From assembly GCF_001677475.2 (NCBI RefSeq), contig NZ_CP015229.1: a stretch of DNA of 64,000 bases. The stretch is one strand, 5' to 3'. Origin of the DNA: Escherichia coli. GTDB lineage: Bacteria; Pseudomonadota; Gammaproteobacteria; Enterobacterales; Enterobacteriaceae. A model generated the notes under the pieces. That model did not search any database. It was not told where the DNA came from and was given only the letters and a program-made list of their open reading frames with translations. A program made the translations under genes and the position numbers. Below are positions 1 through 64,000 of the stretch, piece by piece; positions within the stretch are counted from its first letter, which is position 1; each line of letters starts with the position of its first letter.

Positions 1-1321
1 TATACATGTTGGCAGTTGGCCCACCGAGATCGGAAATTACGCCCGTAAAACCTGGAACGGTGTCGCGGATCGCTTCGATCTCATTGATGATCGAATCTTC
101 CGAACGGCTCTGAATAATGCGCCCTTCATGCTCGGTAATAGAACAGAAAGAACAGCCACCAAAGCAGCCACGCATAATGTTGACCGAGAAACGGATCATT
201 TCGTAAGCCGGAATACGAGCATTGCCATAGGCCGGATGCGGCACGCGCTTGTACGGCAGCGCAAAAACGCTGTCCATCTCTTCGGTAGAAAGCGGGATAG
301 CAGGCGGGTTGATCCACACATAGCGGTCGCCATGTTTTTGCATCAATGCGCGGGCGCAGCCTGGGTTAGTTTCGTGGTGCAGAATACGCGAAGCATGGGC
401 GTACAGCACTTTATCGCCCTTCACTTTCTCGAAAGAAGGCAGCAACACGTAGGTTTTTTCCCATGGTTTCGGGCGCGGCGGCTGCACAGTTACAGCTTTA
501 GCTTCCTGCTTTTTCGGGGCCACCGGTTTGTTATCCGCGCACGGCAGATCTTCGCCATACGGATGCGGGATTGGGTCGATTTTCCCTGGGGTATCAAGAC
601 GGGTGGAATCCACACCGCTCCAGCCAGGCAGCGCCTCTTTTACGATAATTGCGGTATTACGCACATCGCGGATTTCACTAATCGGCTCACCCATCGCCAG
701 ACGATGCGCCACCTCCACCAACGGACGCTCACCGTTACCGAACATCAGCATGTCGGCTTTCGAATCCACCAGCACGGAACGGCGCACGGTATCGGACCAG
801 TAATCATAATGCGCGGTACGGCGCAGACTAGCCTCAATACCGCCGAGGATCACCGGCACATCTTTCCACGCCTCTTTACAACGCTGGGTATAAACCAGTG
901 TGGCGCGATCCGGTCGCTTACCCGCGACGTTATCCGGCGTGTAGGCATCGTCATGACGTAAACGGCGATCGGCAGTGTAACGGTTGATCATCGAATCCAT
1001 GTTGCCAGCAGTAACACCAAAAAACAGATTCGGTTTACCCAGACGCATAAAGTCGTCTTTGCTGCTCCAGTCCGGCTGGGCGATGATCCCGACGCGAAAG
1101 CCCTGCGCTTCCAGCATACGACCGCAAATCGCCATCCCAAAGCTTGGGTGATCGACATACGCGTCGCCAGTAACCAAAATGATGTCGCAGCTATCCCAGC
1201 CAAGTTGATCCATCTCTTCACGAGACATCGGCAAAAACGGTGCCGGTCCAAAACAGGCGGCCCAGTACTGCGGCCAGGAGAACAGGTCGCGATCCGGTTG
1301 GATCAGGGAGATAGAGCTCAT
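1..1321 (-). CDS. ygiQ: Radical SAM protein YgiQ (UPF0313), N-terminal ~440 codons; the 3' end lies beyond the window start
   Basis: My own translation of the minus strand from the ATG at 1321-1319 gives [20 protein letters not shown]..., and the frame stays open to position 1. It is missing from the ORF track because no stop codon lies in the window. Synteny with ftsP supports the call. Confidence 0.85.
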
Positions 1322-1431
1322 TTTGCTTCCAGAAATGATAAAAAAATAATCAAAGGCCGGGGATTATAAGCCGGAACGAAAGAGAAATCGAAAGGTATTC
1401 CATACTCGCCCTCCTCGGGCGAGTATGAAGA

Positions 1432-2844
1432 TTACGGTACCGGATTGACCAACAGTTGCCCAATCGAGCCACGGTCCGCCATTTCCAGCGTCTGACTGTT
1501 GAAGTAGAACGGGAAGTGCGCCCAGGAAGGCTGACCAAAATAAACAAGCAGCTCCACTTGTCCGTCAACCCAAACGGTATCTTTCCAGCCTCTGTCTTCC
1601 GGGAACGGCATCGCGCCATTCACGTTACGGATCTGGAACATCACGCCTTCAATATGGAACGCTTGCGGCTCGTCCGCGCGTACCGTCCAGCGTTCCCATG
1701 TTCCTTGCTGCGCGGTGACATCAATACGGTTGACGTCCCACAGCTGTCCATTAATACCCGGGTCATCACCCAGACTGATATCGCGACTGCGAATTGGCGA
1801 ACCAGCCATGATTTCAGTTGGCAGCAAGCGCATCGGAAGACTGTCTGTGACCAGCGGCAGAAGGCCGGTTGGGCGCAGCGTTAGCACCAGGGTAGAAACC
1901 AGAATGCTGGATGGCTCAAAGAAGCCACGAATACGATCAACAATGCTCGCCGCTTCGCCACAGGTGATCGACACTTCATCACCGTTGCTCATATCCACCA
2001 GAATCTCGCGGCGCTCGCCCGGTGCCAGCGAAAGTTGCTTCACCGATACAGGAGCAGGCAGGAATCCCTGATCGCCAGAAATCACATGTAACGGGCGACC
2101 ATCGCTCATCTGTAGTTGATAGCGACGAGAGTTCGACGCGTTCAGCAGTCGCAAGCGCACCCAGCCGCGCGAGACTTCAACGTACGGGCTTTGTACACCG
2201 TTAACCAGCAGCGTATCACCAACAAAGCCGCCGCTTCCCGGTTCGTTGTATTCTGGCGTACCAAAGTTATCCAGCCGTTTATCCTGGATAATGACCGGAA
2301 AATCATCCACACCATAATGGTTGGGGATAGGCAGCGACTTGCTGACTTCATCTTCCACCAGCCACATTCCGGCAAGGCCGTTATAGACCTGCTGAGCCGT
2401 GCGGTTGGGAGTATTGGCGTGATACCACAGAGTAGCTGCGTTCTGGCGAATAGGCAGTACGGGTGCCCAGTCAGCGTTTGGCGACATCATCCGTGCCGGA
2501 CCGCCCATCAGCGGGCCTGGTACCTGTAGCCCGGACACCGTCATTGAGACATTTTCTGTCAGGCGGTTGCTGTAAATAAGCTTAACATCGTCGCCTTTCC
2601 AGACGCGGATAGTCGGCCCCAGGTAACGACCATTGATTCCCCAAACCGACGCGCGTGTCCCTGGCGTAAATGACCAGTGCGCACGTTGTACAGTCATAAA
2701 CAGCGGTTGCCCACGGCGAGATTCAAGCAGCGGCGGAACGGGTAGCGGTTGCTGTTGCCCGGCTGCGCTGGCCTTCAGGGGAACAGCGCCTGCACAAAGT
2801 GCAATCCCCGATGCCTGAATGAACTGACGCCGACTGAGTGACAT
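1432..2844 (-). CDS. ftsP: Cell division protein FtsP (SufI), multicopper-oxidase fold, Tat-exported
   Basis: 470 aa. Twin-arginine signal MSLSRRQFIQASGIALCAGAVPLKASA. Synteny. Confidence 0.95.
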   Translation of the reverse strand: MSLSRRQFIQASGIALCAGAVPLKASAAGQQQPLPVPPLLESRRGQPLFMTVQRAHWSFTPGTRASVWGINGRYLGPTIRVWKGDDVKLIYSNRLTENVSMTVSGLQVPGPLMGGPARMMSPNADWAPVLPIRQNAATLWYHANTPNRTAQQVYNGLAGMWLVEDEVSKSLPIPNHYGVDDFPVIIQDKRLDNFGTPEYNEPGSGGFVGDTLLVNGVQSPYVEVSRGWVRLRLLNASNSRRYQLQMSDGRPLHVISGDQGFLPAPVSVKQLSLAPGERREILVDMSNGDEVSITCGEAASIVDRIRGFFEPSSILVSTLVLTLRPTGLLPLVTDSLPMRLLPTEIMAGSPIRSRDISLGDDPGINGQLWDVNRIDVTAQQGTWERWTVRADEPQAFHIEGVMFQIRNVNGAMPFPEDRGWKDTVWVDGQVELLVYFGQPSWAHFPFYFNSQTLEMADRGSIGQLLVNPVP

Positions 2845-2918
2845 ATTTGCTCCATGTAAAACTGGCTAAAGTAATACCGTGCAGGAAAGTGTTCCCCGCA
2901 AAAATACAGATTGCCGAC

Positions 2919-3656
2919 TTAAACTTTTCCGGCGGCTTCGCGCTCTGCGACTTCTTTATCGAGCTCGGCGATTTTTTGTTCCATTATCGAACGACAATGG
3001 GCAGCCAGCTCACGAACCTGATCTTTGCCATACTGACTGACGTCAATTGGCGGCAGCATTTCGACAATCACCAGACCGTTGTGCAGTCGATTAAGATTAA
3101 TCTTATTCGAAGTTGTAGAGACACACACGGGAATAATCGGGACGCCCGCCGCAATTGCCGCGTGAAATGCCCCGGTCTTGAACGGTAGCAGGCCGCGACC
3201 ACGGCTGCGGGTACCTTCCGGGAACATCCAGATGGAAATACGGCGTTTTTTGAAGTGATTCACTACTTCCGCAATAGTGCCGTGAGCTTTAGTGCGATTA
3301 TTTCTGTCGATCAATAAGTTGCCGGTTAACCAGTACAACTGCCCGAAGAAGGGGATCCACAGCAAGCTCTTTTTACCTACCGTCACCGTCGGCGGTTGCA
3401 CAATGTTCGATGCTGTCACCATGTCATAGTTGTTCTGGTGGTTAGCGATATAGATAGCATTGCCGTAGCTTTCAGCGTCTGCAGGTTTGCGGCACTCAAC
3501 TTTCAGGCCGAACAGCGGCGCAAGACGGCCAAACATATGCCCAAAGGTGGCCACATGTTTCGGGTTACGCGGGCTGAAAAGGCAGTAAATGGAGCCGAAT
3601 ACACAGACTAAGATGCTGTAAATCACGGTAATAATAAGACGAAAGATATATAGCAT
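2919..3656 (-). CDS. plsC: 1-acyl-sn-glycerol-3-phosphate acyltransferase
   Basis: 245 aa with the acyltransferase HX4D motif (NHQNNYD). Synteny. Confidence 0.95.
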   Translation of the reverse strand: MLYIFRLIITVIYSILVCVFGSIYCLFSPRNPKHVATFGHMFGRLAPLFGLKVECRKPADAESYGNAIYIANHQNNYDMVTASNIVQPPTVTVGKKSLLWIPFFGQLYWLTGNLLIDRNNRTKAHGTIAEVVNHFKKRRISIWMFPEGTRSRGRGLLPFKTGAFHAAIAAGVPIIPVCVSTTSNKINLNRLHNGLVIVEMLPPIDVSQYGKDQVRELAAHCRSIMEQKIAELDKEVAEREAAGKV

Positions 3657-3818
3657 AACACCCTCTGAAGGTCTGAGAGACTGGCATTGTACGTCACCTG
3701 AAATCAGGTTAGGGCATTGTTAAAAGCCGCTCTCTGGAAAAGCGTATTGTTAATCGCAACGCATGAATAAACAACGGTTTCAAGGGAATTTTTATCGTTT
3801 CCGGGGGTTGAATACGCT

Positions 3819-3848
3819 GCCGGATGACGACTTAACGTTTCATCCGGC
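3819..3848. repeat. REP-like palindromic unit
   Basis: gccggatgacgacttaacgtttcatccggc, the GCCGGATG...CATCCGGC inverted repeat typical of enterobacterial REP. Confidence 0.6.
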
Positions 3849-3888
3849 GTTCCTTGCAAGCGGGAGGAAACAGGCCCTCCCCGGCATA

Positions 3889-6147
3889 TTACTCTTCGCT
3901 ATCACCACTGCTGGCACGGCGAGGAGAGTCGATCTCAACACGATCGATACGCTGCAAACCGCGCATCAACGTACCGCGGCGTCCACGTTCGCCAGTGACT
4001 TTCTGTAGCTCTTCCGGACGCAGTTTAATTTTGCGTTTCCCAACATGAATGGTCAGCGTGCTTTGCGGCGGCAGAACGTACAGTTGCGCAAGACCATCTT
4101 CTCCACGCGCGGCTTCTGCCGATGGAATGTTGATAATCTTGTTGCCTTTGCCCTTCGACAGCTGCGGCAGATCGCTTACCGGGAACATCAACATACGGCC
4201 TGCCTGAGTGATTGCCAGCAGCATATCGGAAGCATCTTCAATCACCACCGGCGGCATAACATGGGCATTTTCCGGTAAGGTGATCAAAGCTTTACCTGCA
4301 CGGTTACGCGCCACCAGATCGTTAAAGGTGCAGACGAAACCGTAACCCGCATCGGAAGCCATCAGCAGTTTCTGATCGTCGCTTTCCATCAGCATATGGT
4401 CAACGGTCGCCCCAGGCGGCAACGTTAATTTGCCGGTGAGCGGTTCGCCCTGACCACGCGCCGACGGCAGCGTAATCGGGTCAATGGCATAGCTACGACC
4501 GGTGGAATCAACAAACACTACCGGTTGGTTGCTCTTACCTTTCACCGCCGCTTTGAAGCTATCACCCGCTTTATAATTCAGGCCCGGCGCGTCGATATCA
4601 TGGCCTTTAGCGCTGCGTACCCAGCCCATCTGCGACAGCACAATAGTGACAGGTTCAGACGGCAGCATGTCGTGCTCGCTCATCGCTTTCGCTTCTTCGC
4701 GTTCCTGCAACGGCGAACGACGATCGTCACCGTAGGCTTGCGCGTCTGCCTGCAGTTCTTTCTTCAGCAGGTTATTCATTTTACGCTCGGAAGCCAAAAT
4801 GCCCTGCAACTGGTCGCGCTCTTTTTCCAGCTCACTCTGCTCACCGCGAATCTTCATCTCTTCCAGTTTGGCAAGATGACGCAGTTTCAGTTCGAGGATC
4901 GCTTCCGCCTGGGTTTCCGTAAGGCCAAACCGCGACATCAGCGCCGGTTTCGGTTCATCTTCATTACGAATGATCTCAATCACTTCGTCGATATTGAGAA
5001 ACGCCACCAGCAAACCTTCGAGGATATGCAGGCGCTTGAGGACTTTCTCCAGACGATAGTTCAGTCGGCGGCGCACGGTATCGCGGCGGAACACCAGCCA
5101 TTCAGAGAGGATTTCCAGCAGGTTTTTCACCGCCGGACGACCATCCAGACCGATCATATTGAGATTAATGCGATAGCTCTTTTCCAGATCGGTGGTAGCG
5201 AAGAGGTGGTTCATCACCTGATCCATATCCACGCGGTTGGAACGCGGCACAATCACCAGACGGGTCGGGTTCTCGTGGTCAGATTCATCGCGCAGATCGT
5301 CAACCATCGGCAGCTTTTTGTTGCGCATTTGCGCAGCAATTTGCTCCAGTACGCGCGCACCTGAAACCTGATGCGGCAATGCGCTGATAACCACCGCACC
5401 ATCTTCTTTCTTCCACACCGCGCGCATACGCACTGAACCACGTCCGTTCTCGTAGATTTTACGGATCTCGGCGCGCGAAGTGATAATTTCCGCTTCAGTC
5501 GGATAATCCGGCCCCTGCACGATATCCAGCAGCTGATCGAGCGTGGTTTTCGGCTGGTCGATTAATGCGATTGCCGCCTGAGCCACTTCACGCAGGTTAT
5601 GCGGTGGAATATCGGTCGCCATGCCGACGGCAATACCGGTGGTACCGTTAAGCAAAATGTTTGGCAGACGGGCAGGTAGCATTTTCGGCTCCTGCAAAGT
5701 GCCGTCGAAGTTTGGTACCCAGTCAGCCGTCCCCTGCCCCAGCTCGCTCAATAGCAGCTCGGAATATTTCGACAACCGGGATTCGGTGTAACGCATTGCC
5801 GCGAACGATTTCGGATCGTCCGGCGCGCCCCAGTTCCCCTGACCATCAACCAGCGGATAACGGTAAGAGAACGGCTGCGCCATCAGGACCATCGCTTCAT
5901 AACAGGCGCTATCGCCGTGCGGATGGTATTTACCCAGTACGTCACCGACTGTACGGGCCGATTTTTTAAATTTGGCGCTGGCATTCAGGCCCAGCTCAGA
6001 CATCGCATACACAATGCGGCGCTGAACAGGTTTCAGACCATCACCAATAAACGGCAACGCACGGTCCATGATCACGTACATGGAGTAGTTTAAGTAGGCG
6101 TTTTCCGTAAATTCATGTAGCGCAAGGCGCTCTGCCATATCGCTCAT
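3889..6147 (-). CDS. parC: DNA topoisomerase IV subunit A
   Basis: 752 aa, N-terminus [32 protein letters not shown], GyrA/ParC family. Confidence 0.97.
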
Positions 6148-6284
6148 TAATTCTGATTCCTCAACTTATTCGCCAGCCTTCAAAGGGGCAATATTGCCGG
6201 AGATACTACATTATCTGCCGCGTCGAGTCACAGGAGATCAGCGTGAATAGCGCCGCCGGACGTGCTCCGACGGCGATAAAGGCA

Positions 6285-7892
6285 TCAATGTGCCTTGATA
6301 TACAACTCTTTGCTGTAGACATAATCCTGGGGATTATGCAGCGGAAAACCGCCAACGTAGGGTTTAAGCAGTTTGATTAACGGCTGATAGTAGATAGGAA
6401 TCAGCGGTGCCTGTTGGTTGATGATCACTTCTGCCTGCTGATACAACGCATTACGCTTTGTCGCATCAGTGATCTGCGTGGCCTGGTTTAGTAAGGCGTC
6501 ATACTGCGCATTTTTCCAGTGACCGACGTTTTCTTCACTATCGCTTTTGAGCGTGTTCAGGAAGCTGGAAGCATCATTGTACGTCGTATCCCACGACTGC
6601 CGAGACAGCATGAAATCACCGGCTCGTCGGGCATCAAGATAGGTTTTCCACTCCATTGTACGCAGCGTCACCTGTGCACCCAGCCATTTTTTCCATTCGG
6701 AAGACAACGCTATCGCGGTCTTTTCATGCAGATCGTACTTGTTGTAGAACAGCTCAAAGCGTAGCGGATGAGAGGCGTCGTATCCCGCCTGTTTCAGCAA
6801 GGCTTTTGCCATCGCGACGCGCTCACTCATTGGCTTTTGCAGTTCATCGAACGTCGTCGTGCTAAAGCCTTTTACCTCTGGCGGCGTCAGCGTGGTTGCG
6901 GGCGTTCTCAACCCCAGTACCTTTTGCGCAATAAGCTGTCGATCAACCGTAAGATATAGCGCCCGACGCACTCGCACATCGTTAAATGGCGGTTTCTCAA
7001 GGTTAAAGTTGTAATATTCGCTGTTCAGACGCGGGATAATTCGTAGCTCGCCAGGCAGTGATTTTTCAATGGCAGGAATTTGCTGCGCCGGAACCCAGGT
7101 GAGATCGACCTCTCCCGCGCGATAGCGGTTATAGCCGGTGACCGAATTATCCAGCGCCAGATACTCAACTTGTTGCAATACTGTATGTTGCGCATCGCGG
7201 TACTTTGGATTTTTGCGTGCAGTAATCTTTTCGTTAACTACCCACTGTTCAAGCACAAAGGCACCGTTGTAAACCATGTTCTCTGGCTTACTCCAGCTAT
7301 CGCCATGTTTAGCGATGACATGATGAGGAACCGGGAACAGCGTCGGCCAGGCGAGCATCGTCGTGAACCAAGGAACCGGCTGCTCAAGCGTAACTTCAAG
7401 AGTACGATCATCCGTCGCTTTGACACCCAGCGATGTAACATCTGCTTTACCCGCAACAATAGCCGCGGCATTGTTAATGTGCGCCTGTGCCAGATAGCCA
7501 GCAAAAGGGCTTGCCGTTTTCGGGTCAACCGCGCGCTGCCAGCCGAGGACAAAATCCTCTGCCGTCAAAGGCTGACCGTCTGACCACTGCAAACCGCTAC
7601 GCAGATGGAAAATATAGCGCTTGCCGCCGTCCAGTATCTCCCAGCGTTCAGCCTGAGCGGGCTGCACCTGGCCTTCACCGTCCATCCATACCAGACCTTC
7701 AAACAGATCCAGCACAATCTGCGCGGCAGTATTCTCCTCCACCTTTTGCGGGTCGAGCGTACCTGGGTCGCTATGATTGTTGTAACGAAAGACTTGTTGC
7801 GGGGCGAGCGGTGTGTTGGCGGGAACGTCAGCAGCGTAGAGAGGTGCCGCACTTACCAGGCTGACCAGCCATAATAAATTTCGCGTATACAT
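6285..7892 (-). CDS. ygiS: Periplasmic solute-binding protein, family 5 (oligopeptide/bile-salt binding type)
   Basis: The ORF runs 6285-7955. I place the start at the internal ATG at 7892 (MYTRNLLWLVSLVSAAPLYA signal peptide), which is preceded by AAGGA. Confidence 0.9.
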   Translation of the reverse strand: MYTRNLLWLVSLVSAAPLYAADVPANTPLAPQQVFRYNNHSDPGTLDPQKVEENTAAQIVLDLFEGLVWMDGEGQVQPAQAERWEILDGGKRYIFHLRSGLQWSDGQPLTAEDFVLGWQRAVDPKTASPFAGYLAQAHINNAAAIVAGKADVTSLGVKATDDRTLEVTLEQPVPWFTTMLAWPTLFPVPHHVIAKHGDSWSKPENMVYNGAFVLEQWVVNEKITARKNPKYRDAQHTVLQQVEYLALDNSVTGYNRYRAGEVDLTWVPAQQIPAIEKSLPGELRIIPRLNSEYYNFNLEKPPFNDVRVRRALYLTVDRQLIAQKVLGLRTPATTLTPPEVKGFSTTTFDELQKPMSERVAMAKALLKQAGYDASHPLRFELFYNKYDLHEKTAIALSSEWKKWLGAQVTLRTMEWKTYLDARRAGDFMLSRQSWDTTYNDASSFLNTLKSDSEENVGHWKNAQYDALLNQATQITDATKRNALYQQAEVIINQQAPLIPIYYQPLIKLLKPYVGGFPLHNPQDYVYSKELYIKAH

Positions 7893-8000
7893 GGTATTCC
7901 TTACCGGAGAAATTATAAGCCCAATAACAATACGCCTGTGGCATTGTTCGCTCAAACTTATCGCGAGTGATTTGGCTCACACTCCGGTAAAGATTCCCCA

Positions 8001-8483
8001 TCACGCTAACGGTACATAAACATCCGTTTCCAGTCGCTGCTCTGTCACCCCTTCGGCAAGATTGGTGTAGTGAAACAGAATCGGTGCTTTACGCATTTTC
8101 TCGCCGCTTGCAGGCAGCCAGTGGCGAATAATGCCCCATATCGTGTGTGAAATATCGTCCAGCTCGCCAACATGGCGGGTAACAGCATAACGCCCACCGG
8201 TAAGTTCGCCATTACTCACGCCATAACGATTATCGGGGATCGGTTCGCTAACGCTGCCGCAGATATCAAAGCGAAACGCTTCCGGTGCGGTGGTGGCAGG
8301 GTCGTCCCAGGCGACGCCAAAAGTCTGGCTTTGGTTAACAGGAGAAAGCCCCGTCTCTTTACGCCACATGATAAATTTCGCCACGCTGTAGTTGAGCAAC
8401 TCAGGGCTACAGCGGTGCGGCAACATCGCCACAGGGATTGATGGGAAATCGATAATATTTACATCCAGTGTCAGGTTTGTCAT
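8001..8483 (-). CDS. ygiV: GyrI-like (effector-binding) domain protein / transcriptional repressor YgiV
   Basis: 160 aa. Synteny next to ygiW-qseBC. Confidence 0.85.
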   Translation of the reverse strand: MTNLTLDVNIIDFPSIPVAMLPHRCSPELLNYSVAKFIMWRKETGLSPVNQSQTFGVAWDDPATTAPEAFRFDICGSVSEPIPDNRYGVSNGELTGGRYAVTRHVGELDDISHTIWGIIRHWLPASGEKMRKAPILFHYTNLAEGVTEQRLETDVYVPLA

Positions 8484-8535
8484 TTTGCCTCCCTGCGAAA
8501 TTATTCCCGGGAACGCGTCCCGGGAGCGGTAACAA

Positions 8536-8928
8536 TTACGGATTTACTTTGCGGATCTGTTTGACGTCAATTTCAACAGAATTCCAGTCTTTATCGACTT
8601 CCCCCTGAATCTCAACCGTATCTTTCGGCGTCACCGTCACGCCGTTCCAGCGTTTGTGGTCGATATCAACATTGATAGTACCGCTGGCATCTTTGAACAC
8701 GTAGAGATCGTCAGAGATGCGTTCAACGATATTGCCGCGCAGGGTTACCCAGGTGTCGTCACGCAGGGATTTTGCGCTTTCTACAGTCGTTACGCTGCCA
8801 TTCGGCCCCTGGAATCCTCCGGCCTGACTTTGCGTTGCCGATGGGCCAGAAAAACCGCCCTGCTCTGCTGCCATCACCGGTGCGCTGCACAGGGCCATTA
8901 CTGCGATTACTGCTGCGAATTTTTTCAT
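8536..8928 (-). CDS. ygiW: Periplasmic OB-fold (BOF family) stress protein
   Basis: Start at 8928 (MKKFAAVIAVMALCSAPVMA signal peptide) with a GGAG Shine-Dalgarno upstream. The longer track ORF extension lacks a Shine-Dalgarno. Confidence 0.9.
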   Translation of the reverse strand: MKKFAAVIAVMALCSAPVMAAEQGGFSGPSATQSQAGGFQGPNGSVTTVESAKSLRDDTWVTLRGNIVERISDDLYVFKDASGTINVDIDHKRWNGVTVTPKDTVEIQGEVDKDWNSVEIDVKQIRKVNP

Positions 8929-9079
8929 GTTTATTACTCCCTTTAATGTCTGTTTCCGAGCATTTAACAAGATAGTCCTTAACAACTTCTTAAGGGAAAA
9001 AAATAAAATTTAATGCTGTACAGAGCGCGTTACAACACGGTTTACTGGCAGCAAATACGGTTATCGCAGGGATGAAAAA

Positions 9080-9739
9080 ATGCGAATTTTACTGATAGAA
9101 GATGACATGCTGATTGGCGACGGCATCAAAACGGGCCTTAGTAAAATGGGTTTTAGCGTCGACTGGTTTACACAAGGTCGTCAGGGAAAAGAGGCGCTAT
9201 ACAGCGCACCTTATGATGCGGTGATCCTGGATTTAACCTTACCAGGCATGGATGGTCGCGATATTTTGCGCGAATGGCGAGAAAAAGGTCAGCGTGAGCC
9301 GGTATTGATCCTGACCGCGCGCGATGCGCTGGCGGAACGTGTAGAAGGGCTGCGTCTGGGAGCTGACGATTATCTGTGTAAACCTTTTGCGTTGATAGAA
9401 GTCGCCGCCAGGCTAGAAGCTCTGATGCGCCGAACCAACGGCCAGGCCAGCAACGAGCTGCGCCACGGCAACGTCATGCTCGACCCCGGCAAACGTATCG
9501 CCACACTGGCTGGCGAACCCTTAACGCTGAAACCAAAAGAATTTGCCCTGCTGGAATTACTGATGCGTAACGCTGGTCGGGTACTGCCGCGCAAACTGAT
9601 TGAAGAGAAACTGTATACCTGGGACGAAGAGGTCACCAGTAATGCCGTTGAAGTGCATGTGCATCATCTGCGACGCAAACTCGGCAGTGATTTTATTCGT
9701 ACCGTTCATGGTATTGGCTACACATTAGGTGAGAAATGA
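9080..9739 (+). CDS. qseB: Two-component response regulator QseB (OmpR family)
   Basis: 219 aa with a receiver domain plus winged-helix domain. Its stop overlaps the qseC start. Confidence 0.95.
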
Positions 9740-11085
9740 AATTTACCCAACGTCTTAGTCTGCGAGTCAGGCTGACGCTAATCTTTTTAATTCTGGCCTC
9801 GGTGACCTGGCTGCTTTCCAGCTTTGTCGCCTGGAAACAAACAACGGATAACGTCGATGAGTTGTTCGACACCCAACTGATGCTGTTTGCCAAACGGTTA
9901 AGTACGCTCGATCTCAACGAAATCAACGCGGCAGATCGCATGGCACAGACGCCAAATAAATTAAAACACGGTCATGTTGATGACGATGCGCTGACCTTTG
10001 CCATCTTTACCCACGACGGCAGAATGGTCCTTAACGATGGCGATAACGGAGAAGATATTCCCTATAGCTATCAGCGGGAAGGTTTTGCTGACGGGCAACT
10101 GGTCGGTGAAGACGATCCCTGGCGTTTTGTCTGGATGACCTCACCTGATGGCAAATATCGCATCGTTGTTGGTCAGGAATGGGAATACCGCGAAGACATG
10201 GCGCTGGCGATTGTTGCCGGGCAATTGATCCCGTGGCTGGTCGCACTGCCGATTATGTTAATCATCATGATGGTACTACTGGGTCGTGAACTCGCGCCGC
10301 TGAACAAACTGGCGCTGGCACTACGTATGCGTGACCCTGACTCGGAAAAACCACTAAACGCGACGGGCGTACCTAGCGAAGTGCGTCCACTGGTTGAGTC
10401 GTTGAATCAACTGTTCGCCCGCACACATGCGATGATGGTTCGTGAACGACGCTTTACCTCCGACGCAGCTCACGAACTACGTAGCCCGTTAACGGCGCTG
10501 AAAGTGCAAACCGAAGTTGCGCAGCTCTCTGACGATGATCCGCAGGCGCGGAAAAAAGCGCTGCTTCAATTACATTCCGGAATCGATCGCGCTACTCGTC
10601 TGGTTGATCAACTGCTCACGCTATCGCGGCTGGACTCACTGGATAACCTTCAGGACGTCGCGGAGATCCCGCTTGAAGATCTCCTGCAATCGTCGGTGAT
10701 GGATATTTACCACACGGCGCAGCAGGCGAAAATTGACGTGCGACTGACACTCAATGTCCAGGGCATCAAACGCACCGGACAACCGCTATTGCTAAGTTTG
10801 TTGGTGCGAAACCTTCTGGATAACGCCGTGCGTTACAGTCCACAGGGTAGCGTGGTAGACGTCACGCTGAATGCCGATAATTTCATCGTGAGGGATAACG
10901 GCCCCGGTGTGACGCCAGAGGCACTGGCGCGAATTGGCGAACGCTTCTATCGCCCACCCGGGCAAACCGCTACCGGCAGTGGACTTGGGCTATCGATTGT
11001 CCAGCGAATCGCCAAATTGCATGGCATGAATGTTGAGTTTGGGAATGCGGAACAAGGTGGATTTGAGGCGAAGGTAAGCTGGTAA
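9736..11085 (+). CDS. qseC: Sensor histidine kinase QseC
   Basis: 449 aa, H-box [12 protein letters not shown], HATPase region GSGLGLSIV. Confidence 0.95.
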
Positions 11086-11089
11086 GGGT

Positions 11090-11118
11090 AAGACTTTTGC
11101 TAAATTCGCAAAAGACTT
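11090..11118 (+). terminator. Hairpin after qseC
   Basis: aagacttttgc-taaattc-gcaaaagactt is a perfect 11-bp stem, but only a weak T tract follows it. Confidence 0.6.
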
Positions 11119-11194
11119 TGCACATTTTGCTAATTTCACCGTACCGCTCTGTGACGTACTATAGTCGACAAACGTCTCACCTTGAGGTTAAAAA

Positions 11195-11776
11195 ATGAGC
11201 AACATCCTGATTATCAACGGCGCGAAAAAATTCGCCCACTCCAATGGTCAACTGAACGACACCCTGACCGAAGTCGCGGATGGCACACTGCGCGACCTCG
11301 GGCATGATGTCCGCATCGTTCGCGCCGACAGCGACTACGATGTCAAAGCGGAAGTACAAAACTTTCTCTGGGCTGATGTGGTGATCTGGCAGATGCCAGG
11401 CTGGTGGATGGGCGCGCCGTGGACAGTGAAAAAATACATTGATGATGTATTCACCGAAGGTCACGGGACTCTGTATGCCAGCGATGGTCGTACCCGCAAA
11501 GATCCGTCGAAAAAATACGGCTCCGGCGGCCTGGTACAGGGCAAAAAATATATGCTTTCTCTGACCTGGAACGCACCAATGGAAGCCTTCACCGAAAAAG
11601 ATCAGTTCTTCCACGGCGTTGGCGTTGACGGTGTGTATCTGCCGTTCCATAAAGCAAACCAATTCCTCGGTATGGAACCGCTGCCGACATTTATCGCTAA
11701 TGACGTGATAAAAATGCCTGATGTTCCCCGCTATACTGAAGAATATCGCAAGCATCTTGTGGAAATTTTTGGTTAA
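11195..11776 (+). CDS. mdaB: NADPH:quinone oxidoreductase MdaB
   Basis: 193 aa, MSNILIINGAKKFAHSNGQLN, flavodoxin-like fold. Confidence 0.95.
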   Translation: MSNILIINGAKKFAHSNGQLNDTLTEVADGTLRDLGHDVRIVRADSDYDVKAEVQNFLWADVVIWQMPGWWMGAPWTVKKYIDDVFTEGHGTLYASDGRTRKDPSKKYGSGGLVQGKKYMLSLTWNAPMEAFTEKDQFFHGVGVDGVYLPFHKANQFLGMEPLPTFIANDVIKMPDVPRYTEEYRKHLVEIFG

Positions 11777-11806
11777 CTAGAGCTCAGGCTTTAGAAGGAG
11801 TTAACC

Positions 11807-12121
11807 ATGCTTACCGTAATCGCAGAAATCCGTACTCGTCCTGGTCAACATCACCGTCAGGCGGTATTGGATCAGTTTGCTAAAATCGTTCCAACCGTAC
11901 TGAAGGAAGAAGGTTGCCACGGCTATGCGCCGATGGTGGATTGCGCTGCTGGCGTGAGTTTCCAGTCTATGGCGCCGGACTCTATCGTGATGATTGAGCA
12001 GTGGGAAAGCATCGCGCATCTTGAAGCGCACTTGCAGACCCCGCACATGAAAGCGTACAGCGAGGCCGTAAAAGGCGATGTGCTGGAGATGAATATCCGC
12101 ATCCTGCAACCGGGGATTTAA
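11807..12121 (+). CDS. ygiN: Quinol monooxygenase YgiN (ABM domain)
   Basis: 104 aa. Synteny after mdaB. Confidence 0.93.
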   Translation: MLTVIAEIRTRPGQHHRQAVLDQFAKIVPTVLKEEGCHGYAPMVDCAAGVSFQSMAPDSIVMIEQWESIAHLEAHLQTPHMKAYSEAVKGDVLEMNIRILQPGI

Positions 12122-12133
12122 CATTCCTGAAAA

Positions 12134-12157
12134 GAGGCCGGTGTTGCTACCGGCCTC
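12134..12157. terminator. Hairpin between convergent ygiN and the RpiR-type regulator
   Basis: gaggccggt-gttgct-accggcctc, a 9-bp perfect stem. Confidence 0.6.
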
Positions 12158-12165
12158 AGGTCAGA

Positions 12166-13053
12166 TTAGCCATTCTTTCTTCCCGTTTTCAAACCCCGAT
12201 GGAAATCGTTAATTCGCTTAATGGTTTTAACCGCACGCTGCGGCATCGCGGAAGCCACCGACCAGACAATCATTTCCAGGCACAACAATACCGTACCATG
12301 TAGTGGCGTTTTCCCCTTTTCATCCCCGCGCGGAACATGAATCACGATACTGGCGTCTTTGCTAAAACGTGAATCCAGCGCGTTTGTCAGCAAAATAACA
12401 GGGATCCCCAGCCGCCTCGCCTCACGAAGCGTTGTCAGCCCTTCCCGGTGCGCAGATTTTTGCGCCATCATGATCAGAACATCGCCACGTTGAAGCGCGA
12501 TCAGTTGCTCGGCAAGGCCAATACCCGTACGGTTTAGTGCCGTGGCAGGCAAACCTATGCGGTTGAATAGTCGTGCGGTATAGTCCGCCAGAATACCCGA
12601 AGCGCCAATGCCAAAAATTGCGACTTGCCGTGCCTGCACCAACAACGCTACCGCTTGCGCAAGCGCGTGGCGGTTTTCAGGCTCTGACAGGACATTACAA
12701 GTATACAAATGCCCTTCAAGAACAAAGTCGATTGCGGTGTTAACATCGCTCGTCAAGTTACTCACCGTCGTAGACATCTTTTCGCTGGAACTAAGGGCTG
12801 GACCAAGCCACTGTTCCAGAGTGCGTCTCAGATCACGCAGCCCGGCAAACCCCAGAGCCTGTATAGCCCTGATAACTGTGGCATCGGAAGTGTTCAACGT
12901 GGCCGCAATTTCCATCGCCGTTTGCTCGAGTACCACTTCACGATGCTCATTAATGTAGCTTGCGACAGCTCTTAACCCAGGCGTTAACTGACTCGCGCGA
13001 GTGCGAAAACGCTCACCATAAATATCAACCCGCGTTTTGTCTTTCTGGATCAT
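12166..13053 (-). CDS. fitR: RpiR/MurR-family regulator (N-terminal HTH_6 plus C-terminal SIS sugar-phosphate-binding domain)
   Basis: 295 aa. Its ATG overlaps the stop of the upstream binding-protein gene (ATGA at 13053-13050). The gene name comes from my recollection of the fit locus. Confidence 0.8.
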   Translation of the reverse strand: MIQKDKTRVDIYGERFRTRASQLTPGLRAVASYINEHREVVLEQTAMEIAATLNTSDATVIRAIQALGFAGLRDLRRTLEQWLGPALSSSEKMSTTVSNLTSDVNTAIDFVLEGHLYTCNVLSEPENRHALAQAVALLVQARQVAIFGIGASGILADYTARLFNRIGLPATALNRTGIGLAEQLIALQRGDVLIMMAQKSAHREGLTTLREARRLGIPVILLTNALDSRFSKDASIVIHVPRGDEKGKTPLHGTVLLCLEMIVWSVASAMPQRAVKTIKRINDFHRGLKTGRKNG

Positions 13054-13997
13054 TTAGCCTCCGGTAGAGGTCGTCCCGCAATTTGTGATTGTATCTGCGC
13101 AGCCATCAGCCCCAGAGATGCAAAGGAGTTAGAAATCGCCTCTTCACGAGAAATCAGCACATAGCGCCCGGAACGACAGGCCGTCAGAAACTGACACCAT
13201 CCCGGCATGACTTTTTCCATTGCTGCCAGCTCATCCTGAGGTTTACCACCGGTGTCACCGCGCCAGGTTGCAAAAACAAAATCGGCATCCAGTTCAGGTA
13301 AACGCTCTGCGCTCACATCCATTCGCCCACCTTCAGGAATGCTCTCAATCAGCGGCGGAAAGCGAAAACCAGCATCGCGTAATACCCGCCCCAGCGAATG
13401 ATAGCTATGCATCACATTAATTTTTCCCTGATTTGCCTGAATCACCGATACCGTTATTTTTTGGCTGTCCAGCGTCGCCTTCAGCGCATTGATTTGTGCC
13501 TGATAGCGGCGTTCAAGTATCGCCAGCTGCGACTGCGTTCCTGTAAGTTCTGCCAGCTTGCGGTAGATTTCTGGCGCGCCTCCTTTGAGATGATCAATGC
13601 TCACCGTGGGCGCAATTTTTTCCAGTTGTTCAATGGGCGTATTACGGGTCGGTTCTGTGATGATCAGGTCAGGCTTTGCCGCCACAATCGCTTCAATATC
13701 AATATCAGCGGTGCCAATAAAAGCGATCGATGAATTATCAAAGTCGACACCTGTCAATAACGCGCCTGATCGAATGAAATGGCTACCGTCAGGCCGGGTT
13801 CGCCCGTGGCTGGCGACAGGAGGTACACCGAGCTCAATCAGAGGAATAGTGATATCAAGATCGTGTAAAGAGACAATTCTCTTTGGATGAGCAGGAACAG
13901 TGACTTTGCGCCCTAAATCATCAGTAAAGACCTGAACAGGTTCTGTCGCGCGGGCAAAGAATGACAACAGTATCAGCAGAGAAAAAAATAAACGCAT
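13050..13997 (-). CDS. fitE: Periplasmic iron-siderophore binding protein (FecB/FhuD-like)
   Basis: Start placed at 13997 (MRLFFSLLILLSFFARA signal peptide) with a GGGAG Shine-Dalgarno. The track ORF extends to 14060. Confidence 0.85.
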   Translation of the reverse strand: MRLFFSLLILLSFFARATEPVQVFTDDLGRKVTVPAHPKRIVSLHDLDITIPLIELGVPPVASHGRTRPDGSHFIRSGALLTGVDFDNSSIAFIGTADIDIEAIVAAKPDLIITEPTRNTPIEQLEKIAPTVSIDHLKGGAPEIYRKLAELTGTQSQLAILERRYQAQINALKATLDSQKITVSVIQANQGKINVMHSYHSLGRVLRDAGFRFPPLIESIPEGGRMDVSAERLPELDADFVFATWRGDTGGKPQDELAAMEKVMPGWCQFLTACRSGRYVLISREEAISNSFASLGLMAAQIQSQIAGRPLPEAK

Positions 13998-14007
13998 ATA
14001 ACTCCCA

Positions 14008-15057
14008 TTAAAAACTGTTCCTGCGCTGCCAGAGCAGTAGCAAAAAGAATGGTCCACCAATCAATGAAATAATGATTCCGGCAGGCAGTTGCAAAGGCAA
14101 AAAAGCCAAACGACCAATGCTATCCGCCAGGATGACTAACAACGCCCCCGATACGGCGCTCCCCAGCAGTAATGTCGTCTGCCCGCCACGTAGAATAAAA
14201 CGTGATATATGGGGTGCTATCAATCCGACAAAACCGATGTTACCAACACACGAAACGCAGACGGCTGTCAGGATTATTGGTGCGGCGACACGTAACAACG
14301 CCAGACGAGAACTATTCACCCCTAACCCGGTTGCAACCTGATGACCAAGCAGAGCGATATCCGCCGTCCTGGCGGTGAACAGCAATAAAAGAGCGGCTGG
14401 CAACATCCAACAGGCTGAAATACCGACTAACATCCAGTTAGCTGCATGCAGGCTTCCCGATAACCACATCAATGCAGTTTGTACATCTCGAACATCTGCA
14501 GTGGTCATAAATACACCGATACCGGCGGCGAAAAACCAGGAAACACCAATACCAATCAGAACAAATCGCGGGCGGGAAATATCGCGTGCACAAAAAATCA
14601 CGATTAAAGCCACCAACAAGCCACCAGCAAGACCAGCCACTGGACGCCAGAACATTCCCAGCATTGGAAACTGGAAGATCAGCCACAGCACCGCCACGCT
14701 ACATCCTTCTTTGACGCCGATTAAACCAGGATCGGCAAGGCCGTTACGCGCAATGGATTGCATCGCGGCCCCCGCCATACCTAACATGGCTCCGCATAGC
14801 AATGCCATGATGACTCTCGGCAAGCGAATATCCTGCACAATATAACGTGCGTCTGTGCTTACGTTTTCTGGAGCAAACAACGCTCGTCCTACTTCCGATG
14901 CCGGGACAGAAAAAGAACCATGCATCAGACCGAATATCAGTATTCCAACCGCAAACAGAAACAGCCCACCAAGCAACACCAGATTTTTAGGGCGTACCAG
15001 TGTCGAAAACTTACCAACACGTAGTGGACGTAGCCCGACGTTCATTATCCGACTCAT
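14008..15057 (-). CDS. fitD: Iron-siderophore ABC permease (FecCD family)
   Basis: 349 aa, polytopic membrane protein. ATGA overlap with the upstream permease gene. Confidence 0.9.
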   Translation of the reverse strand: MSRIMNVGLRPLRVGKFSTLVRPKNLVLLGGLFLFAVGILIFGLMHGSFSVPASEVGRALFAPENVSTDARYIVQDIRLPRVIMALLCGAMLGMAGAAMQSIARNGLADPGLIGVKEGCSVAVLWLIFQFPMLGMFWRPVAGLAGGLLVALIVIFCARDISRPRFVLIGIGVSWFFAAGIGVFMTTADVRDVQTALMWLSGSLHAANWMLVGISACWMLPAALLLLFTARTADIALLGHQVATGLGVNSSRLALLRVAAPIILTAVCVSCVGNIGFVGLIAPHISRFILRGGQTTLLLGSAVSGALLVILADSIGRLAFLPLQLPAGIIISLIGGPFFLLLLWQRRNSF

Positions 15058-16037
15058 TTGAACATCCTCGTCGCCATAATGACAAAAACAGGCGCACCAA
15101 CTAACGCCGTCATGACACCGGTCGCTAACTCATGGGGCGTGAAAAGCGTCCGAGCAATAATATCTGCCAGTAATAACAAAAGCGCGCCGACACAAGCTGA
15201 AAGAGGGAGCAGAACGCGCAGATCCGCTGATACCAGACGCCTGACAATCTGCGGTACTAGCAGGCCGACAAAACCAATGGGGCCAGCAATCGATACGGCT
15301 GCGCCACAGAGCAACGCGATCGCAAGCAGAGTGAATGTTCGCGTGCGGAGTACCGAGACGCCCAGCCCCTGCGCCATGCGATCACCCAGTGCCAACATGT
15401 TAAGAGAGGGCGCAAGGTAAATGGCTAACACAACCCCCCCCAGAGAAAACCAGGCGGACGTACCCAGCGTCGCCCAATCCTGCCCCGCTAAATCACCTGC
15501 TAGCCATGTCCGCATCGCCAGCAGTGTTTGTTCGTCAAGAATCAGGATTGCAGCCGTTATTGAGGACACGAACGCCGATAGCGCCACGCCGCATAAAGTA
15601 ACTTTCATTGGCGTTAACCCTGAACGCCCTGCGGAGGAAAGCAGCAATATCAACAGGAACAATAACGCGCCCCCCGTAGATGCCAGCAGTGGGCGTCCAA
15701 CCGGAAAGGCCAGTCCAAGCGCACTGGCGGCAACGACAGCAAGAGCGGCTCCGGCATTTAAGCCTAAAATATGTGGCTCCCCCAATGGGTTACGAATGAC
15801 AGCCTGCAACAAAGCACCAGCAACTCCAAGAGAAGCACCGGTAAGCAATGCTGCCGCTAAACGCGGCAAACGGAGTCTTACAATTACGTTGTGATCGAAG
15901 TTTTGCGGTTCAAAATGAAGAAATGCCTGCAACACCGTTTGTGGTGCAATAAATCGGGCACCAATCCCTGGATATACCACGCATCCCACCAGCAGTAAGG
16001 CGAGGAAAATTACAGTAACCAGCCCTGTGCGCATCAT
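15054..16037 (-). CDS. fitC: Iron-siderophore ABC permease (FecCD family)
   Basis: 327 aa, polytopic membrane protein. ATGA overlap with the ATPase gene. Confidence 0.9.
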   Translation of the reverse strand: MMRTGLVTVIFLALLLVGCVVYPGIGARFIAPQTVLQAFLHFEPQNFDHNVIVRLRLPRLAAALLTGASLGVAGALLQAVIRNPLGEPHILGLNAGAALAVVAASALGLAFPVGRPLLASTGGALLFLLILLLSSAGRSGLTPMKVTLCGVALSAFVSSITAAILILDEQTLLAMRTWLAGDLAGQDWATLGTSAWFSLGGVVLAIYLAPSLNMLALGDRMAQGLGVSVLRTRTFTLLAIALLCGAAVSIAGPIGFVGLLVPQIVRRLVSADLRVLLPLSACVGALLLLLADIIARTLFTPHELATGVMTALVGAPVFVIMATRMFK

Positions 16038-16843
16038 ACTTTTTCTACACCACGAAACGGCATGAAGAACGGCTTTCCCGTCAGAGGATTTATTGATGCG
16101 TGAACATCAACGTCAAAGACAGCTTTTACCAGCTCAGGCGTGCAATGCTCCCCCTCATTCAACACACGCACCACTTTCCCCTGGCGTAAAAATATCAACG
16201 TATCGCCATAATTGACGGCAAAATTCAGATCATGCAACACCACGACGACTGTACGCCCGTGATGACGCGTTAAGTCATGTAATAACTCAAGAATTTCAAC
16301 CTGATAACGTAAATCAAGCCAGGTTGTGGGTTCATCCAGCAGGATATAAGGCGTCTTTTGCGCCAACACCATCGCAATCCAGCAACGCTGGCGCTGCCCA
16401 CCAGAGAGTTTTTCAACCGGTAAATGTGCAAACTCCTGCGTACCGGTTAATTTCAGGGCCTCTTCTACCGCCTGCTCGTCGGCGTCGCTCCATTGACGTA
16501 TGAAATTTTGCCAGGGAAAACGCCCACGCGACACCAGTTCATAAACGGTTAAGCCCTCCGGCAATAATGGCGACTGCGGCAAGATCCCAAGTCTACGGGA
16601 TAACGCTTTCGTTGGTTGCTCGTGAATCGCTTTACCATCCAGCAATATAGAGCCGCCCATAGGCTGCAAGATACGTGCAATGGTGCTGAGCAACGTCGAC
16701 TTTCCACAGCCGTTTGCCCCAACCAGAACGGTCATTTTTTCTGTGGGAACGGAGAAAGAAACACCATCAACAATGATCTTCTTGTGATACCCGGCAGAAA
16801 CATTGTCGAGGATCAGCCCCTGCCCTTTTGCGTTATGTGCCAC
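16034..16843 (-). CDS. fitB: Iron-siderophore ABC transporter ATPase (FecE/FepC-like)
   Basis: 269 aa, Walker A GANGCGKST, signature LSGGQRQR, Walker B ILLDEPT. Confidence 0.92.
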   Translation of the reverse strand: MAHNAKGQGLILDNVSAGYHKKIIVDGVSFSVPTEKMTVLVGANGCGKSTLLSTIARILQPMGGSILLDGKAIHEQPTKALSRRLGILPQSPLLPEGLTVYELVSRGRFPWQNFIRQWSDADEQAVEEALKLTGTQEFAHLPVEKLSGGQRQRCWIAMVLAQKTPYILLDEPTTWLDLRYQVEILELLHDLTRHHGRTVVVVLHDLNFAVNYGDTLIFLRQGKVVRVLNEGEHCTPELVKAVFDVDVHASINPLTGKPFFMPFRGVEKV

Positions 16844-16981
16844 GTGTACGCCAACTTAATCAAAGACAAACAAAAATAAAACTCATTCTCTTTTGAGAGT
16901 TTGACGCCACAAAATGTAGTAGTCAAGAAGTTAAAATCCATACAAAAACAAGGTAAATAACAGGTGAAATATTTTTAAAGA

Positions 16982-17118
16982 TAAAAATAAAATCATTAAA
17001 TATTAATAAATTACCATCAATTAAATTGCATTAACCTCTCATAAAAACACATGTAGCAATTTTTTGTTATTTCTCATTTACTACTACATTACCGCATGGT
17101 TGAATGATTCTCAATTAC
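16982..17118. promoter_or_regulatory. Divergent AT-rich control region with two Fur-box-like sequences
   Basis: Hand alignment to GATAATGATAATCATTATC. 16982-17000 (taaaaataaaatcattaaa) matches 12/19 and 17100-17118 (ttgaatgattctcaattac) matches 11/19. Confidence 0.4.
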
Positions 17119-17216
17119 ATATCCGATGGTGAAATAACAAACGGATAGTGCTTAGTGAGCAACAAGAAACAATTTTCACTCACGACAATCCGTGAGTTTT
17201 TGGGATAACAGACTAA

Positions 17217-19358
17217 ATGGCTAAGTTCACACCTTCATTCTCAGGAATCAAAGGTCGGGCGCTCTTTTCACTGCTCTTTGCAGCACCGATGATTCATGCA
17301 ACCGACACTGCAACGACCAAAGATGGCGAAACAATCACTGTTACAGCGGATGCAAATACCGCAACTGAGGCGACCGATGGTTATCAACCTCTGAGCACCT
17401 CCACGGCGACATTAACCGATATGCCGATGCTGGATATCCCGCAAGTGGTCAATACGGTTAGCGATCAGGTTCTGGAAAATCAGAATGCGACGACGCTGGA
17501 TGAGGCACTTTATAACGTCAGTAACGTGGTACAGACCAATACATTAGGCGGAACTCAGGACGCCTTTGTACGTCGTGGGTTTGGTGCTAACCGGGATGGC
17601 TCCATCCTGACCAACGGTCTGCGAACCGTACTTCCTCGCAGCTTCAACGCTGCAACAGAACGTGTGGAAGTGCTAAAAGGCCCGGCCTCCACGCTGTATG
17701 GCATTCTTGATCCTGGCGGACTGATTAACGTCGTGACAAAGCGCCCGGAAAAAACATTCCATGGTTCTGTATCAGCCACGTCCTCCAGTTTTGGCGGAGG
17801 CACTGGGCAACTGGATATCACAGGTCCCATTGAAGGCACTCAGCTGGCATACCGCCTGACGGGGGAAGTGCAGGATGAAGATTACTGGCGGAATTTCGGT
17901 AAAGAGCGCAGCACATTTATTGCCCCATCACTCACCTGGTTTGGTGATAATGCAACAGTAACCATGCTCTATTCACATCGGGATTATAAAACGCCGTTCG
18001 ATCGTGGAACGATTTTCGACCTTACGACGAAACAGCCCGTAAACGTTGATCGAAAAATACGTTTCGACGAACCGTTTAATATTACAGATGGTCAGTCCGA
18101 TCTGGCGCAACTCAACGCAGAATATCATCTCAATAGCCAGTGGACAGCGCGCTTTGATTACAGCTACAGCCAGGATAAATACAGCGATAATCAGGCTCGT
18201 GTTACCGCGTATGATGCAACGACAGGAACGCTGACACGGCGTGTTGATGCAACTCAGGGATCTACCCAGCGTATGCATTCTACTCGTGCGGATCTACAAG
18301 GGAATGTTGATATTGCTGGATTCTATAATGAGATTCTGGGTGGGGTGTCATATGAATATTATGATCTTCTGCGGACAGATATGATCCGCTGTAAAAACGC
18401 TAAAGATTTCAATATCTACAACCCTGTTTATGGCAATACCAGCAAATGCACAACGGTCTCGGCGTCGGACAGCGATCAGACGATCAAACAAGAGAGCTAC
18501 TCAGCATATGCGCAAGATGCGCTCTATCTGACCGATAACTGGATTGCCGTCGCTGGGATCCGCTATCAGTATTACACGCAGTATGCGGGTAAAGGCCGTC
18601 CTTTTAATGTCAATACTGACAGCCGCGATGAACAATGGACGCCCAAACTGGGGTTGGTCTACAAACTGACGCCATCGGTATCCTTATTTGCCAATTATTC
18701 GCAAACATTTATGCCGCAATCGTCAATTGCCAGCTACATTGGCGATCTTCCACCGGAATCATCTAATGCTTACGAAGTCGGGGCAAAAGTCGAGCTGTTC
18801 GATGGTATAACCGCAGATATTGCGCTGTTTGATATCCATAAACGTAACGTGTTGTATACCGAAAGTATTGGTGATGAAACCATCGCCAAAACGGCAGGCC
18901 GCGTTCGTTCAAGAGGGGTAGAAGTCGACCTTGCGGGAGCATTAACTGAAAACATTAATATCATTGCCAGCTACGGCTATACCGATGCTAAGGTTCTGGA
19001 AGATCCTGATTATGCAGGGAAACCATTGCCGAATGTTCCTCGTCATACCGGTTCGCTATTCCTGACCTATAACATTCATAACATGCCAGGCAATAACACA
19101 CTGACGTTTGGCGGTGGTGGACATGGCGTAAGCCGTCGTTCGGCAACCAATGGGGCTGACTATTATCTGCCAGGCTATTTCGTTGCCGATGCCTTCGCCG
19201 CATACAAAATGAAATTGCAGTATCCGGTCACACTGCAATTAAACGTCAAAAACCTATTTGATAAAACGTATTACACCTCTTCCATCGCCACAAATAATCT
19301 GGGGAATCAGATTGGCGATCCGCGTGAAGTGCAATTCACGGTGAAAATGGAATTTTGA
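17217..19358 (+). CDS. fitA: TonB-dependent outer-membrane siderophore receptor
   Basis: 713 aa with a signal peptide, TonB box GETITVTA, plug plus 22-strand barrel length, and a C-terminal ...FTVKMEF. Confidence 0.92.
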   Translation: MAKFTPSFSGIKGRALFSLLFAAPMIHATDTATTKDGETITVTADANTATEATDGYQPLSTSTATLTDMPMLDIPQVVNTVSDQVLENQNATTLDEALYNVSNVVQTNTLGGTQDAFVRRGFGANRDGSILTNGLRTVLPRSFNAATERVEVLKGPASTLYGILDPGGLINVVTKRPEKTFHGSVSATSSSFGGGTGQLDITGPIEGTQLAYRLTGEVQDEDYWRNFGKERSTFIAPSLTWFGDNATVTMLYSHRDYKTPFDRGTIFDLTTKQPVNVDRKIRFDEPFNITDGQSDLAQLNAEYHLNSQWTARFDYSYSQDKYSDNQARVTAYDATTGTLTRRVDATQGSTQRMHSTRADLQGNVDIAGFYNEILGGVSYEYYDLLRTDMIRCKNAKDFNIYNPVYGNTSKCTTVSASDSDQTIKQESYSAYAQDALYLTDNWIAVAGIRYQYYTQYAGKGRPFNVNTDSRDEQWTPKLGLVYKLTPSVSLFANYSQTFMPQSSIASYIGDLPPESSNAYEVGAKVELFDGITADIALFDIHKRNVLYTESIGDETIAKTAGRVRSRGVEVDLAGALTENINIIASYGYTDAKVLEDPDYAGKPLPNVPRHTGSLFLTYNIHNMPGNNTLTFGGGGHGVSRRSATNGADYYLPGYFVADAFAAYKMKLQYPVTLQLNVKNLFDKTYYTSSIATNNLGNQIGDPREVQFTVKMEF

Positions 19359-19365
19359 TCAAAAA

Positions 19366-19393
19366 AGCCCGGTATACACTTGTATACCGGGCT
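19366..19393. terminator. Bidirectional intrinsic terminator between the receptor gene and parE
   Basis: agcccggtataca/tgtataccgggct stem, flanked by an A-run (5') and a T-rich tract (3'). Confidence 0.75.
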
Positions 19394-19421
19394 ATGTTTT
19401 ATTCTTCTGGCGGGAGGATTA

Positions 19422-21317
<1,896 letters not shown>

Positions 21318-21342
21318 TTAAGTTAGCAATTCGAGTTGATCG

Positions 21343-21924
21343 TCAGAGATGGTGCAGACCAAGAAAATCGACGATCGGGTTGAAATAATCTTCGAAGCCC
21401 GTGAATGCGTGGTTGCCGCCTTCTATGACAGTCTGGCGGCAGGAAGCGTAGTACGCCACCGCCTGGCGGTAATCCAGCACTTCATCTCCCGTCTGTTGCA
21501 GCAGCCAGATCAAATCCGGCGCTTCCAGCGGGTCAATCTGCATGACTTTGAGATCGTAAATATGGCGTGACTCTAGCACATATTGCTGCCCGGTGTAGGG
21601 GTTCTCGTTCTGACCGAGATAGTCCGTCAGCAGTTCAAACGGGCGTACCGCCGGGTTTACCACCACTGCGGGCAGCATAAAACATTGCGACAACCAGGTG
21701 GCGTAATATCCCCCCAGTGACGAACCGACAATACCCAGCGAATCGCCGCCATGTTCCAGGACAATGGATTCCAGCAGTTCTGCCGCGTCGGAAGGATACG
21801 GCGGCAACTGCGGAATGATCATCTCTACGTCAGGGTGATGTTCCGCCAACCAGTTTTTTAACAAGCTCGCTTTTGCAGAGCGCGGCGAGCTGTTGAAACC
21901 GTGTAAATAAAGAAGCGTAGACAT
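21343..21924 (-). CDS. yqiA: Esterase YqiA (alpha/beta hydrolase)
   Basis: 193 aa, GSSLGG nucleophile elbow. Synteny. Confidence 0.92.
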
Positions 21925-22751
21925 CAGTAGCCTTCTGAAGCGGTATCAGGTTGGAAACGTGTGTCCGCCAGGCGATGCACCTCGGTGGTCAGCGTGCCAT
22001 CAGCATGTAACTCGAGAGTACGCCAGCCGGGCGCGATGGTGTCCAGCGTAAAGTTGGAACAGTGCGGCTTAAACTGCACACAGGTCGACGGTGTTGCCAG
22101 CAGGCGGCGACCGTTCCAGTCGAGATCCAGCTCCTGATGAATATGACCGCACAGCAAGTATTTGACGTGCGGAAACTTCGCCAGCACGGTATCCAGTTCG
22201 CCCGCATTACGCAGGCTGTGTTGGTCAAGCCAACTACAACCCGCAGGTAGCGGATGATGATGCAGCAGCAGCAACGTATGGCGTTCTGGCGCATCGGCCA
22301 GTTTACGTTCCAGCCACTCAAGCTGAAACTCGCTCAGCTCACCGTGCGGCACGCCAAACACCTGGCTATCCAGCAACAGGATTTGCCATTGCTCACCAAT
22401 AAACACCCGCTTCGCCGGGGAGATACCCGCATCCTGTAACGCGCTGTACATCGCGGGCTGGAAATCGTGGTTGCCCGGCAGCCAGACGCAGGGCGCACGA
22501 AAACTTGCGATGCCTTCAGCGAAATGCTGATAGGCCGCAGAGGATTGATCCTGCGCTAAATCACCTGTCGCGACAATCAGGTCGAATTCGTGCTGGTGTG
22601 GCCGAATCGCCTCCAGCACCGCCTGGTAGCTTTCCCAGGTGTTTACCCCTAACAGGGCTTCGTGCTTTTGCGCAAACAGGTGAGTGTCGGTAATTTGTAA
22701 AATCCTGACTCTGGCCTCACCAGCCAGAGGAAGGGTTAACAGGCTTTCCAA
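21924..22751 (-). CDS. cpdA: 3',5'-cyclic AMP phosphodiesterase
   Basis: 275 aa, metallophosphoesterase motifs (DTH, GDL, GNHD, GHIH). Confidence 0.95.
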
Positions 22752-22775
22752 ATGGTGTCCTTAGGTTTCACGACG

Positions 22776-23198
22776 CTAGTAAACCGGAATCGCCATCGCT
22801 CCATGTGCTAAACAGTATCGCAACCAGTCCGCTAGAAACTGATTAATTTGATGCTTTTCGTCGCGTTGATGCAACTTTTTATTAGGATAATCATACCGCG
22901 CTTTGAAGCGAAAAATCTGCTGGCTTGAACACACTTCAGCCACCATCGCGTCATGATACAGACGCACCGTCATTGACGGAAGGCTCCAGTAACTGATAGC
23001 GGGCGCAGTCTGTTCTATTGTCACCAGGGTAGTGTATCGGGTCGATTCCACAATCGTTAGCCGATATTGTGCGTTTGCCACCTGATAGCTTACAGTTTCG
23101 CCGGGTGCGTCATTGCGCGGCAACAAACGGCGCAATTGTGAAAAGTTCATCTCGCACAGGCGCATCATTTCAGGAAAGTCAGGTGTGTAACGCTTCAT
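22776..23198 (-). CDS. yqiB: DUF1249 protein YqiB
   Basis: 140 aa. Conserved position in the nudF-yqiB-cpdA-yqiA operon. Confidence 0.9.
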
Positions 23199-23828
23199 TT
23201 ATGCCCACTCATTTTTTAACGCTTGATGATGCAGCTGCAGCCATTGCAAAGCGATGACCGACGCTGCGTTGTCGATTTTCCCCTCTTCTACCCACTGGTA
23301 TGCCTGTTCCCGGCTTACCACATGAACGCGAATATCTTCGTTTTCATCAGCCAGACCGTGAATACCGCTTGCGGTCGTGGCGTCCACTTCGCCCACCATA
23401 ATTGACGAACGCTCACTGGTGCCCCCCGGGCTTGCCAGGAAACTTAACACCGGTTTGGTCCGTTTGACTATCAGTCCCGCCTCTTCAATCGCTTCGCGAC
23501 GGGCAACATCTTCCACACTTTCACCCTCTTCAATCATCCCGGCAACCATCTCCAGTAGCCAGGGGGTTTCGCTGGTGTCGTACGCGGCAATCCGAATCTG
23601 CTCAATCAGCACAACTTCATCACGCACTGGGTCAAAGGGTAGCAAGACTGCGGCGTGACCGCGCTCAAAAATTTCCCGCCGTACCTCATGACTCATTTGC
23701 CCGTTGAATAGACGATGACGAAATCTATAAAGATCTAATGAAAAAAAGCCGCGATAAAGTGTTTCTCGTGCAATAATTTCTACATCGTTTTTGCCAAATG
23801 TAACGGGCAGGTTGTCTGGCTTAAGCAT
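23199..23828 (-). CDS. nudF: ADP-ribose pyrophosphatase (Nudix)
   Basis: 209 aa, Nudix box [22 protein letters not shown]. Confidence 0.95.
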
Positions 23829-24032
23829 TGTTAATGTCCTGGCACTAATAGTGAATTAAATGTGAATTTCAGCAACGTTTGACTGCCGTTTGAGCAGTCA
23901 TGTGTTAAATTGAGGCACATTAACGCCCTATGGCACGTAACGCCAACCTTTTGCGGTAGCGGCTTCTGCTAGAATCCGCAATAATTTTACAGTTTGATCG
24001 CGCTAAATACTGCTTCACCACAAGGAATGCAA

Positions 24033-25514
24033 ATGAAGAAATTGCTCCCCATTCTTATCGGCCTGAGCCTTTCTGGGTTCAGTTCGTTGAGCCAGGCCGA
24101 GAACCTGATGCAAGTTTATCAGCAAGCACGCCTTAGTAACCCGGAATTGCGTAAGTCTGCCGCCGATCGTGATGCTGCCTTTGAAAAAATTAATGAAGCG
24201 CGCAGTCCATTACTGCCACAGCTAGGTTTAGGTGCAGATTACACCTATAGCAACGGCTACCGCGACGCGAACGGCATCAACTCTAACGCGACCAGTGCGT
24301 CCCTGCAGTTAACTCAATCCATTTTTGATATGTCGAAATGGCGTGCGTTAACGCTGCAGGAAAAAGCAGCAGGGATTCAGGACGTCACGTATCAGACCGA
24401 TCAGCAAACCTTGATCCTCAACACCGCGACCGCTTATTTCAACGTGTTGAATGCTATTGACGTTCTTTCCTATACACAGGCGCAAAAAGAAGCGATCTAC
24501 CGTCAATTAGATCAAACCACCCAACGTTTTAACGTGGGCCTGGTAGCGATCACCGACGTGCAGAATGCCCGCGCACAGTACGATACCGTGCTGGCGAACG
24601 AAGTGACCGCACGTAATAACCTTGATAACGCGGTAGAGCAGCTGCGCCAGATCACCGGTAACTACTATCCGGAACTGGCGGCGCTGAATGTCGAAAACTT
24701 TAAAACCGACAAACCGCAGCCGGTTAACGCGCTGCTGAAAGAAGCCGAAAAACGCAACCTGTCGCTGTTACAGGCACGCTTGAGCCAGGACCTGGCGCGC
24801 GAGCAAATTCGCCAGGCGCAGGATGGTCACTTACCGACTCTGGATTTAACGGCTTCTACCGGGATTTCTGACACCTCTTATAGCGGTTCGAAAACCCGTG
24901 GTGCCGCTGGTACCCAGTATGACGATAGCAATATGGGCCAGAACAAAGTTGGCCTGAGCTTCTCGCTGCCGATTTATCAGGGCGGAATGGTTAACTCGCA
25001 GGTGAAACAGGCACAGTACAACTTTGTTGGTGCCAGCGAGCAACTGGAAAGCGCGCATCGTAGCGTCGTGCAAACCGTACGTTCCTCCTTCAACAACATT
25101 AATGCTTCTATCAGTAGTATTAACGCCTACAAACAAGCCGTAGTTTCCGCTCAAAGCTCATTAGACGCGATGGAAGCGGGCTACTCGGTCGGTACGCGTA
25201 CCATTGTTGATGTGTTGGATGCGACCACCACGCTGTACAACGCCAAGCAAGAGCTGGCGAATGCGCGTTATAACTACCTGATTAATCAGCTGAATATTAA
25301 GTCAGCCCTGGGTACGTTGAACGAGCAGGATCTGCTGGCACTGAACAATGCGCTGAGCAAACCGGTTTCCACTAACCCGGAAAACGTTGCCCCGCAAACG
25401 CCGGAACAGAATGCTATTGCTGATGGTTATGCACCTGATAGCCCGGCACCCGTCGTTCAGCAAACATCCGCACGCACTACCACCAGTAACGGTCATAACC
25501 CTTTCCGTAACTGA
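24033..25514 (+). CDS. tolC: Outer membrane channel TolC
   Basis: Start at 24033 (MKKLLPILIGLSLSGFSSLSQA), 493 aa. The track ORF begins 13 codons earlier. Confidence 0.97.
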   Translation: MKKLLPILIGLSLSGFSSLSQAENLMQVYQQARLSNPELRKSAADRDAAFEKINEARSPLLPQLGLGADYTYSNGYRDANGINSNATSASLQLTQSIFDMSKWRALTLQEKAAGIQDVTYQTDQQTLILNTATAYFNVLNAIDVLSYTQAQKEAIYRQLDQTTQRFNVGLVAITDVQNARAQYDTVLANEVTARNNLDNAVEQLRQITGNYYPELAALNVENFKTDKPQPVNALLKEAEKRNLSLLQARLSQDLAREQIRQAQDGHLPTLDLTASTGISDTSYSGSKTRGAAGTQYDDSNMGQNKVGLSFSLPIYQGGMVNSQVKQAQYNFVGASEQLESAHRSVVQTVRSSFNNINASISSINAYKQAVVSAQSSLDAMEAGYSVGTRTIVDVLDATTTLYNAKQELANARYNYLINQLNIKSALGTLNEQDLLALNNALSKPVSTNPENVAPQTPEQNAIADGYAPDSPAPVVQQTSARTTTSNGHNPFRN

Positions 25515-25521
25515 TGACGAT

Positions 25522-25541
25522 GACGGGGCTTCGGCCCCGTC
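25522..25541 (+). terminator. GC-rich hairpin after tolC (partial terminator/attenuator before ygiBC)
   Basis: gacggggc-ttcg-gccccgtc, with no T tract following. Confidence 0.45.
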
Positions 25542-25661
25542 TGAACGTAAGGCAACGTAAAGATACGGGTTATCTGCCGCATTCTTCCCCCTTCTCGCTT
25601 CAATTTCGACCAGCCATCCTCTATTCTGATGGGTATTTACCACTGGTCCCGGAAGACAAAA

Positions 25662-26333
25662 ATGAAACGGACAAAATCCATACGCCACGCATCGTTCCGC
25701 AAAAACTGGAGCGCACGCCATCTGACACCAGTCGCTCTCGCGGTTGCCACTGTTTTTATGCTGGCTGGCTGTGAAAAGAGTGATGAAACAGTGTCTCTCT
25801 ATCAAAATGCTGACGACTGTTCAGCTGCAAACCCAGGCAAAAGCGCCGAATGTACCACTGCGTACAACAATGCGCTGAAAGAAGCCGAACGTACTGCGCC
25901 GAAATACGCCACCCGTGAAGACTGTGTTGCTGAATTTGGTGAAGGTCAGTGCCAGCAGGCACCAGCCCAGGCTGGTATGGCACCAGAAAACCAGGCGCAG
26001 GCCCAGCAATCCAGCGGAAGTTTCTGGATGCCGCTGATGGCCGGTTACATGATGGGGCGTCTGATGGGCGGCGGCGCGGGATTTGCACAGCAGCCGCTGT
26101 TCTCCTCGAAAAACCCAGCCAGCCCGGCTTACGGTAAATATACCGACGCGACGGGTAAAAACTATGGCGCAGCGCAGCCAGGCCGCACCATGACCGTACC
26201 GAAGACGGCAATGGCACCAAAACCGGCGACCACCACCACCGTTACTCGTGGCGGTTTTGGTGAATCTGTTGCCAAACAAAGCACTATGCAGCGTAGCGCA
26301 ACCGGCACCTCTTCTCGTTCAATGGGTGGCTGA
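25662..26333 (+). CDS. ygiB: DUF1190 lipoprotein YgiB
   Basis: Start at 25662 (MKRTKSIRH...), lipobox LAGC. Confidence 0.9.
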
Positions 26334-26338
26334 TACCG

Positions 26339-27499
26339 ATGGAAAGAGTCAGTATTACCGAGCGCCCGGACTGGCGCGAAAAAGCCCACGAATACGGTTT
26401 CAATTTTCACACCATGTACGGCGAGCCGTACTGGTGTGAAGATGCTTACTACAAGTTGACCCTCGCCCAGGTTGAAAAGCTGGAAGAAGTCACCGCCGAA
26501 CTGCACCAGATGTGCCTGAAAGTGGTGGAAAAAGTGATCGCCAGCGATGAGCTGATGACCAAATTCCGCATTCCAAAACACACCTGGAGTTTTGTGCGCC
26601 AGTCATGGCTGACTCACCAGCCATCGCTTTATTCGCGTCTTGATCTGGCGTGGGATGGCACTGGCGAACCTAAACTTCTGGAAAATAACGCCGATACGCC
26701 AACGTCACTATACGAGGCGGCGTTCTTTCAGTGGATCTGGCTGGAAGATCAGCTTAACGCCGGTAACTTGCCGGAGGGCAGCGACCAGTTTAACAGTCTG
26801 CAAGAAAAACTGATCGATCGCTTCGTTGAGCTGCGTGAACAGTATGGCTTCCAGTTGCTGCATCTCACCTGCTGTCGCGACACGGTGGAAGATCGCGGAA
26901 CCATTCAGTATTTGCAGGACTGCGCGACAGAAGCTGAAATCGCTACTGAATTCCTCTACATCGACGATATCGGTTTAGGCGAAAAAGGTCAGTTCACGGA
27001 TTTACAGGACCAGGTGATTTCTAACCTGTTCAAGCTGTATCCGTGGGAATTTATGCTGCGTGAGATGTTCTCCACCAAGCTGGAGGATGCAGGCGTACGC
27101 TGGCTGGAACCGGCGTGGAAGAGCATTATCTCCAACAAAGCGCTTCTGCCGCTACTGTGGGAGATGTTCCCGAATCACCCGAATCTGCTGCCTGCTTATT
27201 TTGCGGAAGATGATCATCCGCAAATGGAAAAATATGTGGTTAAACCGATCTTCTCCCGTGAAGGCGCAAACGTGTCGATCATTGAGAACGGCAAAACCAT
27301 TGAAGCAGCGGAAGGTCCGTATGGCGAAGAAGGGATGATTGTTCAGCAATTCCACCCGTTACCGAAATTTGGCGACAGCTATATGCTGATTGGTAGCTGG
27401 CTGGTGAACGATCAACCTGCCGGAATTGGCATTCGTGAAGACCGTGCATTGATCACCCAGGATATGTCTCGGTTTTATCCACATATTTTTGTTGAATAA
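26339..27499 (+). CDS. ygiC: Glutathionylspermidine-synthase-like ATP-grasp protein YgiC
   Basis: 386 aa. Synteny tolC-ygiB-ygiC. Confidence 0.93.
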
Positions 27500-27507
27500 G
27501 CCATGAT

Positions 27508-27531
27508 ACCGGATGGCACTCGCCATCCGGT
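27508..27531. terminator. Bidirectional hairpin between convergent ygiC and ygiD
   Basis: accggatggc-actc-gccatccggt, a perfect 10-bp stem. Confidence 0.7.
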
Positions 27532-27536
27532 AATTA

Positions 27537-28352
27537 TTAGCCTATCAGCACCGACAACATACTTAAACTGCCCATTTCTATACCATCGACCGGAATGGTA
27601 ATTGGCTCCTGCCCATCCCACGCACCTAAGACATACAACAACGGCAGATAGTGCTCTGGCGTTGGGTTCGATAACGCGCCACCTTCATGGTCGAGATAAT
27701 TCACCAGAGGATGCTGCTCTACCGGCCCTTGCCACGTCAGATTCGCTTTCACATACTCATTAAACGACGTCGCCCACGGATACGGTGAACTATCACCGTG
27801 CCACTTCACTGTGCGCAGGTTATGCACCACGTTACCGCTGGCGACCAACATTATTCCTTCATCCCGCAGCGCTGCCAGTTTGCGCCCCATTTCGAAATGC
27901 CAGGCAGCAGGTTTGCTACTGTCGATACTCAACTGCACCATCGGGATATCGGCGTCAGGATACATCTTAATCAGCACGCCCCACGAGCCGTGGTCAAAGC
28001 CCCAGGCTTCTTTATCCAGCGTCACCGGGACCGGCGCTAACAGCTCAACCAGATGCTGTGCCAGCGCAGGCGAACCCGGAGCAGGATAATGCGTGTCGTA
28101 CAGCGCCTGCGGGAAGCCACCAAAGTCATGAATCGTGGGCGGCGTCTCCATCGCGGTCACTCCTGTTCCACGGGTAAACCAGTGAGCCGAAACCACCACA
28201 ATCGCTTGCGGGCGTGGCAATGTCATCCCCAACTTCTGCCAGCTGCGGGTATACAAATTATCTTCCAGCACGTTCATCGGACTACCGTGACCTAAAAACA
28301 ATGCTGGCATACGTGTTGAAGACATGATGATATCCTTAACTAAAGGTGTCAT
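27537..28352 (-). CDS. ygiD: 4,5-DOPA extradiol dioxygenase-like protein YgiD
   Basis: 271-aa ORF of the LigB/extradiol dioxygenase family (ALFLGHGSPMN). Confidence 0.9.
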   Translation of the reverse strand: MTPLVKDIIMSSTRMPALFLGHGSPMNVLEDNLYTRSWQKLGMTLPRPQAIVVVSAHWFTRGTGVTAMETPPTIHDFGGFPQALYDTHYPAPGSPALAQHLVELLAPVPVTLDKEAWGFDHGSWGVLIKMYPDADIPMVQLSIDSSKPAAWHFEMGRKLAALRDEGIMLVASGNVVHNLRTVKWHGDSSPYPWATSFNEYVKANLTWQGPVEQHPLVNYLDHEGGALSNPTPEHYLPLLYVLGAWDGQEPITIPVDGIEMGSLSMLSVLIG

Positions 28353-28467
28353 TTTGATATCCTCACAATACGCTTGTTTGGCGGAGTAAGAACCCGGATA
28401 ACAATGATGATGATCATCAGTTATTTTGACGATCTGCCTGAAGGTGAAGATTTATAAGGAGTTGTCG

Positions 28468-29241
28468 ATGTCAGTACCTCTCATTCTGACCATACTGGCG
28501 GGGGCAGCCACGTTTATTGGCGCGTTTCTCGGCGTTCTCGGGCAAAAACCCTCGAACCGCTTACTGGCGTTTTCGCTAGGATTTGCGGCGGGGATCATGT
28601 TGCTCATCTCATTAATGGAAATGCTTCCTGCCGCACTAGCAGCTGAAGGAATGTCGCCTGTGTTGGGTTATGGAATGTTTATCTTCGGTCTGCTTGGCTA
28701 TTTTGGCCTGGACCGCATGTTGCCACATGCGCATCCGCAGGATTTAATGCAAAAATCGGTGCAGCCGTTGCCAAAATCGATCAAGCGCACAGCCATTCTG
28801 CTCACTCTCGGCATCAGTCTGCATAACTTCCCGGAAGGGATTGCCACCTTTGTCACGGCGAGCAGCAACCTGGAGCTGGGCTTTGGCATCGCACTGGCCG
28901 TTGCGTTACACAATATTCCTGAAGGTCTGGCGGTTGCAGGCCCGGTTTACGCGGCAACGGGGTCTAAACGCACCGCGATTCTTTGGGCGGGGATTTCTGG
29001 ACTGGCAGAAATTCTTGGTGGTGTGCTGGCGTGGTTAATCCTCGGTAGCATGATTTCCCCGGTGGTCATGGCGGCAATCATGGCGGCGGTTGCAGGAATT
29101 ATGGTGGCGCTCTCGGTTGATGAATTAATGCCGCTCGCCAAAGAGATTGACCCTAATAATAACCCCAGCTATGGCGTACTATGTGGAATGTCAGTGATGG
29201 GATTCAGTTTAGTGCTGCTACAAACGGCGGGAATTGGTTAA
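28468..29241 (+). CDS. zupT: Zinc transporter ZupT (ZIP family)
   Basis: Start at 28468 ([16 protein letters not shown]) after an AAGGA Shine-Dalgarno, 257 aa. Confidence 0.95.
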
Positions 29242-29298
29242 AAGCAACATCAGAAGTTGTCCAGCGCATGGACAACTTCTGCCAGCTTCACTAAAGCC

Positions 29299-29469
29299 TT
29301 ATTCTACCTTTTCGGCTGTCTCTTCTCTCGTACTGTTTAAGTATTTGTTCCGCGCTTCAAGCAGTGCGTCTCTGTCCTGGCGAAACGCCCGACAATAACG
29401 TTTCAAATGCAGGAAATAACCCACAACAACAAGAGCAATCAATACAATCCAGTACCAGGCGATAAACAT
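29299..29469 (-). CDS. Small single-pass membrane protein (56 aa from the ATG at 29469; the ORF could start at 29493)
   Basis: MFIAWYWIVLIALVVVGYFLHLKRY... has a hydrophobic N-terminus and a charged tail. AAGGG lies 7 nt upstream of 29469, and a 13-bp hairpin (29251-29281) lies downstream. Confidence 0.4.
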   Translation of the reverse strand: MFIAWYWIVLIALVVVGYFLHLKRYCRAFRQDRDALLEARNKYLNSTREETAEKVE

Positions 29470-29663
29470 CCTTTTACCCTTAATATTTAACAATACTAAA
29501 CATTTAGCGCATAAATTTCACATATCCTTTTTCGGATATATTCATATGGTCGCATAATAACGGAACAATTATATGATTTTGATCATAATGAAAAAGAATG
29601 CCTGATATTAATGAAATTTTCTCATAGAAAGAGAAGCGGAATTAACATCTTGCATAGCAGGGA

Positions 29664-29698
29664 AAAATAAAAACCGAAGCCTGCTACAACTTCGGTTT
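29664..29698 (-). terminator. ribB intrinsic terminator
   Basis: Minus strand reads aaaccgaag-ttgtagcagg-cttcggttt followed by ttatttttc. Confidence 0.8.
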
Positions 29699-29730
29699 CT
29701 TGATTAAGGCAGTAAATTAAGCAGCGGTTT

Positions 29731-30384
29731 TCAGCTGGCTTTACGCTCATGTGCCTGACGATATGCCACCAGGTCTTCAATAGTCACGAGCGCCATATTG
29801 TGTTTATTGGCAAACTCAATGCACTCTGGTGCACGCGCCATCGTGCCATCGTCATTAGTCAGCTCACACAGCACACCAGCCGGTTTAAAGCCTGCCAGCG
29901 TCATTAGATCAATAGTTGCCTCAGTATGACCGCCACGCGTCAGTACACCACCAGCCTGAGCGCGGAGTGGGAAAACGTGGCCCGGGCGATTCAGATCAGA
30001 AGGTTTTGCGCCATCGGCAATCGCTGCGCGAACGGTCGTAATACGGTCAGCGGCAGAAACACCGGTAGTCACACCTTCAGCCGCTTCAATGGTCACGGTA
30101 AAACCGGTGCCATAGGCGCTGGTGTTATTTTCTACCATCATTGGCAGATCGAGTTGTTTACGGCGATCTTCAGTAATGCACAGGCAAACAATACCGCTAC
30201 CGTGGCGAATGGTCAGCGCCATCTGCTCAACGGTCATGGTTTCTGCCGGGAAGATCATATCACCTTCGTTTTCACGGTCTTCATCATCAAGCACCATCAC
30301 ACCGCGTCCTTCACGCAGTGCAGCCAGTGCATTTTCAACACGTTCGAAAGGCGTACCAAAAGAGGAAAGTAGCGTCTGATTCAT
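29731..30384 (-). CDS. ribB: 3,4-dihydroxy-2-butanone-4-phosphate synthase
   Basis: 217 aa, [42 protein letters not shown]. Confidence 0.97.
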
Positions 30385-30484
30385 GGTAAAAAAACCTCAC
30401 TAAAATTATGGTTACCAGAATCAGGGCAGTCTTAGGAGTGGCGGCATATAGCCAAAATAACGTGAGCGGGTCCATGCCCGACAG

Positions 30485-30640
30485 AATCGTTACTCTCTCC
30501 CATCCGGACTCTAACCGTCGGCCCCGGAATTACACCGGATCTGCTGTCCTTTGAGTTCGCACCCAAAGCGCTCGCGGGCTTTCAACTGAGTTGATTTACC
30601 GCCGGTGGGGAATTTCGCCCCGCCCTGAGAATAAGCGGAT
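30485..30640 (-). promoter_or_regulatory. FMN riboswitch (RFN element) in the ribB leader
   Basis: Minus strand reads ...ttctcagggcggggcgaaattccccaccggcggtaaatc...ccggtgtaattccggggccgacggttagagtccggatgggagagagtaacg, which are conserved RFN core segments. Confidence 0.88.
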
Positions 30641-30757
30641 TCACTATAACGCTAATGATTAGCGGCAGCAACGCATAGCTTCACATAATTCTGGTTTATG
30701 ACTTACCCTTATCGCACTACAATGGCACTCAACACCTATCAGTACAGGGAAACTACA

Positions 30758-31057
30758 ATGATTGACCCGAAAAAAATTGAGCAAATCGCTCGCCAGGTTC
30801 ACGAATCAATGCCTAAAGGAATCAGGGAGTTCGGGGAAGATGTGGAGAAAAAAATCCGCCAAACCCTACAAGCACAGCTGACGCGTCTCGATCTGGTGAG
30901 CCGCGAAGAATTCGACGTACAGACGCAAGTCCTGTTACGGACTCGTGAAAAACTAGCTTTACTGGAGCAGCGCATCAGTGAACTGGAAGCGCGCAATAAT
31001 TCGGTAGCAGATCTTCAATCTCCTCCGGCTATCCCGCCTATTGATAAAGCAGAATAA
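30758..31057 (+). CDS. ubiK: Ubiquinone biosynthesis accessory factor UbiK (YqiC, BMFP family)
   Basis: Start at 30758 ([19 protein letters not shown]) after an AGGGA Shine-Dalgarno. Coiled-coil protein. Confidence 0.9.
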
Positions 31058-31069
31058 AGCAACACAAAA

Positions 31070-31087
31070 ACGGGCCAGACGGCCCGT
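31070..31087. terminator. Hairpin between convergent ubiK and glgS
   Basis: acgggcc-agac-ggcccgt. Confidence 0.6.
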
Positions 31088-31091
31088 AATA

Positions 31092-31292
31092 TCAGTGTTC
31101 TAATTCAAGTTCTCTGGTTTGCATCATCTGTTGACAATACCAGGCATAACGTGCGCAAAACCAGGTTCTATGTTCTTCATCCATGTTACCAGTAACGGCC
31201 AAAATATCGACCGGGCGACCTTCTGCGTGCATTCTGGCAAAACTACGCGCGAGAAAATCGAAATTATTTAAAGAATTAAGACTATGATCCAT
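31092..31292 (-). CDS. glgS: Surface composition regulator GlgS
   Basis: [29 protein letters not shown], 66 aa. GGAGG lies 9 nt upstream of the ATG at 31292. Confidence 0.93.
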
Positions 31293-31560
31293 AAGCACAT
31301 CCTCCGGTTATTGCATACCTTTTAAGGCCATATGCTTTTTCTGATTTCAGTATTCCCCAATCAGTGTAGTGCCTTTAAACATAACGTGCGTAAATATATT
31401 GTCCCCGATCACACTTTTTAGTGAAAAATAAAAAACCATATTAAAAGACTTTCTCTTCCAGAACTTCTCTAACATGTGTTATTATTAACAAAGATAAATG
31501 TAAGCAAGGAAACTATCCCAAAGTAAATATTGCGTCACTAAATGGACATTGGAGTGACAT

Positions 31561-32190
31561 ATGATTTTATTCGCCGACTATAATACCCCTTATCTTTTCG
31601 CTATTTCCTTTGTACTGTTGATCGGCCTTTTAGAAATTTTAGCGCTTATCTGCGGTCACATGCTCTCCGGTGCTCTTGATGCACATCTTGACCATTATGA
31701 TTCCATAACCACAGGTCATATTAGCCAGGCACTTCATTATCTCAATATCGGAAGATTGCCAGCTCTCGTCGTTCTATGCTTGCTGGCTGGTTTTTTTGGT
31801 CTTATTGGCATCCTGTTGCAGCATGCCTGCATCATGTTCTGGCAATCACCACTGTCGAACCTGTTCGTGGTTCCTGTCAGTTTTCTGTTTACGATTATTG
31901 CGGTGCATTATACCGGTAAAATAGTTGCGCCCTGGATTCCACGCGACCATAGTTCAGCTATTACAGAAGAAGAATATATTGGTAGCATGGCGTTAATTAC
32001 CGGTCATCAGGCCACTTCAGGTAATCCCTGCGAAGGAAAACTCACCGATCAATTTGGCCAAATACATTATTTACTACTGGAGCCTGAAGAAGGAAAAATT
32101 TTCACTAAAGGAGACAAAGTGTTAATTATTTGCCGACTTTCTGCAACGCGATATTTGGCGGAAAACAATCCCTGGCCCCAAATATTGTAA
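31561..32190 (+). CDS. yqiJ: NfeD-like inner membrane protein YqiJ
   Basis: 209 aa. Membrane N-terminus plus a C-terminal OB-like NfeD domain. Paired with an SPFH gene. Confidence 0.9.
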
Positions 32191-32216
32191 TTTATTAATC
32201 AAAAGGAAATTTAATA

Positions 32217-33878
32217 ATGGATGATATTGTTAATTCTGTGCCCTCCTGGATGTTTACCGCAATTATTGCCGTATGCATTCTGTTTATTATTGGAATTATT
32301 TTCGCCAGGCTCTATCGTCGCGCTTCGGCAGAGCAAGCTTTTGTTCGTACTGGTTTAGGTGGGCAAAAAGTGGTAATGAGCGGTGGCGCAATCGTGATGC
32401 CGATCTTTCATGAAATAATCCCCATCAATATGAATACCCTGAAGCTGGAAGTCAGCCGCTCAACCATTGATAGCCTGATTACGAAAGATCGTATGCGCGT
32501 CGATGTAGTAGTCGCTTTCTTTGTGCGGGTAAAACCTTCAGTAGAAGGGATTGCCACCGCCGCCCAGACGCTGGGGCAACGCACCCTGTCGCCTGAAGAC
32601 TTACGTATGTTGGTTGAAGATAAATTTGTCGATGCCCTCCGTGCAACAGCTGCGCAAATGACCATGCATGAGTTACAGGATACCCGCGAGAACTTCGTGC
32701 AGGGAGTACAAAATACCGTAGCTGAAGATCTGTCGAAAAACGGCCTGGAACTGGAAAGCGTTTCACTTACCAACTTTAACCAGACGTCGAAAGAACATTT
32801 CAATCCTAACAACGCCTTTGACGCCGAAGGTTTAACCAAGCTGACGCAGGAGACGGAGCGCCGTCGTCGCGAACGTAACGAAGTTGAACAGGATGTAGAA
32901 GTTGCGGTGCGTGAGAAAAACCGTGATGCGCTTTCGCGGAAGCTGGAGATTGAACAACAAGAAGCGTTTATGACGCTTGAACAGGAGCAGCAGGTTAAAA
33001 CCCGTACCGCTGAGCAGAATGCGAAAATTGCAGCTTTTGAGGCCGAGCGTCGTCGGGAAGCAGAGCAGACGCGTATTCTGGCTGAACGACAGATTCAGGA
33101 AACAGAAATCGACCGCGAACAGGCCGTCCGCTCAAGAAAAGTTGAAGCTGAACGTGAAGTTCGCATTAAAGAGATCGAACAGCAGCAGGTCACCGAAATC
33201 GCTAACCAGACGAAATCGATCGCTATTGCCGCCAAATCGGAACAACAGTCCCAGGCAGAAGCGCGTGCTAATCTCGCACTTGCAGAAGCGGTAAGCGCCC
33301 AACAAAACGTAGAAACCACTCGCCAGACTGCCGAAGCCGATCGTGCTAAACAAGTTGCCCTAATCGCTGCCGCGCAGGATGCAGAAACCAAAGCGGTTGA
33401 ACTGACCGTGCGGGCGAAAGCAGAAAAAGAAGCCGCAGAGATGCAGGCGGCGGCTATCGTTGAGTTAGCCGAAGCTACACGTAAAAAGGGTCTGGCGGAA
33501 GCAGAAGCACAACGTGCGCTGAACGATGCTATCAACGTACTTTCTGATGAACAAACCAGCCTTAAATTCAAACTGGCCTTGTTGCAGGCGCTACCTGCGG
33601 TAATAGAGAAATCCGTTGAGCCGATGAAGTCTATCGACGGCATCAAGATTATTCAGGTCGATGGATTAAACCGAGGTGGTGCTGCGGGGAATGCGGCATC
33701 AGGCAGCGTTAGTGGCGGAAACCTGGCAGAACAGGCATTGTCTGCCGCCCTTTCTTACCGCACACAGGCACCACTGATTGACTCCTTGCTCAATGAAATC
33801 GGTGTTTCAGGCGGCTCACTGACGGCATTGACCTCACCCTTAACCTCAACAACTCCCGTCGAAGAAAAAGCAGAGTAA
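32217..33878 (+). CDS. yqiK: SPFH/flotillin-like membrane protein YqiK
   Basis: 553 aa. N-terminal transmembrane segment, SPFH domain and a long E/A/Q-rich coiled coil. Confidence 0.93.
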   Translation: MDDIVNSVPSWMFTAIIAVCILFIIGIIFARLYRRASAEQAFVRTGLGGQKVVMSGGAIVMPIFHEIIPINMNTLKLEVSRSTIDSLITKDRMRVDVVVAFFVRVKPSVEGIATAAQTLGQRTLSPEDLRMLVEDKFVDALRATAAQMTMHELQDTRENFVQGVQNTVAEDLSKNGLELESVSLTNFNQTSKEHFNPNNAFDAEGLTKLTQETERRRRERNEVEQDVEVAVREKNRDALSRKLEIEQQEAFMTLEQEQQVKTRTAEQNAKIAAFEAERRREAEQTRILAERQIQETEIDREQAVRSRKVEAEREVRIKEIEQQQVTEIANQTKSIAIAAKSEQQSQAEARANLALAEAVSAQQNVETTRQTAEADRAKQVALIAAAQDAETKAVELTVRAKAEKEAAEMQAAAIVELAEATRKKGLAEAEAQRALNDAINVLSDEQTSLKFKLALLQALPAVIEKSVEPMKSIDGIKIIQVDGLNRGGAAGNAASGSVSGGNLAEQALSAALSYRTQAPLIDSLLNEIGVSGGSLTALTSPLTSTTPVEEKAE

Positions 33879-33894
33879 ACCCTCTTCTAGGAAT

Positions 33895-33926
33895 AATCCC
33901 TGGCCCAAAAAGCCGGGGATTTTTTA
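33895..33926 (+). terminator. yqiK intrinsic terminator
   Basis: aatccctggc-ccaaaaa-gccggggatt followed by tttttat. Confidence 0.8.
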
Positions 33927-34069
33927 TATCTGCGTTCCGCTAAAAAGTGTAAATGATCAGGTTGTTGCAGCGTTTTGCGTGACTGCTCGGGGAAGGCAAA
34001 ACTGCATCAGAGAAAGCATTGCGCGGGGTCTGGCGCTCATCAACAATCGGGGAGTCAGTAAGGGGCTGA

Positions 34070-34213
34070 AACGGGAAAGCCCCTCCCGAAGAAGGGGCCT
34101 TATAGAAGGAAAGGGTTATGATGAAGTTCGTCATCATACTGATTGTGTTGTTACTGTTAAGTTTCCCGACTTACTAACAACTCATCAGAGGGGGGAGAAA
34201 TCCTCCCTTACCC
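34070..34213 (-). ncRNA. sib: Sib-type antisense antitoxin sRNA (QUAD repeat), ends approximate
   Basis: It is fully antisense to the ibs ORF. On the minus strand a TAAAGT -10-like box precedes aagggtaagggagg, and the terminator gcccct-tcttcggg-aggggc is followed by a T-rich tract near 34075. The location between yqiK and hldE matches K-12 sibD/sibE. Confidence 0.7.
34118..34177 (+). CDS. ibs: Ibs-family 19-aa hydrophobic type I toxin
   Basis: Hand translation gives MMKFVIILIVLLLLSFPTY*, preceded by aaggaaaggg. It closely resembles IbsD/IbsE as I recall them. Confidence 0.8.
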   Translation: MMKFVIILIVLLLLSFPTY

Positions 34214-34233
34214 TTGTTCCTTTACTTTAGGTT

Positions 34234-34289
34234 GAAAAAAAAACAGCGTCAATAGATCTGCCTGCTACGAAGCGAGATCTGTGAAGCGC
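34234..34289 (-). terminator. hldE terminator (long imperfect hairpin plus T9)
   Basis: Minus strand reads agcgcttcacagatct...agatctattgacgct followed by ttttttttt. Confidence 0.65.
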
Positions 34290-34296
34290 TTTCCGG

Positions 34297-35730
34297 TTAG
34301 CCTTTTTTATCCTGTTGGATCTTCTTGATAATATTAGTGGTCGAGCAACCGTCTTCAAAGTTGAGCACCAACACTTCGCCGCCGTTGGCCCAGACTTCTT
34401 TACTCCCGGCAATCTCTTCTGGTTTATAATCGCCGCCTTTCACCAGCAGGTCTGGCAGGATACCGGCGATCAAGCGCTGCGGCGTGTCTTCTTCAAACGA
34501 CACCACCCAGTCGACCGCTTCCAGTGCGCCCAGCACAATCATACGCTGTTCGAGCGGGTTAACGGGGCGGGAATCCCCTTTCAGCCGTTTGGTGGAGGCA
34601 TCGCTGTTGACGGCGACAATCAAACGGTCACCCAGTTTACGGGCATTTGCCAGATAAGAGACGTGTCCGGCGTGCAGGATGTCAAAGACGCCATTGGTCA
34701 TCACCACTTTTTCACCGCGTTTACGCGCTGCCGCTACAGCAAGCTTCAGTTCCTCTTCGGTCATCACGCCAAAGCCGGTATCTGCACGTCCACGTACTGC
34801 GTTTTCCAGCTCGATCGGCGAAACCGTGGATGTCCCCAGTTTGCCGACCACCACACCAGCCGCCGCATTGGCAAAGAAGCAGGCTTCTTCCAGCGAATTA
34901 CCCGCTGCCAGCGTTGCCGCCAGGACACCAATCACCGTGTCGCCCGCACCGGTAACGTCATACACTTCCTGCGCCTGAGTTGGCATATGCAGCGGTGCTT
35001 TACCCGGTTGCAGCAGCGACATACCCTGTTCGGAACGGGTCACTAACAGAGCCGAGAGTTCGTAATCGGCAATCAGTTTCATGCCGCGCTCAACAATCTC
35101 TTCTTCGGTCTTACATTTACCGACAACAGCTTCAAATTCCGAGAGATTCGGCGTTAACAGCGTAGCGCCGCGGTAGCGCTCAAAATCGGTACCTTTTGGA
35201 TCAATCAGCACCGGAACACCCGCTTTACGCGCCAGTTGGATCATCTGCTGTACGCTTGCCAGCGCACCTTTGGCGTAGTCAGAAAGCACCAGCGCGCCAA
35301 TCGAACTCAGTGCCTGATTAATCCGCTCGTGCAGCGGCTGCGGATCAACCCCTTCAAAACCTTCTTCGAAATCCAGGCGGATCAGCTGTTGGTTACGGGA
35401 AAGCACTCGCAGTTTGGTAATAGTCGGATGCGTCGGTACAGAAACGAAGTCGCATTTTACGTTGACGTCCGCCAGTGATTTACTCAGCGCACGCGCCGCA
35501 TCATCAATACCGGTCAACCCGACCAGGCGAGCGTTAGCACCAAGAGAAGCGATGTTCATCGCCACGTTGGCTGCGCCGCCCGGACGTTCTTCAATGGTAT
35601 TAACTTTAACCACGGGCACCGGCGCTTCCGGCGAGATACGGCTGGTGGGACCGTACCAGTAACGATCCAGCATCACATCACCAACCACCATCACTCCTGC
35701 ACGTTCAAACTCTGGCAGCGTTACTTTCAT
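34297..35730 (-). CDS. hldE: Bifunctional D-beta-D-heptose 7-phosphate kinase / heptose 1-phosphate adenylyltransferase
   Basis: 477 aa, [27 protein letters not shown]. Confidence 0.97.
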
Positions 35731-35777
35731 TCCTGTCTCCTGAGAGATTCAAAATTTGCGCGCGATAATATCACACT

Positions 35778-38618
35778 TCATTCTTCCACCAGCCACTTCT
35801 GCCAGCTTGCCCGCACCAGTTCACGCTCTGCGGTGAAGCAATCCTCCGACACATGGCCCGGCAATTCCTGTAATGCCAGATGATGAAGTTCATCGCGCAG
35901 CGTCGTGTAAGCACGGGTCAGCGCCATCGCTTCCTGCTCTTCCATAATGTCGTTTTGCGCCAGTAGTTCCAGAATGCGCACGTTGTCTGACCAGCGCGTT
36001 AACTTCGGTTTTTCATGAGCGTAGCGCAACACCAGATATTGAGTAATAAATTCGATATCGGTAATTCCGCCTTCATCGGCTTTGATATCAAAGCGATCGC
36101 GATGTTTATTGCCGAGATGGGCACGCATTTTCTCGCGCATTTCCCGCACTTCTGTTTGCAGGGTTTTGCCTTCGCGCGGCAGCATCATAATTTCCCGACG
36201 CACCGCGTCAAAGTGCGCAGTGAGCTGTGGATCGCCATACACTACCCGCGCACGCACCAGCGCCTGATGCTCCCACGTCCAGGCCTCGTTTTTCTGATAA
36301 TCAGCAAACGCTTCAGCGGATGTCACGAGCATTCCCGCCGCCCCGGACGGACGCAGCCGCGCATCCACTTCGTACAAAATGCCGGAAGAAGTACGCGTAC
36401 TGAACAGATGCATAATGCGTTGCGCCAGACGCAGATAAAATTGCCGCCCGTCGATTTCCCGCTCGCCGTCGGTCATCACATCCATCGGGCAATCATGGAG
36501 GAAGATCAGGTCAAGATCGGAACTGTAACCTAACTCCCAACCGCCCAGCTTGCCGTAGCCGACCACCGCAAAACCACGGCCTTCGCGTTCGTTCAGGTGA
36601 TTTGGCTTACCGTAGCGGGCAACCATTTGAACCCACGCCTGCTGAACGACGGCGTCAATCATGGCTTCCGCCAGCCAGGTTAAGTGATCGCTCACTTTCA
36701 TCACCGGTAGCGTACCGGCGATATCCGCTGCCGCAATACGTAACAGTTGCGCCTGTTTGAACTGACGCAGCGCCTCAAGCTGTTGTTCTTCGTCATCTTC
36801 CGGCACGCGCAGTAAATACTGGCGCAGTTCATCACGGTAGGCATCCGTCGCCGTCGGCTGGTAGAGAGTGTTTGGATCGAGCAGTTCATCCAGCAATAAC
36901 GGATAACGCGCCAGTTGGCTGGCAATCATCGGCGATGCGGCACACAGAGAAATCAAATGTTTAAGCGCCGCGGGGAATTCACTGAGCAATTCTAAATAGG
37001 TGGTGCGGGTAACAATCCCCACCAGCAAGGCGGTAATGCGCGACAGCGTAACGGCAGCGTCTTCACGCGCACAGACATCACTTAGCAAATGTGGCATCAG
37101 ATGGTCGAGCACCTGACGTCCTCGCGGCCCGATGGTGCGCTTATCCAGCTCTTTGCGGAAATCGGCAATCAGCGTTAGCACCTGTTTGCGATCATCCTCG
37201 CTAAGATGCGCCAGCACTGGCGTGGTGTCATCTTCCTGCAACGCATCCTGCCACAGCTCACGCCACTGTTCCGACAGCGACTCTTCCTGAGTTTCGCTTT
37301 CGTCGTCGCCAATCAATTCGTTAAACACCCGGCGCACATTGGTCATATGTCCGGTCAGCTTCCCTGTTAGTTGCGACCAGTCAGCGAAATCCATTGCCCA
37401 CGCCAGCCGCGCACGATTAAGCTCATCAGAAGGAAGCGTCTGGGTTTGTTCGTCGTTAATGCTTTGCAGCAGGTTTTCCAGACGCCGCAGGAACAGATAC
37501 GCCACTCGCAATTGTTCAGCATCGTTTTCAGAAAGCAGATGCAGCGCGGCAATAGCGCTGAGCGTTGGTAGTAAAGAGCGCGATTGCAGCGACGGTTCAC
37601 GCCCGCCGCGAATAAGCTGGAATACCTGGACGATAAATTCAATTTCTCGAATGCCACCCGCGCCAAGTTTGATGTTGTCGGTCAAACCACGTCGACGCAC
37701 TTCGCGGGCAATCATCCCTTTCATGTTGCGCAGCGACTGGATGACGCTGAAATCGATGTAACGACGGAAAACAAACGGGCGCAGCATCGCACGCAACTCG
37801 TTAGCATAGACGCCTTCGCTATCGCCCATAATCCGCGCCTTGACCATCGCGTAACGCTCCCAGTCGCGCCCCTGCTCCTGGTAATAATCTTCCAGTGCCG
37901 CAAAGCTCAGCACCAGCGGGCCACTTTCGCCAAACGGACGCAGTCGCATATCCACGCGATAGACGAAACCATCCTGCGTTGGTTGATCCAGCACTTTAAT
38001 CAGCCGCTGCCCCATGCGGGTAAAAAACTGCGCGTTATCCATTTCCCGGCGTCCGCCCTGGGTACAACCATGTTCCGGCCAGGCAAAAATCAGATCGATA
38101 TCAGAGGAGAAATTCAGTTCCCCGCCGCCCAGCTTACCCATGCCTAAAATCAGCAGCGGTTGCGCTTCGCCCTGCGCATTGCACGGCGTTCCCCATTCGC
38201 GGCAGCAGGCGTCATACAGCCAGTCACGCGCCGCAACAATCAGCGTCTCCGCCAGATGACTGAGCTGCTGCAAAATGCTCTCTTCAGTAACCAGTGCCAG
38301 CGTTTGCGCCCAGGCGATGCGCACCATAATGCGCCGCCGGAATAGCCGCAGCTCGCGCATTACCCCGGCTTCGTCACTCACATTACTGAGCGCCTCCTGC
38401 AACCAGGCAGCGTAATGCTGCCATTCGTCGGCCTGCGGCGGTTGGCTTTCCAGTTCCGTCAGCCACTCTGGATGCGCAATCACGCTGTCCTGCACAAAAT
38501 CACTGAAAGTAAGTACTGACTTCGCCTGTGCGCTAAGTGATTCCTCGGCTAAAGGCTCTGGCAGCCGCTCAACAACGGTCTGCCAGTACTGCTGTAACGG
38601 TGAAGAGAGCGGCTTCAT
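35778..38618 (-). CDS. glnE: Glutamine synthetase adenylyltransferase/adenylyl-removing enzyme
   Basis: Start placed at 38618 ([21 protein letters not shown], 946 aa). The 68-codon upstream extension in the track overlaps ygiF and is not credited. Confidence 0.95.
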
Positions 38619-38640
38619 TAGCGATTTTATCCTTGCCTGA

Positions 38641-39942
38641 TTAACGTTTTCCGCTGTGCAACCAGAACGGTTCCTGATTGTTTGCCTCATTACGGAAATG
38701 TTCAATTTCAATGCGTTGACCGGTCGCAATAGCGTGATGCAGCCCCTGCCAGTTCTCCAGCCAGGCTTGCGCGACGACAGGATTGTAGTAACCCGCCAGC
38801 AACAATATCGAATCAATATCACGCGTCAGGCGTGGCAACTGGTCATGGTAGCGATCGCCTAACGGCTGGCAGAAAACGCTTTTCAGTTCCGCGGCATGGC
38901 GGGAAAGATGGATATCGGCAAAGCGTTTGAAGGAATCGCTGATTTTGCCCTGCGCTTTGGCATCTAAAAACGGCTGCCAGGCTTTGCTTACCAGCCATTC
39001 GGTCAACGCCAGCTTCGCCATCGCCGTTTCGGTAGAGTAGACCGCCGTTACGGCAGACACCGCAGAAGCGATGGTCGCTTCGCATTGAGTCAGTAAATCA
39101 CGTAAGTGAGTGCTCGCTTTACGCGGCACAATGCCACCGAACAGCATCAGCGTATGGCGAACAAGGCCAATGGCTGCCAGCACCTGCTCTTTCGCCGCAT
39201 CGTTGCCGCGTACCCACAGTTCTTCATGATACTGCCATTGCGCTAACGCCAGCTCGAGCGCCGCTTCCAGCCCCTGTTCCACATCAGCTTTTGCCGCAAC
39301 ATGCAAAATGGTGGTCGGTTTGATTTCACGCGCGGGATTGCCCTGCGCCAGATGATAGCCACGCGCCGCTTTGCTCAGGCTGCCCTGGCGTAATCCGGTT
39401 TGCGATACCAGTTGGTTCGCCAGTTTCAGCACCGCGCGCGTGTCGCCGCTAAGCAGTTCCAGTTCCAGCTCGCAGATAGGTTCAGCAAATTCACCCGCTT
39501 TCACTTCCCCCTGGTCGAGGGCGATTTCAATTTGGCTACCATCAACCTCTACCAGCCACTTTTCGCGATAAAAATCGGTGCTGAACAGCGGTTGTACGCG
39601 GGAAGCAAGATCGGCAGGCAATTCGCCGTTCGGCCAGACTTCCGTCGGTAACTGCGCCAGGTCGAGCGTCGGTTCGCTCAACGCCACGTTATATTCCGGG
39701 CGCTGGTGTAAGCCGCCTGTCACTCTTCCTGCAACTTTCATGGTCATCTCATAGCGACCGTTTTCGCCACGAATACGCAAGCCCATGTCGTGCCCACGCA
39801 GCCAGTTATCCGGCGTTTCGTAGTAAATATTCAGCAACTGCACGGGGTCATGGTGCTCGCCGCCCAGCGTATTGAGATGGTCACGCAACGCCTCAACGGC
39901 ACTGTGATTAACAATAAACTTTAATTCGATTTCCTGAGCCAT
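38641..39942 (-). CDS. ygiF: Inorganic triphosphatase YgiF (CYTH plus CHAD domains)
   Basis: 433 aa, [11 protein letters not shown] (the EXEXK motif of CYTH). Confidence 0.93.
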
Positions 39943-40183
39943 AGCCTTTACTTATCGGTTATGTCACATAAGTGACGATGAACGGCGAACTTAATGCGAT
40001 CTTTTTTGTCAGTAGATAGTATTTTGCGCCAAATTGCCATGCAACGGGCAATTTGACGGGCGTAAAAGTTTGAAGCAGTGGCAAGACCTGACACAGAGGA
40101 TTCCGATTGATGTCGAATGCTTTGCGTAGCGACACTGATGCCACTACTATCGTTCCACTTTCCATGACAATAACGACAGCCTG

Positions 40184-40804
40184 ATGCCAAAATTACGCCT
40201 GATCGGATTAACTTTACTCGCACTTAGCGCCACTGCCGTCTCACACGCTGAAGAAACGCGCTATGTTTCTGATGAACTGAATACCTGGGTCCGTAGCGGT
40301 CCGGGAGATCATTATCGCCTCGTGGGCACGGTTAACGCCGGCGAGGAAGTGACCTTATTACAAACTGACGCCAACACCAATTATGCCCAGGTGAAAGACA
40401 GCTCTGGCCGTACCGCCTGGATCCCGTTGAAACAACTTAGCACAGAGCCAAGCCTGCGCTCCCGTGTGCCAGATCTGGAAAATCAGGTCAAAACCCTGAC
40501 CGATAAGCTCACCAATATCGATAACACCTGGAATCAGCGCACCGCAGAAATGCAGCAAAAAGTGGCGCAGAGCGACAGCGTGATCAACGGGTTAAAAGAA
40601 GAAAATCAGAAACTGAAAAACGAGCTGATTGTCGCGCAGAAAAAGGTCGATGCCGCCAGCGTACAGCTGGATGACAAACAGCGCACCATCATCATGCAGT
40701 GGTTTATGTATGGCGGCGGCGTGCTGGGGCTTGGCTTGCTGCTCGGTCTGGTACTGCCGCACCTGATCCCAAGCCGCAAACGCAAAGATCGCTGGATGAA
40801 CTAA
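40184..40804 (+). CDS. ygiM: SH3-domain membrane-anchored protein YgiM
   Basis: 206 aa with a signal peptide, SH3b region, coiled coil and C-terminal transmembrane segment. Confidence 0.9.
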   Translation: MPKLRLIGLTLLALSATAVSHAEETRYVSDELNTWVRSGPGDHYRLVGTVNAGEEVTLLQTDANTNYAQVKDSSGRTAWIPLKQLSTEPSLRSRVPDLENQVKTLTDKLTNIDNTWNQRTAEMQQKVAQSDSVINGLKEENQKLKNELIVAQKKVDAASVQLDDKQRTIIMQWFMYGGGVLGLGLLLGLVLPHLIPSRKRKDRWMN

Positions 40805-40867
40805 ATCGCCTTCTTCGTTGCACTGTCTTATTATTAGGAATTGTGTATTTGACGAAGGGATGATGGC

Positions 40868-42106
40868 GTGAAGATTTATCTGGTCGGTGGTGCTGTTCGG
40901 GATGCATTGTTAGGGCTACCGGTCAAAGACAGAGATTGGGTGGTGGTCGGCAGTACGCCACAGGAGATGCTCGACGCGGGCTACCAGCAGGTAGGCCGCG
41001 ATTTTCCTGTTTTTCTGCATCCGCAAACGCATGAAGAGTATGCGCTGGCACGTACTGAACGGAAATCCGGTTCCGGTTACACCGGTTTTACCTGCTATGC
41101 CGCACCGGATGTCACGCTGGAAGATGATCTTAAGCGTCGCGATCTGACCATTAATGCGCTGGCCCAGGACGATAACGGCGAGATTATCGACCCGTACAAC
41201 GGTCTGGGCGATCTGCAAAATCGTCTGTTGCGCCATGTTTCCCCCGCTTTTGGCGAAGATCCGTTACGCGTATTGCGCGTGGCGCGTTTTGCTGCGCGTT
41301 ATGCCCACCTCGGTTTTCGTATTGCCGATGAAACTCTGGCACTGATGCGCGAGATGACCCATGCGGGTGAACTGGAACACCTGACGCCTGAACGGGTATG
41401 GAAAGAGACGGAAAGCGCCCTCACCACCCGCAATCCCCAAGTCTTCTTCCAGGTACTGCGCGATTGTGGTGCACTGCGCGTTTTATTCCCGGAAATTGAC
41501 GCCCTGTTTGGCGTTCCGGCCCCTGCCAAGTGGCATCCGGAAATCGACACGGGTATTCATACCTTAATGACGCTCTCAATGGCGGCGATGCTGAGTCCGC
41601 AGGTCGATGTCCGTTTCGCAACGCTATGCCACGATCTCGGTAAAGGACTGACGCCGCCAGAACTTTGGCCGCGTCATCATGGTCATGGCCCGGCGGGTGT
41701 TAAGTTAGTGGAACAACTCTGCCAGCGTCTGCGTGTGCCAAATGAAATTCGCGATTTAGCCAGACTGGTGGCTGAGTTTCACGATCTCATCCACACCTTC
41801 CCAATGCTGAACCCAAAAACCATCGTCAAATTATTTGATTCCATCGATGCCTGGCGTAAACCGCAGCGTGTCGAGCAACTGGCGCTGACCAGCGAGGCTG
41901 ACGTGCGCGGCAGAACCGGTTTTGAATCGGCGGACTACCCGCAAGGCCGCTGGTTGCGCGAAGCCTGGGAAGTGGCACAGTCAGTGCCGACAAAAGCCGT
42001 CGTTGAAGCGGGATTTAAAGGTGTGGAGATTCGCGAAGAGCTGACCCGACGGAGGATTGCGGCGGTAGCCAGCTGGAAGGAACAACGTTGCCCAAAGCCT
42101 GATTAA
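40868..42106 (+). CDS. cca: tRNA CCA-adding enzyme / phosphohydrolase
   Basis: 412 aa with a GTG start, [18 protein letters not shown] domain. Confidence 0.96.
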
Positions 42107-42140
42107 CTTTTTAAATTCAGTATATTGCAGAAATCCTTTA

Positions 42141-42175
42141 GGTCGGATAAGACGCACAAGCGTCATATCCGACAC
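42141..42175. repeat. REP-like element between cca and uppP
   Basis: ggtcggataagacgcacaagcgtcatatccgacac, an imperfect palindrome of the REP type. Confidence 0.6.
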
Positions 42176-42185
42176 TATCTCTCAA

Positions 42186-43007
42186 TCAAAAGAACACAAC
42201 GTACACCGCAGCTGCCACAATAAAGCGATAAATGGCGAACGGGATAAACGAAATGCGCTTAATCAGTTGCAGGAAGGTTTTAATCGCTATCAGTGCCACC
42301 ACAAAAGCGGTGATAAACCCAACGGCAAACATCGGGATATCGCCGGTTGTCAGGAAGCCCCAGCTTTTGTAGAGATCGAGCGCCGTTGCGCCCATCATCA
42401 TCGGCACCGCCAGCAGGAACGAGAACTCGGAAGCAGCGTAACGGCTCACGCCCATCAGCATCCCACCTGAAATGGTCGCCCCGGAACGGGAGAAACCCGG
42501 CCACAGCGCCAGACACTGGAAACAGCCAATCATAAACGCCTGACGATAGGTCATATCATCAAGACCCGGCGCACGCGGCTCTTTCGGCTTCAGGCATTCG
42601 GCGGCAATCAGCAACAAACCGCCAACGACCAGTGCATACATCACATTTATCGGGTTAAACAATGACTTAATCGTGTCGTGGAACAACAGCCCCAGTACCA
42701 CCGCCGGAATCATCCCCAGCAAAATGTGGATCAGCGTTAAACGACCTTTGCTTTCTCCTTCGTGCTGCAACGGGCGGCCAAAGTGGATGCCAATCAGGCC
42801 AAACAGACGCCGCCAGAACATCACTACTACCGCCAGAATTGATCCTAACTGGATCACAACTTCAAAGGTTTTCGCCGTGTCGCCCTCAAACCCCAACAAG
42901 TGACCGACAATAATCATATGGCCCGTGCTGGATACCGGCAGAAATTCTGTCAATCCTTCGACCACACCCAATATTGCCGCTATCAGCAGCGAGTGCATAT
43001 CGCTCAT
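42186..43007 (-). CDS. uppP: Undecaprenyl-diphosphate phosphatase
   Basis: [30 protein letters not shown], 273 aa from the second ATG. Confidence 0.96.
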
Positions 43008-43097
43008 CAATAAACCCCTAAATTATTAAAATGTACCGCTTGTCCGAACTACTGCAGTATGACCAGGTTATAACCATTTGGTTTAACAGCTGTAAAA

Positions 43098-43466
43098 TTA
43101 ATTATTTTCTTTCAGATTATTGCCACGCTCAATGATTACGCCAACATTCGCCGCCCGCGCCACTGCGCCTGGCTTGCTGAGTTTGATACGCACCCACGGC
43201 GAGTTGAAGCGTGCTAACAGCAGCTCCGCCACCTCTTCAGCCACGCGCTCCACCAGCGCAAAACGCGCCCCCTCGACGTGGCTGACCACCGTTTCTGCAA
43301 TGTCAGCGTAACTGAGGCAATCCGCCACATCATCACTTTTCGCCGCTTTACGGTTATCCCATGCCATTTCGATATCGAACACTAACTTCTGTTCGATGGT
43401 CTGTTCCCAGTCGTAAACACCAATAGTGGTGATTACCGAAAGTTGCTCTATAAATACAATATCCAT
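43098..43466 (-). CDS. folB: Dihydroneopterin aldolase
   Basis: MDIVFIEQLSVITTIGVYDWEQ, 122 aa. Confidence 0.95.
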   Translation of the reverse strand: MDIVFIEQLSVITTIGVYDWEQTIEQKLVFDIEMAWDNRKAAKSDDVADCLSYADIAETVVSHVEGARFALVERVAEEVAELLLARFNSPWVRIKLSKPGAVARAANVGVIIERGNNLKENN

Positions 43467-43570
43467 CACGTCCTGCCTGCTTTTTGGCTAACCGGATACC
43501 ACTTCCGGCGAAATGTGCGTATTATCCACAGATTCATCGTTGAACACGAATTTTCAAAACGGAACAGCTT

Positions 43571-44188
43571 ATGAGTGCAATCGCGCCTGGAATGATCCTC
43601 ATCGCGTACCTCTGCGGCTCCATTTCCAGTGCCATTCTGGTTTGCCGCTTGTGTGGGCTGCCCGATCCGCGAACCAGCGGCTCCGGCAATCCAGGCGCAA
43701 CCAATGTGTTACGTATCGGTGGCAAGGGAGCAGCCGTAGCAGTACTGATTTTCGACGTTCTGAAAGGAATGTTGCCCGTCTGGGGCGCGTATGAATTAGG
43801 TGTCAGCCCCTTCTGGCTAGGCTTAATTGCCATCGCCGCCTGTCTTGGACACATCTGGCCCGTTTTCTTCGGATTTAAAGGAGGAAAAGGCGTTGCTACC
43901 GCTTTTGGTGCCATCGCACCAATTGGCTGGGATCTCACCGGAGTAATGGCGGGAACCTGGTTACTGACCGTGCTATTGAGCGGATACTCGTCGCTGGGAG
44001 CGATTGTCAGCGCACTGATTGCTCCGTTTTATGTCTGGTGGTTTAAGCCACAATTCACCTTCCCGGTTTCGATGCTCTCTTGCCTGATCCTGCTGCGTCA
44101 TCATGACAACATCCAGCGTCTGTGGCGTCGTCAGGAGACAAAAATCTGGACGAAATTCAAAAGAAAGCGCGAAAAGGATCCCGAGTGA
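43571..44188 (+). CDS. plsY: Glycerol-3-phosphate acyltransferase PlsY
   Basis: 205 aa, polytopic membrane protein, SGNPGATNV motif. Confidence 0.95.
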
Positions 44189-44200
44189 TTTCTGGTGGAT

Positions 44201-45133
44201 CTACATAACCTGATAGCCTTCGTCGGGCTTGCCCAGCCGTTGCTGGCACCATGCCGCCAGAAATTCCACGCAGACACGTAATTTCATGCTGCGATAGAGC
44301 GGCTCCCGGTAAACAGCCCAGATATTGGCGCTTTGTGCATACTCCGGCAATACTCGCACCAGTTTGCCACTCTCCAGAAACGGCAACACATCCCACTCGG
44401 AACGCAACATAATCCCTTTGCCCTCCAGCGCCCATTGCAACACTATCTCGCCGCTATTGGAGGAAAGATGCCCGCTTACCTTCACCGATTTTTTCTCCTG
44501 ACCGTTCCCCAACTCCCATATTCCGTGAGTCATATCGCGCTCTTTGGTCACCAGACAATCATGACGACTTAATTCCTGTAAGGATTGTGGCTGCGGATAT
44601 TTTTGCAGATACTCAGGTGCTGCGCATAATATTCTTTTATTTTTCGTTAACAGATGCGCAATATAATAATCAGGAATTTCGTCATTAATACGAATATCCA
44701 GATCAATATTATCCTGCACTAAATCAATTTGCCGATCGAACAATTCAAAATGCACCTGTAACTCAGGATAATTGCGCATCAGTTCGGTAATGGCTGGCGC
44801 AATATGGCTGCGCCCAAAACCAAAACTGCAACCAATACGAATCATCCCCTCCGGGCGCGTTTTGATTTGCGTGACGTCATCGACCAGTCGCTGATATTGG
44901 GTGAGGATTTCCAACGCATGTTCGTAACAACGTTGGCCACTTTCAGTCAGCGCCACGCCGCGAGCGGATCGGTTCAGCAGCGTTGTTGCCAGCGTATTTT
45001 CAAGGATTTGGATCCGCTTGGTGACAAATGCAGGCGTCTGCCCAAGCGTCGCCGCTGCGGCGCTAAAACTCTCGCTGTGGACGATTTCTACCAGTACCTG
45101 CAAATCTTTGGCTAAAGGCCAGCTATTCAGCAT
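44201..45133 (-). CDS. ttdR: LysR-type activator of the tartrate operon
   Basis: 310 aa LysR family protein, divergent from ttdAB. Confidence 0.93.
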
Positions 45134-45339
45134 CGTTAATTATCCGCAGTTGTGATAAGCGCAGTGTATTTCGCAAAACATTGCCATTCCCTGCTCTGGC
45201 GCAATATTCATTCTTATTTTCGCGTTGATTCACGAACTGTGAATTACATATTCACGGCGGCAAAAAATATAAAACCACATTTTTAGTGGTAGTTTGTGGC
45301 GGTGAATTTTTCCAGACAAATACATAAACTGGAGTTGCC

Positions 45340-46251
45340 ATGATGAGCGAAAGTAATAAGCAACAGGCAGTGAATAAGTTGACGGAGATTATCGCTAACT
45401 TTACCGCCATGATTTCTACCCGAATGCCCGATGACGTGGTGGACAAACTAAAACAGCTAAAGGATGCCGAAACGTCGTCGATGGGGAAAATCATCTACCA
45501 CACGATGTTCGACAACATGCAAAAAGCAATCGACCTGAATCGCCCGGCCTGCCAGGACACCGGCGAAATCATGTTTTTTGTTAAGGTCGGTTCCCGTTTC
45601 CCACTGCTTGGCGAGCTGCAAAGCATTCTTAAGCAAGCCGTGGAAGAGGCAACCGTCAAAGCGCCACTGCGTCACAATGCGGTAGAAATTTTTGACGAAG
45701 TGAACACCGGCAAAAATACCGGCAGCGGCGTACCGTGGGTCACCTGGGATATCGTCCCCGACGGTGACGATGCGGAAATCGAAGTTTACATGGCAGGCGG
45801 CGGCTGCACGTTGCCTGGTCGTTCGAAAGTGTTAATGCCGTCGGAAGGCTACGAAGGCGTAGTGAAATTCGTCTTCGAAAATATCTCCACCCTCGCCGTA
45901 AACGCCTGTCCACCGGTACTGGTAGGCGTGGGCATCGCCACCTCGGTGGAAACCGCCGCTGTGCTCTCACGTAAAGCCATTTTGCGCCCAATTGGCAGCC
46001 GCCACCCCAATCCGAAAGCGGCAGAGCTGGAGCTACGCCTGGAAGAAGGACTCAACCGTCTGGGGATTGGTCCACAAGGGCTGACTGGCAACAGTTCAGT
46101 GATGGGCGTACATATCGAATCTGCCGCCCGCCATCCGTCAACCATCGGCGTTGCTGTTTCTACAGGCTGCTGGGCGCATCGTCGCGGCACACTGCTGGTT
46201 CATGCCGATCTCACCTTTGAAAATCTGTCTCACACCCGGAGCGCGTTATGA
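45340..46251 (+). CDS. ttdA: L(+)-tartrate dehydratase alpha subunit
   Basis: 303 aa, Fe-S hydro-lyase alpha family. Confidence 0.95.
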
Positions 46252-46853
46252 AAAAGATCCTGACAACCCCGATCAAAGCTGAAGATCTGCAAGATATTCG
46301 CGTCGGCGATGTGATCTACCTGACCGGTACGCTGGTGACCTGTCGTGACGTTTGTCACCGTCGCTTGATCGAACTGAAACGTCCGATCCCTTACGATCTC
46401 AACGGCAAAGCGATTTTCCACGCTGGCCCCATCGTGCGCAAAAACGGCGACAAATGGGAGATGGTATCCGTCGGTCCGACAACCAGTATGCGTATGGAAA
46501 GTTTTGAACGTGAATTTATCGAACAGACCGGCGTGAAACTGGTGGTCGGCAAAGGCGGAATGGGGCCGCTGACCGAAGAAGGCTGCCAGAATTTCAAGGC
46601 GCTGCATGTGATTTTCCCGGCAGGCTGCGCAGTACTGGCGGCAACCCAGGTGGAAGAGATTGAAGAAGTGCACTGGACAGAACTCGGGATGCCGGAGTCG
46701 CTGTGGGTCTGCCGGGTCAAAGAGTTCGGTCCGCTGATTGTTTCTATTGATACCCACGGCAACAACCTGATAGCCGAAAACAAAAAGCTGTTCGCCGAAC
46801 GCCGCGATCCCATCGTGGAAGAGATTTGCGAGCACGTCCACTACATCAAATAA
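46248..46853 (+). CDS. ttdB: L(+)-tartrate dehydratase beta subunit
   Basis: 201 aa. ATGA overlap with ttdA. Confidence 0.95.
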
Positions 46854-46901
46854 CCCTCCCGGAGAGGCTCACCCCCTCTCCTTTTTCGCAGGCATAACAC
46901 G

Positions 46902-48365
46902 ATGAAACCTTCCACTGAATGGTGGCGATACCTTGCGCCGCTGGCGGTCATCGCCATTATTGCTCTAATTCCGGTTCCCGCAGGGCTGGAGAGTCATACC
47001 TGGCTCTACTTTGCCGTTTTTACTGGCGTGATCGTTGGGCTGATCCTCGAACCCGTGCCGGGTGCCGTGGTGGCGATGGTGGGTATCTCCATTATCGCCA
47101 TTCTCTCGCCGTGGCTGCTGTTTAGCCCCGATCAACTCGCCCAGCCAGGCTTTAAGTTCACCGCCAAATCCCTCTCCTGGGCAGTTTCTGGTTTTTCTAA
47201 TTCGGTTATCTGGCTGATTTTCGCCGCCTTTATGTTTGGCACAGGCTATGAAAAAACCGGGCTGGGGCGACGTATCGCGCTGATTCTGGTGAAAAAGATG
47301 GGGCATCGCACGCTGTTTCTCGGCTATGCGGTGATGTTCTCCGAGCTGATCCTGGCACCTGTAACACCGTCCAACTCGGCGCGTGGTGCGGGAATTATCT
47401 ATCCCATCATCCGTAACCTGCCACCGCTCTATCAATCACAACCAAATGACAGCAGTTCACGCAGCATTGGCTCGTACATCATGTGGATGGGGATTGTTGC
47501 CGACTGCGTGACCAGCGCCATTTTCCTGACGGCGATGGCACCAAACTTGCTGTTAATTGGACTGATGAAAAGTGCATCTCACGCCACGCTGAGTTGGGGC
47601 GACTGGTTCCTCGGGATGTTGCCGCTCAGTATTTTACTGGTGCTGCTGGTTCCCTGGCTGGCTTACGTGCTGTACCCGCCGGTACTGAAGTCTGGCGATC
47701 AGGTGCCGCGCTGGGCAGAGACGGAACTGCAGGCAATGGGCCCGCTCTGTTCGCGTGAAAAACGGATGCTGGGGCTGATGGTAGGCGCGCTGGTGCTGTG
47801 GATTTTCGGCGGTGATTATATCGATGCCGCGATGGTCGGTTACAGCGTGGTGGCGCTGATGCTGCTTCTGCGCATTATCAGTTGGGACGACATTGTCAGT
47901 AATAAAGCGGCGTGGAACGTTTTCTTCTGGCTGGCCTCGCTTATCACCCTCGCTACCGGACTCAACAACACCGGTTTTATTAGCTGGTTTGGCAAACTGT
48001 TAGCAGGCAGCTTAAGCGGTTATTCGCCGACGATGGTGATGGTGGCGTTGATTGTGGTCTTTTATCTGCTGCGCTACTTTTTTGCCAGCGCCACGGCGTA
48101 TACCTCCGCCCTCGCACCGATGATGATTGCCGCTGCGCTGGCGATGCCGGAAATCCCGCTGCCGGTGTTCTGCCTGATGGTTGGTGCGGCAATTGGTCTG
48201 GGGAGCATTCTTACACCATATGCCACCGGCCCCAGTCCGATTTACTACGGCAGTGATTATCTGCCAACGGCGGATTACTGGCGACTGGGGGCGATTTTTG
48301 GGCTGATATTCCTCGTATTGCTGGTGATTACCGGCTTACTGTGGATGCCCGTGGTGTTGCTTTAA
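46902..48365 (+). CDS. ttdT: Tartrate/succinate antiporter (DASS family)
   Basis: 487 aa, polytopic membrane protein. Confidence 0.94.
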   Translation: MKPSTEWWRYLAPLAVIAIIALIPVPAGLESHTWLYFAVFTGVIVGLILEPVPGAVVAMVGISIIAILSPWLLFSPDQLAQPGFKFTAKSLSWAVSGFSNSVIWLIFAAFMFGTGYEKTGLGRRIALILVKKMGHRTLFLGYAVMFSELILAPVTPSNSARGAGIIYPIIRNLPPLYQSQPNDSSSRSIGSYIMWMGIVADCVTSAIFLTAMAPNLLLIGLMKSASHATLSWGDWFLGMLPLSILLVLLVPWLAYVLYPPVLKSGDQVPRWAETELQAMGPLCSREKRMLGLMVGALVLWIFGGDYIDAAMVGYSVVALMLLLRIISWDDIVSNKAAWNVFFWLASLITLATGLNNTGFISWFGKLLAGSLSGYSPTMVMVALIVVFYLLRYFFASATAYTSALAPMMIAAALAMPEIPLPVFCLMVGAAIGLGSILTPYATGPSPIYYGSDYLPTADYWRLGAIFGLIFLVLLVITGLLWMPVVLL

Positions 48366-48373
48366 GTAAGGAC

Positions 48374-48399
48374 GGTGCCGGAAGTAACTCTCCGGCACC
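48374..48399. terminator. Hairpin between convergent ttdT and tsaD
   Basis: ggtgccgga-agtaactc-tccggcacc. Confidence 0.65.
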
Positions 48400-48407
48400 C
48401 GATAGTT

Positions 48408-49421
48408 TTACGCAGCCGGTAACTCCGCCAGCGGCCAGCGCGGACGCACGCTAACGCCGAGATCCGCCGTCGCGCCTGCTTTAAACCGCACCATTCCGGC
48501 ATAGGCGATCATCGCACCGTTATCGGTACAAAACTCCGGACGCGCGTAGAACACTTCGCCGCGGCGTTTTTTCATCATTTCAGCCAGCTTCGCCCGTAAC
48601 GTGCGGTTAGCACTCACGCCGCCTGCCATGACCAGTCGCTTAAAGCCAGTCTGATCCAGCGCTCGCTTACACTTAATCATCAACGTATCGACCACCGCAT
48701 CTTCAAAGGCACGGGCGATATCAGCACGCGTCTGGTCGTCGGTGCCGTTGTCACGAATGGTATTTGCCGCGAAGGTTTTCAGGCCGGAGAAGCTGAAATC
48801 CAGCCCCGGACGGTCGGTCATCGGACGCGGGAAGACAAAGCGCCCGGCAGTACCCTGAGCCGCCATTTTCGACAGCAGCGGCCCGCCTGGATAATCCAGC
48901 CCCAGCAGCTTCGCGGTTTTATCAAACGCTTCACCAGCGGCATCATCAATGGACTCGCCGAGCAGCTCATACTGACCAATGCCGGTAACGCTGATTAACT
49001 GCGTATGACCGCCGGAAACCAGCAGCGCGACAAACGGAAATTCCGGTGGGTTATCTTCCAGCATCGGCGCTAACAGATGCCCTTCCATATGGTGTACCGG
49101 GATTGCCGGAACGTCCCAGGCAAATGCCAGAGAACGCCCCACGGTCGCGCCAACCAACAGCGCGCCGACTAATCCAGGGCCTGCGGTATAGGTCACTGCG
49201 TCAATGTCTTTTGCCGTTAAACCAGACTCCTTTAGCGCCGCCTGGATCAACGGTACGGTTTTACGCACATGATCGCGGGAGGCCAGCTCAGGCACTACAC
49301 CGCCGTAGTCAGCGTGCAATTTCACCTGACTATACAATTGGTTGGCTAACAAACCTTTTTCATCGTCGTAAATGGCGATGCCGGTTTCATCGCAGGAAGT
49401 TTCAATACCCAGTACACGCAT
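48408..49421 (-). CDS. tsaD: tRNA N6-adenosine threonylcarbamoyltransferase
   Basis: 337 aa, [19 protein letters not shown]. Confidence 0.97.
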
Positions 49422-49619
49422 GACTTGTTTTACCTCGCTTTATTACCGCGCAGTGTAGGACCAATGCGGGTTGATGTAAAACTTTGTTCGCCCCTGGAGA
49501 AAGCCTCGTGTATACTCCTCACCCTTATAAAAGTCCCTTTCAAAAAAGGCCGCGGTGCTTTACAAAGCAGCAGCAATTGCAGTAAAATTCCGCACCATTT
49601 TGAAATAAGCTGGCGTTGA

Positions 49620-49874
<255 letters not shown>

Positions 49875-49918
49875 TTCCCCGAGAGCGTTGCTCTCCGATC
49901 AGACTGAGTTGTAGTTGT

Positions 49919-49960
49919 AAGGCCGTGCTTCCGAAAGGAATGCGCGGCTTATTTTCGTTT
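49919..49960 (+). terminator. Terminator/attenuator between rpsU and dnaG
   Basis: aaggccgtgc...gcgcggctt is a bulged stem followed by attttcgttt. It is consistent with the known partial terminator T1 of the macromolecular synthesis operon. Confidence 0.7.
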
Positions 49961-49984
49961 ATGAATTGCTAAAAATCGGGGCCT

Positions 49985-51730
49985 ATGGCTGGACGAATCC
50001 CACGCGTATTCATTAATGATCTGCTGGCACGCACCGACATCGTCGATCTGATCGATGCCCGTGTGAAGCTGAAAAAGCAGGGCAAGAATTTCCACGCGTG
50101 TTGTCCATTCCACAACGAGAAAACCCCATCATTCACCGTTAACGGTGAGAAACAGTTTTACCACTGCTTTGGATGTGGCGCGCACGGCAACGCGATCGAC
50201 TTCCTGATGAACTACGACAAGCTTGAGTTCGTCGAAACGGTCGAAGAGCTGGCAGCAATGCACAATCTTGAAGTGCCATTTGAAGCAGGTAGCGGCCCCA
50301 GCCAGATCGAGCGCCATCAGCGGCAAACGCTTTATCAGTTGATGGACGGTCTGAATACGTTTTACCAACAATCTTTACAGCAACCTGTTGCCACGTCTGC
50401 GCGCCAGTATCTGGAAAAACGCGGATTAAGCCACGAGGTTATCGCCCGCTTTGCGATTGGTTTTGCCCCCCCTGGCTGGGACAACGTCCTGAAGCGGTTT
50501 GGCGGCAATCCAGAAAATCGCCAGTCATTGATTGATGCGGGCATGTTGGTCACTAACGATCAGGGGCGCAGTTACGACCGTTTCCGCGAGCGGGTGATGT
50601 TCCCCATTCGCGATAAACGCGGTCGGGTGATTGGTTTTGGCGGGCGTGTGCTGGGCAACGATACCCCCAAATACCTGAACTCGCCGGAAACAGACATTTT
50701 CCATAAAGGCCGCCAGCTTTACGGTCTTTATGAAGCGCAGCAGGATAACGCTGAACCCAATCGTCTGCTTGTGGTCGAAGGCTATATGGACGTGGTGGCG
50801 CTGGCGCAATACGGCATTAATTACGCCGTTGCGTCGTTAGGTACGTCAACCACCGCCGATCACATACAACTGTTGTTCCGCGCGACCAACAATGTCATTT
50901 GCTGTTATGACGGCGACCGTGCAGGCCGCGATGCCGCCTGGCGAGCGCTGGAAACGGCGCTGCCTTACATGACAGACGGTCGTCAGCTACGTTTTATGTT
51001 TTTGCCTGATGGCGAAGACCCTGACACGCTGGTACGAAAAGAAGGTAAAGAAGCGTTTGAAGCGCGGATGGAGCAGGCGATGCCACTCTCCGCATTTCTG
51101 TTTAACAGTCTGATGCCGCAAGTTGATCTGAGTACCCCTGACGGGCGCGCACGTTTAAGTACGCTGGCACTGCCATTGATATCGCAAGTGCCGGGCGAAA
51201 CGCTGCGAATATATCTTCGTCAGGAATTAGGCAACAAATTAGGCATACTTGATGACAGCCAGCTTGAACGATTAATGCCAAAAGCGGCAGAGAGCGGCGT
51301 TTCTCGCCCTGTTCCGCAGCTAAAACGCACGACCATGCGTATACTTATAGGGTTGCTGGTGCAAAATCCAGAATTAGCGACGTTGGTCCCGCCGCTTGAG
51401 AATCTGGATGAAAATAAGCTCCCTGGACTTGGCTTATTCAGAGAACTGGTCAACACTTGTCTCTCCCAGCCAGGTCTGACCACCGGGCAACTTTTAGAGC
51501 ACTATCGTGGTACAAATAATGCTGCCACCCTTGAAAAACTGTCGATGTGGGACGATATAGCAGATAAGAATATTGCTGAGCAAACCTTCACCGACTCACT
51601 CAACCATATGTTTGATTCGCTGCTTGAACTGCGCCAGGAAGAGTTAATCGCTCGTGAGCGCACGCATGGTTTAAGCAACGAAGAACGCCTGGAGCTCTGG
51701 ACATTAAACCAGGAGCTGGCGAAAAAGTGA
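49985..51730 (+). CDS. dnaG: DNA primase
   Basis: 581 aa, zinc ribbon CPFHNEKTPSFTVNGEKQFYHCFGCGAHG, Toprim domain. Confidence 0.98.
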   Translation: MAGRIPRVFINDLLARTDIVDLIDARVKLKKQGKNFHACCPFHNEKTPSFTVNGEKQFYHCFGCGAHGNAIDFLMNYDKLEFVETVEELAAMHNLEVPFEAGSGPSQIERHQRQTLYQLMDGLNTFYQQSLQQPVATSARQYLEKRGLSHEVIARFAIGFAPPGWDNVLKRFGGNPENRQSLIDAGMLVTNDQGRSYDRFRERVMFPIRDKRGRVIGFGGRVLGNDTPKYLNSPETDIFHKGRQLYGLYEAQQDNAEPNRLLVVEGYMDVVALAQYGINYAVASLGTSTTADHIQLLFRATNNVICCYDGDRAGRDAAWRALETALPYMTDGRQLRFMFLPDGEDPDTLVRKEGKEAFEARMEQAMPLSAFLFNSLMPQVDLSTPDGRARLSTLALPLISQVPGETLRIYLRQELGNKLGILDDSQLERLMPKAAESGVSRPVPQLKRTTMRILIGLLVQNPELATLVPPLENLDENKLPGLGLFRELVNTCLSQPGLTTGQLLEHYRGTNNAATLEKLSMWDDIADKNIAEQTFTDSLNHMFDSLLELRQEELIARERTHGLSNEERLELWTLNQELAKK

Positions 51731-51924
51731 TTTAACGGCTTAAGTGCCGAAGAGCGATCGGGAAGCCCCCGACAGCCGCACTGAGAGGCAGCGGCAAATA
51801 TATAAGTACGCCCTCGTAATTATCGTTGGCGGTAAACAACCGTTGGATTTCAGCGTTAACGGCTGAAGGACATCGGGTCAATCGCCCAACACCAACCTCA
51901 TGAAATAAGTGTGGATACCGTCTT

Positions 51925-53766
<1,842 letters not shown>

Positions 53767-53772
53767 TCGGTA

Positions 53773-53803
53773 GGCCGGATCAGGTGTTACGCCGCACCCG
53801 GCA
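53773..53803. repeat. REP-like element downstream of rpoD
   Basis: ggccggatcaggtgttacgccgcacccggca. Confidence 0.55.
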
Positions 53804-53820
53804 CTAGTCCCTCCGCACAA

Positions 53821-53846
53821 ACGCTACCTTTTCGGTGGCGTTTTTT
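53821..53846 (+). terminator. rpoD intrinsic terminator (overlaps the mug stop codon)
   Basis: cgctacc-ttttc-ggtggcg followed by tttttt. Confidence 0.8.
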
Positions 53847-54351
53847 ATCGCCCACGCACTACCAGCGCCTGGTCCAGCTCGCGATACGCTTCAACCAGTT
53901 TCTCCAGTGAAACGCGACTTAAACCGCTGGGATTTGGCAGCACCCAAATCTGCGTCGAACCAATGGTGAGCGTTTGTTTCCCCCACTGTGCACCGCGCTG
54001 GCTGAATCCCTGTTCATATGCTTGTTTGCCCAGAATCGCCAACGCCTGCGGCTGATAATCTTCAATTTTTTCAATCAGCTTACGCCCGCCTGCGTGTAGT
54101 TCTTGCTTTGAAACTTCATTGGCTTGCACCGTTGGACGGTCTACCAGTTTGGTGACGCCACAACGATAATCCAGCAGATGCTGTGCCTCCTGCGGCTTCA
54201 ACTGACGGTCGGTAAACCCGGCCTGATATATCACCTTCCAGAAGCGATTTGCCGGATGAGCAAAGGGAAAACCAGTCCCGGCGGATGAAAGCCCAGGGTT
54301 GATACCGCAAAACACGACCCGTAACCCTGGAGCCAAAATATCCTCAACCAT
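53845..54351 (-). CDS. mug: G/U mismatch-specific DNA glycosylase
   Basis: 168 aa, [20 protein letters not shown]. Confidence 0.96.
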
Positions 54352-54475
54352 ATTTACTCCTTTCTAACATCACCAGGAAAAGTATAACGAATTGAAAATA
54401 CATTGTTTATAAAAACAGCAGGCGCGCGGTAATGGCTGGATTGCGACACGGAGTTACTTTATAATCCGCTACCAT

Positions 54476-54551
54476 GGCCCCTTAGCTCAGTGGTTAGAGC
54501 AGGCGACTCATAATCGCTTGGTCGCTGGTTCAAGTCCAGCAGGGGCCACCA
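54476..54551 (+). tRNA. ileX: tRNA-Ile2 (anticodon CAU, lysidine-modified)
   Basis: 76 nt, ggcccct...aggggcc acceptor stem, anticodon loop ctCATaa, T-arm ggttcaagtcc, encoded CCA. The position after mug matches ileX. Confidence 0.92.
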
Positions 54552-54765
54552 GATTTCAATGAATTACAGATGTATCCAAACTATCTTGCTTTACCAGGAT
54601 ACTTATAGGATACCTCTGAGAAGTATTAACAAGTAAGAATTGGCTCATGCCTACAGAACAGTTGGGTCGTAGCAGCCGTTCACCTGCGAACAAGAAAGTG
54701 CTACGGGTCTGAACTTTTGCCCCCAACTCTCCAAGAGACCGGCAAAAACCCTGACGGAGGTATCA

Positions 54766-54909
54766 ATGGATACTTTAAGAAAGGGCTCAGACCTGCTGTC
54801 TGCACGTGTGATTGCCGTTACAGGTTTAATCGCAGCACTTGGCAATTTAGGTCTATGCCCAATAGCCGTAGTGCTAGTATGTATAGCTTTAGTTATCATG
54901 CTGAAGTAA
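54766..54909 (+). CDS. 47-aa hydrophobic peptide (candidate type I toxin or small membrane protein)
   Basis: Hand translation gives MDTLRKGSDLLSARVIAVTGLIAALGNLGLCPIAVVLVCIALVIMLK*. A GGAGG Shine-Dalgarno lies 7 nt upstream and a hairpin lies downstream. It is too short for the ORF track. Confidence 0.55.
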   Translation: MDTLRKGSDLLSARVIAVTGLIAALGNLGLCPIAVVLVCIALVIMLK

Positions 54910-54927
54910 TGACAGCGTAACAAGCTC

Positions 54928-54947
54928 GGCCCAGCTTTCGCTGGGCC
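54928..54947 (+). terminator. Hairpin after the 47-codon ORF
   Basis: ggcccagc-tttc-gctgggcc followed by tcccatttct, a weak T tract. Confidence 0.5.
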
Positions 54948-55356
54948 TCCCATTTCTACCTCCCAAAATCTATTAGAAACAATAAGCCACTAAAGAAAGA
55001 GCTTTTGCTGGCTACAATACTCACATACAAACAATTTTTATTTTTCGCGGGCGTAAAAAAACGATGGGGCTGGCAGTCCGGAAGACGTCAGGGTACAGAG
55101 ATTTGTACCCGCCTCTCCCTGTGCATGAGCACAATAAGTAACCGAAGGCGGAATTCCGCCCTCGGTACTCACATATGAGAAACGATATTTCTTCCACCGA
55201 TACCCTTTATTTGGGTATCGCGAGTAAGCCCCAAAATCTGGGTGTTACTCTTACTACCCAAACTACGGGTAGTTTCCGTAGTTTCATGGTCGAGTTGCAG
55301 ATCTGCAACTCACCCACCAGCCAACGCAATTTTGCGTTATCGGGAATATCAGCAAG

Positions 55357-55641
55357 TTACCGCCGCAGTCGTTCCGGCTTCTTCCACTGGTAAGTATTTT
55401 TCGCGCTCTCCCTCCGTTGTTGAGAACGGCGACGGTATGCCAGCAACTCAAGGACTCTGATCCGTATGTCGCGCATATCCACGCCGTTAAGCTCGATACC
55501 GTCACGGCGCATCATCTCTGCCACCACACGCGCGTAATTTTCGGCTATCACGCTGTCCGGCTGCGTGGCCTCCTATTTGCTTGATGGTTGTTTGATTCCG
55601 GTAACGCGGCGGATTAATCCCAGCAATTCAGATTCTGTCAT
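55357..55641 (-). pseudogene. Unknown island ORF interrupted by an in-frame TAG
   Basis: The ATG at 55641 gives MTESELLGLIRRVTGIKQPSSK, then a TAG at 55575-55573. The same frame continues EATQPDSVIAENYARVVAEMMRRDGIELNGVDMRDIRIRVLELL..., which is the track ORF 55357-55551 (GTG start, no usable Shine-Dalgarno). Confidence 0.4.
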
Positions 55642-55652
55642 AGTGCGCTACG

Positions 55653-56055
55653 TTACTTGTCTTTATTCGGCTGCAACTTATCCGGCACATTTCCGGTAGT
55701 TTCCATCAGGTAATCAGCCAGTATCTGTGGGAGGTTGTCGGCAACTCTGGCACTGGCATTACAGGCTTTAACCACTTCCCTTTTAAGCCCATCCAGCATA
55801 GCGGGGGTAATGTGTGGGAAGCTCCTTTGCATAGTAAGCGGGAGGCTGTCCATGATTGATGAAATCTGACTCGCCAGTTTTGAAAGCGCGTACATGCAAA
55901 ACTCTGTATCAATCACGTCACCGCGATCGCGCTCGTTTTTAAGTTCCTGCGCCTCCGCCTGTGCTGTCAGTAATCTGATCCTGACTCGTAAGTATGAGAC
56001 GACAATAACTCAGTCCGCCTGGCGCCGATTATTCTGGCCGGTTTTGTAACCTGAG
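55653..56055 (-). pseudogene. Nu1-type terminase small subunit, C-terminal part (separated from its N-terminal part by the IS; extra frameshift near 55983)
   Basis: Minus-strand translation gives ...RIRLLTAQAEAQELKNERDRGDVIDTEFCMYALSKLASQISSIMDSLPLTMQRSFPHITPAMLDGLKREVVKACNASA.... This aligns by hand with lambda Nu1 ...HRLTRAQADAQELKNARDSAEVVETAFCTFVLSRIAGEIASILDGLPLSVQRRFPELENRHVDFLKRDIIKAMNKAA (recalled from memory). Confidence 0.8.
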
Positions 56056-56085
56056 TGTCATTTACATGATCCAACAGGAAATGGC

Positions 56086-57514
56086 GTGACGCTCAATACT
56101 TCTCAGGTCAGTTACTATATGACTCAGCGTAAGAAAGGTATAACTCAGCATATCTCGGCCATGAAGGCTGGTATCTCAGTCCGTTCTGGTCGTCGGATCG
56201 AAAAAGGAGAGTGGGCAAAAAACAGTGTTCGGCACTGGCGCACACGCAAAGATCCTCTGGAAGCTGTGTGGGACAGCATGCTTGTTCCTCTGTTGAAAGA
56301 GAGGCCGGCTCTGACACCAACAACTCTACTGGAGATGCTACAGGATAAATATCCCGGCCAGTACCCCAACAGCCTTCGAAGAACAATGCAACGGCGGGTT
56401 CGCGAATGGAAACTACAGTATGGTACAGAGCAGGAGGTCATGTTCCGCCAGCAACATCAGCCCGGCCTGCGAGGCCTGTCGGACTTTACTGAACTGAAAG
56501 GTGTAGTTGTCACCATCGCCGGTAAGTTGTTGGCGCATAAGTTGTATCACTTCCGTCTGGAATGGAGCCACTGGAGCTGGATGCGGGTTGTTCTGGGTGG
56601 TGAGAGCTTCTCTGCTCTGGCTGAAGGCCTGCAGGAAGCCCTCGGACAACTGGGCGGAGTGCCGGTAGAACATAAAACGGACAGCCTGAGGGCAGCATGG
56701 AAACAACAGGGCGAAGATGGACGCCGCGAGCTGACTGAGCGTTATGCTACTCTCTGTCAGCACTACGGAATGCAGGGCGTACACAATAATGCCGGTCGGG
56801 GCCACGAAAATGGCTCGGTTGAAAGTGCCCACGGACATCTGAAAAGGCGTATCTGTCAGGCGCTGATACTGCGGGGCAGTAACGACTTCAGCACCATAGA
56901 AGAATATCAGGCCTTCATCACTCAGCAGGTTATGCGGCACAACCGTAACAATCAGGATCTGGTCAAGGAAGAACGTCTTCATCTGAAACCGCTGCCGCTT
57001 CGTCGCAGTGCTGACTATGATGAGCTGACTGTGAGGGTTAGTCGCAGCAGTACCATCAATGTGAAGCACGTCGTCTACAGCGTACCTTCCCGGCTTGTAG
57101 GTCAACTGTTACGGGTCAGGTTATGGGACGATCGTCTGAGCTGTTACGTTGGCAGCAGCGAGGTCATGAGCTGCCCTCGCGTCAGACCAGAAAAAGGGAA
57201 GACGCGGGCCCGTCGTATCGACTTCCGACATGTGATCGACAGTCTGGCAAAAAAGCCCGGTGCGTTCTGCCATGCAACGCTGAGAAATGACATCCTGCCG
57301 GACGATGAATGGCGGAGGCTGTGGCGTCGCTTATGTAATCATCTGGAGCCCGATATGGCAGGAAGGCTGATGGTACATGCCGGGAAACGTGGATCTGCAC
57401 CGGCTGATGCGCTTCCTGGGTATAAAAGAAAAGGCGTTGCCGGTAGTCAATGTGATACAGCATAACCTGAGCAGTTATGAGCAACTACTGCGTGGCAAGG
57501 GAGGTTCGCAGTGA
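56086..57514 (+). pseudogene. istA: IS21-family transposase IstA with an apparent frame disruption near the 3' end
   Basis: The track ORF 56086-57465 (459 aa, HTH plus DDE region) ends in ...HAGKRGSAPADALPGYKRKGVAGSQCDTA. The +1 frame from 57371 reads WYMPGNVDLHRLMRFLGIKEKALPVVNVIQHNLSSYEQLLRGKGGSQ*, and its TGA overlaps the istB GTG (GTGA at 57511-57514). That overlap is the canonical istA/istB junction. Confidence 0.65.
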
Positions 57515-58266
57515 GCAATATCCATCACCTTGAACATAGCCTGCGTAAACTACGCCTGACACGAGTTGGAGCTGAATGGCACGCTCTGGAAAAACGAGCG
57601 CTGGCAGAAGGCTGGACACCATCGCGCTATCTTCTGACGCTATGCAATGAAGAACTCCTGTGGCGCGAGAGTGAAAAACTGCGTCGTTATAAAAAGGAGG
57701 CCCGGTTGCCAGTTGCCAAAACGCTGAGCGAATACGACTTCAGTCAGGTGCCGGAACTGAATGGAGCTCAGTTCCGGCAACTCTGTGAAACGACAGACTG
57801 GGTTGATGCAGGAGAAAACGTTCTGCTGTTCGGAGCCAGCGGGTTGGGGAAAAGCCATCTGGCGGCAGCGATCGTGGATGGCGTAGTAGGTCAGGGCTAC
57901 CGGGCCCGGTTCTACAGCGCAGGAGAGCTGTTGCAGGAACTACGTAAAGCCAGAGCTCAGTTGAAACTGAATGAGCTGCTACTGAAACTGGATCGCTACC
58001 GGGTGATAGTGGTGGATGATCTTGGCTATGTCAAACGCGATAGTGCCGAAACGGGTGTGCTGTTCGAGTTAATAGCGCATCGCTATGAACGTGGGAGCCT
58101 GGTGATAACCAGTAACCATCCGTTCAGCATGTGGGGCAGCATCTTCGTGGATGAGACTATGGCGGTGGCTGCGGCAGACAGGCTGATCCATCACGGATAT
58201 ATGTTCGAACTGAAAGGGGAAAGCTACAGGAAAAAGACAGCGAAGGCAGTAACAAGCGCGACTTGA
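57511..58266 (+). CDS. istB: IS21-family ATP-binding helper IstB
   Basis: 251 aa, Walker A GASGLGKSH, Walker B VIVVDDLG. A GGGAGG Shine-Dalgarno lies upstream of the GTG. Confidence 0.92.
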   Translation: MSNIHHLEHSLRKLRLTRVGAEWHALEKRALAEGWTPSRYLLTLCNEELLWRESEKLRRYKKEARLPVAKTLSEYDFSQVPELNGAQFRQLCETTDWVDAGENVLLFGASGLGKSHLAAAIVDGVVGQGYRARFYSAGELLQELRKARAQLKLNELLLKLDRYRVIVVDDLGYVKRDSAETGVLFELIAHRYERGSLVITSNHPFSMWGSIFVDETMAVAAADRLIHHGYMFELKGESYRKKTAKAVTSAT

Positions 58267-58325
58267 TGTCGCCCTGAAGGGTGCGGCCAGTATAGTTGGC
58301 GCGAGTCGGCAAAACTAGTTGACGT

Positions 58326-58541
58326 CTAATATCGTAAGAGTTCATCATCATCAATCTCGCCTTTGTCGTTTGTAAGCTGGCTAATTGCATTGTTAACCCT
58401 ATTGTCTATCACGCTGGCAACATCATAAAACGCCTCACGGCCTTTACGTTCAACGGGAGTCACTCCCCACTTGTCGAATGCTGTAGCACTTACCCGGCAG
58501 CTTTGCGCCATGGTTTTTTTGTTCATCAGGTGCGATTTCAT
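58326..58541 (-). pseudogene. Nu1-type terminase small subunit, N-terminal winged-HTH part (truncated at the IS junction)
   Basis: (MKSHL)MNKKTMAQSCRVSATAFDKWGVTPVERKGREAFYDVASVIDNRV... compared with lambda Nu1 MEVNKKQLADIFGASIRTIQNWQEQGMPVLRGGGKGNEVLYDSAAVIKWY (recalled). It lies about 150 nt downstream of cosN, as in lambda. The reading frame hits a TAG exactly at the IS end. Confidence 0.75.
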
Positions 58542-58559
58542 CAATATCCCAACTTGGTC

Positions 58560-58718
58560 AAGGTTTCAGGTTGGTGTGTTGGTGTTATCTTTCCCTTTTT
58601 ATTCATGGAGATAGAGCAAACAACAAAACCACCACCACCCCCCTGAAAAAGCTCATAAATAGCGAAAAACCGCGAGGTCGCCGCCCCGTAACGGGTCCAT
58701 ATGCCGGAAAGGACCCGT
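58560..58718 (-). other. Lambda-type cos site: cosQ-like and cosN core (58651-58718) plus a divergent cosB-side region (58560-58650)
   Basis: Minus strand reads ttACGGGTCCTTTCCGGcatatggacccGTTACG GGGCGGCGACCT CGCGGtTTTTCGCTATTTATGAgc.... Capitals match the lambda right end ...ACGGGTCCTTTCCGGTGATCCGACAGGTTACG and the left end GGGCGGCGACCTCGCGGGTTTTCGCTATTTATGAAAA as I recall them. The 12-nt cohesive-end sequence lies at 58675-58686. Confidence 0.85.
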
Positions 58719-58742
58719 AAAAAAAGCCGGATTTCTCCGGCC
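58719..58742 (-). terminator. Intrinsic terminator ending the capsid operon, immediately upstream of cos
   Basis: Minus strand reads gccgga-gaaa-tccggc followed by ttttttt. A near-identical hairpin recurs at 61002-61017. Confidence 0.85.
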
Positions 58743-58747
58743 TTGTC

Positions 58748-59161
58748 TCAGATGGTTTTCAGTATGCGATCGATGTCGCCATCATCGCCCGGGTTTCTGC
58801 CAGCGTATGCCATACCAGCTGATACGGCTTTCGGGCTGTGCATGTCCATAAAGTTTTCAAAGGCTGCGGTAAGCTCTGGTGCAACCTTCTGGCGTTCCTG
58901 CTCTATGGTCATGCTAAGGATGCTTTTAGCCGTACCAACATCGATACAAGGCACGTTTGCCATTGCACGTAACAGCGGCTGATAGTCGCCAGATTCATCA
59001 AGCGCCATAATCGCATCAGAGCGCGGCTTGTCCTTCTCTTCCAGGCTGTTAAGTTGATATACGGCCTCGTAGGTTGATAAACCTCTGTCAGCCATTGCCC
59101 GCGCTTCGGCCTTAAATTTACTCGCCAGCGGTAGCGTCATGATGCTTTCATTCGTTGCCAT
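58748..59161 (-). CDS. Hypothetical 137-aa protein, last gene of the capsid block
   Basis: The ORF has a GAGGGA Shine-Dalgarno 12 nt after the gpD-like stop. I recognise no family. It is acidic with helical character. Confidence 0.6.
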   Translation of the reverse strand: MATNESIMTLPLASKFKAEARAMADRGLSTYEAVYQLNSLEEKDKPRSDAIMALDESGDYQPLLRAMANVPCIDVGTAKSILSMTIEQERQKVAPELTAAFENFMDMHSPKAVSAGMAYAGRNPGDDGDIDRILKTI

Positions 59162-59173
59162 CGTTCCCTCTGC

Positions 59174-59509
59174 TTATCGGGCCAGTGGCTGAACGGATAC
59201 GCCAGAACCCGCAAAGGCGGCGCATTTTTTCGCATCGGTGTCGACGCTCTCAGGCCAGTTAACGGCGGCGATATTAAATATCCCCGTCTTATAGCACTGT
59301 GCTGATTTCTGCGTCGACGTGTCAACGGGGTACGAGGTCAGATAAACAGCCTTGCCAGATTCCTGACCATCCCACGGCTTAAACTCGCCATTTTCCGCCA
59401 GCATCAGCGGGGTAAATTCCTGAATAACTCCAGCATCAGCGGCAAAATGTACCAGCGTCGTGGATACCTGCTGACTGCCTGCAAATAACTCAATGTATGG
59501 AGTGTTCAT
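59174..59509 (-). CDS. Head decoration protein, lambda gpD-like
   Basis: 111 aa. Shared motifs with lambda gpD (recalled): TPLML, WDG, YK(S/T)G.F, WPE, AFAG..(I/V)S(I/V). GGGGGA Shine-Dalgarno. Confidence 0.8.
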   Translation of the reverse strand: MNTPYIELFAGSQQVSTTLVHFAADAGVIQEFTPLMLAENGEFKPWDGQESGKAVYLTSYPVDTSTQKSAQCYKTGIFNIAAVNWPESVDTDAKKCAAFAGSGVSVQPLAR

Positions 59510-59520
59510 AGAATCCCCCG

Positions 59521-60576
59521 TTAAGCAATTTTGACGGTAACAAATTTGCGAATATCTGCCGGTACCGGCTGCGGTGCGCTGTGCGTCTGCACGTACTCAA
59601 TCGCCGGATCGCCATCCTCAATCCAGTTTTTCGGGTAGTACATGTTTTGCGTTGCGCCAGTTCTTACCGCTTCCGGATCCATAATCGCACCATAGGCCAC
59701 CAGCCCTTTATTGTTAGTGTTGCCCAGGACAAGCAAATCAGGCTCAAGGAAATATTTTTCGGTGCCATCGCTGTCGGTGTATTTGCCGGAATAGACGATA
59801 AGGGCCAGATCACCCAGATAGCCTTTAAAGCTCACCACTTCGCCCAGGTTTTTACAGGCCAGCTCTGCGGCGGATTCTGAACCACGGGAAAGATCGTACA
59901 GTTCACGGAATTTTTTAAAGCTGCGTAACGTGCGCCATACCTCAGCGCCCATAATCATGACGTTGGCGGGGCAACCAGCCTGATCGGTGTATAGTTCGAT
60001 GTCATAGATTGGATCGTGTGTTTCCTTATCTGCCTCAGACCACTTTTTGCCCGATCCCTGCGTAATGATGTTTTTAGTCGGGATTTTCCAGTCGATTTCG
60101 TATCTATTTATTCCTTCGCCCTCAATGATGTTTTTTCCGGTCGTGACCGCATTCACCGCCAGCCATTCTATGCGAGCTTTAATAGCGTTTACCTGGCGGC
60201 GCATGTTGCCAGTAATCAGGCGCATACGGCGATAAGTTGGATCGTTAAGCTGTGCCGGATCTTCTCCAGCCATGCGCATGATGGTTTTTGATGGATCGAT
60301 TTCGTGTTTTGGTTTCATATAGCCAGGGCGGATAGTGCTTGTTTCGTACCCTTTATCGCGCTGAACCTGACTCCCCACCATAGGCGAACAAAAAGCCGAC
60401 ATGGTGACTTCTTCAATATCCAGGGTATCTAACATGATGTCCTGCGTGTTGAAGGTTGCCACGTTCGGGAAAAACAGCGACGTAAACAGCGGACTGAATT
60501 TAAATTCCGAAATATCCCCACGATTCAGGTACGCGAAAAGCTGGTTAGTGTTAAGTGCCGTTGCTTTGCCTGTCAT
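59521..60576 (-). CDS. Major capsid protein, lambda gpE family
   Basis: 351 aa. FKFSPLFTSLFF vs lambda FKFDPLFLRLFF; PGYMKPKHEIDP vs PGYVKPKHEVNP; DPTYRRMRLI vs DPAYRRRRII; YPKNWIEDGDPA vs YPKNWVTTGDPA (lambda recalled from memory). Confidence 0.9.
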   Translation of the reverse strand: MTGKATALNTNQLFAYLNRGDISEFKFSPLFTSLFFPNVATFNTQDIMLDTLDIEEVTMSAFCSPMVGSQVQRDKGYETSTIRPGYMKPKHEIDPSKTIMRMAGEDPAQLNDPTYRRMRLITGNMRRQVNAIKARIEWLAVNAVTTGKNIIEGEGINRYEIDWKIPTKNIITQGSGKKWSEADKETHDPIYDIELYTDQAGCPANVMIMGAEVWRTLRSFKKFRELYDLSRGSESAAELACKNLGEVVSFKGYLGDLALIVYSGKYTDSDGTEKYFLEPDLLVLGNTNNKGLVAYGAIMDPEAVRTGATQNMYYPKNWIEDGDPAIEYVQTHSAPQPVPADIRKFVTVKIA

Positions 60577-60782
60577 TATTCACCCCCATGAGTCTGATTC
60601 ATGCCCAGCGCCGCGCGTAAATAGGCGCGTACCTGCCAGCCTGTTGACGGCTCAACCATCGCCAGCGGCTCAAGTCCTGCCGCAATGCCTGCTTTTACGT
60701 TCTGCTGGTGGCGTTCCTTGAGCGCCTCCACGATGTCTGGGCTTATGTAAACTGTCACCCCGCCTTTTTTCTCTTCTGCCAT
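60576..60782 (-). CDS. Hypothetical 68-aa protein, first gene of the capsid block
   Basis: MAEEKKGGVTVYISPDIVEALKERHQQNVK... from the ATG at 60782 with a GAGGAA Shine-Dalgarno. Its stop overlaps the capsid ATG (TAATG). The track ORF starts 11 codons earlier. Confidence 0.55.
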   Translation of the reverse strand: MAEEKKGGVTVYISPDIVEALKERHQQNVKAGIAAGLEPLAMVEPSTGWQVRAYLRAALGMNQTHGGE

Positions 60783-60810
60783 AGTCGGAAATTCCTCTTT
60801 GACGTTAAAA

Positions 60811-60846
60811 ATCACAACTGGATGTTCATCCAGTTGTGATTATAAT
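60811..60846 (-). promoter_or_regulatory. 30-bp perfect palindrome (operator candidate) abutting a symmetric GATTATAATC -10 element
   Basis: atcacaactggatg-tt-catccagttgtgat (60811-60840), with TATAAT readable on both strands at 60839-60846. It lies about 30-60 nt upstream of the first capsid-block gene. Confidence 0.6.
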
Positions 60847-60950
60847 CATGATTTCATTTTACGCAATAATGTTGAGTTGTGTTGCAAATTGTGAAATGAT
60901 TTCCGGCAACAGTAGTCACCATACTGTTAGATAAAAGCCTCATATGCAAA

Positions 60951-60988
60951 AGCCCGATAAGACCCTCTGACCTTATCGGGCTTTTTTT
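60951..60988 (+). terminator. Strong hairpin plus T7, oriented for the plus strand
   Basis: agcccgataag-accctctgac-cttatcgggct followed by ttttttt. No annotated plus-strand gene lies upstream. Confidence 0.6.
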
Positions 60989-60995
60989 GGGGCAT

Positions 60996-61017
60996 AAAAA
61001 AGCCGGACTTCTCCGGC
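60996..61017 (-). terminator. Intrinsic terminator after ssb
   Basis: Minus strand reads gccgga-gaag-tccggc followed by tttttt. Confidence 0.8.
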
Positions 61018-61033
61018 TTCTGTTACTCGTTGC

Positions 61034-61456
61034 TTAAAACGGTATGTTATCCCCGTACGGATCATCGTTACCCGCCTGTTGTTTTGCCCTGTTCAGTGCG
61101 TCAGTAGCCTGCCCTTGCTGGCCTTTTTTGCCGCCCGGTCGCGCCGTTCTCGCACTGATTACGCTGTCTGCGATAACCTGCCAGCCCTGCCGCGTTTCGC
61201 CGTTCTGGCCTGTCCACTGGCTTACCTGCATGTTACCCGCCACGCTCACCAGTTCGCCTTTGTGGTGTTTTGCCAGTGCGTCGGCCTGTCTGCCAAACGC
61301 CAGGACGGATAACCACATCGTCGCCGTTCCGTCATCTGCCTGGCTGCACGGAAGGGGGACCGCCATACTAGCCATCGTCATTTGTGTACCCTTGCTGGTG
61401 GTCTTTAACTGCGGGTCAGCCACCAGCCGCCCGTAAGCCGCTATCTGTGCTGTCAT
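61034..61456 (-). CDS. ssb: Single-stranded DNA-binding protein
   Basis: 140 aa. OB-fold N-terminus, G/Q-rich linker and an acidic C-terminal tip DDPYGDNIPF (compare the E. coli SSB tip DDDIPF). Confidence 0.88.
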   Translation of the reverse strand: MTAQIAAYGRLVADPQLKTTSKGTQMTMASMAVPLPCSQADDGTATMWLSVLAFGRQADALAKHHKGELVSVAGNMQVSQWTGQNGETRQGWQVIADSVISARTARPGGKKGQQGQATDALNRAKQQAGNDDPYGDNIPF

Positions 61457-61698
61457 GCTGTCTGCTCTCCGGTTTTAACGTTGATGGTTGTCACCTGTTC
61501 CGCTTCGGCAATCTCCCGTTCTGTCAGCGTGGCAAAGTTTGCAGCTGCCGTTGTCATGAATGCGCTAATCAGTTCGGGATGTGCTTTCGCATATCCTTCC
61601 CCGGCGTTGCGGTCGATGATTTTTATCGACACCCTTAACCAGTGTTCCGTCAAATCAAGGGCGTGCGATTGTGATTTTTTTGTGTGCTTCGCTGTCAT
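61453..61698 (-). CDS. Hypothetical 81-aa protein between ori and ssb
   Basis: The ORF overlaps the ssb start by 4 nt. I recognise no family. Confidence 0.5.
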   Translation of the reverse strand: MTAKHTKKSQSHALDLTEHWLRVSIKIIDRNAGEGYAKAHPELISAFMTTAAANFATLTEREIAEAEQVTTINVKTGEQTA

Positions 61699-61743
61699 AG
61701 GCTTTATCTCACAGCAGTAAATTAAAATTTTTGCGTTTTAACC

Positions 61744-61972
61744 CTTCACCTGTTCACCTTTTGATATTTTCCATTTAAATTCATACTGTTAAGGGGTGAA
61801 CAGTTTCACAAAAACTATTCACCAACTGTTCACCACTGTTCACCCTTGAAGCTCAATAAACAACCAAAAAGGTGAACAGTGAATAGTTTGGTGAATAGTT
61901 CATAAATAACTGTTCACCCTATAATATACTGATATAAAAGATATTTATGACAGGGTGAACAGTGGTGAACAG
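61744..61972. repeat. Iteron field / candidate replication origin
   Basis: GGTGAACAG or its complement CTGTTCACC occurs at 61750, 61795, 61826, 61836, 61871, 61910, 61954 and 61964. The variant GGTGAATAG/CTATTCACC occurs at 61815, 61878 and 61890. AT-rich spacers lie at 61759-61790 and 61919-61950. The field sits directly 3' of the primase-helicase gene. Confidence 0.8.
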
Positions 61973-61985
61973 TTATTCCATAAGT

Positions 61986-63803
61986 TTAATTTTTGCTATC
62001 GTCATTAGTGACTGATACACATGATGGCATCCAGTCTTCTGATTCCTCCGTCAGTGTCACGTTTGAACGTAAACCGTGCTTCGTTTTCCGTTTTATATAC
62101 TCCCTGCCATATTCCGCCATTGCCCCAGGCATATCTTTACCGAAGCGCGTCAGTGTTACAGGTTTACCAAACCCATGAGCCCTCATATAAGCCAGATAGG
62201 CATGATAGAGATACCTGCGCGGGCTGAATGGCACAATTTCAGCATTACCCACTAACAGGCCATCACACATTACCGACGCCATGAGATAGCCGCAGAAGTC
62301 CACCAGCGAATCCCCCTCTCGCTTTATCGCCAGTGCTTCTTCAGATTTCTGCTGCTCATATAACAGGCGTCTGGCTTCGTCCTGGTCAGCAAACCTTGTA
62401 AGCAGATGGCGAATCACTACCGCCAGCTCACCTTCTATTTTTTCCGCCAGCATCGGATCGCGTTCGTTCTCCGGTACAACTTCCGAAAAATTGAATATCA
62501 CCCGACGACGTGAGATCCCCCCGCTGCGGTCACTGAATGACATGGCGTTATTGTTAACCGCCAGCACTACTGCCGGAATACGCGTTGAGTAGGGGGCTTT
62601 GTGTTTCGGGTCAATTGCCACCTTGTCACCGCCTGTAATGGCCTTAATTCCTGCCCCATCACCAGCGTAGCGGGTCATATCCGGCATGATAATCAGCGAA
62701 AAGCCAACCACTAACGCGCGTTCCCTTGCATCTTCCAGCGCCTTCATGCTTGCCGATACTGTGTTGGCCTTACCCGCCAGCATGGTGCAAATCTCCGCCA
62801 TCACGCTTTTACCACTTCCCCCTGGACCTGTTACCTCAATGAATAACTGCCAGTCGTACCGGTTCGCCAGCACCATGAATAATGCAGCCAGTACGCGATC
62901 CGCCTTGCGGTCATTCTCAGCCACCGAACGGCGTAACCACTTCCAGAAATTCGGCGCATGTGTTGCCAGCGTTTCCCCCTCTGCTGGTGGGCTGAAAGGT
63001 AATTCACTGGCAATTAACAACCAGTCGTTTTTGTTATGCTCCCGAAAATTACCTGTTCTGGTATCAAATACCCCGTTACTGAATCCAATCAGGTTACGGG
63101 CTGTATTCCCCATTACAGGCAAACTTAACTTCATGGTATCGACCGCCGATTTAATGGCGTTCTGCGAATAGCTGATCTCCGCATCAATGAAAATCTGCGC
63201 CATAGCACGCTGTAACTCTTTATCCTGAACCGGCTCCCATACAACGCCGTTGTAATGGTGAACAGTGTCAGAGTCAGCATGAATCGCCAGTTCACCGCCA
63301 TAATGTGCCAGGAGAACTTCGCCGCGTTGACTTGCTCCCATCTGGTTAAGCGCCAGTGATGAAGCGTTATCGTCTTTTACCCGCTCTTTTTTCTTTACAG
63401 GCAGTTCAACTACCTTTTTCTTTTCCGCCAGCTCTGCCCGTTCACGTTCCAGATATTCGCGCCAGTTCTCCCGTTTCTGGCTGTGCATTCCTTCAGGATA
63501 ATAATCAGCATCCCTGACACCTGCCGCTGCCAGTTTCTGCCCGATGGTATTAACAAGCCCCGGACGCAATAACCCCGCCTGGTAGAGACGCACACGATAG
63601 CGTCCGTCCGGTACGATTTGCAGGTTGTCCAGTTCGGCAAGTTGTTGCTCTCCAAGCCAGACAGGAGGCACGTTATCGCCAGCCAGTCGCCCGTCCTGTT
63701 CCTGCCACTGCTTCGCATGTGCCCACGCATCACTACCCGCAAAAATGATGACTTCCGTCATTTTGTCACGTGGCTGGTGTTTTAAATTTGGCGCTTTTTT
63801 CAT
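61986..63803 (-). CDS. P4/D5-type primase-helicase (N-terminal primase-like region, D5_N, SF3 helicase)
   Basis: About 605 aa from the ATG at 63803 (MKKAPNLKHQ...), Walker A GPGGSGKS, Walker B-like SLIIMPD. The ATGA overlap with the upstream small ORF supports this start. Confidence 0.88.
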   Translation of the reverse strand: MKKAPNLKHQPRDKMTEVIIFAGSDAWAHAKQWQEQDGRLAGDNVPPVWLGEQQLAELDNLQIVPDGRYRVRLYQAGLLRPGLVNTIGQKLAAAGVRDADYYPEGMHSQKRENWREYLERERAELAEKKKVVELPVKKKERVKDDNASSLALNQMGASQRGEVLLAHYGGELAIHADSDTVHHYNGVVWEPVQDKELQRAMAQIFIDAEISYSQNAIKSAVDTMKLSLPVMGNTARNLIGFSNGVFDTRTGNFREHNKNDWLLIASELPFSPPAEGETLATHAPNFWKWLRRSVAENDRKADRVLAALFMVLANRYDWQLFIEVTGPGGSGKSVMAEICTMLAGKANTVSASMKALEDARERALVVGFSLIIMPDMTRYAGDGAGIKAITGGDKVAIDPKHKAPYSTRIPAVVLAVNNNAMSFSDRSGGISRRRVIFNFSEVVPENERDPMLAEKIEGELAVVIRHLLTRFADQDEARRLLYEQQKSEEALAIKREGDSLVDFCGYLMASVMCDGLLVGNAEIVPFSPRRYLYHAYLAYMRAHGFGKPVTLTRFGKDMPGAMAEYGREYIKRKTKHGLRSNVTLTEESEDWMPSCVSVTNDDSKN

Positions 63804-63988
63804 TTCTGCTCTCTCCACGCGGCAATCATGTTTTTCAGTTCCTGTAGTTTTTTATCAACATCCATACATGACACATGGTTATTTCTGGAAGGCGGGATTT
63901 CCCGCCGGAATCTGCAAATAAAGATCTCCACGTTCAGCGAGCTATGAAATGAATAGCCATCACGAATAAAATACACACGGTCAAACAT
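63800..63988 (-). CDS. Hypothetical 62-aa protein translationally coupled to the primase-helicase
   Basis: ORF MFDRVYFIRDGYSFHSSLNVEIFI...KKLQELKNMIAAWREQK. Its stop overlaps the primase ATG. Confidence 0.45.
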   Translation of the reverse strand: MFDRVYFIRDGYSFHSSLNVEIFICRFRREIPPSRNNHVSCMDVDKKLQELKNMIAAWREQK

Positions 63989-64000
63989 TATCGATTTTAC

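Follow-up and report, generated by a model that had tools for sequence, protein, structure and literature searches.

A probable TerS-encoding PICI with a capsid gene block, decaying at the ileX tRNA gene of Escherichia coli

Do lambdoid capsid genes, a small terminase gene (terS) and a cos site, lying beside a satellite-type replication module in a 64-kb stretch of Escherichia coli DNA (the window), represent a new kind of phage satellite? A preliminary description proposed that they did, as shell, TerS and cos were present without portal, protease, TerL or tail genes. The features that it listed were all recovered, in place or within a few bases, and the DNA between them in the window is free of genes for portal, protease, TerL, tails or lysis. 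The element is very probably a classical Gram-negative PICI of the EcCICFT073/EcCIIHE3034 family, of the TerS-encoding subtype, integrated at the 3' end of the tRNA gene ileX and present as a decaying mosaic copy. Phage satellites of this type have been described in E. coli before, and the proposed novelty fails.

Results

Replication module

The replication genes lie on the minus strand. A Pri-Rep primase-helicase of D5/P4 type (61986..63803; D5_N, DUF5906 and Pox_D5 domains; phrog_864, 6e-192) follows a small upstream ORF, identified as a DUF4222 gene by domain match and truncated by the window end (63800..64000, minus strand). The replication origin (61750..61972) consists of iterons of CTGTTCACC/GGTGAACAG in AT-rich DNA, with 10 copies of CTGTTCACC in both orientations when at most one mismatch is allowed; the earlier count of 11 (61744-61972) was essentially right. 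Across the whole 64-kb window CTGTTCACC matched 39 times, against 12.1 +/- 3.6 expected. The mapped origin of Gram-negative PICIs is also located 3' of pri, as the iterons are here (PMC6092414). Two further minus-strand genes encode an 81-aa conserved protein of unknown function (61453..61698; phrog_1231) and a single-strand DNA-binding protein (SSB; 61034..61456; PF00436, 4e-16). The initial view of a satellite with a P4/PICI-type replication module is borne out.

Capsid block

Four coupled minus-strand genes make up the capsid block. The first encodes a 68-aa conserved, c1498-like protein of unknown function (60576..60782; phrog_3255, 1e-42) with no match in Pfam or NCBIfam; it is translationally coupled to the capsid gene and kept in Salmonella and other E. 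coli lineages. The gpE-like major capsid protein, a homologue of c1499 (59521..60576; PF03864, Phage_cap_E, 3e-52), matched PDB 3BQW at 6e-228 and the lambda capsid protein 7VI9 at 2e-82; its identity is 46% with a lambdoid gpE, ~94% with c1499 of EcCICFT073 (PDB 3BQW) and 93% with the EcCIIHE3034 counterpart. The gpD/SHP-like head-decoration protein, a homologue of c1500 (59174..59509; PF02924, HDPD, 5e-18), matched PDB 1TD0 at 3e-14 and is 47% identical to phage-21-type gpD. The last gene encodes a 137-aa homologue of EcCICFT073 c1501 (58748..59161; phrog_1999), which aligns at 36% identity (E = 9e-10) with the last ~80 residues of the gpC S49 protease of the lambdoid CFT073 prophage 4, matches the C-terminus of phrog_53 (1e-8), and has the C-terminal motif FxxFMxxHSP in common with helper gpC/Nu3; its likeness to the Nu3 scaffold is a new detail. 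An intrinsic terminator (58719..58741, minus strand; GCCGGA-GAAA-TCCGGC then T7) ends the block, with a hairpin at 58741-58719 of -16.2 kcal/mol (z = -4.0).

The dN/dS ratio was 0.09-0.20 for the capsid gene and 0.06-0.18 for the decoration gene, both estimated at dS = 0.1-0.36, and 0.07-0.45 for the 137-aa gene. Purifying selection thus acts on the capsid genes, with dN/dS about 0.1, and this too is a new detail. Satellite capsid proteins form a clade whose members share 54-94% identity with one another and 42-46% with phage gpE, and all contexts examined in E. coli and Salmonella had the order int-alpA-DUF4222-helicase-(SSB)-E-D. One lineage at 56% identity has an AlpA-like HTH gene in place of the Nu3-like gene. 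Of 5,426 complete genomes of E. coli, 597 had the capsid module and 767 a terS of the window type. In 50,697 phage records, identity to the island proteins did not exceed 47% for any capsid protein or 46% for any TerS.

cos sites and terS

Direct reading of the minus strand places cos1 at 58675..58716, with a cosQ-like GGGTCCTTTCCGG (58716-58704) and the cosN GGGCGGCGACCT (58686-58675), the sole exact cosN within the 64-kb window. Conservation of cosQ and cosN extends to lambdoid phages, and cos regions of phage 21 type match cos1 at 84-96%. Alignment identifies a presumed PICI-specific cosB (58542..58674, minus strand), with GGTGGTGGTGGTTTTG at the position equivalent to lambda R3; this region has one weak inverted repeat and is common to TerS-type PICIs, unlike the cosB of phage 21 or lambda. 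An inverted cosN pair flanks terS or rppA in four of four intact relatives, and in TUM1886 and IHE3034 the second site (cos2) can be aligned to the R3, R2 and R1 boxes of phage 21; these phage-21-type cosB boxes are a further new detail. In the window copy cos2 is absent.

The terS gene is in two minus-strand pieces, an N-terminal fragment with the DNA-binding domain (58332..58541; phrog_57, 1e-12) and a Nu1-type C-terminal fragment (55653..55992; PF07471, 1e-11; phrog_57/1790) that is 96.5% identical to TUM1886 terS. TerS gave a Phage_Nu1 match (3e-23), and along its entire length it shares 34% identity with the 21-type Nu1 from CFT073 prophage 4. Comparison of junctions with an uninterrupted twin showed that terS, previously seen as broken, is split by a 2,339-bp ISEc10-like element of the IS21 family (55993..58331, plus strand; istA, 56086-57465; istB, 57511-58266, IstB_IS21, 9e-62). 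This element is 98% identical to CFT073 ISEc10, with a 62-bp internal deletion, and is bordered by a 7-bp target duplication, TCGTAAG (55986-55992 and 58332-58338). The frame is intact once the insertion and one duplication copy are taken out.

Boundaries and an intact twin

The integration target is tRNA-Ile2 (ileX, anticodon CAU; 54476..54551, plus strand; ARAGORN and Rfam). RefSeq labels the tRNA at the TUM1886 locus as tRNA-Ile. A 48-bp copy of the tRNA 3' end forms the att core (54506..54553), the second copy falling past the window end; it is 100% identical to positions 21762-21809 of locus L002, just beyond the integrase of the TUM1886 twin. That twin is intact, 99.9% identical and likewise integrated at ileX, an 11,221-bp island which runs ~4.1 kb further than the window end and there carries an Icd-like gene, an AlpA-type HTH gene, the integrase and the 48-bp att repeat. 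The integrase and alpA of the window copy would lie outside the window, as judged from this twin. No portal, TerL or tail genes occur in the 11,221-bp island, and, as judged from the twin, the sequence past 64000 adds no portal, protease, TerL, tail or lysis gene. The locus is not a rearranged prophage; the gene set recurs in the twin with intact terS, integrase and att repeats. The same compact unit of 11 kb, complete with integrase and att, was found at a minimum of three chromosomal sites.

By identity comparison, the tRNA-proximal end (54554..55644) comes from another PICI lineage, being 97.5% identical to the KC-Dl-1 ileX PICI and 88% to TUM1886, and the resulting mosaic junction is absent from every complete genome. 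Within it, a c1504-like small ORF (55357-55641, minus strand) has an in-frame stop. Because terS is split by ISEc10, cos2 is missing and this ORF carries a stop, the window copy is probably poorly packageable or unpackageable, unless TerS is given in trans.

Discussion

Comparison with known satellites

EcCIIHE3034 was published as a PICI of E. coli (Fillol-Salom et al. 2018, ISME J; PMC6092414), and its exact agreement in gene order with the window, including a Nu1-type terS, contradicts the view that such an element was undescribed. In EcCIIHE3034, int, an alpA-type HTH gene, an Icd-like gene, DUF4222, pri-rep, a small ORF and SSB are followed by the 68-aa ORF, the gpE-like and gpD-like genes, the 137-aa ORF, cos, terS and a 93-aa ORF; identity is 91% for late-module DNA, 93% for capsid and about 96% for TerS. 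The two differ in that EcCIIHE3034 lies between cspD and clpS rather than at ileX, has a divergent primase and carries two inverted cosN, whereas the window copy lacks cos2 and has ISEc10 in terS and a different tRNA-proximal end.

The preliminary description also held that cos-type E. coli PICIs carry no capsid genes. This is incorrect: EcCICFT073, their prototype, has the capsid gene c1499 (structure 3BQW) and the head-decoration gene c1500 (PMC6092414). It shares the backbone and the 68-aa/gpE/gpD/137-aa block (c1498-c1501) at 92% DNA identity, with cos1 at the matching place and a second inverted cos. After cos1, however, EcCICFT073 has rppA (144 aa), which redirects helper TerS (PMC6092414, PMC6739421), whereas that slot in the window family encodes a Nu1-type TerS of full length, its TerL-binding half included; no sequence similarity was detected between RppA and the island TerS, and the cosB sequences of the two elements differ. 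The cf-PICIs (e.g. EcCIEDL933) share the int-alpA-rep backbone and capsid genes, but carry a complete HK97-type set for head and packaging (capsid protein, protease, portal, connectors, HNH, TerS and TerL) and assemble small capsids of their own (10.1101/2022.09.08.507074), where the window element has just gpE-, gpD- and Nu3-like genes and TerS. By gene content HE-PICIs, or helper-embedded satellites, belong to the same family (PMC10111431; 10.1101/2022.07.18.500453). A relative with an E-D-...-Nu1 late zone (L011) is located inside a lambdoid prophage gene E; the window copy, in contrast to HE-PICIs, is chromosomal at a tRNA gene.

The likeness to pac-type SaPIs is one of mechanism only, the sequences being unrelated. 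These (e.g. SaPI1) likewise have a TerS homologue of their own, which is presumed to pair with helper TerL and to select satellite DNA. SaPIs are Gram-positive elements with headful (pac) packaging, Stl-type regulation and capsid remodelling by CpmA/B.

Proposed life cycle

In intact relatives, AlpA would be turned on by a lambdoid helper phage, as shown for EcCICFT073, and the integrase would cut out the ~11.2-kb element. The Pri-Rep helicase would then fire the iteron origin and yield concatemers, in line with the replication module shown for the family. Judged from the sequences, cos1 may serve the island TerS and cos2 the helper TerS: the Nu1-type TerS would bind the island-specific cosB at cos1 and recruit helper TerL to cosN, and such TerS-driven packaging by helper TerL is suggested by analogy with pac-type SaPIs. 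Packaging would be into lambdoid heads and tails built by the helper, probably as multimers (4 x 11.2 = 44.7 kb), and the inverted cos2, with its helper-type cosB, may offer a route via the helper's own TerS. Transfer of EcCIIHE3034 from its own strain gave <1 to 40 transductants per ml (PMC6092414).

Alternative explanations

A lambdoid prophage remnant, left by head-operon deletion and rearrangement, would account for the lambda-family cosQ/cosN and the Nu1, gpE and gpD homologues, but it is highly improbable given the order E-D-scaffold-cos-terS instead of cos-Nu1-A-W-B-C-D-E, the P4/PICI-type replication module, the lack of close capsid or TerS relatives among the 50,697 phage records, and the recurrence of the 11-kb unit at several sites. 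Intact att-bounded relatives refute it. Equally little probability attaches to a P4-like satellite dependent on a P2-type helper: the D5/P4-alpha-type primase-helicase, Icd-like gene, AlpA-type regulator, tyrosine integrase and tRNA target would fit, yet the cos is of lambda rather than P2/P4 type (GGGCGGCGACCT), the late genes are members of lambdoid families, and the late-region proteins included no homologue of Psu, Sid or Delta.

It is unlikely, though less so, that the island follows an intermediate strategy, with its own TerS and cos and with gpE-like shell, gpD-like cement and Nu3-like scaffold assembled on helper portal and protease into particles partly of satellite protein. The three genes amount to a minimal set for a shell, with the 137-aa protein resembling the Nu3/gpC C-terminus; they form a satellite-specific clade kept in several diverged lineages and are under clear purifying selection. 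Yet in EcCICFT073, with its closely similar module, deletion of c1499 or c1500 left transfer and interference unchanged and packaged DNA was all phage-sized, while c1499::cat and c1501::tetA islands remained transferable (PMC6092414); moreover, the Nu3-like gene is replaced by an AlpA-like HTH gene in the 56%-identity lineage. Nor is the idea new: among 29 reference Gram-negative PICIs, 21 are on record as having a capsid gene, which transfer does not require (10.1101/2022.07.18.500453). Similarly doubtful is a role against helper or competing phages, in which the module's proteins would be decoys or poison subunits of lambdoid head assembly, or a backup gene E for a helper-embedded life. The position of L011 in a prophage gene E, as published for helper-embedded satellites, and the FxxFMxxHSP motif shared with helper gpC/Nu3 are consistent with it, and SaPIbov5 Ccm, a capsid homologue serving interference, gives a precedent (PMC8569155). 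Against it, cloned EcCICFT073 genes other than rppA gave no lambda inhibition, interference was kept in the c1499 and c1500 deletions (PMC6739421, PMC6092414), and most copies, including that in the window, are chromosomal rather than helper-embedded.

With the element read as a classical TerS-encoding PICI, the model in which its capsid genes are dispensable leaves the strong purifying selection on them unexplained. The gpE-like, gpD-like and Nu3-like genes are an old, satellite-specific module maintained by selection.

Gene content of the island downstream of ileX

The host genes rpoD (51925–53766) and mug precede a tRNA gene with anticodon CAU (54476–54551), assigned as ileX because the RefSeq annotation of the matching genome calls its counterpart tRNA-Ile. 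This tRNA was the sole Rfam match in 54000–64000. Foreign DNA begins immediately past ileX and continues beyond the window end, with all of the island genes on the minus strand. A DUF4222 ORF, cut by the window end, precedes a 605 aa primase-helicase (61986–63803) with D5_N/DUF5906/Pox_D5 domain matches, and an iteron field with 10 copies of CTGTTCACC/GGTGAACAG at ≤1 mismatch (61750–61972) lies directly 3′ of it, giving a unidirectional order of pri-rep followed by iteron origin. Across the entire window the iteron motif had 39 matches against 12 expected. Two further copies, one exact and one with one mismatch, were found in opposite orientations within the primase-helicase CDS (63257–63265 and 63288–63296), approximately 1.3 kb from the origin field.

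The SSB gene (61034–61456) is followed by a tightly packed block consisting of a 68 aa ORF (60576–60782), a Phage_cap_E capsid gene (59521–60576; E=3e-52), an HDPD decoration gene (59174–59509; E=5e-18) and a 137 aa ORF (58748–59161). The 68 aa ORF overlaps the start of the capsid gene by one base, at position 60576. Next on the same strand is a terminator hairpin with a T-run (58741–58719), which was missed by the terminator scanner, the scanner flagging cosN itself, and was confirmed by folding (−16.2 kcal/mol, z=−4). A lambda-type cos site (cos1), read directly from the sequence, comprises the cosQ-like GGGTCCTTTCCGG and the cosN GGGCGGCGACCT (cosN at 58686–58675) and is followed by a split Nu1-type terS (58332–58541 and 55653–55992). 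Every feature listed in the preliminary description was present. As that description had stated, genes for portal, protease, TerL, tail and lysis functions were absent from the stretch of the island that the window covers.

Identity of the element

The element is very probably a classical Gram-negative phage-inducible chromosomal island (PICI) of the EcCIIHE3034 type. The decisive result was a match between the capsid protein and PDB entry 3BQW (‘putative capsid protein of prophage’; E=6e-228). That entry is the product of gene c1499 of E. coli CFT073, which forms part of EcCICFT073, the prototype Gram-negative PICI (PMC6092414). The late module had 91–92 % DNA identity to those of EcCICFT073 and EcCIIHE3034, with 93–94 % identity for the capsid protein. 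The gene order of EcCICFT073 is int, HTH, Icd-like, DUF4222, primase, small ORF, SSB, PerC, 68 aa ORF, capsid, decoration, 137 aa ORF, 144 aa ORF and 93 aa ORF, of which the 144 aa ORF is RppA, c1503 (PMC6739421). EcCIIHE3034 has the same order, except that the rppA slot is occupied by a 180 aa ‘terminase small subunit’, which is exactly the arrangement in the window; this locus has been marked by the Penades laboratory (RS04635-RS04640::cat) and described as TerS-encoding (PMC6092414).

An uninterrupted, 99.9 %-identical twin was found at the same ileX site in strain TUM1886 (locus L002). Past the equivalent of the window end, the twin carries DUF4222, a small ORF, an Icd-like gene, an HTH_17 regulator in the alpA position (L002 19099–19308; 1e-11), a 238 aa ORF and a tyrosine integrase (L002 20160–21581), followed by a 48 bp repeat of the tRNA 3′ end (L002 21762–21809) and nfeF. 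The window holds one 48 bp att copy (54506–54553); the integrase and second att lie beyond 64000 and were seen in the TUM1886 twin only. More distant relatives have PF05930 Phage_AlpA. A 96.5 %-identical copy in an O170:H18 strain (locus L001) is located between phoQ and roxA, the site used by EcCICFT073.

Bounding of homologous loci by att sites and an integrase, proposed as a check in the preliminary description, was observed in the twin. The same description had allowed for a rearranged prophage with portal, terL and tail genes past 64000. The twin, which stands in for this unseen sequence, is 11 221 bp in size and lacks portal, protease, TerL, tail and lysis genes, and the element is bounded and integrase-bearing in its intact relatives and recurs at at least three sites; it is therefore not a rearranged prophage. 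A lambdoid prophage, or a remnant of one, is likewise rejected, as the contiguous cos-Nu1-A-W-B-C-D-E set is absent, the gene order is different and there are no tail, lysis or immunity modules, in contrast to the true lambdoid prophage of CFT073. Among satellites, a capsid-forming PICI (cf-PICI) would have its own portal, prohead protease, head-tail connectors and TerL (and HNH), all absent from both the window and the intact twin. For an Rpp-type cos PICI, the relevant slot holds a 180 aa Phage_Nu1 protein (BLASTP against RppA, E=1.3), and the remainder of the island sequence within the window showed no rpp-like ORF. A P4-like satellite does not fit either, with no matches to Psu, Sid or Delta among the island proteins and a cos site that is lambda-type, not P2-type.

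State of the window copy

The terS gene is interrupted by an ISEc10-like element of the IS21 family (55993–58331) with a 7 bp target duplication, and its reading frame is restored once this element is removed. Relative to the CFT073 copy, the ISEc10-like element has a 62 bp internal deletion near the 3′ end of istA. The istA ORF is shortened to 459 aa from the 499 aa of the CFT073 copy, and its overlap with istB is lost, so the insertion sequence may itself be defective.

The tRNA-proximal 1.1 kb (54554–55644) was 97.5 % identical to the ileX PICI of strain KC-Dl-1 (L013 13001–14093) and not of the TUM1886 type. In this lineage the capsid gene is of the 56 % type, an AlpA-like HTH gene occupies the position of the Nu3-like gene, and both terS and a canonical cosN are lacking. 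The junction at 55646/55652 was shared with no complete genome. The provenance of the tRNA-proximal end indicates that the window element is a recombinant of two PICI lineages using the same att site. Because this end comes from the other ileX PICI, the 249 bp that hold a second cos site (cos2) in TUM1886 are missing at the junction, leaving a single cosN in the window. A c1504-like 94 aa ORF (55357–55641, minus strand), conserved at the end of all of these islands, carries a stop in the window copy, in frame at codon 23. The window copy is a mosaic, decaying island, and its efficient packaging would probably require TerS in trans.

Two inverted cos sites in intact relatives

In every intact relative, terS or rppA stands between two cosN sites in inverted orientation; EcCICFT073 was previously known to have a pair. 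The inverted cos2 is located beyond terS, away from cos1, in TUM1886 (L002 11446–11666), IHE3034 (L006 15687–15909) and the O170 island (L001 8446–8667). For TUM1886 and IHE3034, the sequence downstream of cos2 aligned with the boxes R3, R2 and R1 as annotated in phage 21 cosB, while the O170 island had the same layout with different boxes. The sequence downstream of cos1 was island-specific and without similarity to phage cosB, the only R-box-like repeat being one weak 13 nt inverted repeat. TUM1886 and O170 have TerS proteins with only 5 differences in 180 residues but very different cos2 boxes, from which we infer that cos1 is the site read by the island TerS and that the helper cosB is mimicked by cos2. 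This division of labour was not found in the literature examined on PICI cos sites: Murialdo and Feiss treated only the cos1 of Rpp islands, and the question of why some PICIs carry two cos sites has been raised (PMC6739421). A helper-type cosB in cos2 would be a concrete and testable explanation.

Composition and history of the capsid module

The 137 aa protein, a homologue of c1501, aligned at 36 % identity (E=9e-10) with the final ~80 residues of the gpC-type S49 protease from CFT073 prophage 4 and matched the C-terminus of phrog_53. An FxxFMxxHSP motif is common to this protein and to the Nu3-scaffold portion at the C-terminus of lambdoid gpC, a segment that lambda also produces on its own as the Nu3 scaffold. 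The 137 aa protein resembles Nu3 in sequence, so that the late module comprises shell, cement and a scaffold-like protein. The RefSeq label ‘phage head-tail connector protein’, given to this protein in some records, was not supported by the evidence here. A PDB sequence search with the intact TerS and the 137 aa protein returned chance matches only, and NCBIfam gave nothing for any late protein.

Conservation of the 68 aa ORF extends from E. coli islands to those of Salmonella (GGVxVYISxDIxxAL...GLDPL...GWxxR), and no family was detected for it. Its product is a candidate for a role in assembly or in regulation of the capsid block. The 68 aa and 137 aa proteins were modelled with AlphaFold2 from single sequences, at mean pLDDT values of 64.8 and 41.8, respectively, which are too poor for fold searches. 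A ribbon-helix-helix-like assignment of the 68 aa protein (VTVYISPDIVEAL) was unsupported, its model consisting of two helices at low confidence.

Pairwise dN/dS was 0.09–0.20 for the capsid protein (dS 0.20–0.36), 0.06–0.18 for the decoration protein, 0.07–0.45 for the 137 aa protein, 0.16–0.37 for the 68 aa protein and 0.14–0.23 for terS. The capsid module is under purifying selection.

Relatives beyond E. coli were sought by protein database and contig look-ups; a genome-contig pattern scan with the capsid protein gave 28 pattern matches, none of which was confirmed. Capsid relatives were found at 68 % identity in Salmonella and at 63 % and 56 % in other E. coli lineages, all in int-alpA-DUF4222-helicase-[SSB]-E-D contexts without portal or TerL. 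One relative (capsid 56 % identical, with the same E-D-...-Nu1 late zone; L011 2511–14073) lies within a lambdoid prophage, where its integration has divided gene E into fragments of 91 and 254 aa; helper-embedded satellites of this kind have already been published (PMC10111431).

The satellite capsid proteins were 54–94 % identical among themselves and 42–46 % identical to a lambdoid gpE, and the satellite genes form a clade of their own. Among 50 697 phage records, identity reached a maximum of 47 % for the capsid protein and 46 % for TerS, with N15 gp1 as the best TerS match. A separate clade with no phage protein above 47 % identity indicates that the capsid module was captured long ago and retained, and is not a recent acquisition. 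The history of TerS is more mixed than that of the capsid module, as the TerS of the Salmonella island was 62 % identical to the 21-type Nu1 and the window-type TerS 33 %.

Prior descriptions and abundance

The architecture is already published, in EcCIIHE3034 and EcCICFT073, and is common. The preliminary description, which knew of no account of such an element, had overlooked EcCIIHE3034, a published TerS-encoding island with the same order, and its premise that cos-type E. coli PICIs lack capsid genes was incorrect, since EcCICFT073 has c1499 and c1500. In a megablast search of 5426 complete E. coli genomes, the 68-aa/E/D/137-aa block was present in 597 (full-length in 594), the window-type terS in 767 and rppA in 97. 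The TerS subtype was therefore approximately eightfold more frequent than the RppA gene (767 vs 97), a count that leaves out the divergent RppB and RppC. About 11–14 % of complete E. coli genomes contain the capsid module or window-type terS, and among the carriers are O157:H7, O26, O145 and a Nissle-derived strain. Although less studied, the TerS subtype is the commoner one.

Proposed mechanism and role of the capsid module

Helper-dependent induction, packaging, transfer and helper interference have been experimentally shown for EcCICFT073 only (PMC6092414, PMC6739421); transfer of EcCIIHE3034 out of its native strain was poor (PMC6092414). By analogy with the EcCICFT073 experiments, a helper would activate AlpA-mediated induction and excision of the island, followed by replication from the iterons by Pri-Rep. 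The Nu1-type TerS would then recruit the TerL of the helper at cos1, as the homology to Nu1 is full-length and includes the C-terminal half, which binds TerL in lambda (PMC9026076). Multimers would be packaged in full-size heads (4×11.2 kb=44.7 kb), as in the sister element EcCICFT073 (PMC6092414).

The preliminary description had proposed that the island supplies its own shell, which we regard as a minority possibility. Deletion of c1499 or c1500 left lambda interference and transfer by EcCICFT073 unaffected (PMC6092414), so knock-outs in a 92 %-identical sister module were phenotypically silent; these concern EcCICFT073, however, and not a TerS-type island paired with its true helper. No later literature explaining the capsid genes of PICIs was found. 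In one specific and improbable form of this proposal, the gpE-, gpD- and Nu3-like trio would be assembled into the particles of TerS-type PICIs with a cognate helper, as satellite-made or hybrid shells on the portal and protease of the helper, with cos1 read by the island TerS and cos2 by the helper TerS. If this were true, TerS-type islands would be a true intermediate between classical PICIs and cf-PICIs, and the inverted cos pair would be a dual-entry device, explaining the published two-cos puzzle.

As a discovery the element matters little, and its residual value lies in the known question of PICI capsid gene function and in the cos1/cos2 hypothesis. Gram-negative PICIs retain a lambda-like capsid, decoration and Nu3-like module under strong purifying selection, despite knock-outs that are phenotypically silent with the helpers tried.

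What the first reader, a model, noticed from the sequence alone, without database searches (positions are those of the whole stretch)
54552..54950. 47-codon hydrophobic ORF with a strong Shine-Dalgarno, a structured ~200-nt leader and a terminator immediately after ileX: candidate type I toxin
The ORF track misses it because it is shorter than 60 aa. ATG 54766 to TAA 54909 encodes MDTLRKGSDLLSARVIAVTGLIAALGNLGLCPIAVVLVCIALVIMLK. This is a short polar head followed by about 30 hydrophobic residues ending in K, the same architecture as Zor/Ibs/Ldr/TisB-type toxins, and it shares MDTL...LK ends with ZorO as I recall it. GGAGG lies 7 nt upstream. The upstream region can form long-range pairings (agttggg 54659-54665 with cccaact 54720-54726; cgtagca 54667-54673 with tgctacg 54698-54704), of the kind that keep type I toxin mRNAs translationally inert. 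Two longer overlapping track ORFs (54651-54953 minus, 54717-54920 plus) lack any start context.
Basis: partly seen in the sequence, partly recalled or inferred. Interest (0 to 1): 0.6.

Follow-up and report, generated by a model that had tools for sequence, protein, structure and literature searches.

The report
Unannotated small membrane-peptide gene on satellite
Right after the ileX tRNA, at the edge of an 11-kb phage-satellite island, lies a real but unannotated 47-codon gene for a membrane peptide whose mRNA has a conserved compact fold; it looks like a new family of type I toxin-like genes, although no antitoxin RNA was found and toxicity is untested.

Summary
ATG 54766 to TAA 54909 encodes the stated 47-aa peptide behind a GGAGG, directly after ileX. 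The region is the attL end of an ~11-kb phage-satellite-like island, present in 28 of 5426 complete E. coli genomes and never annotated there.

The ORF is a real gene:
- 42 protein clusters, nearly all called at 47-48 aa, occur in Escherichia, Klebsiella, Citrobacter, Salmonella, Raoultella and Erwinia.
- Pairwise dN/dS is 0.13-0.49.
- It is the only frame open in all 19 distinct loci.

The mRNA has a conserved fold of 35 pairs. 99% of cells pair, against 30-41% in slid controls, and 7 pairs show compensatory changes. A leader hairpin forms, the leader pairs with codons 8-10, codons 10-12 pair with the 3'UTR, and a 5'/3' contact sits beside a terminal GC hairpin.

The type I toxin reading is only partly supported:
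- There is no homology to ZorO, Hok or any Pfam/NCBIfam family.
- No known antitoxin RNA, convincing antisense promoter or trans-complementary RNA was found.
- Shine-Dalgarno occlusion is no greater than in shuffled controls.
- The hairpin lacks a U-tract.

Best reading, at about 0.5: a new type I toxin-like family carried by mobile elements that integrate at ileX and ssrA.

The parts
54476..54551 (+). tRNA ileX (CAT anticodon). Its 3' part is the att core of the island.
   Evidence: ARAGORN and Rfam tRNA at 73 bits. The half-tRNA copy plus the native ileX terminator lie at the far end of the island in L001 23338-23418.
54593..54627 (+). attL arm block CCAGGATACtTATAGGATACC...AGAAGTATT, with AGGATAC at 54596 and 54607. 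These are probably integrase/excisionase arm-type sites and are not part of the conserved RNA module.
   Evidence: The block is conserved in all ileX-type loci but absent from the ssrA-type Erwinia locus. The same block recurs in direct orientation on the int-proximal arm of the same island, L001 23208-23250.
54660..54765 (+). Conserved 5' leader of the ORF47 mRNA. Conservation begins sharply at CAGTTGGGTCGTAGCAGCC.
   Evidence: Alignments A1, A4 and A5. The 19-nt block is nearly invariant: across the 19 loci only two of its columns vary, and both are H2 pairs that change together with their partners.
54668..54705 (+). Helix H2, the leader hairpin: CGUAGCA 54668-54674 pairs with UGCUACG 54699-54705. 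The loop varies in length.
   Evidence: 7 bp with 100% of cells paired. Two pairs change on both sides: A-U to G-C in 7 sequences, and A-U to G-C in 1 sequence.
54706..54793 (+). Helix H3(+H4): leader GGUCUGA 54706-54712 pairs with codons 8-10 UCAGACC 54787-54793. This closes an ~75-nt domain that holds the Shine-Dalgarno sequence and the AUG.
   Evidence: 98.5% of cells are paired. G-C changes to A-U on both sides in L031 and L040, where the change in the ORF is the synonymous GAC>GAU. C-G changes to U.G in 6 sequences.
54756..54760 (+). Shine-Dalgarno GGAGG, 5 nt before the ATG.
   Evidence: GGAG or GGAGG lies at 4-8 nt from the ATG in all 19 loci.
54766..54909 (+). ORF47, the gene for a 47-aa hydrophobic peptide.
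   Evidence: There are 42 homologous clusters, nearly all called at 47-48 aa. dN/dS is 0.13-0.49. It is the only frame open in all 19 loci.
54781..54800 (+). Near-invariant block AAGGGCTCAGACCTGCTGTC (codons K6-S12). Synonymous changes are almost absent here, which implies an RNA-level constraint on top of the coding one.
   Evidence: In the 19-locus alignment A5 only L031 (two changes) and L040 (one change) differ here. The block supplies the 3' strand of H3 and the 5' strand of H5. Its reverse complement reads (C/T)TGACA, which resembles a -35 element.
54794..54917 (+). Helix H5: codons 10-12 UGCUGU 54794-54799 pair with the 3'UTR ACAGCG 54912-54917.
   Evidence: 99.1% of cells are paired. 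All variation is wobble (U-A>U.G, G-C>G.U), which is valid only for + strand RNA.
54664..54927 (+). Helix H1, the 5'/3' end contact: GGGU 54664-54667 pairs with GCUC 54924-54927. The alternative pairing AGUUGGG 54660-54666 with CCCAACU 54722-54728 is mutually exclusive with it.
   Evidence: 100% of cells are paired, but the helix is only 4 bp and shows only one-sided changes. This is weak on its own.
54928..54947 (+). Helix H6, the terminal GC hairpin GGCCCAGC-uuuc-GCUGGGCC. It has no U-tract. The conserved GCGTAACAAG (54915-54924) precedes it.
   Evidence: 4 of 8 pairs show compensatory changes. It is not called as a + strand terminator.
54950..54963 (+). CCATTTCTACCTCC, which is 12/14 complementary to the Shine-Dalgarno-AUG segment 54756-54769. 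It could act as a 3' anti-Shine-Dalgarno element if the transcript runs past the hairpin. As an exact element it is specific to this window.
   Evidence: Inverted repeat I4. Other loci have only pyrimidine-rich CCUC-like runs here.

Best explanation
The stretch 54660-54947 is one sense-strand module. It carries a real, unannotated gene for a 47-aa inner-membrane peptide, and its whole mRNA adopts a conserved compact fold. The fold has a leader hairpin (H2), a leader segment paired to codons 8-10 (H3) that encloses the Shine-Dalgarno sequence and the AUG, codons 10-12 paired to the 3'UTR (H5), and a short 5'/3' contact (H1) next to a terminal GC hairpin (H6).

The module sits at the att-proximal edge of integrative phage satellites and prophages of Enterobacterales that insert into ileX, and in Erwinia into ssrA. 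It lies beside a slot of variable cargo genes.

The most likely mechanism is type I toxin-like, on the model of hok and aapA1. The full-length folded mRNA would be stable but poorly translated. Processing or refolding would open the initiation region. The peptide would insert into the inner membrane and depolarise or arrest the cell. That would serve either retention of the element or abortive infection.

Shown: the gene is real, it is under purifying selection, and the RNA fold is conserved and belongs to the + strand. Inferred: translational repression by the fold, toxicity, and the biological role. An antitoxin RNA was not found. If one exists it is most likely a cis-antisense RNA started from the (C/T)TGACA that lies on the minus strand of the invariant codon 6-12 block.
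For: Gene reality:
- Homologues, nearly all called at 47-48 aa, fall into 42 clusters across six genera.
- dN/dS is 0.13-0.49, and variable columns by codon position number 19/12/31.
- It is the only frame without stops in all 19 loci.
- A GGAG(G) lies 4-8 nt upstream in all 19.

Membrane peptide:
- GRAVY is 1.53, and the 19-residue window 28-46 scores 3.04.
- AlphaFold2 predicts two helices with a break at G29-P32, mean pLDDT 73.
- Both ends are basic.

RNA fold:
- The RNAalifold consensus is the same on 12 and on 19 sequences.
- 99.1% of cells pair, against 30-41% when partners are slid. 7 pairs change on both sides, and 0 of 500 shuffles reach this.
- Many G.U substitutions would be C.A mismatches on the other strand, so the fold belongs to the sense RNA.
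- z = -4.84 for the window sequence.
- Codons 6-12 show almost no synonymous change, although dS elsewhere is 0.3-1.0. This is what is expected if they pair with both the leader and the 3'UTR.

Context typical of type I toxins:
- The module is the first element inside a mobile element.
- It is autonomous: the neighbouring genes differ from locus to locus.
Against: - No antitoxin was found. Rfam has no hit to sok, orzO, istR, sib, rdl, symR and the like at E<=10.
- No conserved near-consensus antisense promoter exists. The best candidate scores a median 4.7 bits, needs an 18-19-nt spacer and has a poor -10.
- No recurrent complementary segment lies within 9 kb.
- Predicted Shine-Dalgarno accessibility (mean P unpaired 0.24) equals that of shuffled controls (0.23).
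- H1 is only 4 bp and has no double changes.
- There is no homology to any known toxin family.
- No sense promoter could be located.
- In many relatives a 260-262-aa ORF follows on the same strand 74-110 nt downstream. In those loci the peptide could be one part of a two-gene system rather than a self-contained toxin.
Confidence: 0.5

Rival explanations
1. ORF47 is a non-toxic small inner-membrane protein of the satellite, for example a superinfection-exclusion factor, a modulator of a host membrane protein, or an accessory partner of the neighbouring cargo gene. On this reading the conserved mRNA fold only provides stability and dosage control. One way it could do so is by protecting a transcript that is released from an ileX read-through precursor.
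For: - No antitoxin was detectable.
- Shine-Dalgarno occlusion is not above chance.
- A strong Shine-Dalgarno sequence is conserved.
- The module is always co-oriented with ileX or ssrA. In the window, L001, L022 and L032 no + strand terminator separates it from the tRNA. The native ileX terminator is displaced to the far end of the island. This would mean constitutive transcription, which is hard to reconcile with a potent toxin.
- A same-strand 260-262-aa ORF follows in many relatives.
Against: - Long-range pairing of the leader and the 3'UTR with the coding region, and near-complete suppression of synonymous change in codons 6-12, are unusual for ordinary small membrane proteins. They are characteristic of type I toxin mRNAs such as hok and aapA1 (established knowledge).
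- The neighbouring genes vary, so there is no fixed partner.
- The Erwinia ssrA locus has a strong terminator between the tmRNA and the module, so read-through is not a general mechanism.
Confidence: 0.3
2. The functional product is mainly the structured ~290-nt RNA, acting as a satellite regulatory or dual-function RNA, for example on helper phage or host transcripts. The peptide would be secondary.
For: Several 15-20-nt blocks are nearly invariant across loci whose synonymous divergence reaches ~1: CAGTTGGGTCGTAGCAGCC, GTGCTACGGGTCTGA, AAGGGCTCAGACCTGCTGTC and GCGTAACAAG. The fold has strong covariation support.
Against: The reading frame, its length and its hydrophobic character are all kept. 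Substitutions are biased to synonymous sites outside the paired blocks. A Shine-Dalgarno sequence is conserved at the right distance. There is no Rfam family. The invariant blocks are already accounted for by intramolecular helices.
Confidence: 0.12
3. It is a chance ORF inside the attL arm DNA. On this reading the conservation reflects recombination sites bound by integrase or excisionase, not a gene.
For: The module always lies ~105-120 nt beyond the att core region, next to arm-type repeats.
Against: - The arm repeats end at about 54627 and are absent from the ssrA-type locus, which nevertheless keeps the module.
- Codon-position bias and dN/dS well below 1 indicate coding.
- The strand-specific pattern of G.U wobble indicates RNA, not DNA sites.
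- A neighbouring stretch (54990-55650) occurs in 1256 E. coli genomes, against only 28 that carry the module, so the module is not tied to the satellite core.
Confidence: 0.03

Closest known systems
hok/sok family (plasmid R1 and chromosomal hok loci)
   Same: It has a ~50-aa membrane peptide and a highly folded full-length mRNA. The 5' region, the coding region and the 3' end interact over long range, and a 5'/3' end contact lies next to a terminal hairpin. The module is carried on mobile elements.
   Different: There is no Hok domain (Pfam), and the topology is opposite: here the N-terminus is polar and the C-terminal 32 residues are hydrophobic. There is no conserved overlapping mok-like frame, no Sok-like RNA or strong antisense promoter, and the end-pairing helix is only 4 bp.
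zorO/orzO (E. coli O157:H7)
   Same: It has a small hydrophobic peptide and a long 5'UTR of >100 nt that is structured. ZorO's 174-nt UTR hinders its own translation until it is processed (PMC5397157 abstract).
   Different: ZorO is 29 aa and is not homologous (hhalign probability 0.2%). No divergent orzO-like gene is present and there is no Rfam hit. Here the pairing extends into the coding region and the 3'UTR.
aapA1/IsoA1 (Helicobacter pylori) and tisB/istR-1 (E. coli)
   Same: The concept is the same: a primary toxin mRNA kept inert by its own folding and activated by processing (established knowledge; review PMC8309996).
   Different: There is no sequence or Rfam relationship. No antitoxin gene is identifiable here, and no LexA or other known regulatory site was identified.
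Accessory or defence cargo slots of phage satellites (P4-like, PICI, cf-PICI)
   Same: The module borders a slot with variable genes. These include HEPN-like ORFs. The slot lies at the edge of islands that encode integrase, primase and capsid functions.
   Different: The module itself is the constant element flanking the slot. It is not in PADLOC or PHROGs.

Membership tests
Type I toxin-antitoxin system (generic definition) | Small (<60 aa) hydrophobic, membrane-targeted protein encoded by a genuine gene | tested here: met
   47-48 aa in the 19 loci examined. GRAVY is 1.53 and the best 19-residue window scores 3.04. AlphaFold2 predicts two helices. dN/dS is 0.13-0.49. It is the only frame open in all 19 loci.
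Type I toxin-antitoxin system (generic definition) | RNA antitoxin (cis-antisense or nearby trans sRNA) that base-pairs with the toxin mRNA | tested here: inconclusive
   There is no Rfam antitoxin family at E<=10. The only candidate antisense promoter is weak: (C/T)TGACA plus 18-19 nt plus nAAAGT, median 4.7 bits. No recurrent complementary segment lies within 9 kb. Sequence alone cannot exclude a cis-antisense RNA.
Type I toxin-antitoxin system (generic definition) | Toxin mRNA structure that restrains translation | tested here: inconclusive
   A conserved fold with covariation encloses the Shine-Dalgarno sequence and the AUG. However, the predicted unpaired probability of the Shine-Dalgarno sequence (0.24) equals that of shuffled controls (0.23).
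Type I toxin-antitoxin system (generic definition) | Growth arrest or membrane damage on overexpression, relieved by the antitoxin | not testable with these tools
   This needs induction experiments.
ZorO/OrzO | Sequence homology to ZorO (29 aa, MDTLTQKLTVLIAVLELLVALLRLIDLLK) and a divergent orzO gene | tested here: not met
   hhalign probability is 0.2%. The MDTL N-terminus is not conserved in the family. There is no OrzO Rfam hit.
Hok/Sok | Hok protein domain, overlapping mok frame and Sok antisense RNA | tested here: not met
   There is no Pfam or NCBIfam hit at E<=10. No overlapping frame is conserved. There is no sok Rfam hit.
Hok/Sok | mRNA 5'-3' end pairing (fold-back inhibition) | tested here: inconclusive
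   H1, GGGU/GCUC, is 100% paired in 19 loci, but it is only 4 bp and shows only one-sided changes.
Other enterobacterial type I toxins (Ldr, TisB, Ibs, ShoB, DinQ) and Fst | Match to the family profile | tested here: not met
   Pfam and NCBIfam give 0 families at E<=10.
Integrative phage satellite / prophage at a tRNA or tmRNA gene (context of the module) | att duplication of the tRNA 3' end, a tyrosine integrase, and replication and capsid/packaging genes | tested here: met
   The L001 annotation lists integrase, primase, SSB, an Icd-like protein, a ClpP-protease/major-capsid fusion and DUF1441. The half-tRNA repeat lies at the far end. Related loci carry TerL, TerS, portal and capsid genes.

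The most novel reading that the evidence does not exclude
The module is an antitoxin-less membrane toxin that is gated by its mRNA fold, and its transcription is wired to the integration state of the element. Integration into ileX separates the tRNA from its own terminator, so the tRNA promoter reads into the promoterless module. Excision or loss of the element changes production or processing of the stable folded mRNA. This would give the satellite an addiction or abortive-infection switch that needs no antisense RNA.
Probability: 0.12. Interest if true: 0.75.

Novelty: new member of a known kind. Interest (0 to 1): 0.52.

Why it matters
If the peptide is toxic, this would be a previously undescribed type I toxin-like family. 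It has no Pfam, NCBIfam, PHROG, PADLOC or Rfam entry, and RefSeq leaves it unannotated in all 28 carrier E. coli genomes. It is carried specifically at the att-proximal edge of phage satellites and prophages across Enterobacterales.

It would add a stabilisation or abortive-infection function to satellites. It would also provide a compact test case of an mRNA whose coding sequence is constrained by pairing with both its leader and its 3'UTR: the covariation-supported fold gives four mutable helices. Finally, it shows that annotation pipelines miss conserved genes under 50 codons at island borders.

Tried and rejected
- **ZorO homology:** rejected.
- **Known families:** Pfam, NCBIfam, PHROGs and PADLOC gave nothing meaningful for the peptide. 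PADLOC and NCBIfam gave nothing for the neighbouring cargo ORFs, and Pfam gave only weak HEPN/DUF4145 hits.
- **Rfam:** at E<=10 over 54350-55750 only the tRNA matched.
- **Sense promoter:** none was convincing. TAGGAT inside the arm repeat has a variable -35. 'nnCAGT' fails as a -10 because the key A is C in 7/19 loci. AGTAW lies at a variable distance of 19-31 nt.
- **Antisense promoters:** TTGTTA-N17-cATGAT just 3' of the stop has an invariant -35 but an unconserved -10. (C/T)TGACA-N18-19-nAAAGT is weak.
- **Trans antitoxin:** blastn-short of each module against up to 9 kb of its own element gave only chance-level hits.
- **Shine-Dalgarno sequestration as a statistical signal:** rejected, since it equals the shuffled controls.
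- **tRNA read-through as a general promoter:** weakened by a strong terminator after ssrA in Erwinia.
- **Remnants of the relatives' cargo genes in the window:** none at 54552-64000.
- **tblastn of the peptide:** no match in the phage collection. The plasmid collection gave only a mislabelled Salmonella chromosomal fragment.
- **Literature:** searches for the peptide motif, for type I TA on satellites and for ileX islands found nothing relevant.

Full report
**What is at the coordinates.** The window carries rpoD (51925-53766), mug (53845-54351, minus strand) and a CAT-anticodon tRNA at 54476-54551, which is ileX. GGAGG lies at 54756-54760, leaving a 5-nt spacer. The quoted leader pairings exist but are 1-2 nt off: AGTTGGG is at 54660-54666, CCCAACT at 54722-54728, CGTAGCA at 54668-54674 and TGCTACG at 54699-54705. 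The 'terminator' is an 8-bp GC hairpin at 54928-54947. It is followed by UCCCAUUUCU and was not called as a + strand terminator.

**Genomic context.** The 439 bp after ileX occur in only 28 of 5426 complete E. coli genomes, at 99.8% identity or more, and RefSeq annotates nothing there. In strain HS13-1 the stretch is the left edge of an ~11-kb island. The island encodes DUF1441, a ClpP-protease/major-capsid fusion, SSB, a primase, an Icd-like protein and a tyrosine integrase at the far end. A half-ileX repeat follows the integrase, and then comes the native ileX terminator. This is an integrative phage-satellite-like element.

The block CCAGGATACnTATAGGATACC..AGAAGTATT (54593-54627) recurs in direct orientation on the integrase-proximal arm. 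It is absent from a related ssrA-type locus. It is therefore best read as arm-type recombinase sites, not as part of the RNA module.

**The ORF is a gene.**
- A protein search found five clusters of 47-48 aa at 72-100% identity.
- A profile search of 1.8 billion representatives added two clusters at about 50% identity.
- A second profile search gave 42 clusters. Nearly all are 47-48 aa, and the few longer ones (52-84 aa) are upstream start calls or C-terminal variants. They come from Klebsiella, Citrobacter, Salmonella, Raoultella, Erwinia and Pseudocitrobacter, and all are 'hypothetical'.
- Pairwise dN/dS is 0.13-0.49, with dS up to about 1. Variable columns by codon position number 19/12/31.
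- In 19 distinct loci only this frame is free of stops. The two longer overlapping ORFs of the window are interrupted in 15/19 and 11/19 relatives.
- A GGAG(G) sits 4-8 nt upstream in every locus.

**The peptide.** It has a polar head containing the invariant motif KGSDLLSxR, then about 32 hydrophobic residues with a Gly/Pro break, and a basic C-terminus. GRAVY is 1.53. AlphaFold2 predicts helices 3-28 and 32-46 with mean pLDDT 73.

**The mRNA fold.** RNAalifold gave the same consensus structure on 12 and on 19 sequences:
- **H2:** the leader hairpin, 54668-54674 with 54699-54705.
- **H3:** leader 54706-54712 with codons 8-10 at 54787-54793, enclosing the Shine-Dalgarno sequence and the AUG.
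- **H5:** codons 10-12 at 54794-54799 with the 3'UTR at 54912-54917.
- **H1:** GGGU 54664-54667 with GCUC 54924-54927.
- **H6:** the terminal hairpin.

On the 19-sequence alignment 99.1% of pair cells are standard pairs, against 30-41% when the partners are slid. Seven pairs change on both sides, and 0 of 500 shuffles reach this. One of these double changes pairs a synonymous GAC>GAU change in the ORF with a G>A change in the leader.

The many G.U substitutions would be C.A mismatches on the opposite strand, so the fold belongs to the sense RNA. The fold also explains why AAGGGCTCAGACCTGCTGTC (codons 6-12) shows almost no synonymous change. The window RNA folds at -108.5 kcal/mol with z = -4.84.

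**What argues for and against a type I toxin.**

In favour:
- The peptide's size and hydrophobicity fit.
- The module is autonomous and sits on mobile elements.
- Long-range pairing between leader, coding region and 3'UTR recalls hok and aapA1 (established knowledge; review PMC8309996).

Against or unresolved:
- There is no homology to ZorO (sequence from PMC6669753; hhalign probability 0.2%) or to any Pfam, NCBIfam, PHROG or PADLOC family.
- Rfam gives no antitoxin family.
- Promoter scoring across aligned loci found nothing convincing on either strand. The best antisense candidate uses the (C/T)TGACA complementary to the invariant TGTCAG, but it has a poor -10 and an 18-19-nt spacer.
- No recurrent complementary segment exists within 9 kb.
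- Predicted Shine-Dalgarno accessibility equals that of shuffled controls, 0.24 against 0.23.

**Position and neighbours.** In the eight loci scanned for tRNA genes, the seven that carry one have the module starting ~105-120 nt after the 3' end of a co-oriented stable-RNA gene, with the ORF start at about 210-230 nt. That gene is ileX in six of them and ssrA in Erwinia, where the element is a P2-like prophage.

The downstream neighbours vary from locus to locus:
- a same-strand ORF of 260-262 aa with weak HEPN/DUF4145 similarity;
- a convergent HEPN-like ORF of 192-193 aa;
- other small ORFs;
- or, in the window, about 700 nt without a gene.

So the module is the constant flank of a variable cargo slot.

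In the window, L001, L022 and L032 no + strand terminator separates ileX from the module, and the native ileX terminator lies beyond attR. Read-through from the tRNA promoter is therefore plausible here. The Erwinia locus, however, has a strong terminator right after ssrA, so read-through cannot be the general rule.

**Verdict.** The toxin interpretation is plausible but unproven, at about 0.5. The main rival is a benign small membrane protein with a stabilising mRNA fold, at about 0.3. The module is best filed as a new, unannotated family of the known kind 'type I toxin-like small hydrophobic ORF with a structured mRNA'. The antitoxin, the promoter and the toxicity all remain open.

Noticed in passing
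window 55125-55650 (query 54990-55650): About 500 nt of gene-free sequence lies between the module and the first annotated satellite gene. On the minus strand it folds as a chain of near-perfect hairpins: 55125-55420 gives -122 kcal/mol with z = -7.7. It ends in a minus-strand intrinsic terminator at 55166-55141. The stretch is present in 1256 of 5426 E. coli genomes, against 28 for the ORF47 module. It is shared by satellites at other att sites (for example next to clpS), beside terS and capsid genes. It may be a cos/pac region or a satellite ncRNA.
   Followed up: partly
window 54593-54627; L001 23208-23250: The same block CCAGGATACnTATAGGATACC..AGAAGTATT lies on both arms of the island in direct orientation. 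It is probably a set of arm-type integrase/excisionase binding sites.
   Followed up: partly
L001 23338-23418 (beyond the window's right end): The attR half-tRNA is followed by the native ileX terminator, AAAGGCTGACGAGAAATCGTCAGCCTTT plus a T-run. Integration therefore leaves the intact ileX gene at attL without its own terminator.
   Followed up: partly
L022 7221-8003, L025 7232-8020, L031 7229-8017; L032 7205-7786(-), L010 455-1033(-): Two cargo genes recur next to the module in relatives. One is a same-strand ORF of 260-262 aa; only the L022 member shows sub-threshold DUF4145/HEPN hits. The other is a convergent ORF of 192-193 aa with HEPN hits at E about 2e-4. Neither is in PADLOC or NCBIfam. 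They could be uncharacterised defence genes carried by satellites.
   Followed up: partly
L031 6427-7147 (Erwinia aphidicola): The same module sits 211 nt after ssrA (tmRNA), at the end of a P2-like prophage with tail-fibre genes. A strong terminator lies between the tmRNA and the module. So the module occurs with a different att site and a different element type.
   Followed up: partly
window 54950-54963 vs 54756-54769: A sequence just 3' of the terminal hairpin (CCATTTCTACCTCC) is 12/14 complementary to the Shine-Dalgarno-AUG segment. As an exact element it is specific to this window.
   Followed up: no
L048 (NZ_LN868944.1, Salmonella Senftenberg 'plasmid 2', 727.9 kb): This record carries rpoD-mug and a copy of the module followed by an IS3 transposase. 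It looks like a chromosomal fragment deposited as a plasmid.
   Followed up: no

Follow-up and report, generated by a model that had tools for sequence, protein, structure and literature searches.

The 64,000-nt stretch of Escherichia coli DNA analyzed here (contig NZ_CP015229.1), which is called the window below, contains a single Nu1-family small-terminase gene, terS, interrupted by the IS21-family element ISEc10. The gene belongs to an about 11-kb phage-inducible chromosomal island (PICI) of the EcCICFT073/EcCIIHE3034 family. The explanation that we favor, with a probability of about 0.72, is that this insertion is the only lesion of a PICI terS whose intact form redirects packaging to the island. 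The features of the interrupted gene are as follows:

58332..58541, minus strand: terS 5′ fragment, codons 1–70 of the 180-aa protein (ORF list)
55653..55985, minus strand: terS 3′ fragment, codons 71–180 and the stop codon (frame translation)
55993..58331, plus strand: ISEc10 (IS21 family), 2339 bp (terminal inverted repeats, CFT073 alignment)
55986-55992 (left) and 58332-58338 (right), unstranded: 7-bp target-site duplication TCGTAAG, a direct repeat flanking the IS

Both translations given in a preliminary description of this DNA were reproduced: the minus-strand ORF 58326..58544 reads MKSHLMNKK...DDELLRY*, and the minus-strand frame ending at 55653 reads ...RIRLLTAQAEAQELKNERD...KDK*. The 5′ fragment, with its ATG at 58541 and a TTG one codon upstream at 58544, encodes the entire predicted N15-type winged helix-turn-helix (wHTH) DNA-binding domain and ends with the right copy of TCGTAAG (7 nt, 58332-58338). 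The linker, the self-assembly region, and the C-terminal tail all fall in the 3′ fragment, which is matched at 100% by the NCBI protein P0091 ("terminase small subunit, partial"), starting with LRVRIRLL. Between the two halves lie istA (56086-57465) and istB (57511-58266), in agreement with the IS21-family element described there before, and the terminal inverted repeats (55993-56040 and 58284-58331) and the short target-site duplication are also those of an IS21-family element. Apart from a 70-bp gap, the element aligns over its whole length with the ISEc10 copy of CFT073 at 98.2-98.7% identity; at that copy the target duplication is 6-7 bp, and matching IS copies carry the RefSeq name "IS21-like element ISEc10 family". 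The 70 bp are missing inside istA, which shifts the istA end (459 versus 499 aa).

When the IS and one copy of TCGTAAG were removed in silico, a single 546-nt ORF of 180/181 codons was obtained, with no frameshift. This shows that terS has one lesion, the ISEc10 insertion after codon 70, and is otherwise undamaged. The preliminary description had counted at least two, the second being an independent frameshift near 55983 that would be needed to join ...SSHTYE to RIRLL.... This frame change appears when 56055 is taken as the IS end, because 63 nt of IS terminus are then read as terS. However, the inverted repeats, the CFT073 alignment, and a clonal draft contig, which is identical to the window over 6340 nt and stops exactly at 55992, all place the end of the IS at 55993. 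Because the IS ends there, the segment 55993-56055 is IS terminus rather than terS, and "...SSHTYE" is IS sequence and duplicated target read in another frame. The repaired ORF is uninterrupted and colinear with intact 180-aa alleles, to which it is 93-97% identical across both halves; hence the two fragments come from one gene, as had been proposed, while the version with two lesions is refuted and retains practically no probability. The TAG reported at the junction is present at 58326-58328, but its bases (TAT TAG ACG...) are IS sequence: the truncated TerS acquires a Tyr codon and a stop from the first six bases of ISEc10 on the terS strand (TAT TAG). A 71-residue product (70 TerS residues and Tyr), containing the DNA-binding domain only, can still be encoded.

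Contiguous full-length copies of terS were found in 758 of 5,426 complete E. coli genomes (about 1 in 7), including those of Nissle 1917 and of O157:H7 and O145:H28 strains, and the terS–IS junction of this strain was found in none of the 5,426. TUM1886 carries an intact terS at the same chromosomal site (96% identical), and three further intact islands (L012-L014) are located at the same tRNA. In hundreds of E. coli genomes the gene bears the RefSeq label "terminase small subunit", and no functional study of this TerS type was found in the searchable literature. The surroundings of the gene in the window are the following:

54476..54551, plus strand: tRNA with CAT anticodon (RefSeq tRNA-Ile), beside mug and rpoD (ARAGORN)
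55357..55641, minus strand: last island gene, 93-aa family (PHROG 1561)
58723..58744, minus strand: terminator-like stem–loop with T-run, between the 137-aa gene and the cos site cos1 (inverted repeat)
58748..59161, minus strand: 137-aa island protein, directly upstream (PHROG 1999)
59174-59509, minus strand: lambda D-like decoration protein (Pfam HDPD, E=4.9e-18)
59521-60576, minus strand: lambda E-like major capsid protein (Pfam Phage_cap_E, E=3.3e-52)

The PICI genes present in the window are those for primase (D5_N/Pox_D5), SSB, E, D, the 137-aa protein, TerS, and the 93-aa protein, while the int/alpA end of the island lies beyond position 64000 and was judged from the island of TUM1886 (96% identical, same site) and from L012-L014. 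Taken in this way, the island has the features of a PICI, with int, alpA, a primase module, a length of about 10-11 kb, a specific att site, and no lysis or tail genes. The tRNA adjoins the 93-aa-gene end of the island, and this site is the same in TUM1886 and L012-L014. Compared with the intact alleles of L012-L014, the 93-aa gene has an in-frame TAG at codon 23 (55573-55575). The 137-aa protein resembles the C-terminal (scaffold) part of the lambda-type head protease, as it matches positions 494-568 of 583 in the PHROG 53 head maturation protease (E=1.3e-8), and in a related element its slot is filled by a full S49 peptidase of 461 aa. The D- and E-like proteins are 94-96% identical to those of EcCICFT073.

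The closest published counterpart compared here, EcCIIHE3034, has been listed together with EcCI18098 as a TerS-encoding E. coli PICI (Fillol-Salom et al. 2018, ISME J, PMC6092414). Its genes, from int through the 93-aa gene, come in the same order, its cos1 is nearly identical, its TerS is identical to that of the window at 167/180 positions (93%), and its capsid, decoration, and 137-aa proteins are 93-96% identical. It differs in its location, which is between cspD and clpS rather than at the tRNA next to mug and rpoD, in its intact rather than split terS, and in an inverted second cos site (cos2) downstream of terS, which is absent from the window allele. The missing cos2 was considered as a deletion peculiar to this strain, which was rejected, because the intact islands L012-L014 share the same terS/93-aa junction. 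The presence of a lambda-type cos near genes like Nu1, E, and D could also mean that the fragments are debris of the Nu1 gene of a decayed lambdoid prophage. This is very improbable, since the layout int-alpA-primase-SSB-E-D-137aa-terS-93aa, which is compact and lacks TerL, portal, protease, and tail genes, recurs at several chromosomal sites in hundreds of genomes and matches published PICIs (PMC6092414), and since the order E, D, then cos-terS is unlike that of lambda. No TerL, portal, or tail genes were found in the related complete islands, and the part of the island in the window likewise has no TerL gene; that terS is not adjacent to a TerL gene is expected for a satellite. Thus, the earlier assignment to a satellite-island TerS of the Nu1 family, knocked out by an IS21-family insertion, is upheld.

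The similarity to Nu1, first proposed from a hand alignment, was also borne out. The Pfam Phage_Nu1 profile (PF07471) matched residues 64-149 only (82.6 bits, cut-off 30, E=3.1e-23), PHROG 57 matched across the full-length TerS (E=3.3e-52), and hhalign paired residues 6-166 with lambda Nu1 at 99.9% probability (E=1e-31, 38% identity). The hand estimates against lambda agree with the values obtained here, which were 45% identity (43/95) of the 3′ fragment to Nu1 residues 86-180 (E=1e-31) and 17/45 identical positions, with gaps, of the N domain to Nu1 residues 3-47 over the wHTH (BLASTP E=2e-4), while the N domain matched N15 gp1 at 33/61 positions (BLASTP E=3e-23). Lambda gpNu1 (PF07471; DNA-binding domain structures 1J9I, 7LW0, and 6HN7) is colinear with TerS over residues 6-166, and its order of wHTH, linker, and assembly/TerL-binding half is also predicted for the island TerS; both genes lie directly downstream of cosN-cosB. 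The island TerS differs in having no adjacent TerL gene and a different cosB. A search with the family profile retrieved PDB 6hn7_B (lambda TerS 1-98) at E=0.0048, a single-sequence search of the PDB with TerS gave no match, and the AlphaFold model of an intact allele from a 26-sequence alignment was poor (pLDDT 56, pTM 0.28), with helices where expected. The fold of the N domain is a predicted one, with sequence homology as its sole basis.

The preliminary description had contrasted a diverged DNA-binding half with a conserved C-terminal half. This contrast holds weakly against lambda Nu1 (27% identity in residues 1-70, 39% from residue 90 to the end) and phi80 (23% and 34%). In the comparison with N15 gp1 it turns the other way, with 47-54% identity in the N half and 39% in the C half. 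Among the matches listed, N15 gp1 is the closest phage TerS overall (46%); its DNA-binding half shows 54% identity and a predicted recognition helix (AFDKWGV) that is nearly the same, and its C half is lambda-type. The conservation was also thought to include the region of gpA interaction; however, identity to lambda is lowest (17%) in the last ~30 residues, which take in the gpA-binding part of the lambda protein, and the extreme C-terminus, which has a 12-residue extension, is 17-30% identical to lambda or phi80. Against lambda, phi80, and the contextual helper-type TerS, conservation is highest in the linker/assembly region (63% over residues 71-89, 43-52% over residues 66-140). Nor is modular divergence peculiar to this TerS. 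Among 101 full-length family representatives, similarity is confined to the C half in 28 and to the N half in eight, and identity in one half does not correlate with that in the other (r = -0.06), so that mosaicism, as judged from these identities, characterizes the family as a whole. Among phages, C halves of the PhiR5/PhiR12 type (PhiR5_1, PhiR12 series) come closest, and with best matches of 51-55% identity in the search for a phage TerS sharing the island C half, no helper can be named. The protein with the most similar C half, P0123, was rejected as a phage TerS, since it belongs to another PICI; the 69% identity of the two C halves is thus between two PICIs.

The cos site upstream of terS comprises these elements:

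58564..58718, minus strand: island cos site, cos1 (alignment with lambda, phi80, N15, and EcCICFT073 cos1)
58704-58718, minus strand: cosQ-like sequence ACGGGTCCTTTCCGG (cos1 alignment)
58675-58686, minus strand: cohesive-end sequence GGGCGGCGACCT (cos1 alignment)
58617-58648, minus strand: island-specific cosB TTTCAGGGGGGTGGTGGTGGTTTTGTTGTTTG (motif positions)
58564-58587, minus strand: inverted partner CACCAACACACCAACCTGAAA (13-nt inverted repeat, 59-nt spacer)

With base 1 of cosN at 58686, the ATG of terS is at bp 146, which places the gene just downstream of cosN-cosB. Except for one base, bp 1-34 are those of lambda, and cosQ is conserved, while cosB is different. A search of cosB for the IHF consensus WATCAANNNNTTR, with mismatches disallowed, was negative, so that a degenerate site may be present. 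The motif GGTGGTGGT..GTTGTT.TTT is present in the cosB of three divergent elements encoding a TerS with an N15-type domain (the window type and those of P0105 and P0124), and it persists where cosN or the C half of TerS differs. In the elements with a lambda-type domain, which are lambda, phi80, the L022 prophage, and the PICI encoding P0123, R3 is lambda-like. Hence, the N15-type DNA-binding domain co-varies with its own cosB motif in other elements.

The island motif resembles N15 R3 (GAGGTTGTTGTTT, bp 48-60), which is G/T-rich and contains GTTGTTT as in the island (cosB-N15: Feiss et al. 2015, reviewed in PMC9026076). The shared GTTGTTT core is ~9-10 bp further from cosN in the island than in N15, and the inverted partner site is a further difference. 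The likeness of both the domain and R3 to those of N15 could mean that the island TerS was captured from a helper with the same N15-type domain and cosB, and that it keeps this specificity and raises TerS dosage only. We consider this improbable. The cohesive end of the island is of the lambda/phi80 type, unlike that of N15 (GGGCGGCGTCCG). Among the matches listed, N15 is the only Escherichia phage with similarity through an N15-type N half, and the lambda-like phages are only 32-36% identical. Moreover, lambda-like prophages carry related TerS-encoding PICIs within their gene E, which also fits a lambda-like helper type, and an "empty" prophage of this type with a 99.5% identical capsid-gene segment, taken as a helper proxy, has a phi80-type TerS with 27% identity in the DNA-binding domain, although such prophages are mosaic and the proxy may carry another terminase than the true helper.

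The redirection of packaging by the island TerS, suggested before, fits an own cosB beside a lambda-type cosN, and the likely function of the intact protein is satellite-specific cos recognition with recruitment of a lambda-type helper TerL. The intact N15-type wHTH would bind the cosB motif (GGTGGTGGT..GTTGTTT), ~48-70 bp from the nick site, with the inverted partner of the motif ~50 bp further on, while the Nu1-like central and C-terminal parts would assemble and recruit the gpA-type TerL of a lambda-like helper, the island itself having no TerL. Binding to a lambda-type TerL is an assumption, given the low identity and the extension of the extreme C-terminus. The helper TerL would cut the lambda-identical island cosN and terminate via the lambda-like cosQ, and because it would use these island sites, island concatemers would be packaged in preference to helper DNA. 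This strategy may be the cos-phage counterpart of that of the Staphylococcus aureus SaPI TerS, which pairs with the helper large terminase and recognizes satellite DNA only (summarized in PMC6739421); the likeness would be functional only, since SaPI TerS is of the pac/headful type and of an unrelated family, whereas the island TerS is a cos-type member of the Nu1 family.

A different solution is known from EcCICFT073 (1377930-1388654 in CFT073), which has the same backbone and gene order, with 94% DNA identity on both sides of the terS/rppA slot, and shares cosQ/cosN; immediately before the gene in this slot lies a cosB particular to the island. In this island the slot of terS is occupied by rppA (Fillol-Salom et al. 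2019, Mol Cell, PMC6739421), with the same presumed purpose of redirecting the lambda-type terminase to island DNA. RppA lacks the TerL-binding part and heterodimerizes with the helper TerS, while the window TerS is a full-length Nu1 homolog. RppA (144 aa) showed no detectable similarity to TerS (BLASTP E=1.3; hhalign probability 0.07%), and RppC was not matched in the PDB searches with TerS. By analogy with the Rpp heterocomplex (PMC6739421), TerS could act as an interference factor that forms mixed oligomers with the helper TerS via its central self-assembly region and poisons helper cos recognition, with TerL recruited through the helper subunits rather than through the island TerS tail. 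The high conservation of the linker/assembly region next to a poorly conserved tail would suit such a role, as would the fact that rpp and terS are alternative cassettes in the same position, flanked by the same cos repeats. We regard it as unlikely, however, because TerS keeps the full-length Nu1 architecture, with a tail alignable to the gpA-binding region that Rpp lacks, and has no sequence similarity to RppA.

If intact TerS redirects packaging as proposed, its loss in this strain should strongly reduce island transfer, but not necessarily abolish it. The earlier term "packaging-dead" is too strong, as cos1 is intact and cloned EcCICFT073 cos sites with their own cosB were still transferred by helper phages without Rpp, at a reduced level (PMC6739421). 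In the 2018 study EcCICFT073 was transferred, while the TerS-encoding islands were not (PMC6092414). On a broader scale, we tentatively put forward, at slightly less than even odds, that the TerS islands represent a mode of packaging redirection distinct from Rpp, based on a complete small terminase of the cos type. Here the DNA-binding domain (N15-type in the window, lambda-type with P0123) would be an exchangeable part that always travels with a matching cosB, and the C half would form a satellite-specific lineage, sharing no more than 55% identity with any phage TerS found. The [cosB-terS] or [cosB-rpp] cassette would be flanked by cos copies in inverted orientation, and these may favor the exchange of cassettes.

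In E. coli, both the gene and the island type are widespread and have been catalogued before, the island type having been published in 2018, and the case is an ordinary one; as a strain-specific IS knock-out of a terS already annotated by RefSeq, it matters little in itself. What the comparison provides is a concrete, testable predicted binding site for TerS, given by the covariation of the domain type with the cosB motif, and a natural comparison of terS with Rpp in islands that are otherwise near-identical.

The small terminase gene of the island (terS, Nu1 family) is split on the minus strand by an IS21-family element, as the preliminary description had recognized; in RefSeq, matching copies of the element are labeled 'IS21-like element ISEc10'.

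Features of the interrupted terS gene
58544/58541-58326, minus strand: ORF of the terS 5′ fragment, encoding MKSHLMNKKTMAQSCRVSATAFDKWGV...DDELLRY and stop
frame ending at 55653, minus strand: terS 3′ fragment, encoding ...RIRLLTAQAEAQELKNERD...PNKDK and stop
56086-57465, plus strand: istA, between the two terS fragments
57511-58266, plus strand: istB, between the two terS fragments

The longest inverted repeat of the region pairs 55993-56040 with 58284-58331, and the ISEc10 copy of CFT073, which has a 6-7 bp duplication, aligns exactly to 55993-58331 with 98.2-98.7% identity. The same seven bases, TCGTAAG, lie outside both ends (55986-55992 and 58332-58338). Independent support comes from protein P0091 of NCBI ('terminase small subunit, partial'), which starts with LRVRIRLL and matches the 3′ fragment at 100%; its contig in GCA_018683435.1 agrees base for base with the window across 6340 nt and stops exactly at window position 55992. 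When the element and one TCGTAAG copy were removed, joining 58544-58332 to 55985-55653, a 546-nt ORF with no stops and no frameshifts was obtained. Hence, a satellite terS of the Nu1 family disrupted by an IS had been recognized correctly, with one lesion instead of the proposed two or more. The IS end had been set at 56055 instead of 55993, so 63 nt of IS terminus (55993-56055) and the duplicated target ('...SSHTYE') were taken as terS, from which a nonexistent frame switch near 55983 was deduced. The TAG noted at the junction is present (58326-58328), but it is ISEc10 sequence (TAT TAG ACG...). This ISEc10 copy lacks, at about 57380 inside istA, 70 bp present in the CFT073 copy, and all eight complete-genome copies among the matches listed are about 71 bp longer across this stretch. 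The end of IstA is altered by a frameshift (459 versus 499 aa), and therefore the element may have lost autonomous transposition.

In the search for uninterrupted alleles, 758 of 5,426 complete E. coli genomes gave a contiguous match over the entire repaired ORF (543 nt), annotated 'terminase small subunit'. The 180-aa alleles are 93-97% identical in both halves, which confirms that the two fragments are one gene. A 401-nt probe of the left IS junction was covered by none of the complete E. coli genomes; thus, the ISEc10 insertion is private to this clone. A few other alleles are decayed as well, as a terS-93aa fusion (P0085), as a D-terS fusion (P0112), or by divergence after residue 116 (P0090). 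Both the gene and the island type are already catalogued.

The Pfam Phage_Nu1 model matched only TerS residues 64-149 (82.6 bits, cut-off 30), and PHROG 57 (terminase small subunit) matched residues 1-177 (E=3e-52). A profile of the intact alleles aligned residues 6-166 to 3-180 of lambda Nu1 with 99.9% probability, and also matched the crystallized lambda TerS 1-98 (6hn7_B, E=0.0048). Since the AlphaFold model (pLDDT 56) was too poor for use, the winged helix–turn–helix fold of the N-terminal domain is inferred from homology. No similarity of TerS to RppA was found by sequence or profile comparison.

The identity figures initially proposed for lambda were about right, with BLASTP giving 17/45 for the N half (E=2e-4) and 43/95 for the C half (E=1e-31).

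Identity of repaired TerS to phage proteins, by residues
lambda Nu1: 1-70, 27%; 71-89, 63%; 90-end, 39%; last ~30, 17%
N15 gp1: 1-70, 47%; 71-89, 53%; 90-end, 39%; last ~30, 21%
PhiR12_5: 1-70, 11%; 71-89, 47%; 90-end, 49%; last ~30, 37%

The contrast of a diverged N half and a conserved C half thus holds only weakly against lambda, but it is reversed against N15 gp1, the best phage match (33/61 identical in the BLASTP N half). Such a modular pattern had been put forward as what would be expected of a packaging-specificity hijacker. Among 101 full-length representatives that a search across 1.84 billion proteins supplied, 65 were similar to the island TerS in the N as well as the C half, 28 in the C half only, and 8 in the N half only, and the N and C identities were uncorrelated (r = -0.06). 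Thus, mosaicism is a family trait rather than a mark of this island. The closest C half, including the METTGNVPEKL tail, belongs to P0123 of another phage-inducible chromosomal island (PICI; 69% identity), while in phages the top C-half identities are 51-55%. TerS can best be seen as a combination of an N15-type DNA-binding domain with a C half from a lineage of its own. The island encoding P0123 (L015, GCA_003721875.1) is a different PICI (alpA, AntA, DUF4222, DUF927 primase, SSB, ProQ, PerC); its 194-aa TerS (L015 8001-8585) shares the unusual C-terminal extension, and has a lambda-type DNA-binding domain beside a lambda-like cosB R3 site.

The cos site upstream of terS (cos1) was numbered from GGGCGGCGACCT (bp 1 = 58686). 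Its bp 1-34 equal lambda except for one base, and ACGGGTCCTTTCCGG upstream of cosN matches what we take to be lambda cosQ. Island-specific sequence starts at bp 39 (TTTCAGGGGGGTGGTGGTGGTTTTGTTGTTTG), and a 13-nt partner in inverted orientation, CACCAACCTGAAA, follows 59 nt further along. In N15, R3 was mapped to bp 48-60 (PMC9026076), where the sequence is GAGGTTGTTGTTT. Two divergent elements with an N15-type TerS domain also have the motif GGTGGTGGT..GTTGTT.TTT in their cosB: the helper-embedded PICIs encoding P0105 (TerS 56% identical), and a metagenomic element encoding P0124, in which cosN is different and the C half just 35% identical. Lambda-like R3 occurs in elements with a lambda-type domain, which are lambda, phi80, the uninterrupted prophage of E. 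coli ECCRA-119, and the PICI encoding P0123. Of all the evidence here, this covariation speaks most clearly for a reading of cosB by the N-terminal domain. The terS-type cosB also contains (GGT)4 at bp 48-59 (window 58628-58639), and in the rpp-type cosB (CFT073 cos1) the complement of this, ACCACCACCAC, occupies bp 54-64 and thereby includes bp 55-63, described by Murialdo and Feiss as invariant in PICIs of the Rpp type; the two are possibly the same element in opposite orientation.

The window carries, in order, a primase (D5_N/Pox_D5), an 81-aa gene, SSB, a 68/79-aa gene, lambda E-like capsid, lambda D-like decoration, a 137-aa gene, cos, terS, a 93-aa gene, and a tRNA. The same island occupies the same site in TUM1886 and in three further loci (L012-L014), where int and alpA lie at the opposite end. 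EcCICFT073 (CFT073 1377930-1388654) is alike in layout, with rppA (144 aa) in the terS slot, as is EcCIIHE3034, whose TerS is 167/180 identical to that of the window; the latter was published as a TerS-encoding PICI (PMC6092414). Between these two, identity is 94% as far as about 35 bp beyond cosN and once more from an inverted second cos (cos2) onward, and they differ only in a 790-bp [cosB-terS] versus a 662-bp [cosB-rpp] segment, a clean replacement (IHE3034 locus L016 9242-10031, CFT073 locus L010 47600-48261). The cos1 and cos2 copies are 65-bp inverted repeats, 88% identical, bracketing the cassette. The ~244-bp spacer with cos2, present in TUM1886, 2011C-3911, IHE3034, and CFT073, is missing from the window (55642-55655 versus L001 10203-10457 and L010 48094-48372), where the next gene starts 11 nt after terS; the same junction in the intact islands L012-L014 rules out a private deletion and marks an allelic form. 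That next, 93-aa gene (PHROG 1561; 55357-55641, minus strand) is interrupted by an in-frame TAG in codon 23 (55573-55575), within a short divergent stretch with one extra codon, where L012-L014 have a sense codon; this is a second island defect, outside terS. The 137-aa protein (58748-59161, minus strand) matches only the C-terminal stretch of the lambda-type head maturation protease (PHROG 53, 494-568 of 583), while in this slot the related element L020 (1843-3228) carries a complete S49 peptidase of 461 aa; hence, the gene resembles a scaffold (Nu3-like) portion that was retained. The tRNA (54476-54551) is tRNA-Met (CAT anticodon) according to ARAGORN, and tRNA-Ile for the same gene of TUM1886 in RefSeq. 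The integrase, at the end far from the tRNA, adjoins nfeF in TUM1886.

No TerL was found among the island copies examined. The PICIs encoding P0105 (L017-L019, about 1-9100) are inserted in gene E (major capsid) of lambda-like prophages, a location described by Williams and co-workers (PMC10111431). In the 'empty' ECCRA-119 prophage (L022), the capsid-gene segment is 99.5% identical and TerS is phi80-type; the cohesive end is N15-like, GGGCGGCGTCCG. P0105 is 27% identical to this TerS in the DNA-binding, 52% in the middle, and 35% in the tail block. Thus, it is in the DNA-binding domain that the satellite TerS departs most from the presumed helper TerS, which would fit a change of specificity. 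We assume that the island TerS would bind helper TerL directly. Because its tail is not helper-like, this stays an assumption. A live alternative is that TerS would act in mixed oligomers like Rpp (redirecting phage packaging protein).

In this strain terS is null, save for a possible 71-residue fragment. The truncated ORF (58326-58541, minus strand) keeps its own start and upstream region, and its predicted product is the DNA-binding domain alone. The island had been considered packaging-dead, but cos1 is intact, and helpers without Rpp moved cloned cos sites bearing the cosB of EcCICFT073 at a reduced level (PMC6739421); by this analogy, transfer is probably lowered but still possible. The mechanism of TerS-type E. 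coli PICIs is apparently unstudied in the searchable literature, and the covariation of domain and cosB makes it testable.

Follow-up and report, generated by a model that had tools for sequence, protein, structure and literature searches.

The 64,000-nt stretch of Escherichia coli DNA analysed here (the window) carries, on its minus strand, a lambda-type cos site directly upstream of a small terminase gene, terS. In our favoured reading, which we hold as a whole to be fairly probable, the site is the cos of a Gram-negative PICI of the TerS-encoding subgroup exemplified by EcCIIHE3034, and the island TerS would bind its own cosB and deliver the helper TerL to a shared cosN. The site belongs, as an unremarkable example, to a kind already known, and the current understanding of cos packaging and of PICIs is left unchanged by it. 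New here are the candidate R sites, a probable N15/Monarch ancestry, and natural satellite–helper pairs for TerS-type islands; in the literature searched, we found no description of the cosB anatomy of these islands or of an N15/Monarch ancestry.

The island is about 11 kb long and adjoins the tRNA ileX, in a part of the chromosome marked by rpoD (51925-53766), mug and ileX itself (54476-54551). Its genes run on the minus strand in the order DUF4222, D5/P4-type primase-helicase, SSB, gpE-like capsid protein, gpD-like decoration protein, 137-aa protein, cos and terS, and this order from DUF4222 to terS is common to EcCIIHE3034 and EcCICFT073. The late genes (58748..60576) match PHROGs 29, 49 and 1999 and follow each other in the same order in EcCICFT073, EcCIIHE3034, TUM1886 and 70 satellites on viral contigs. 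The part of the island within the window contains no portal, protease, TerL, tail or lysis genes. The integrase/AlpA end lies beyond base 64000, and the compact, one-directional int-alpA-pri...late-gene layout of PICIs was completed at that end from TUM1886, whose whole island of about 11 kb comprises integrase, AlpA-like regulator, Icd-like protein, DUF4222, primase, SSB, capsid, decoration and 137-aa proteins, cos, terS and a 93-aa protein, followed by the tRNA.

The region is 99.8-99.9% identical to the ileX-site islands of strains A33 and TUM1886, and 94.7% identical to EcCIIHE3034 over cos and its flanks. The paper that defined the family already remarked that the IHE3034 and 18098 islands "encode TerS" (Fillol-Salom 2018, PMC6092414). 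This remark and the gene order together place the window island in a catalogued PICI subgroup, rather than among prophage fragments. A query made of cosB and the 5' part of terS was present in 766 of 5,426 complete E. coli genomes (~14%), and all 40 of the matches listed, taken at even steps down the ranking, lay at a gene annotated as terminase small subunit. Hundreds of genomes, and several attachment sites, hold the module in intact form. In O157:H7 strain SS17, a TerS-type island occupies the roxA/phoQ site, where CFT073 has an Rpp-type island. Given the catalogued layout and its intact state in so many genomes, an origin as a prophage fragment was rejected. The features of the site and of its surroundings are collected in Table 1.

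Table 1. Features of the cos site and neighbouring genes in the window (bp, distance numbering from the predicted nick)
Feature	Window position	bp	Strand	Evidence or remark
gpE-like major capsid protein	59521-60576		(-)	Pfam Phage_cap_E, E=3e-52
gpD-like decoration protein	59174-59509		(-)	Pfam HDPD, E=5e-18
137-aa protein	58748-59161		(-)	directly upstream of cos
Terminator-like hairpin GGCCGGAGAAATCCGGC, then T7 run	58719..58744		(-)	inverted repeat I3 and direct reading
cosQ heptamer GGGTCCT	58710..58716	-30 to -24	(-)	identical in lambda, 21, N15 and PhiR5_1
cosQ-cosN spacer	58687..58709		(-)	11-nt core CATATGGACCC
cosN cohesive end GGGCGGCGACCT	58675..58686	1-12	(-)	12/12 vs lambda, 21 and PhiR5_1; flanking nicks predicted from sequence
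cosN-to-R3 spacer (I2 region) CGCGGTTTTTCGCTATTTATGA	58653..58674	13-34	(-)	21/22 vs lambda
R3-position block GGTGGTGGTGGTTTTGTTGTT	58619..58639	48-68	(-)	candidate primary TerS-binding site
I1-position block TCTATCTCCATGAATAAAA	58597..58615	72-90	(-)	possible IHF or bending site
R2-position block AACACCAACACACCAACCTGAAA	58564..58586	101-123	(-)	inverted G/T-rich arm; candidate second TerS-binding site
terS 5' part, codons 1-70 (predicted wHTH domain and linker start)	58332..58541		(-)	PHROG 57, E=1.2e-12
IS21-family element, 2,339 bp	55993..58331		(+)	interrupts terS after codon 70
istB, in IS21-family element	57511-58266			NCBIfam IstB, above cut-off
istA, in IS21-family element	56086-57465			NCBIfam IS21 transposase, above cut-off
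7-bp target duplication CTTACGA	58332-58338 and 55986-55992			flanks IS21-family element
terS 3' part (oligomerisation region, presumed TerL-binding C-terminus)	55653..55985		(-)	Pfam PF07471 Phage_Nu1, E=9.8e-12

Positions in the site are counted on the minus strand from bp 1 at window position 58686, bp n thus lying at 58687-n, and lambda was compared without gaps, using the joined ends of NC_001416. The first-pass annotation of this DNA had claimed a cosQ/cosN of the lambda type, and the alignment bears this out. The matching minus-strand segment extends over 58653-58718, with 7/7 identities in cosQ, 12/12 in the 12-base cohesive end and 21/22 in the next 22 bp. TACGGGT, which includes part of cosQ, is likewise identical to lambda (7/7, ungapped), GTTACG on the left flank of cosN matches as well, and the distance from cosQ to the nick is equal to that in lambda, 21, N15 and PhiR5_1. 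The exact GGGCGGCGACCT occurs as a single copy within the 64-kb window. The sole stretch that diverges from lambda on the cosQ/cosN side is the 11-nt spacer core CATATGGACCC, which phage PhiR5_1 (PV340545) has in identical form; this phage matches at 70/82 positions from -48 to +34, against 65/82 for lambda over the same stretch. The spacer also holds GGACCCGT, an inverted copy of the cosQ-flanking ACGGGTCC. Among satellites, CGGGTCCTTtC is kept across 49 distinct cos segments, and the I2-region spacer CGCGGTTTTTCGCTATTTATGA in all those examined. The hairpin GGCCGGAGAAATCCGGC sits between the 137-aa gene and cosQ; a consensus promoter/terminator scan did not return it, and the sole "terminator" in its output was cosN itself.

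To the right of TTATGA, the resemblance to lambda falls to 46/110 over bp 35-144, in agreement with the earlier statement that the cosB side is not that of lambda, and none of 50,697 phage records aligned past query position 90. Taken in register, this identity to lambda is above chance (z=3.9). The corresponding values are 47/110 (z=4.0) for PhiR5_1, 26-34/110, the chance level, for phage 21, N15 and the EcCICFT073 cos, and 67/110 (61%, z=8.3) for the helper prophage of viral contig L063, whose cosB is of the N15/Monarch type. Because of this last match, the window cosB is a diverged relative, neither foreign nor unrelated DNA. The words "chimeric" and "replaced", used in the first-pass annotation, are therefore too strong, since the cosB is homologous in register to the N15/Monarch type and the R3, I1 and R2 positions are kept. 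Among lambda, 21 and N15, a conserved cosQ, cosN and I2 are normally found next to a divergent cosB, so that a chimeric look is to be expected. A phage-like cosQ/cosN with a different cosB has also been reported, and explained, for EcCICFT073 (Fillol-Salom 2018 and 2019, PMC6092414, PMC6739421; also Murialdo and Feiss 2022).

Three conserved blocks within this cosB coincide in position with the annotated R3 (50-65), I1 (72-86) and R2 (107-122) of phage 21. The R3-position block lies at the same distance from the nick as the R3 sites of lambda (50-65), N15 (48-59) and phage 21 (50-65) (PMC4669245, PMC9026076). Two T>G changes, at bp 54 and bp 57, set it apart from the R3 of the L063 helper prophage (GGTGGTTGTTGTT). 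The I1-position block takes in bp 74-86, where I1 lies in lambda and 21; a scan with the IHF consensus gave a weak match, with 3 mismatches, for the window copy. The R2-position block, at the site of phage 21 R2, forms an inverted repeat with bp 39-51 and is one base, T>G at bp 113, apart from the helper R2 ACAACAACC (bp 110-118). Both of the inverted G/T-rich motifs that had been described earlier are present, displaced by about 1 nt, and they make up an imperfect inverted repeat, TTTCAGGGGGGTG / CACCAACCTGAAA, at 58648-58636 / 58576-58564. R1 is absent from the window cosB; with the terS ATG at bp 146, there is no room for it.

The conservation of these blocks was followed in two sets of satellites. 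Six TerS-type satellites were aligned, namely those of the window and IHE3034, an E. coli relative with 84% identity, another relative with 76%, and two embedded in helpers (TerS 56-57%). With TerS identities of 56-95%, they align from the nick onward with zero gaps, the R3-position block being ungapped even where TerS is merely 56% identical, and they yield the consensus sequences tGGTGGtgGT.TTGTTgTT (bp 50-68), TAtct..aTGA.T (bp 74-86) and cAAtAcAcC.AC.t (bp 105-118). A pattern scan of IMG/VR with the first of these blocks, at the R3 position, matched 100 contigs, 80 of which were analysed. Although the blocks at bp 74-86 and 106-122 were outside the search pattern, they are conserved in the 49 distinct sequences obtained, including TATCt.tATGAaT at the I1 position and cAAtACACCaACcTGAa at the R2 position. 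A TerS with an AFDKWG[VI] helix is encoded downstream in 72/72 usable loci; 63 of the 72 start codons lie at bp 146, and all of them fall within bp 146-175. In none of the 80 contigs does a TerL gene follow terS, and 70 of them have the end of a PICI-type capsid gene 0.6-1 kb upstream. In 4 loci a TerL gene lies 10-12 kb upstream, as is expected of PICIs embedded in a helper (PMC10111431). Nine different cohesive-end sequences occur together with one and the same cosB/TerS module; in the 72 satellites, the association between the TerS C-terminal variant and the cohesive-end variant is loose at best, and we claim no co-variation. A conserved DNA-binding domain, a variable C-terminus and nine cohesive ends fit a private recognition module that may have been joined to helper-facing parts.

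The island-encoded Nu1 homologue proposed earlier is an open reading frame starting at bp 146, with matches to PHROG 57 and PF07471. In the window this gene is not intact, in contrast to its relatives. It is split by an IS21-family element, whose boundaries follow from the uninterrupted islands of A33 and IHE3034. PHROG 57 (terminase small subunit) matches both parts, and PF07471 scores 45 bits on the 3' part against a cut-off of 30. Removal of the element and of one copy of the duplication restores an ORF of 180 aa, identical over ~125 aa to WP_000835287. Along its entire length, the restored protein has 36% identity with lambda Nu1 (179 aa; BLASTP E=1e-33). The first-pass annotation had considered that the site might be simply that of a known lambdoid phage with the same Nu1. 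The sequenced phages searched contain no identical or near-identical TerS, and the closest, N15 gp1, is 46% identical.

This similarity is unevenly distributed along the protein. Over residues 6-48 the identity is 63% with N15 gp1 and 28-33% with lambda, 21 and PhiR5_1; over residues 73-125 it is 49-64% with phage TerS; and over the C-terminal end (residues 126-166) it is only 32-51% with any phage TerS, which leaves the TerL partner uncertain. Among the satellites themselves, the DNA-binding domain is the best conserved part and the extreme C-terminus the least. Their recognition helix reads SATAF where the N15 type has SVQAF, AFDKWGV being common to both, and T20 (Q in the N15 type) is invariant in 24 satellite TerS sequences. 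The predicted order of elements at the N-terminus, beta-alpha-alpha-beta-beta-alpha, is compatible with a wHTH. The top PDB match of a TerS family profile was lambda TerS (6HN7_B), albeit a weak one (E=0.005), and a phmmer search of PDB sequences with TerS brought up nothing relevant. The AlphaFold model, for which 24 sequences were aligned, had a low confidence (pLDDT 59), and Foldseek with this model returned nothing significant, MerR-type regulators being at the top.

Since the IS21-family element splits terS, the island copy in the window cannot supply its own TerS. From its sequence, the split gene should give only a 70-residue DNA-binding stub without the TerL-binding half. The cos site itself is intact. 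For its packaging this island would depend on TerS provided in trans, or else packaging would be inefficient, and in this strain it is probably crippled for self-directed transfer. The broken terS, together with the lack of portal, protease, TerL and tail genes, might lead one to regard the site as the fossil of a defective lambdoid prophage, a cos with no present function. We find this very improbable: the compact module is intact in the many genomes and attachment sites described above, the cos blocks keep a fixed spacing across diverged copies, and the only decay is an IS specific to this copy, the 99.9%-identical island of TUM1886 being intact. Moreover, the sister island EcCICFT073 has been mobilised experimentally through its cos (PMC6092414).

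Which small terminase reads the island cosB can be approached through two natural satellite–helper pairs. In the first, on a contig (L063) that begins at the prophage's own cos, a satellite lies inside a prophage with an N15-type TerS and with R3, R2 and R1. The prophage TerS has the N15 recognition helix ISVQAFDKWGV and its gene is followed by that of TerL; the R sites are R3 GGTGGTTGTTGTT at bp 48-60, an inverted R2 ACAACAACC at bp 110-118 and R1 at bp 188-196. The prophage cosB is the "Monarch-like" complex cosB of the Feiss laboratory. In the second pair (L050), the prophage has lambda Nu1 and a full lambda cosB, and the satellite embedded in it has a window-type cosB; the TerS of this helper would not be expected to read the satellite site. 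The same cosB and DNA-binding domain are thus found inside helpers of both lambda and N15 specificity, that is, the module is portable.

The first pair raises the possibility that the island cosB is a mimic, read directly by a helper TerS of the N15/Monarch type, with the island's own TerS dispensable or additive. The 61% in-register identity to the cosB of a satellite-carrying N15-type prophage would then be explained, as would an R2 core only one base, and an R3 only two bases, away from N15-type sites, and the likeness of the recognition helices, with AFDKWGV in common. We nevertheless regard such mimicry as unlikely. The base changes fall within bp 54-59, the most important segment for N15 R3 function, where scrambling costs ~100-fold in packaging (PMC4669245). 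On the protein side, T20 replaces the Q of the N15 type without exception, and all 72 satellites with a window-type cosB have kept a terS of their own at bp 146-175. Furthermore, the L050 satellite sits in a prophage of lambda specificity, where mimicry of N15 could not work.

We return to the reading in which the island TerS selects the site, and propose the following steps for its packaging. A lambda-like helper would induce the island, which would replicate into concatemers. The 180-aa Nu1-type TerS would bind the island-specific cosB via its N15-like winged-helix domain, touching both the block at the R3 position (bp 48-68) and the inverted one at the R2 position (bp 101-123), between which the DNA is probably bent at bp 72-90. 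Its C-terminal half, of the lambda family, would bring the helper TerL (gpA type) to cosN, ~47 bp away, for nicking, and packaging would end through cosQ. The island cosB would not serve a helper TerS with the specificity of lambda or 21, and packaging would therefore be diverted to the island. TerS binding, TerL recruitment and the discrimination between cosB sites are in this scheme what we infer from the observed anatomy. As for its origin, the cosB and terS module would descend from the N15/Monarch packaging-specificity group of lambdoid phages, and would since have lost R1, changed T>G in its R sites and altered the recognition helix from SVQAF to SATAF.

The division of labour proposed in the first-pass annotation, in which the helper TerL nicks and the island TerS selects, fits these data, except that the window copy has a split terS. 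It also has a precedent in lambda-N15hy4, a viable hybrid that packages cosQ-lambda cosN-lambda cosB-N15 DNA with a terminase in which the N15 DNA-binding domain is fused to the lambda C-part and works with lambda TerL; lambda and 21 terminases package such DNA ~10^4-fold less well (PMC4669245). In general, the Feiss hybrids locate specificity in the N-terminal part of TerS and in cosB (PMC4669245). The cos sites of EcCICFT073 are functional, and a swap of cosB swaps the dependence on the island factor (PMC6739421; also PMC6092414). Helper-dependent induction, packaging and high-frequency transfer have been demonstrated for this sister island only (PMC6092414). After mitomycin C, the IHE3034 and 18098 islands gave at most ~100 transductants/ml in their native strains, and EcCICFT073 gave 10^3-10^5 transductants/ml (PMC6092414, Table 1).

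Several observations were counted against the mechanism. The TerS-type islands assayed transferred poorly from their native strains (PMC6092414). The IHF match is weak, terS is disrupted, the TerS model is of low confidence and the TerS C-terminal end is divergent. Finally, the R sites are one or two bases from those of the N15/Monarch type, and an N15-type helper TerS might use the island cosB too.

TerS proteins of the lambda family dimerise through their DNA-binding and coiled-coil regions. The island TerS could accordingly act mainly in another manner, not by taking the place of the helper TerS but by forming mixed dimers with it that poison helper packaging and retarget the mixed complex. 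Rpp is known to act via TerS heterodimers (PMC6739421), rppA of EcCICFT073 occupies the exact position of terS, and residues 73-125 of the island TerS have the similarity to phage TerS given above. However, Rpp proteins are 135-153 aa long and lack the TerL-binding tail (PMC9026076), whereas the island TerS is full length. As the C-terminal end of the island TerS aligns with the TerL-binding end of Nu1, it would need no helper TerS to reach TerL, and in its DNA-binding domain the identity with lambda-type domains is only ~30%. For these reasons, we give the mixed-dimer mode little credence and prefer the direct delivery of helper TerL by the island TerS. RppA aligns with the island TerS over the N-terminal domain only, while the island TerS is collinear with Nu1 to the C-terminus. 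A derivation of Rpp from a satellite TerS was considered and rejected, the N-terminal domain of RppA being lambda-like (RTxxxW...QGMP) and not of the AFDKWGV type.

What had been put forward as a new kind of specificity switch is a design already published for the PICI family (PMC6092414, PMC6739421, PMC9026076). Satellites likely keep the cutting and termination signals of the helper and add a private recognition site with a matching small terminase. For E. coli satellites that are common (~14% of complete genomes, O157:H7 and ExPEC included), this is the likely route into lambdoid capsids. Beyond this, we advance the tentative idea, possible at best on present evidence, that the TerS-encoding enteric PICIs have a fourth, satellite-private packaging specificity of the lambda family, beside those of lambda, 21 and N15. 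It would have arisen from an N15/Monarch-type module through one or two T>G changes in each R site and matching helix changes (Q to T, V to A). If true, it would be a natural minimal example of the re-coding of packaging specificity, and a ready-made orthogonal cos/TerS pair.

Among known systems, EcCICFT073 cos1/RppA belongs to the same island family and has the same gene order, with cos between the 137-aa gene and the specificity gene in both. Its cosQ, cosN and bp 13-34 are almost the same as those in the window and in lambda, and in both islands the cosB is island-specific. The specificity gene differs: rppA (c1503) encodes 144 aa without a TerL-binding tail and its product must pair with the helper TerS, unlike the full-length, 180-aa Nu1-type TerS of the window island. 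The two cosB sequences agree at 30/110 positions, which is chance level, and are not alignable. The Rpp-type cosB was reported to lack repeated R sequences (PMC9026076), whereas the window cosB has an inverted pair; Murialdo and Feiss placed a proposed R3-PICI of the Rpp-type islands at bp 48-65 (PMC9026076). EcCIIHE3034 has the same cosB blocks, and segment by segment its TerS is 93-98% identical. Its integration site lies between cspD and clpS, and its terS is intact, in contrast to the split terS of the window island at ileX. A second cos, in inverted orientation and with a phage-21-like cosB, follows downstream of terS in EcCIIHE3034; the window island has no counterpart of it.

With N15/Monarch phages, the window island shares the AFDKWGV-type TerS DNA-binding domain and a candidate R3 built from GGT/GTT triplets (bp 48-60), and the L063 prophage cosB has its I1 and R2 at the window positions. 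Unlike these phages, it has neither R1 nor the remote rR2, and no TerL gene follows terS; its cohesive end is that of lambda and agrees with that of N15 at 10/12 positions. The R3-I1-R2 geometry of lambda is also kept by the candidate sites, and the C-terminal half of TerS is similar, but the recognition bases of the R sites are unrelated, R1 is absent, terS starts at bp 146 rather than 191, and the TerS DNA-binding domain is only 33% identical. On the larger scale, the logic resembles that of the SaPI TerS (SaPI1/SaPIbov1), by which a satellite small terminase directs the helper TerL to the satellite's own site. In these staphylococcal PICIs packaging is of the headful (pac) type and the TerS family is unrelated, while the window island is of the cos type, with a cutting site common to satellite and helper.

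Among the satellites of IMG/VR viral contigs L020-L099, which share the cosB and the TerS helix, nine different cohesive-end sequences (bp 1-12 of cos, bp 1 being the first base of the cohesive end) were found. GGGCGGCGACCT occurs 49 times, GGGCGTCAGGCG eight times and GGGCGGAAGGCG four times, with others besides, and every difference lies within bp 5-12. L050 (IMGVR_UViG_2623620496_000002) is a prophage whose Nu1 and cosB are those of lambda, with a satellite lodged inside it some 10 kb downstream of its TerL gene; the two cohesive ends are unlike, GGGCGGAAGGCG in the prophage versus GGGCGGCGACCT in the satellite.

At the roxA/phoQ site, O157:H7 SS17 (L019) carries a TerS-type island, with a full-length Nu1-type terS right of cos, whereas CFT073 (L009) carries the Rpp-type EcCICFT073, with rppA in that place. 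This occupation of one site by both types suggests that the packaging module was swapped between islands otherwise alike. At ileX, strain A33 (L005, 1-12830) has a tandem pair of TerS-type islands, in an assembly with frameshift marks on many genes.

The TerS-type cosB has a (GGT)n run at bp 48-59 (window 58628-58639), and its reverse complement forms the proposed Rpp-type R3 core of the EcCICFT073 cos, ACCACCACC at bp 55-63; outside these elements the two cosB regions do not align. The islands of IHE3034 and CFT073 also contain a second, inverted cos, which is absent from the window island and A33. Its cosB is similar to those of phages 21 and PhiR5_1, and from its sequence this second cos is of the helper type; it is probably the EcCICFT073 'cos2'.

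Positions of cos sites and neighbouring genes
Feature	Sequence	Position	Orientation	Remarks
Second cos	IHE3034 (L006)	about 12361-12426	inverted	downstream of terS
Second cos	CFT073 (L009)	about 3270-3330	inverted	downstream of rppA
EcCICFT073 cos	CFT073 (L009)	2559-2625		upstream of rppA
137-aa protein gene	window	58748-59161	minus strand	just upstream of cos; phrog_1999 match (unknown function)
IS21-family element (istA + istB)	window	55993-58331		inside island terS; 7-bp target duplication CTTACGA

The IS21-family element is missing from the TUM1886 island, which is 99.9% identical to that of the window. The 137-aa protein, named 'head-tail connector' or 'hypothetical' in RefSeq depending on the genome, weakly matches the C-terminal end of head-maturation proteases, the position of the lambda Nu3 scaffold.

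Finally, a sequence overlapping cosQ in the window, ACGGGTCC (58711-58718), recurs perfectly but inverted as GGACCCGT (58691-58698), inside the spacer that separates cosQ from cosN. PhiR5_1 shows the same inverted arrangement; lambda lacks it.

Follow-up and report, generated by a model that had tools for sequence, protein, structure and literature searches.

A four-gene capsid block of an EcCICFT073-type satellite in Escherichia coli carries a predicted Nu3-type scaffold gene

Why does a satellite that depends on a helper phage carry lambda-type shell genes of its own, and in an order that lambda does not use? The question is raised by four tightly packed minus-strand genes in a 64,000-nucleotide stretch of E. 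coli DNA (contig NZ_CP015229.1; the whole stretch is called the window below), which read, 5' to 3', orf68, E, D and orf137. The original prediction had described this order and spacing, placed the genes in a satellite, and suggested that a dedicated shell protein, perhaps with a scaffold supplied by orf68 or orf137, builds a small head around the helper portal. The features that bear on it are these:

60810-60846, minus strand: candidate promoter -10 and palindrome (TATAAT at 60841-60846; perfect 15+15 nt palindrome at 60810-60841)
60576-60782, minus strand: orf68, 68 aa, a small satellite-specific protein and ribbon-helix-helix-like (RHH-like) candidate DNA binder
59521-60576, minus strand: major capsid protein (MCP) of the lambda gpE family, 351 aa (Pfam PF03864, phrog_29)
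59174-59509, minus strand: decoration (cement) protein (Dec) of the lambda gpD family, 111 aa (Pfam PF02924, phrog_49)
58748-59161, minus strand: orf137, predicted free-standing Nu3-type scaffolding protein without a protease domain (phrog_1999, hhalign)
58719-58742, minus strand: predicted intrinsic terminator (hairpin GGCCGGA-GAAA-TCCGGC, then T7)
58652-58686, minus strand: lambda-type cos site (cosN GGGCGGCGACCT at 58675-58686 plus flanking bases)
55652-58544, minus strand: Nu1-like terS interrupted by an IS21-family element (located by blastn with the intact TUM1886 copy)

All four ORFs were found at these coordinates, and the tight spacing was confirmed from the sequence. The start of orf68 is the ATG at 60782 with AGAGGAA ahead of it, and PGAP makes the identical 68-aa call in relatives. 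Its TAA overlaps the MCP ATG by 1 nt at 60576 (TAATG), as expected for translational coupling, while gaps of 11 nt and 12 nt separate MCP from Dec and Dec from orf137. G-rich Shine-Dalgarno sequences, read directly, stand before each start (GGGGGTGA, GGGGGA and GAGGGA). The order is indeed not that of lambda, whose head genes run C/Nu3, D, E: D was ahead of E in all phage records where both matches could be placed, lambda included, whereas E was ahead of D in all 11 of the satellite loci examined.

The element is an EcCICFT073-type Gram-negative phage-inducible chromosomal island (PICI) integrated at tRNA-Ile (ileX), and the block is the already-described capsid module of this type of PICI; in EcCICFT073 the four genes were published in 2018 as c1499, c1500 and flanking ORFs (Fillol-Salom et al. 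2018, PMC6092414). The satellite context is upheld by E. coli TUM1886, which has an intact copy, identical at 99.9%, that spans ~11.2 kb from the tRNA-Ile to an attR repeat just past the integrase gene. The 48-bp repeat of the tRNA-Ile 3' end lies at 54506-54553 in the window and recurs at the far end of the TUM1886 island, ~11.2 kb away. Primase (61986-63818) and ssb genes are within the window; the integrase gene of its island is located past the window end, and the identical TUM1886 island has it along with HTH, Icd-like and DUF4222 genes. The island has no annotated gene for lysis or tails, and portal, protease, large terminase, head-tail connector and tail genes are absent from the complete TUM1886 gene list. 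The island therefore needs these functions from a helper.

The cosN lies 62 nt past orf137 and is the sole exact match in the window, and of 35 bases aligned with the lambda left end the cos region shares 34. Intact relatives have two inverted cosN copies flanking terS/rpp; the second has been lost from the window's island. The intact TerS has 180 aa and matches positions 77-162 of Pfam Phage_Nu1 at 3e-23. In the window, blastn places its N-terminal part at 58332-58544 and its C-terminal part at 55652-55992, with the IS21-family element and its istA and istB ORFs between them (~55993-58331) and a 7-bp overlap at the junctions. Because terS is split by this insertion, the window's copy of the island is probably not transferable. 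Helper induction and high-frequency transfer have been demonstrated for the EcCICFT073 prototype only (PMC6092414, PMC6739421).

The two shell proteins were readily assigned, in agreement with the claim that the satellite has gpE- and gpD-type genes of its own. MCP matched Pfam Phage_cap_E (PF03864) at 3e-52 and 178 bits (cut-off 22.9) over profile positions 14-328 of 329, and phrog_29 at 5e-110. Its identity to lambda gpE is 43% along the full length, and the two are collinear, with no indel that would suggest an altered geometry. Dec matched Pfam HDPD (PF02924) at 5e-18 and 65.8 bits (cut-off 29.1) and phrog_49 at 2e-27, and is 37% identical to lambda gpD over the C-terminal 76 aa; its N-terminal arm did not align. 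A search of NCBIfam gave no informative match.

The closest phage MCP is only 47% identical (417 matching phage records), while identity is 52-93% among PICIs of Escherichia, Salmonella, Edwardsiella, Lelliottia, Serratia and Cedecea, and E precedes D constantly in the PICI loci read from the first five of these genera. A scan of GTDB species-representative genomes with MCP gave no relative, and the relatives were taken instead from contigs encoding MCP homologues. The satellite MCP appears to belong to an old, satellite-specific lineage.

The third gene of the kit is orf137. It matched phrog_1999 at 7e-62, a family that lambda Nu3 also matches (3e-26), and the C-terminus of phrog_53 at 1e-8. 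When compared by profile with the Nu3 family, as had been proposed, it aligned by hhalign with the Nu3/gpC C-termini at 98.2% probability (E 6e-14, 121 columns). BLASTP matched it to the C-terminus of a lambdoid S49 protease at 9e-10, and its tblastn matches were confined to Nu3 regions. Identity to the lambda scaffold is only 22%, and the link to Nu3 is drawn from PHROG profiles, database-level tblastn and hhalign; a library-wide search with an HMM of the orf137 family gave 12 matches only, with no full-length S49 protein at library-wide significance. An AF2 model of orf137 was all-helical at pLDDT 47, too low for a fold search. The third slot holds this Nu3-like gene in E. coli and a 447-aa S49 peptidase, a full protease/scaffold gene, in a Lelliottia PICI. 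Judged by sequence, orf137 is a homologue of Nu3-type internal scaffolds whose protease domain has been lost, and one of the two "unknown" small genes is thus newly recognised as encoding a predicted lambda Nu3-type scaffold. Its NCBI name, "phage head-tail connector protein", is not borne out by these results, and the new assignment would improve annotation. In the literature we found no paper that gives GN-PICI capsid genes a function or mentions Nu3 in PICIs.

For orf68 the same proposal found no support. No relative was found in 50,697 phage records; the protein is specific to the satellites, and it is weakly indicated to be a ribbon-helix-helix-like candidate DNA binder rather than a structural protein. 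A candidate -10 TATAAT leads directly into the palindrome, 28 nt upstream of the orf68 ATG, and in CFT073 the palindrome stays perfect through a matched change on both arms. We infer a candidate operator at a candidate promoter. At the other end, a terminator-like hairpin followed by T7 lies directly 3' of the orf137 stop and is kept in CFT073 (sequence read directly). It looks like an intrinsic terminator that would close the operon; a consensus terminator scan did not list it.

The block was found in 1223 of 5426 complete E. coli genomes, 594 of which have at least 80% of it. All four genes, orf68 included, are under purifying selection, with an overall dN/dS of 0.06-0.35 (MCP 0.06-0.13; Dec 0.06-0.18; orf137 0.21-0.35). 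These values come from close pairs only; the distant pairs window against L007 and Dec against L006 were left out, as their values came from equal-length sequences compared unaligned and are invalid. The scaffold gene is missing in Salmonella and Edwardsiella relatives, and in another clade an AlpA/Rpp-like gene takes its slot, so the set is not always complete. A Salmonella PICI amid P2-type tail genes was considered as a sign of a helper without a lambda-type capsid; this reading was dropped, since coliphage records combine lambda-type heads with P2-type tails.

One possibility for the origin of the block is capture from a helper, with the genes kept chiefly because PICIs embedded in a helper disrupt its head genes E, B and C; they would then act as back-up copies, or decay, with little function in islands elsewhere. 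Relatives embedded in helper gene E or in the portal gene do bring their own E and D, and helper-embedded PICIs that interrupt helper head genes have also been reported (PMC10111431); the tolerated knock-out of the prototype's genes (PMC6092414) would fit as well. However, the absence of any phage MCP above 47% identity means that this is not a recent capture, dN/dS is 0.06-0.35, the gene order is fixed, unlike that of phages, and islands integrated at tRNA or elsewhere on the chromosome have an intact block. We consider this explanation very unlikely.

What, then, do the genes do? In EcCICFT073, deletion of c1499 (capsid) or c1500 (decoration) left lambda interference and transfer unchanged (PMC6092414; restated in PMC10111431), and the DNA packaged with the lambda helper was all phage-sized (PMC6092414). 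It had been argued that a satellite of 10-15 kb cannot use a T=7 head; this is wrong for the EcCICFT073 family, as the packaged DNA of the prototype shows (PMC6092414), and with the lambda helper both results speak against a small-head role. The small-head idea, already an existing hypothesis, thus did not pass the only direct test made of it, though it may apply with other helpers, and under laboratory conditions any role must be redundant or helper-specific. Plain redundancy sits uneasily with a dN/dS of about 0.1 held across genera. At least part of the block occurs in about one in five complete E. coli genomes. Purifying selection on it is strong, yet no phenotype came out of the only tests published.

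Size redirection can nevertheless be formulated with the new scaffold in mind: the satellite MCP and a short two-repeat Nu3-like scaffold would build T<7 heads on the helper portal, with room for one or two satellite genomes but not for that of the helper. The orf137 protein is a true scaffold homologue; it is shorter than the helper's scaffold region and has two repeats as compared to three or four. There are precedents in other satellites, namely the SaPIbov5 capsid homologue Ccm and SaPI1 CpmB; small heads are also made by PmCI172, which carries an MCP homologue (PMC6092414), capsid-forming PICIs (cf-PICIs) make small capsids from their own proteins, and strong purifying selection implies a non-redundant role. 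The prototype results with lambda, phage-sized DNA only and deletions without effect (PMC6092414), stand against this, as does the collinearity of MCP with gpE, with no geometry-changing insertion or deletion. The length of the island argues in the same direction, for an 11.2-kb unit should fit T=7 as a tetramer (~92% of the lambda length). A T=4 head would hold ~17 kb when scaled from the P2/P4 and 80alpha/SaPI1 ratios of ~0.35, and such a head would be under-filled by this unit. On balance redirection to a smaller head is unlikely.

Another possibility is that the proteins interfere. Satellite MCP, Dec or scaffold could co-assemble with helper subunits, or compete in the manner of CpmB for the scaffold-binding site, and so poison the capsids of the helper or of non-helper lambdoid phages, a defence that would benefit both host and satellite. 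A C-terminal motif, F-E/D-x-F/Y-M-x-x-H-S-P-x-x-V, is common to orf137 and phage-21-type Nu3 and makes cross-binding with the helper Nu3 plausible. The capsid step is a frequent target of satellites, and a dominant RppA block on TerS could mask a knock-out phenotype. On the other hand, lambda interference was fully retained when c1499 or c1500 was deleted (PMC6092414), no PADLOC defence model matched, and a full-length MCP kept with its cognate Dec is more than a poison requires. We regard interference as quite improbable.

The explanation we prefer, tentatively and at slightly less than even odds (roughly 45%), is that the block is the morphogenetic operon of the PICI and encodes a shell kit of MCP, cement and scaffold that is used with the portal, protease, terminase and tail of the helper. 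Upon helper induction the operon would be transcribed from its own promoter, where orf68 possibly binds the palindrome. Satellite scaffold and MCP would build shells on the helper portal, with or without helper subunits mixed in, and the C-terminal motif that orf137 has in common with phage-21-type Nu3 may point to a shared binding partner; the scaffold would be removed by a gpC-type protease of the helper, and the expanded shell would be cemented by the gpD-like trimer of the satellite. The helper large terminase, redirected by the satellite TerS/Rpp, would then package concatemeric satellite DNA from cos to cos, four 11.2-kb units giving ~45 kb per lambda-sized shell. Such heads would most likely be lambda-sized, and the kit would give partial autonomy or compatibility in capsids rather than redirect their size. 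It is also conceivable, though we think it quite doubtful, that with natural phage-21-like or Gifsy-like helpers a self-sufficient kit builds satellite-specific capsids on a stolen portal, maybe smaller than T=7, with the protease-less Nu3-like scaffold as determinant of size or specificity.

The window's island agrees with EcCICFT073 in the four genes, their order and their lengths (68, 351, 111 and 137 aa), with nucleotide identity of 91-96% gene by gene, and in both the block lies downstream of primase and ssb and is followed by the terminator and a lambda cosN. The two differ in that CFT073 has a PerC-family gene between ssb and orf68, has RppA (144 aa) after cos in place of the Nu1-like TerS, and is integrated adjoining phoQ rather than at tRNA-Ile; the window copy also differs from CFT073 by its IS21-family insertion and the loss of the second cos. 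With the lambda head genes the block shares three protein families (C/Nu3, D and E) and the cosN type. In contrast to lambda, the satellite order is E, D, Nu3-like, with the scaffold encoded on its own and without a protease, and portal, protease, W, FI and FII are absent.

Satellite P4 is likewise small, uses cos in E. coli, and has a P4-alpha-like primase and a decoration function of its own; however, P4, with its external scaffold Sid and decoration protein Psu, has no MCP and uses P2 gpN, and no sid, psu or delta is among the annotated genes of the identical TUM1886 island. SaPI1 CpmB and SaPIbov5 Ccm are also relatives or mimics of the helper scaffold or MCP encoded in a satellite late operon, and are in this sense functional analogues. 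They differ in that both act on the capsid protein of the helper and have been demonstrated to make small heads, whereas the window's island has a full set of MCP, Dec and scaffold, and its prototype gave no small heads.

Capsid-forming PICIs of the EcCIEDL933 type share the int, alpA, rep type of backbone and also encode capsid proteins. They additionally carry portal, protease, head-tail connectors, HNH, TerS and TerL, and tails are all that they require from the helper; from this set only a TerS-like gene is present in the window's island, according to the gene list of the identical TUM1886 island. The Nu3-type third gene turns what looked like a stray capsid gene plus a decoration gene into a coherent MCP, cement and scaffold kit that lacks only portal and protease. 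If the more doubtful reading, satellite-specific capsids on a stolen portal, were true, this type of island would be an intermediate, in both evolution and mechanism, between the classical PICIs, thieves of entire capsids, and the capsid-forming PICIs, which take nothing but tails.

The capsid block comprises four genes:

60576-60782, minus strand: orf68, an open reading frame
59521-60576, minus strand: MCP, 351 aa, gpE family
59174-59509, minus strand: Dec, 111 aa, gpD family
58748-59161, minus strand: orf137, an open reading frame

The orf68 stop codon overlaps the MCP ATG (TAATG), gaps of 11 nt and 12 nt separate MCP from Dec and Dec from orf137, and a G-rich Shine-Dalgarno sequence lies at the start of all four genes. 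MCP matches Pfam PF03864 (3e-52) and is collinear with lambda gpE at 43% identity. Dec matches PF02924 (5e-18) and shares 37% identity with gpD across its C-terminal 76 residues, its N-terminal arm being unaligned. A hairpin followed by T7 directly 3' of orf137 (58719-58742) and hairpins 3' of ssb (60948-60985) appear to bracket the block as its own transcription unit. The lambda head gene order is C/Nu3, D, E, and phage records in which both hits could be placed always have D before E and Nu3 before D. The original prediction had described a translationally coupled, tightly spaced block in non-lambda order, and that description is confirmed.

Two database entries deserve comment. P0094, a predicted 463-aa protein from a short contig, combines Phage_cap_E and HDPD domains; this apparent E-D fusion or read-through is possibly an assembly or frameshift artefact. 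The 19.9-kb “complete genome” of Escherichia phage vB_EcoM-569R10 (ON470596.1) is a fragment whose head genes are lambda-type (W, portal, C/Nu3, D, E) and whose contractile-tail genes are P2-type; its portal is annotated ParB.

Both small proteins had been proposed as size or assembly factors. For orf137 the scaffold idea is borne out. It matches phrog_1999 (7e-62), which lambda Nu3 itself also matches (3e-26), and, at 1e-8, the C-terminus of phrog_53 (“head maturation protease”); Nu3-like fragments match these two families together with phrog_8399 (“head scaffolding protein”). BLASTP places residues 49-131 opposite residues 416-493 of a lambdoid S49 protease/scaffold that is 501 aa long (36% identity, 9e-10), and tblastn matches among 50,697 phage records were confined to Nu3 regions. 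When the orf137 family profile was compared with that of Nu3/gpC C-termini, the probability was 98.2% (E 6e-14, 121 columns). In a Lelliottia phage-inducible chromosomal island (PICI), a 447-aa S49 peptidase occupies the exact orf137 slot, and its residues 311-413 align with orf137. Because these lines of evidence agree, orf137 is predicted from its sequence to be a Nu3-type scaffolding protein, encoded as a separate gene and without a protease domain. It carries two of the scaffold helical repeats and shares the C-terminal motif F-E/D-x-F/Y-M-x-x-H-S-P-x-x-V with phage-21-type scaffolds. Its AF2 model is helical with low confidence (pLDDT 47), a score that a flexible scaffold might well give. 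With 12 hits in 1.84 billion representatives the family is narrow, and its NCBI name, “phage head-tail connector protein”, is without support.

On the other hand, a structural role is unlikely for orf68. Homologues occur in PICIs from Salmonella, Edwardsiella, Lelliottia and further E. coli lineages, where they lie directly upstream of MCP and their stop overlaps its start; no match was found among the 50,697 phage records. Upstream of the orf68 ATG, at a distance of 28 nt, a TATAAT is directly followed by a perfect 15+15 nt palindrome (32 bp; 60810-60846 for the two together), a candidate operator. E. coli CFT073 retains the symmetry of the palindrome, its two arms having changed in step, while the palindrome of the O145 allele is imperfect. 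The palindrome, the TATAAT and the conserved symmetry therefore suggest, with low confidence, that orf68 is probably a DNA-binding regulator and not a shell component.

The capsid block is an old, selected, satellite-specific module and not a recent capture. The best phage match to MCP is 47% (Gifsy-1 and phage-21-like phages), against 52-93% identity for its PICI counterparts in Escherichia, Salmonella, Edwardsiella, Lelliottia, Serratia, Cedecea and Scandinavium. In each of the eight related loci read through these homologues, drawn from genera other than Cedecea and Scandinavium, MCP sits in a PICI backbone and E precedes D. The slot after D is filled differently: E. coli has a Nu3-like gene there, Lelliottia a full S49 protease/scaffold and another clade a gene for an HTH protein of AlpA/Rpp-like type; in Salmonella and Edwardsiella the slot is empty. 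Two of the loci are helper-embedded PICIs, in which the satellite E-D pair adjoins the helper D-E order: one in the portal gene of a lambdoid prophage (L008, Edwardsiella tarda) and one in capsid gene E (L010, E. coli). Pairwise dN/dS among close alleles was 0.06-0.13 for MCP, 0.06-0.18 for Dec, 0.09-0.30 for orf68 and 0.21-0.35 for orf137. Of 5426 complete E. coli genomes, 1223 carry the block, 594 of them at least 80% of it. The Lelliottia sp. SL45 PICI (L013, 9409-10752), with orf75, E, D, the full protease/scaffold and a 142-aa HTH protein in that order, has a richer capsid kit than the E. coli islands.

The surrounding sequence is E. coli chromosome (rpoD, mug, tRNA-Ile(CAT) at 54476-54551), followed by an island that extends past the window end. 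E. coli TUM1886 carries an intact, 99.9% identical copy of ~11.2 kb, in the order tRNA-Ile, hypothetical, Nu1-like terS, orf137, Dec, MCP, orf68, ssb, hypothetical, primase, DUF4222, Icd-like, HTH, integrase. Window positions 54553-55034, from the tRNA/att site to the first conserved island gene, have no counterpart there, and identity is just 88.5% over the following 600 bp. Besides MCP, cement protein and scaffold, the island provides a TerS-type specificity factor and lambda cos; portal, protease, large terminase, connectors and tail are lacking. The packaging region contains:

58675-58686, minus strand: exact copy of the lambda cohesive end, GGGCGGCGACCT, 62 nt beyond the stop codon of orf137
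58332-58544 plus 55652-55992: the two parts of terS (intact at 15400-15942 in the relative L001)
~55993-58331: IS21-family element splitting the terS-like gene, with a 7-bp overlap at its junctions
56086-57465: istA, within the element
57511-58266: istB, within the element

Around cosN, 34 of 35 bases agree with the lambda left end. In intact relatives, two inverted lambda cosN copies, named cos1 and cos2 in the 2019 paper, flank terS/rpp (L001, 15209-15220 and 16076-16087; L004, 42559-42570 and 43298-43309). Only the copy at 58675-58686 is present here, the second having been lost through a ~249 bp deletion near 55646-55652. Because of this loss and the insertion in terS, the window's satellite copy is probably packaging-defective. 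The 180-aa satellite “small terminase” matches the Pfam profile Phage_Nu1 in the C-terminal half of that profile alone (positions 77-162), and the N-terminus of the protein is unrelated.

In an intact island, MCP, Dec and scaffold would assemble on the helper portal, either into shells of their own or into those of the helper; the helper protease would mature the shells, and the helper large terminase, redirected by satellite TerS or Rpp, would fill them. The original prediction proposed that these shells could be small. P2/P4 and 80alpha/SaPI1 ratios are ~0.35, and by this scaling a T=4 head would hold ~17 kb; four 11.2-kb units make ~45 kb, or 92% of lambda. In the closest characterized relative, EcCICFT073, virion DNA produced with lambda was all phage-sized, “ruling out” size redirection (Fillol-Salom et al. 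2018, PMC6092414), and the model island is packaged as ~45 kb concatemers (PMC10111431). The phage-sized prototype DNA and the four-unit fit therefore favor lambda-sized shells, with capsid autonomy or compatibility as the role. Thus, of the original interpretation, the orf137 scaffold stands, whereas the small-head premise is contradicted in the prototype and a structural orf68 is unlikely. Small heads made with other helpers are a possibility; the only direct data, those from the prototype, show phage-sized DNA. Interference by co-assembly with helper subunits is also possible; however, deleting c1499 (MCP) or c1500 (Dec) did not restore lambda plating, nor did it affect transfer by resident prophages (PMC6092414). 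Of 29 reference Gram-negative PICIs, 21 carry capsid genes, which are dispensable for transfer (PMC10111431). Strong selection is in tension with this absent knock-out phenotype. A back-up role is possible for the helper-embedded relatives.

Our literature searches found no paper assigning a function to these capsid genes or treating the two small ORFs. The element type itself is already described, and the window copy is a new example: EcCICFT073 of E. coli CFT073, the prototype Gram-negative PICI, has the same architecture (primase, ssb, PerC-family gene, orf68, MCP, Dec, orf137, cos, RppA (c1503), second cos). The two differ in that RppA occupies the slot that holds the Nu1-like terS in the window's island, and this terS may represent a second route for redirecting the helper large terminase to satellite cos.
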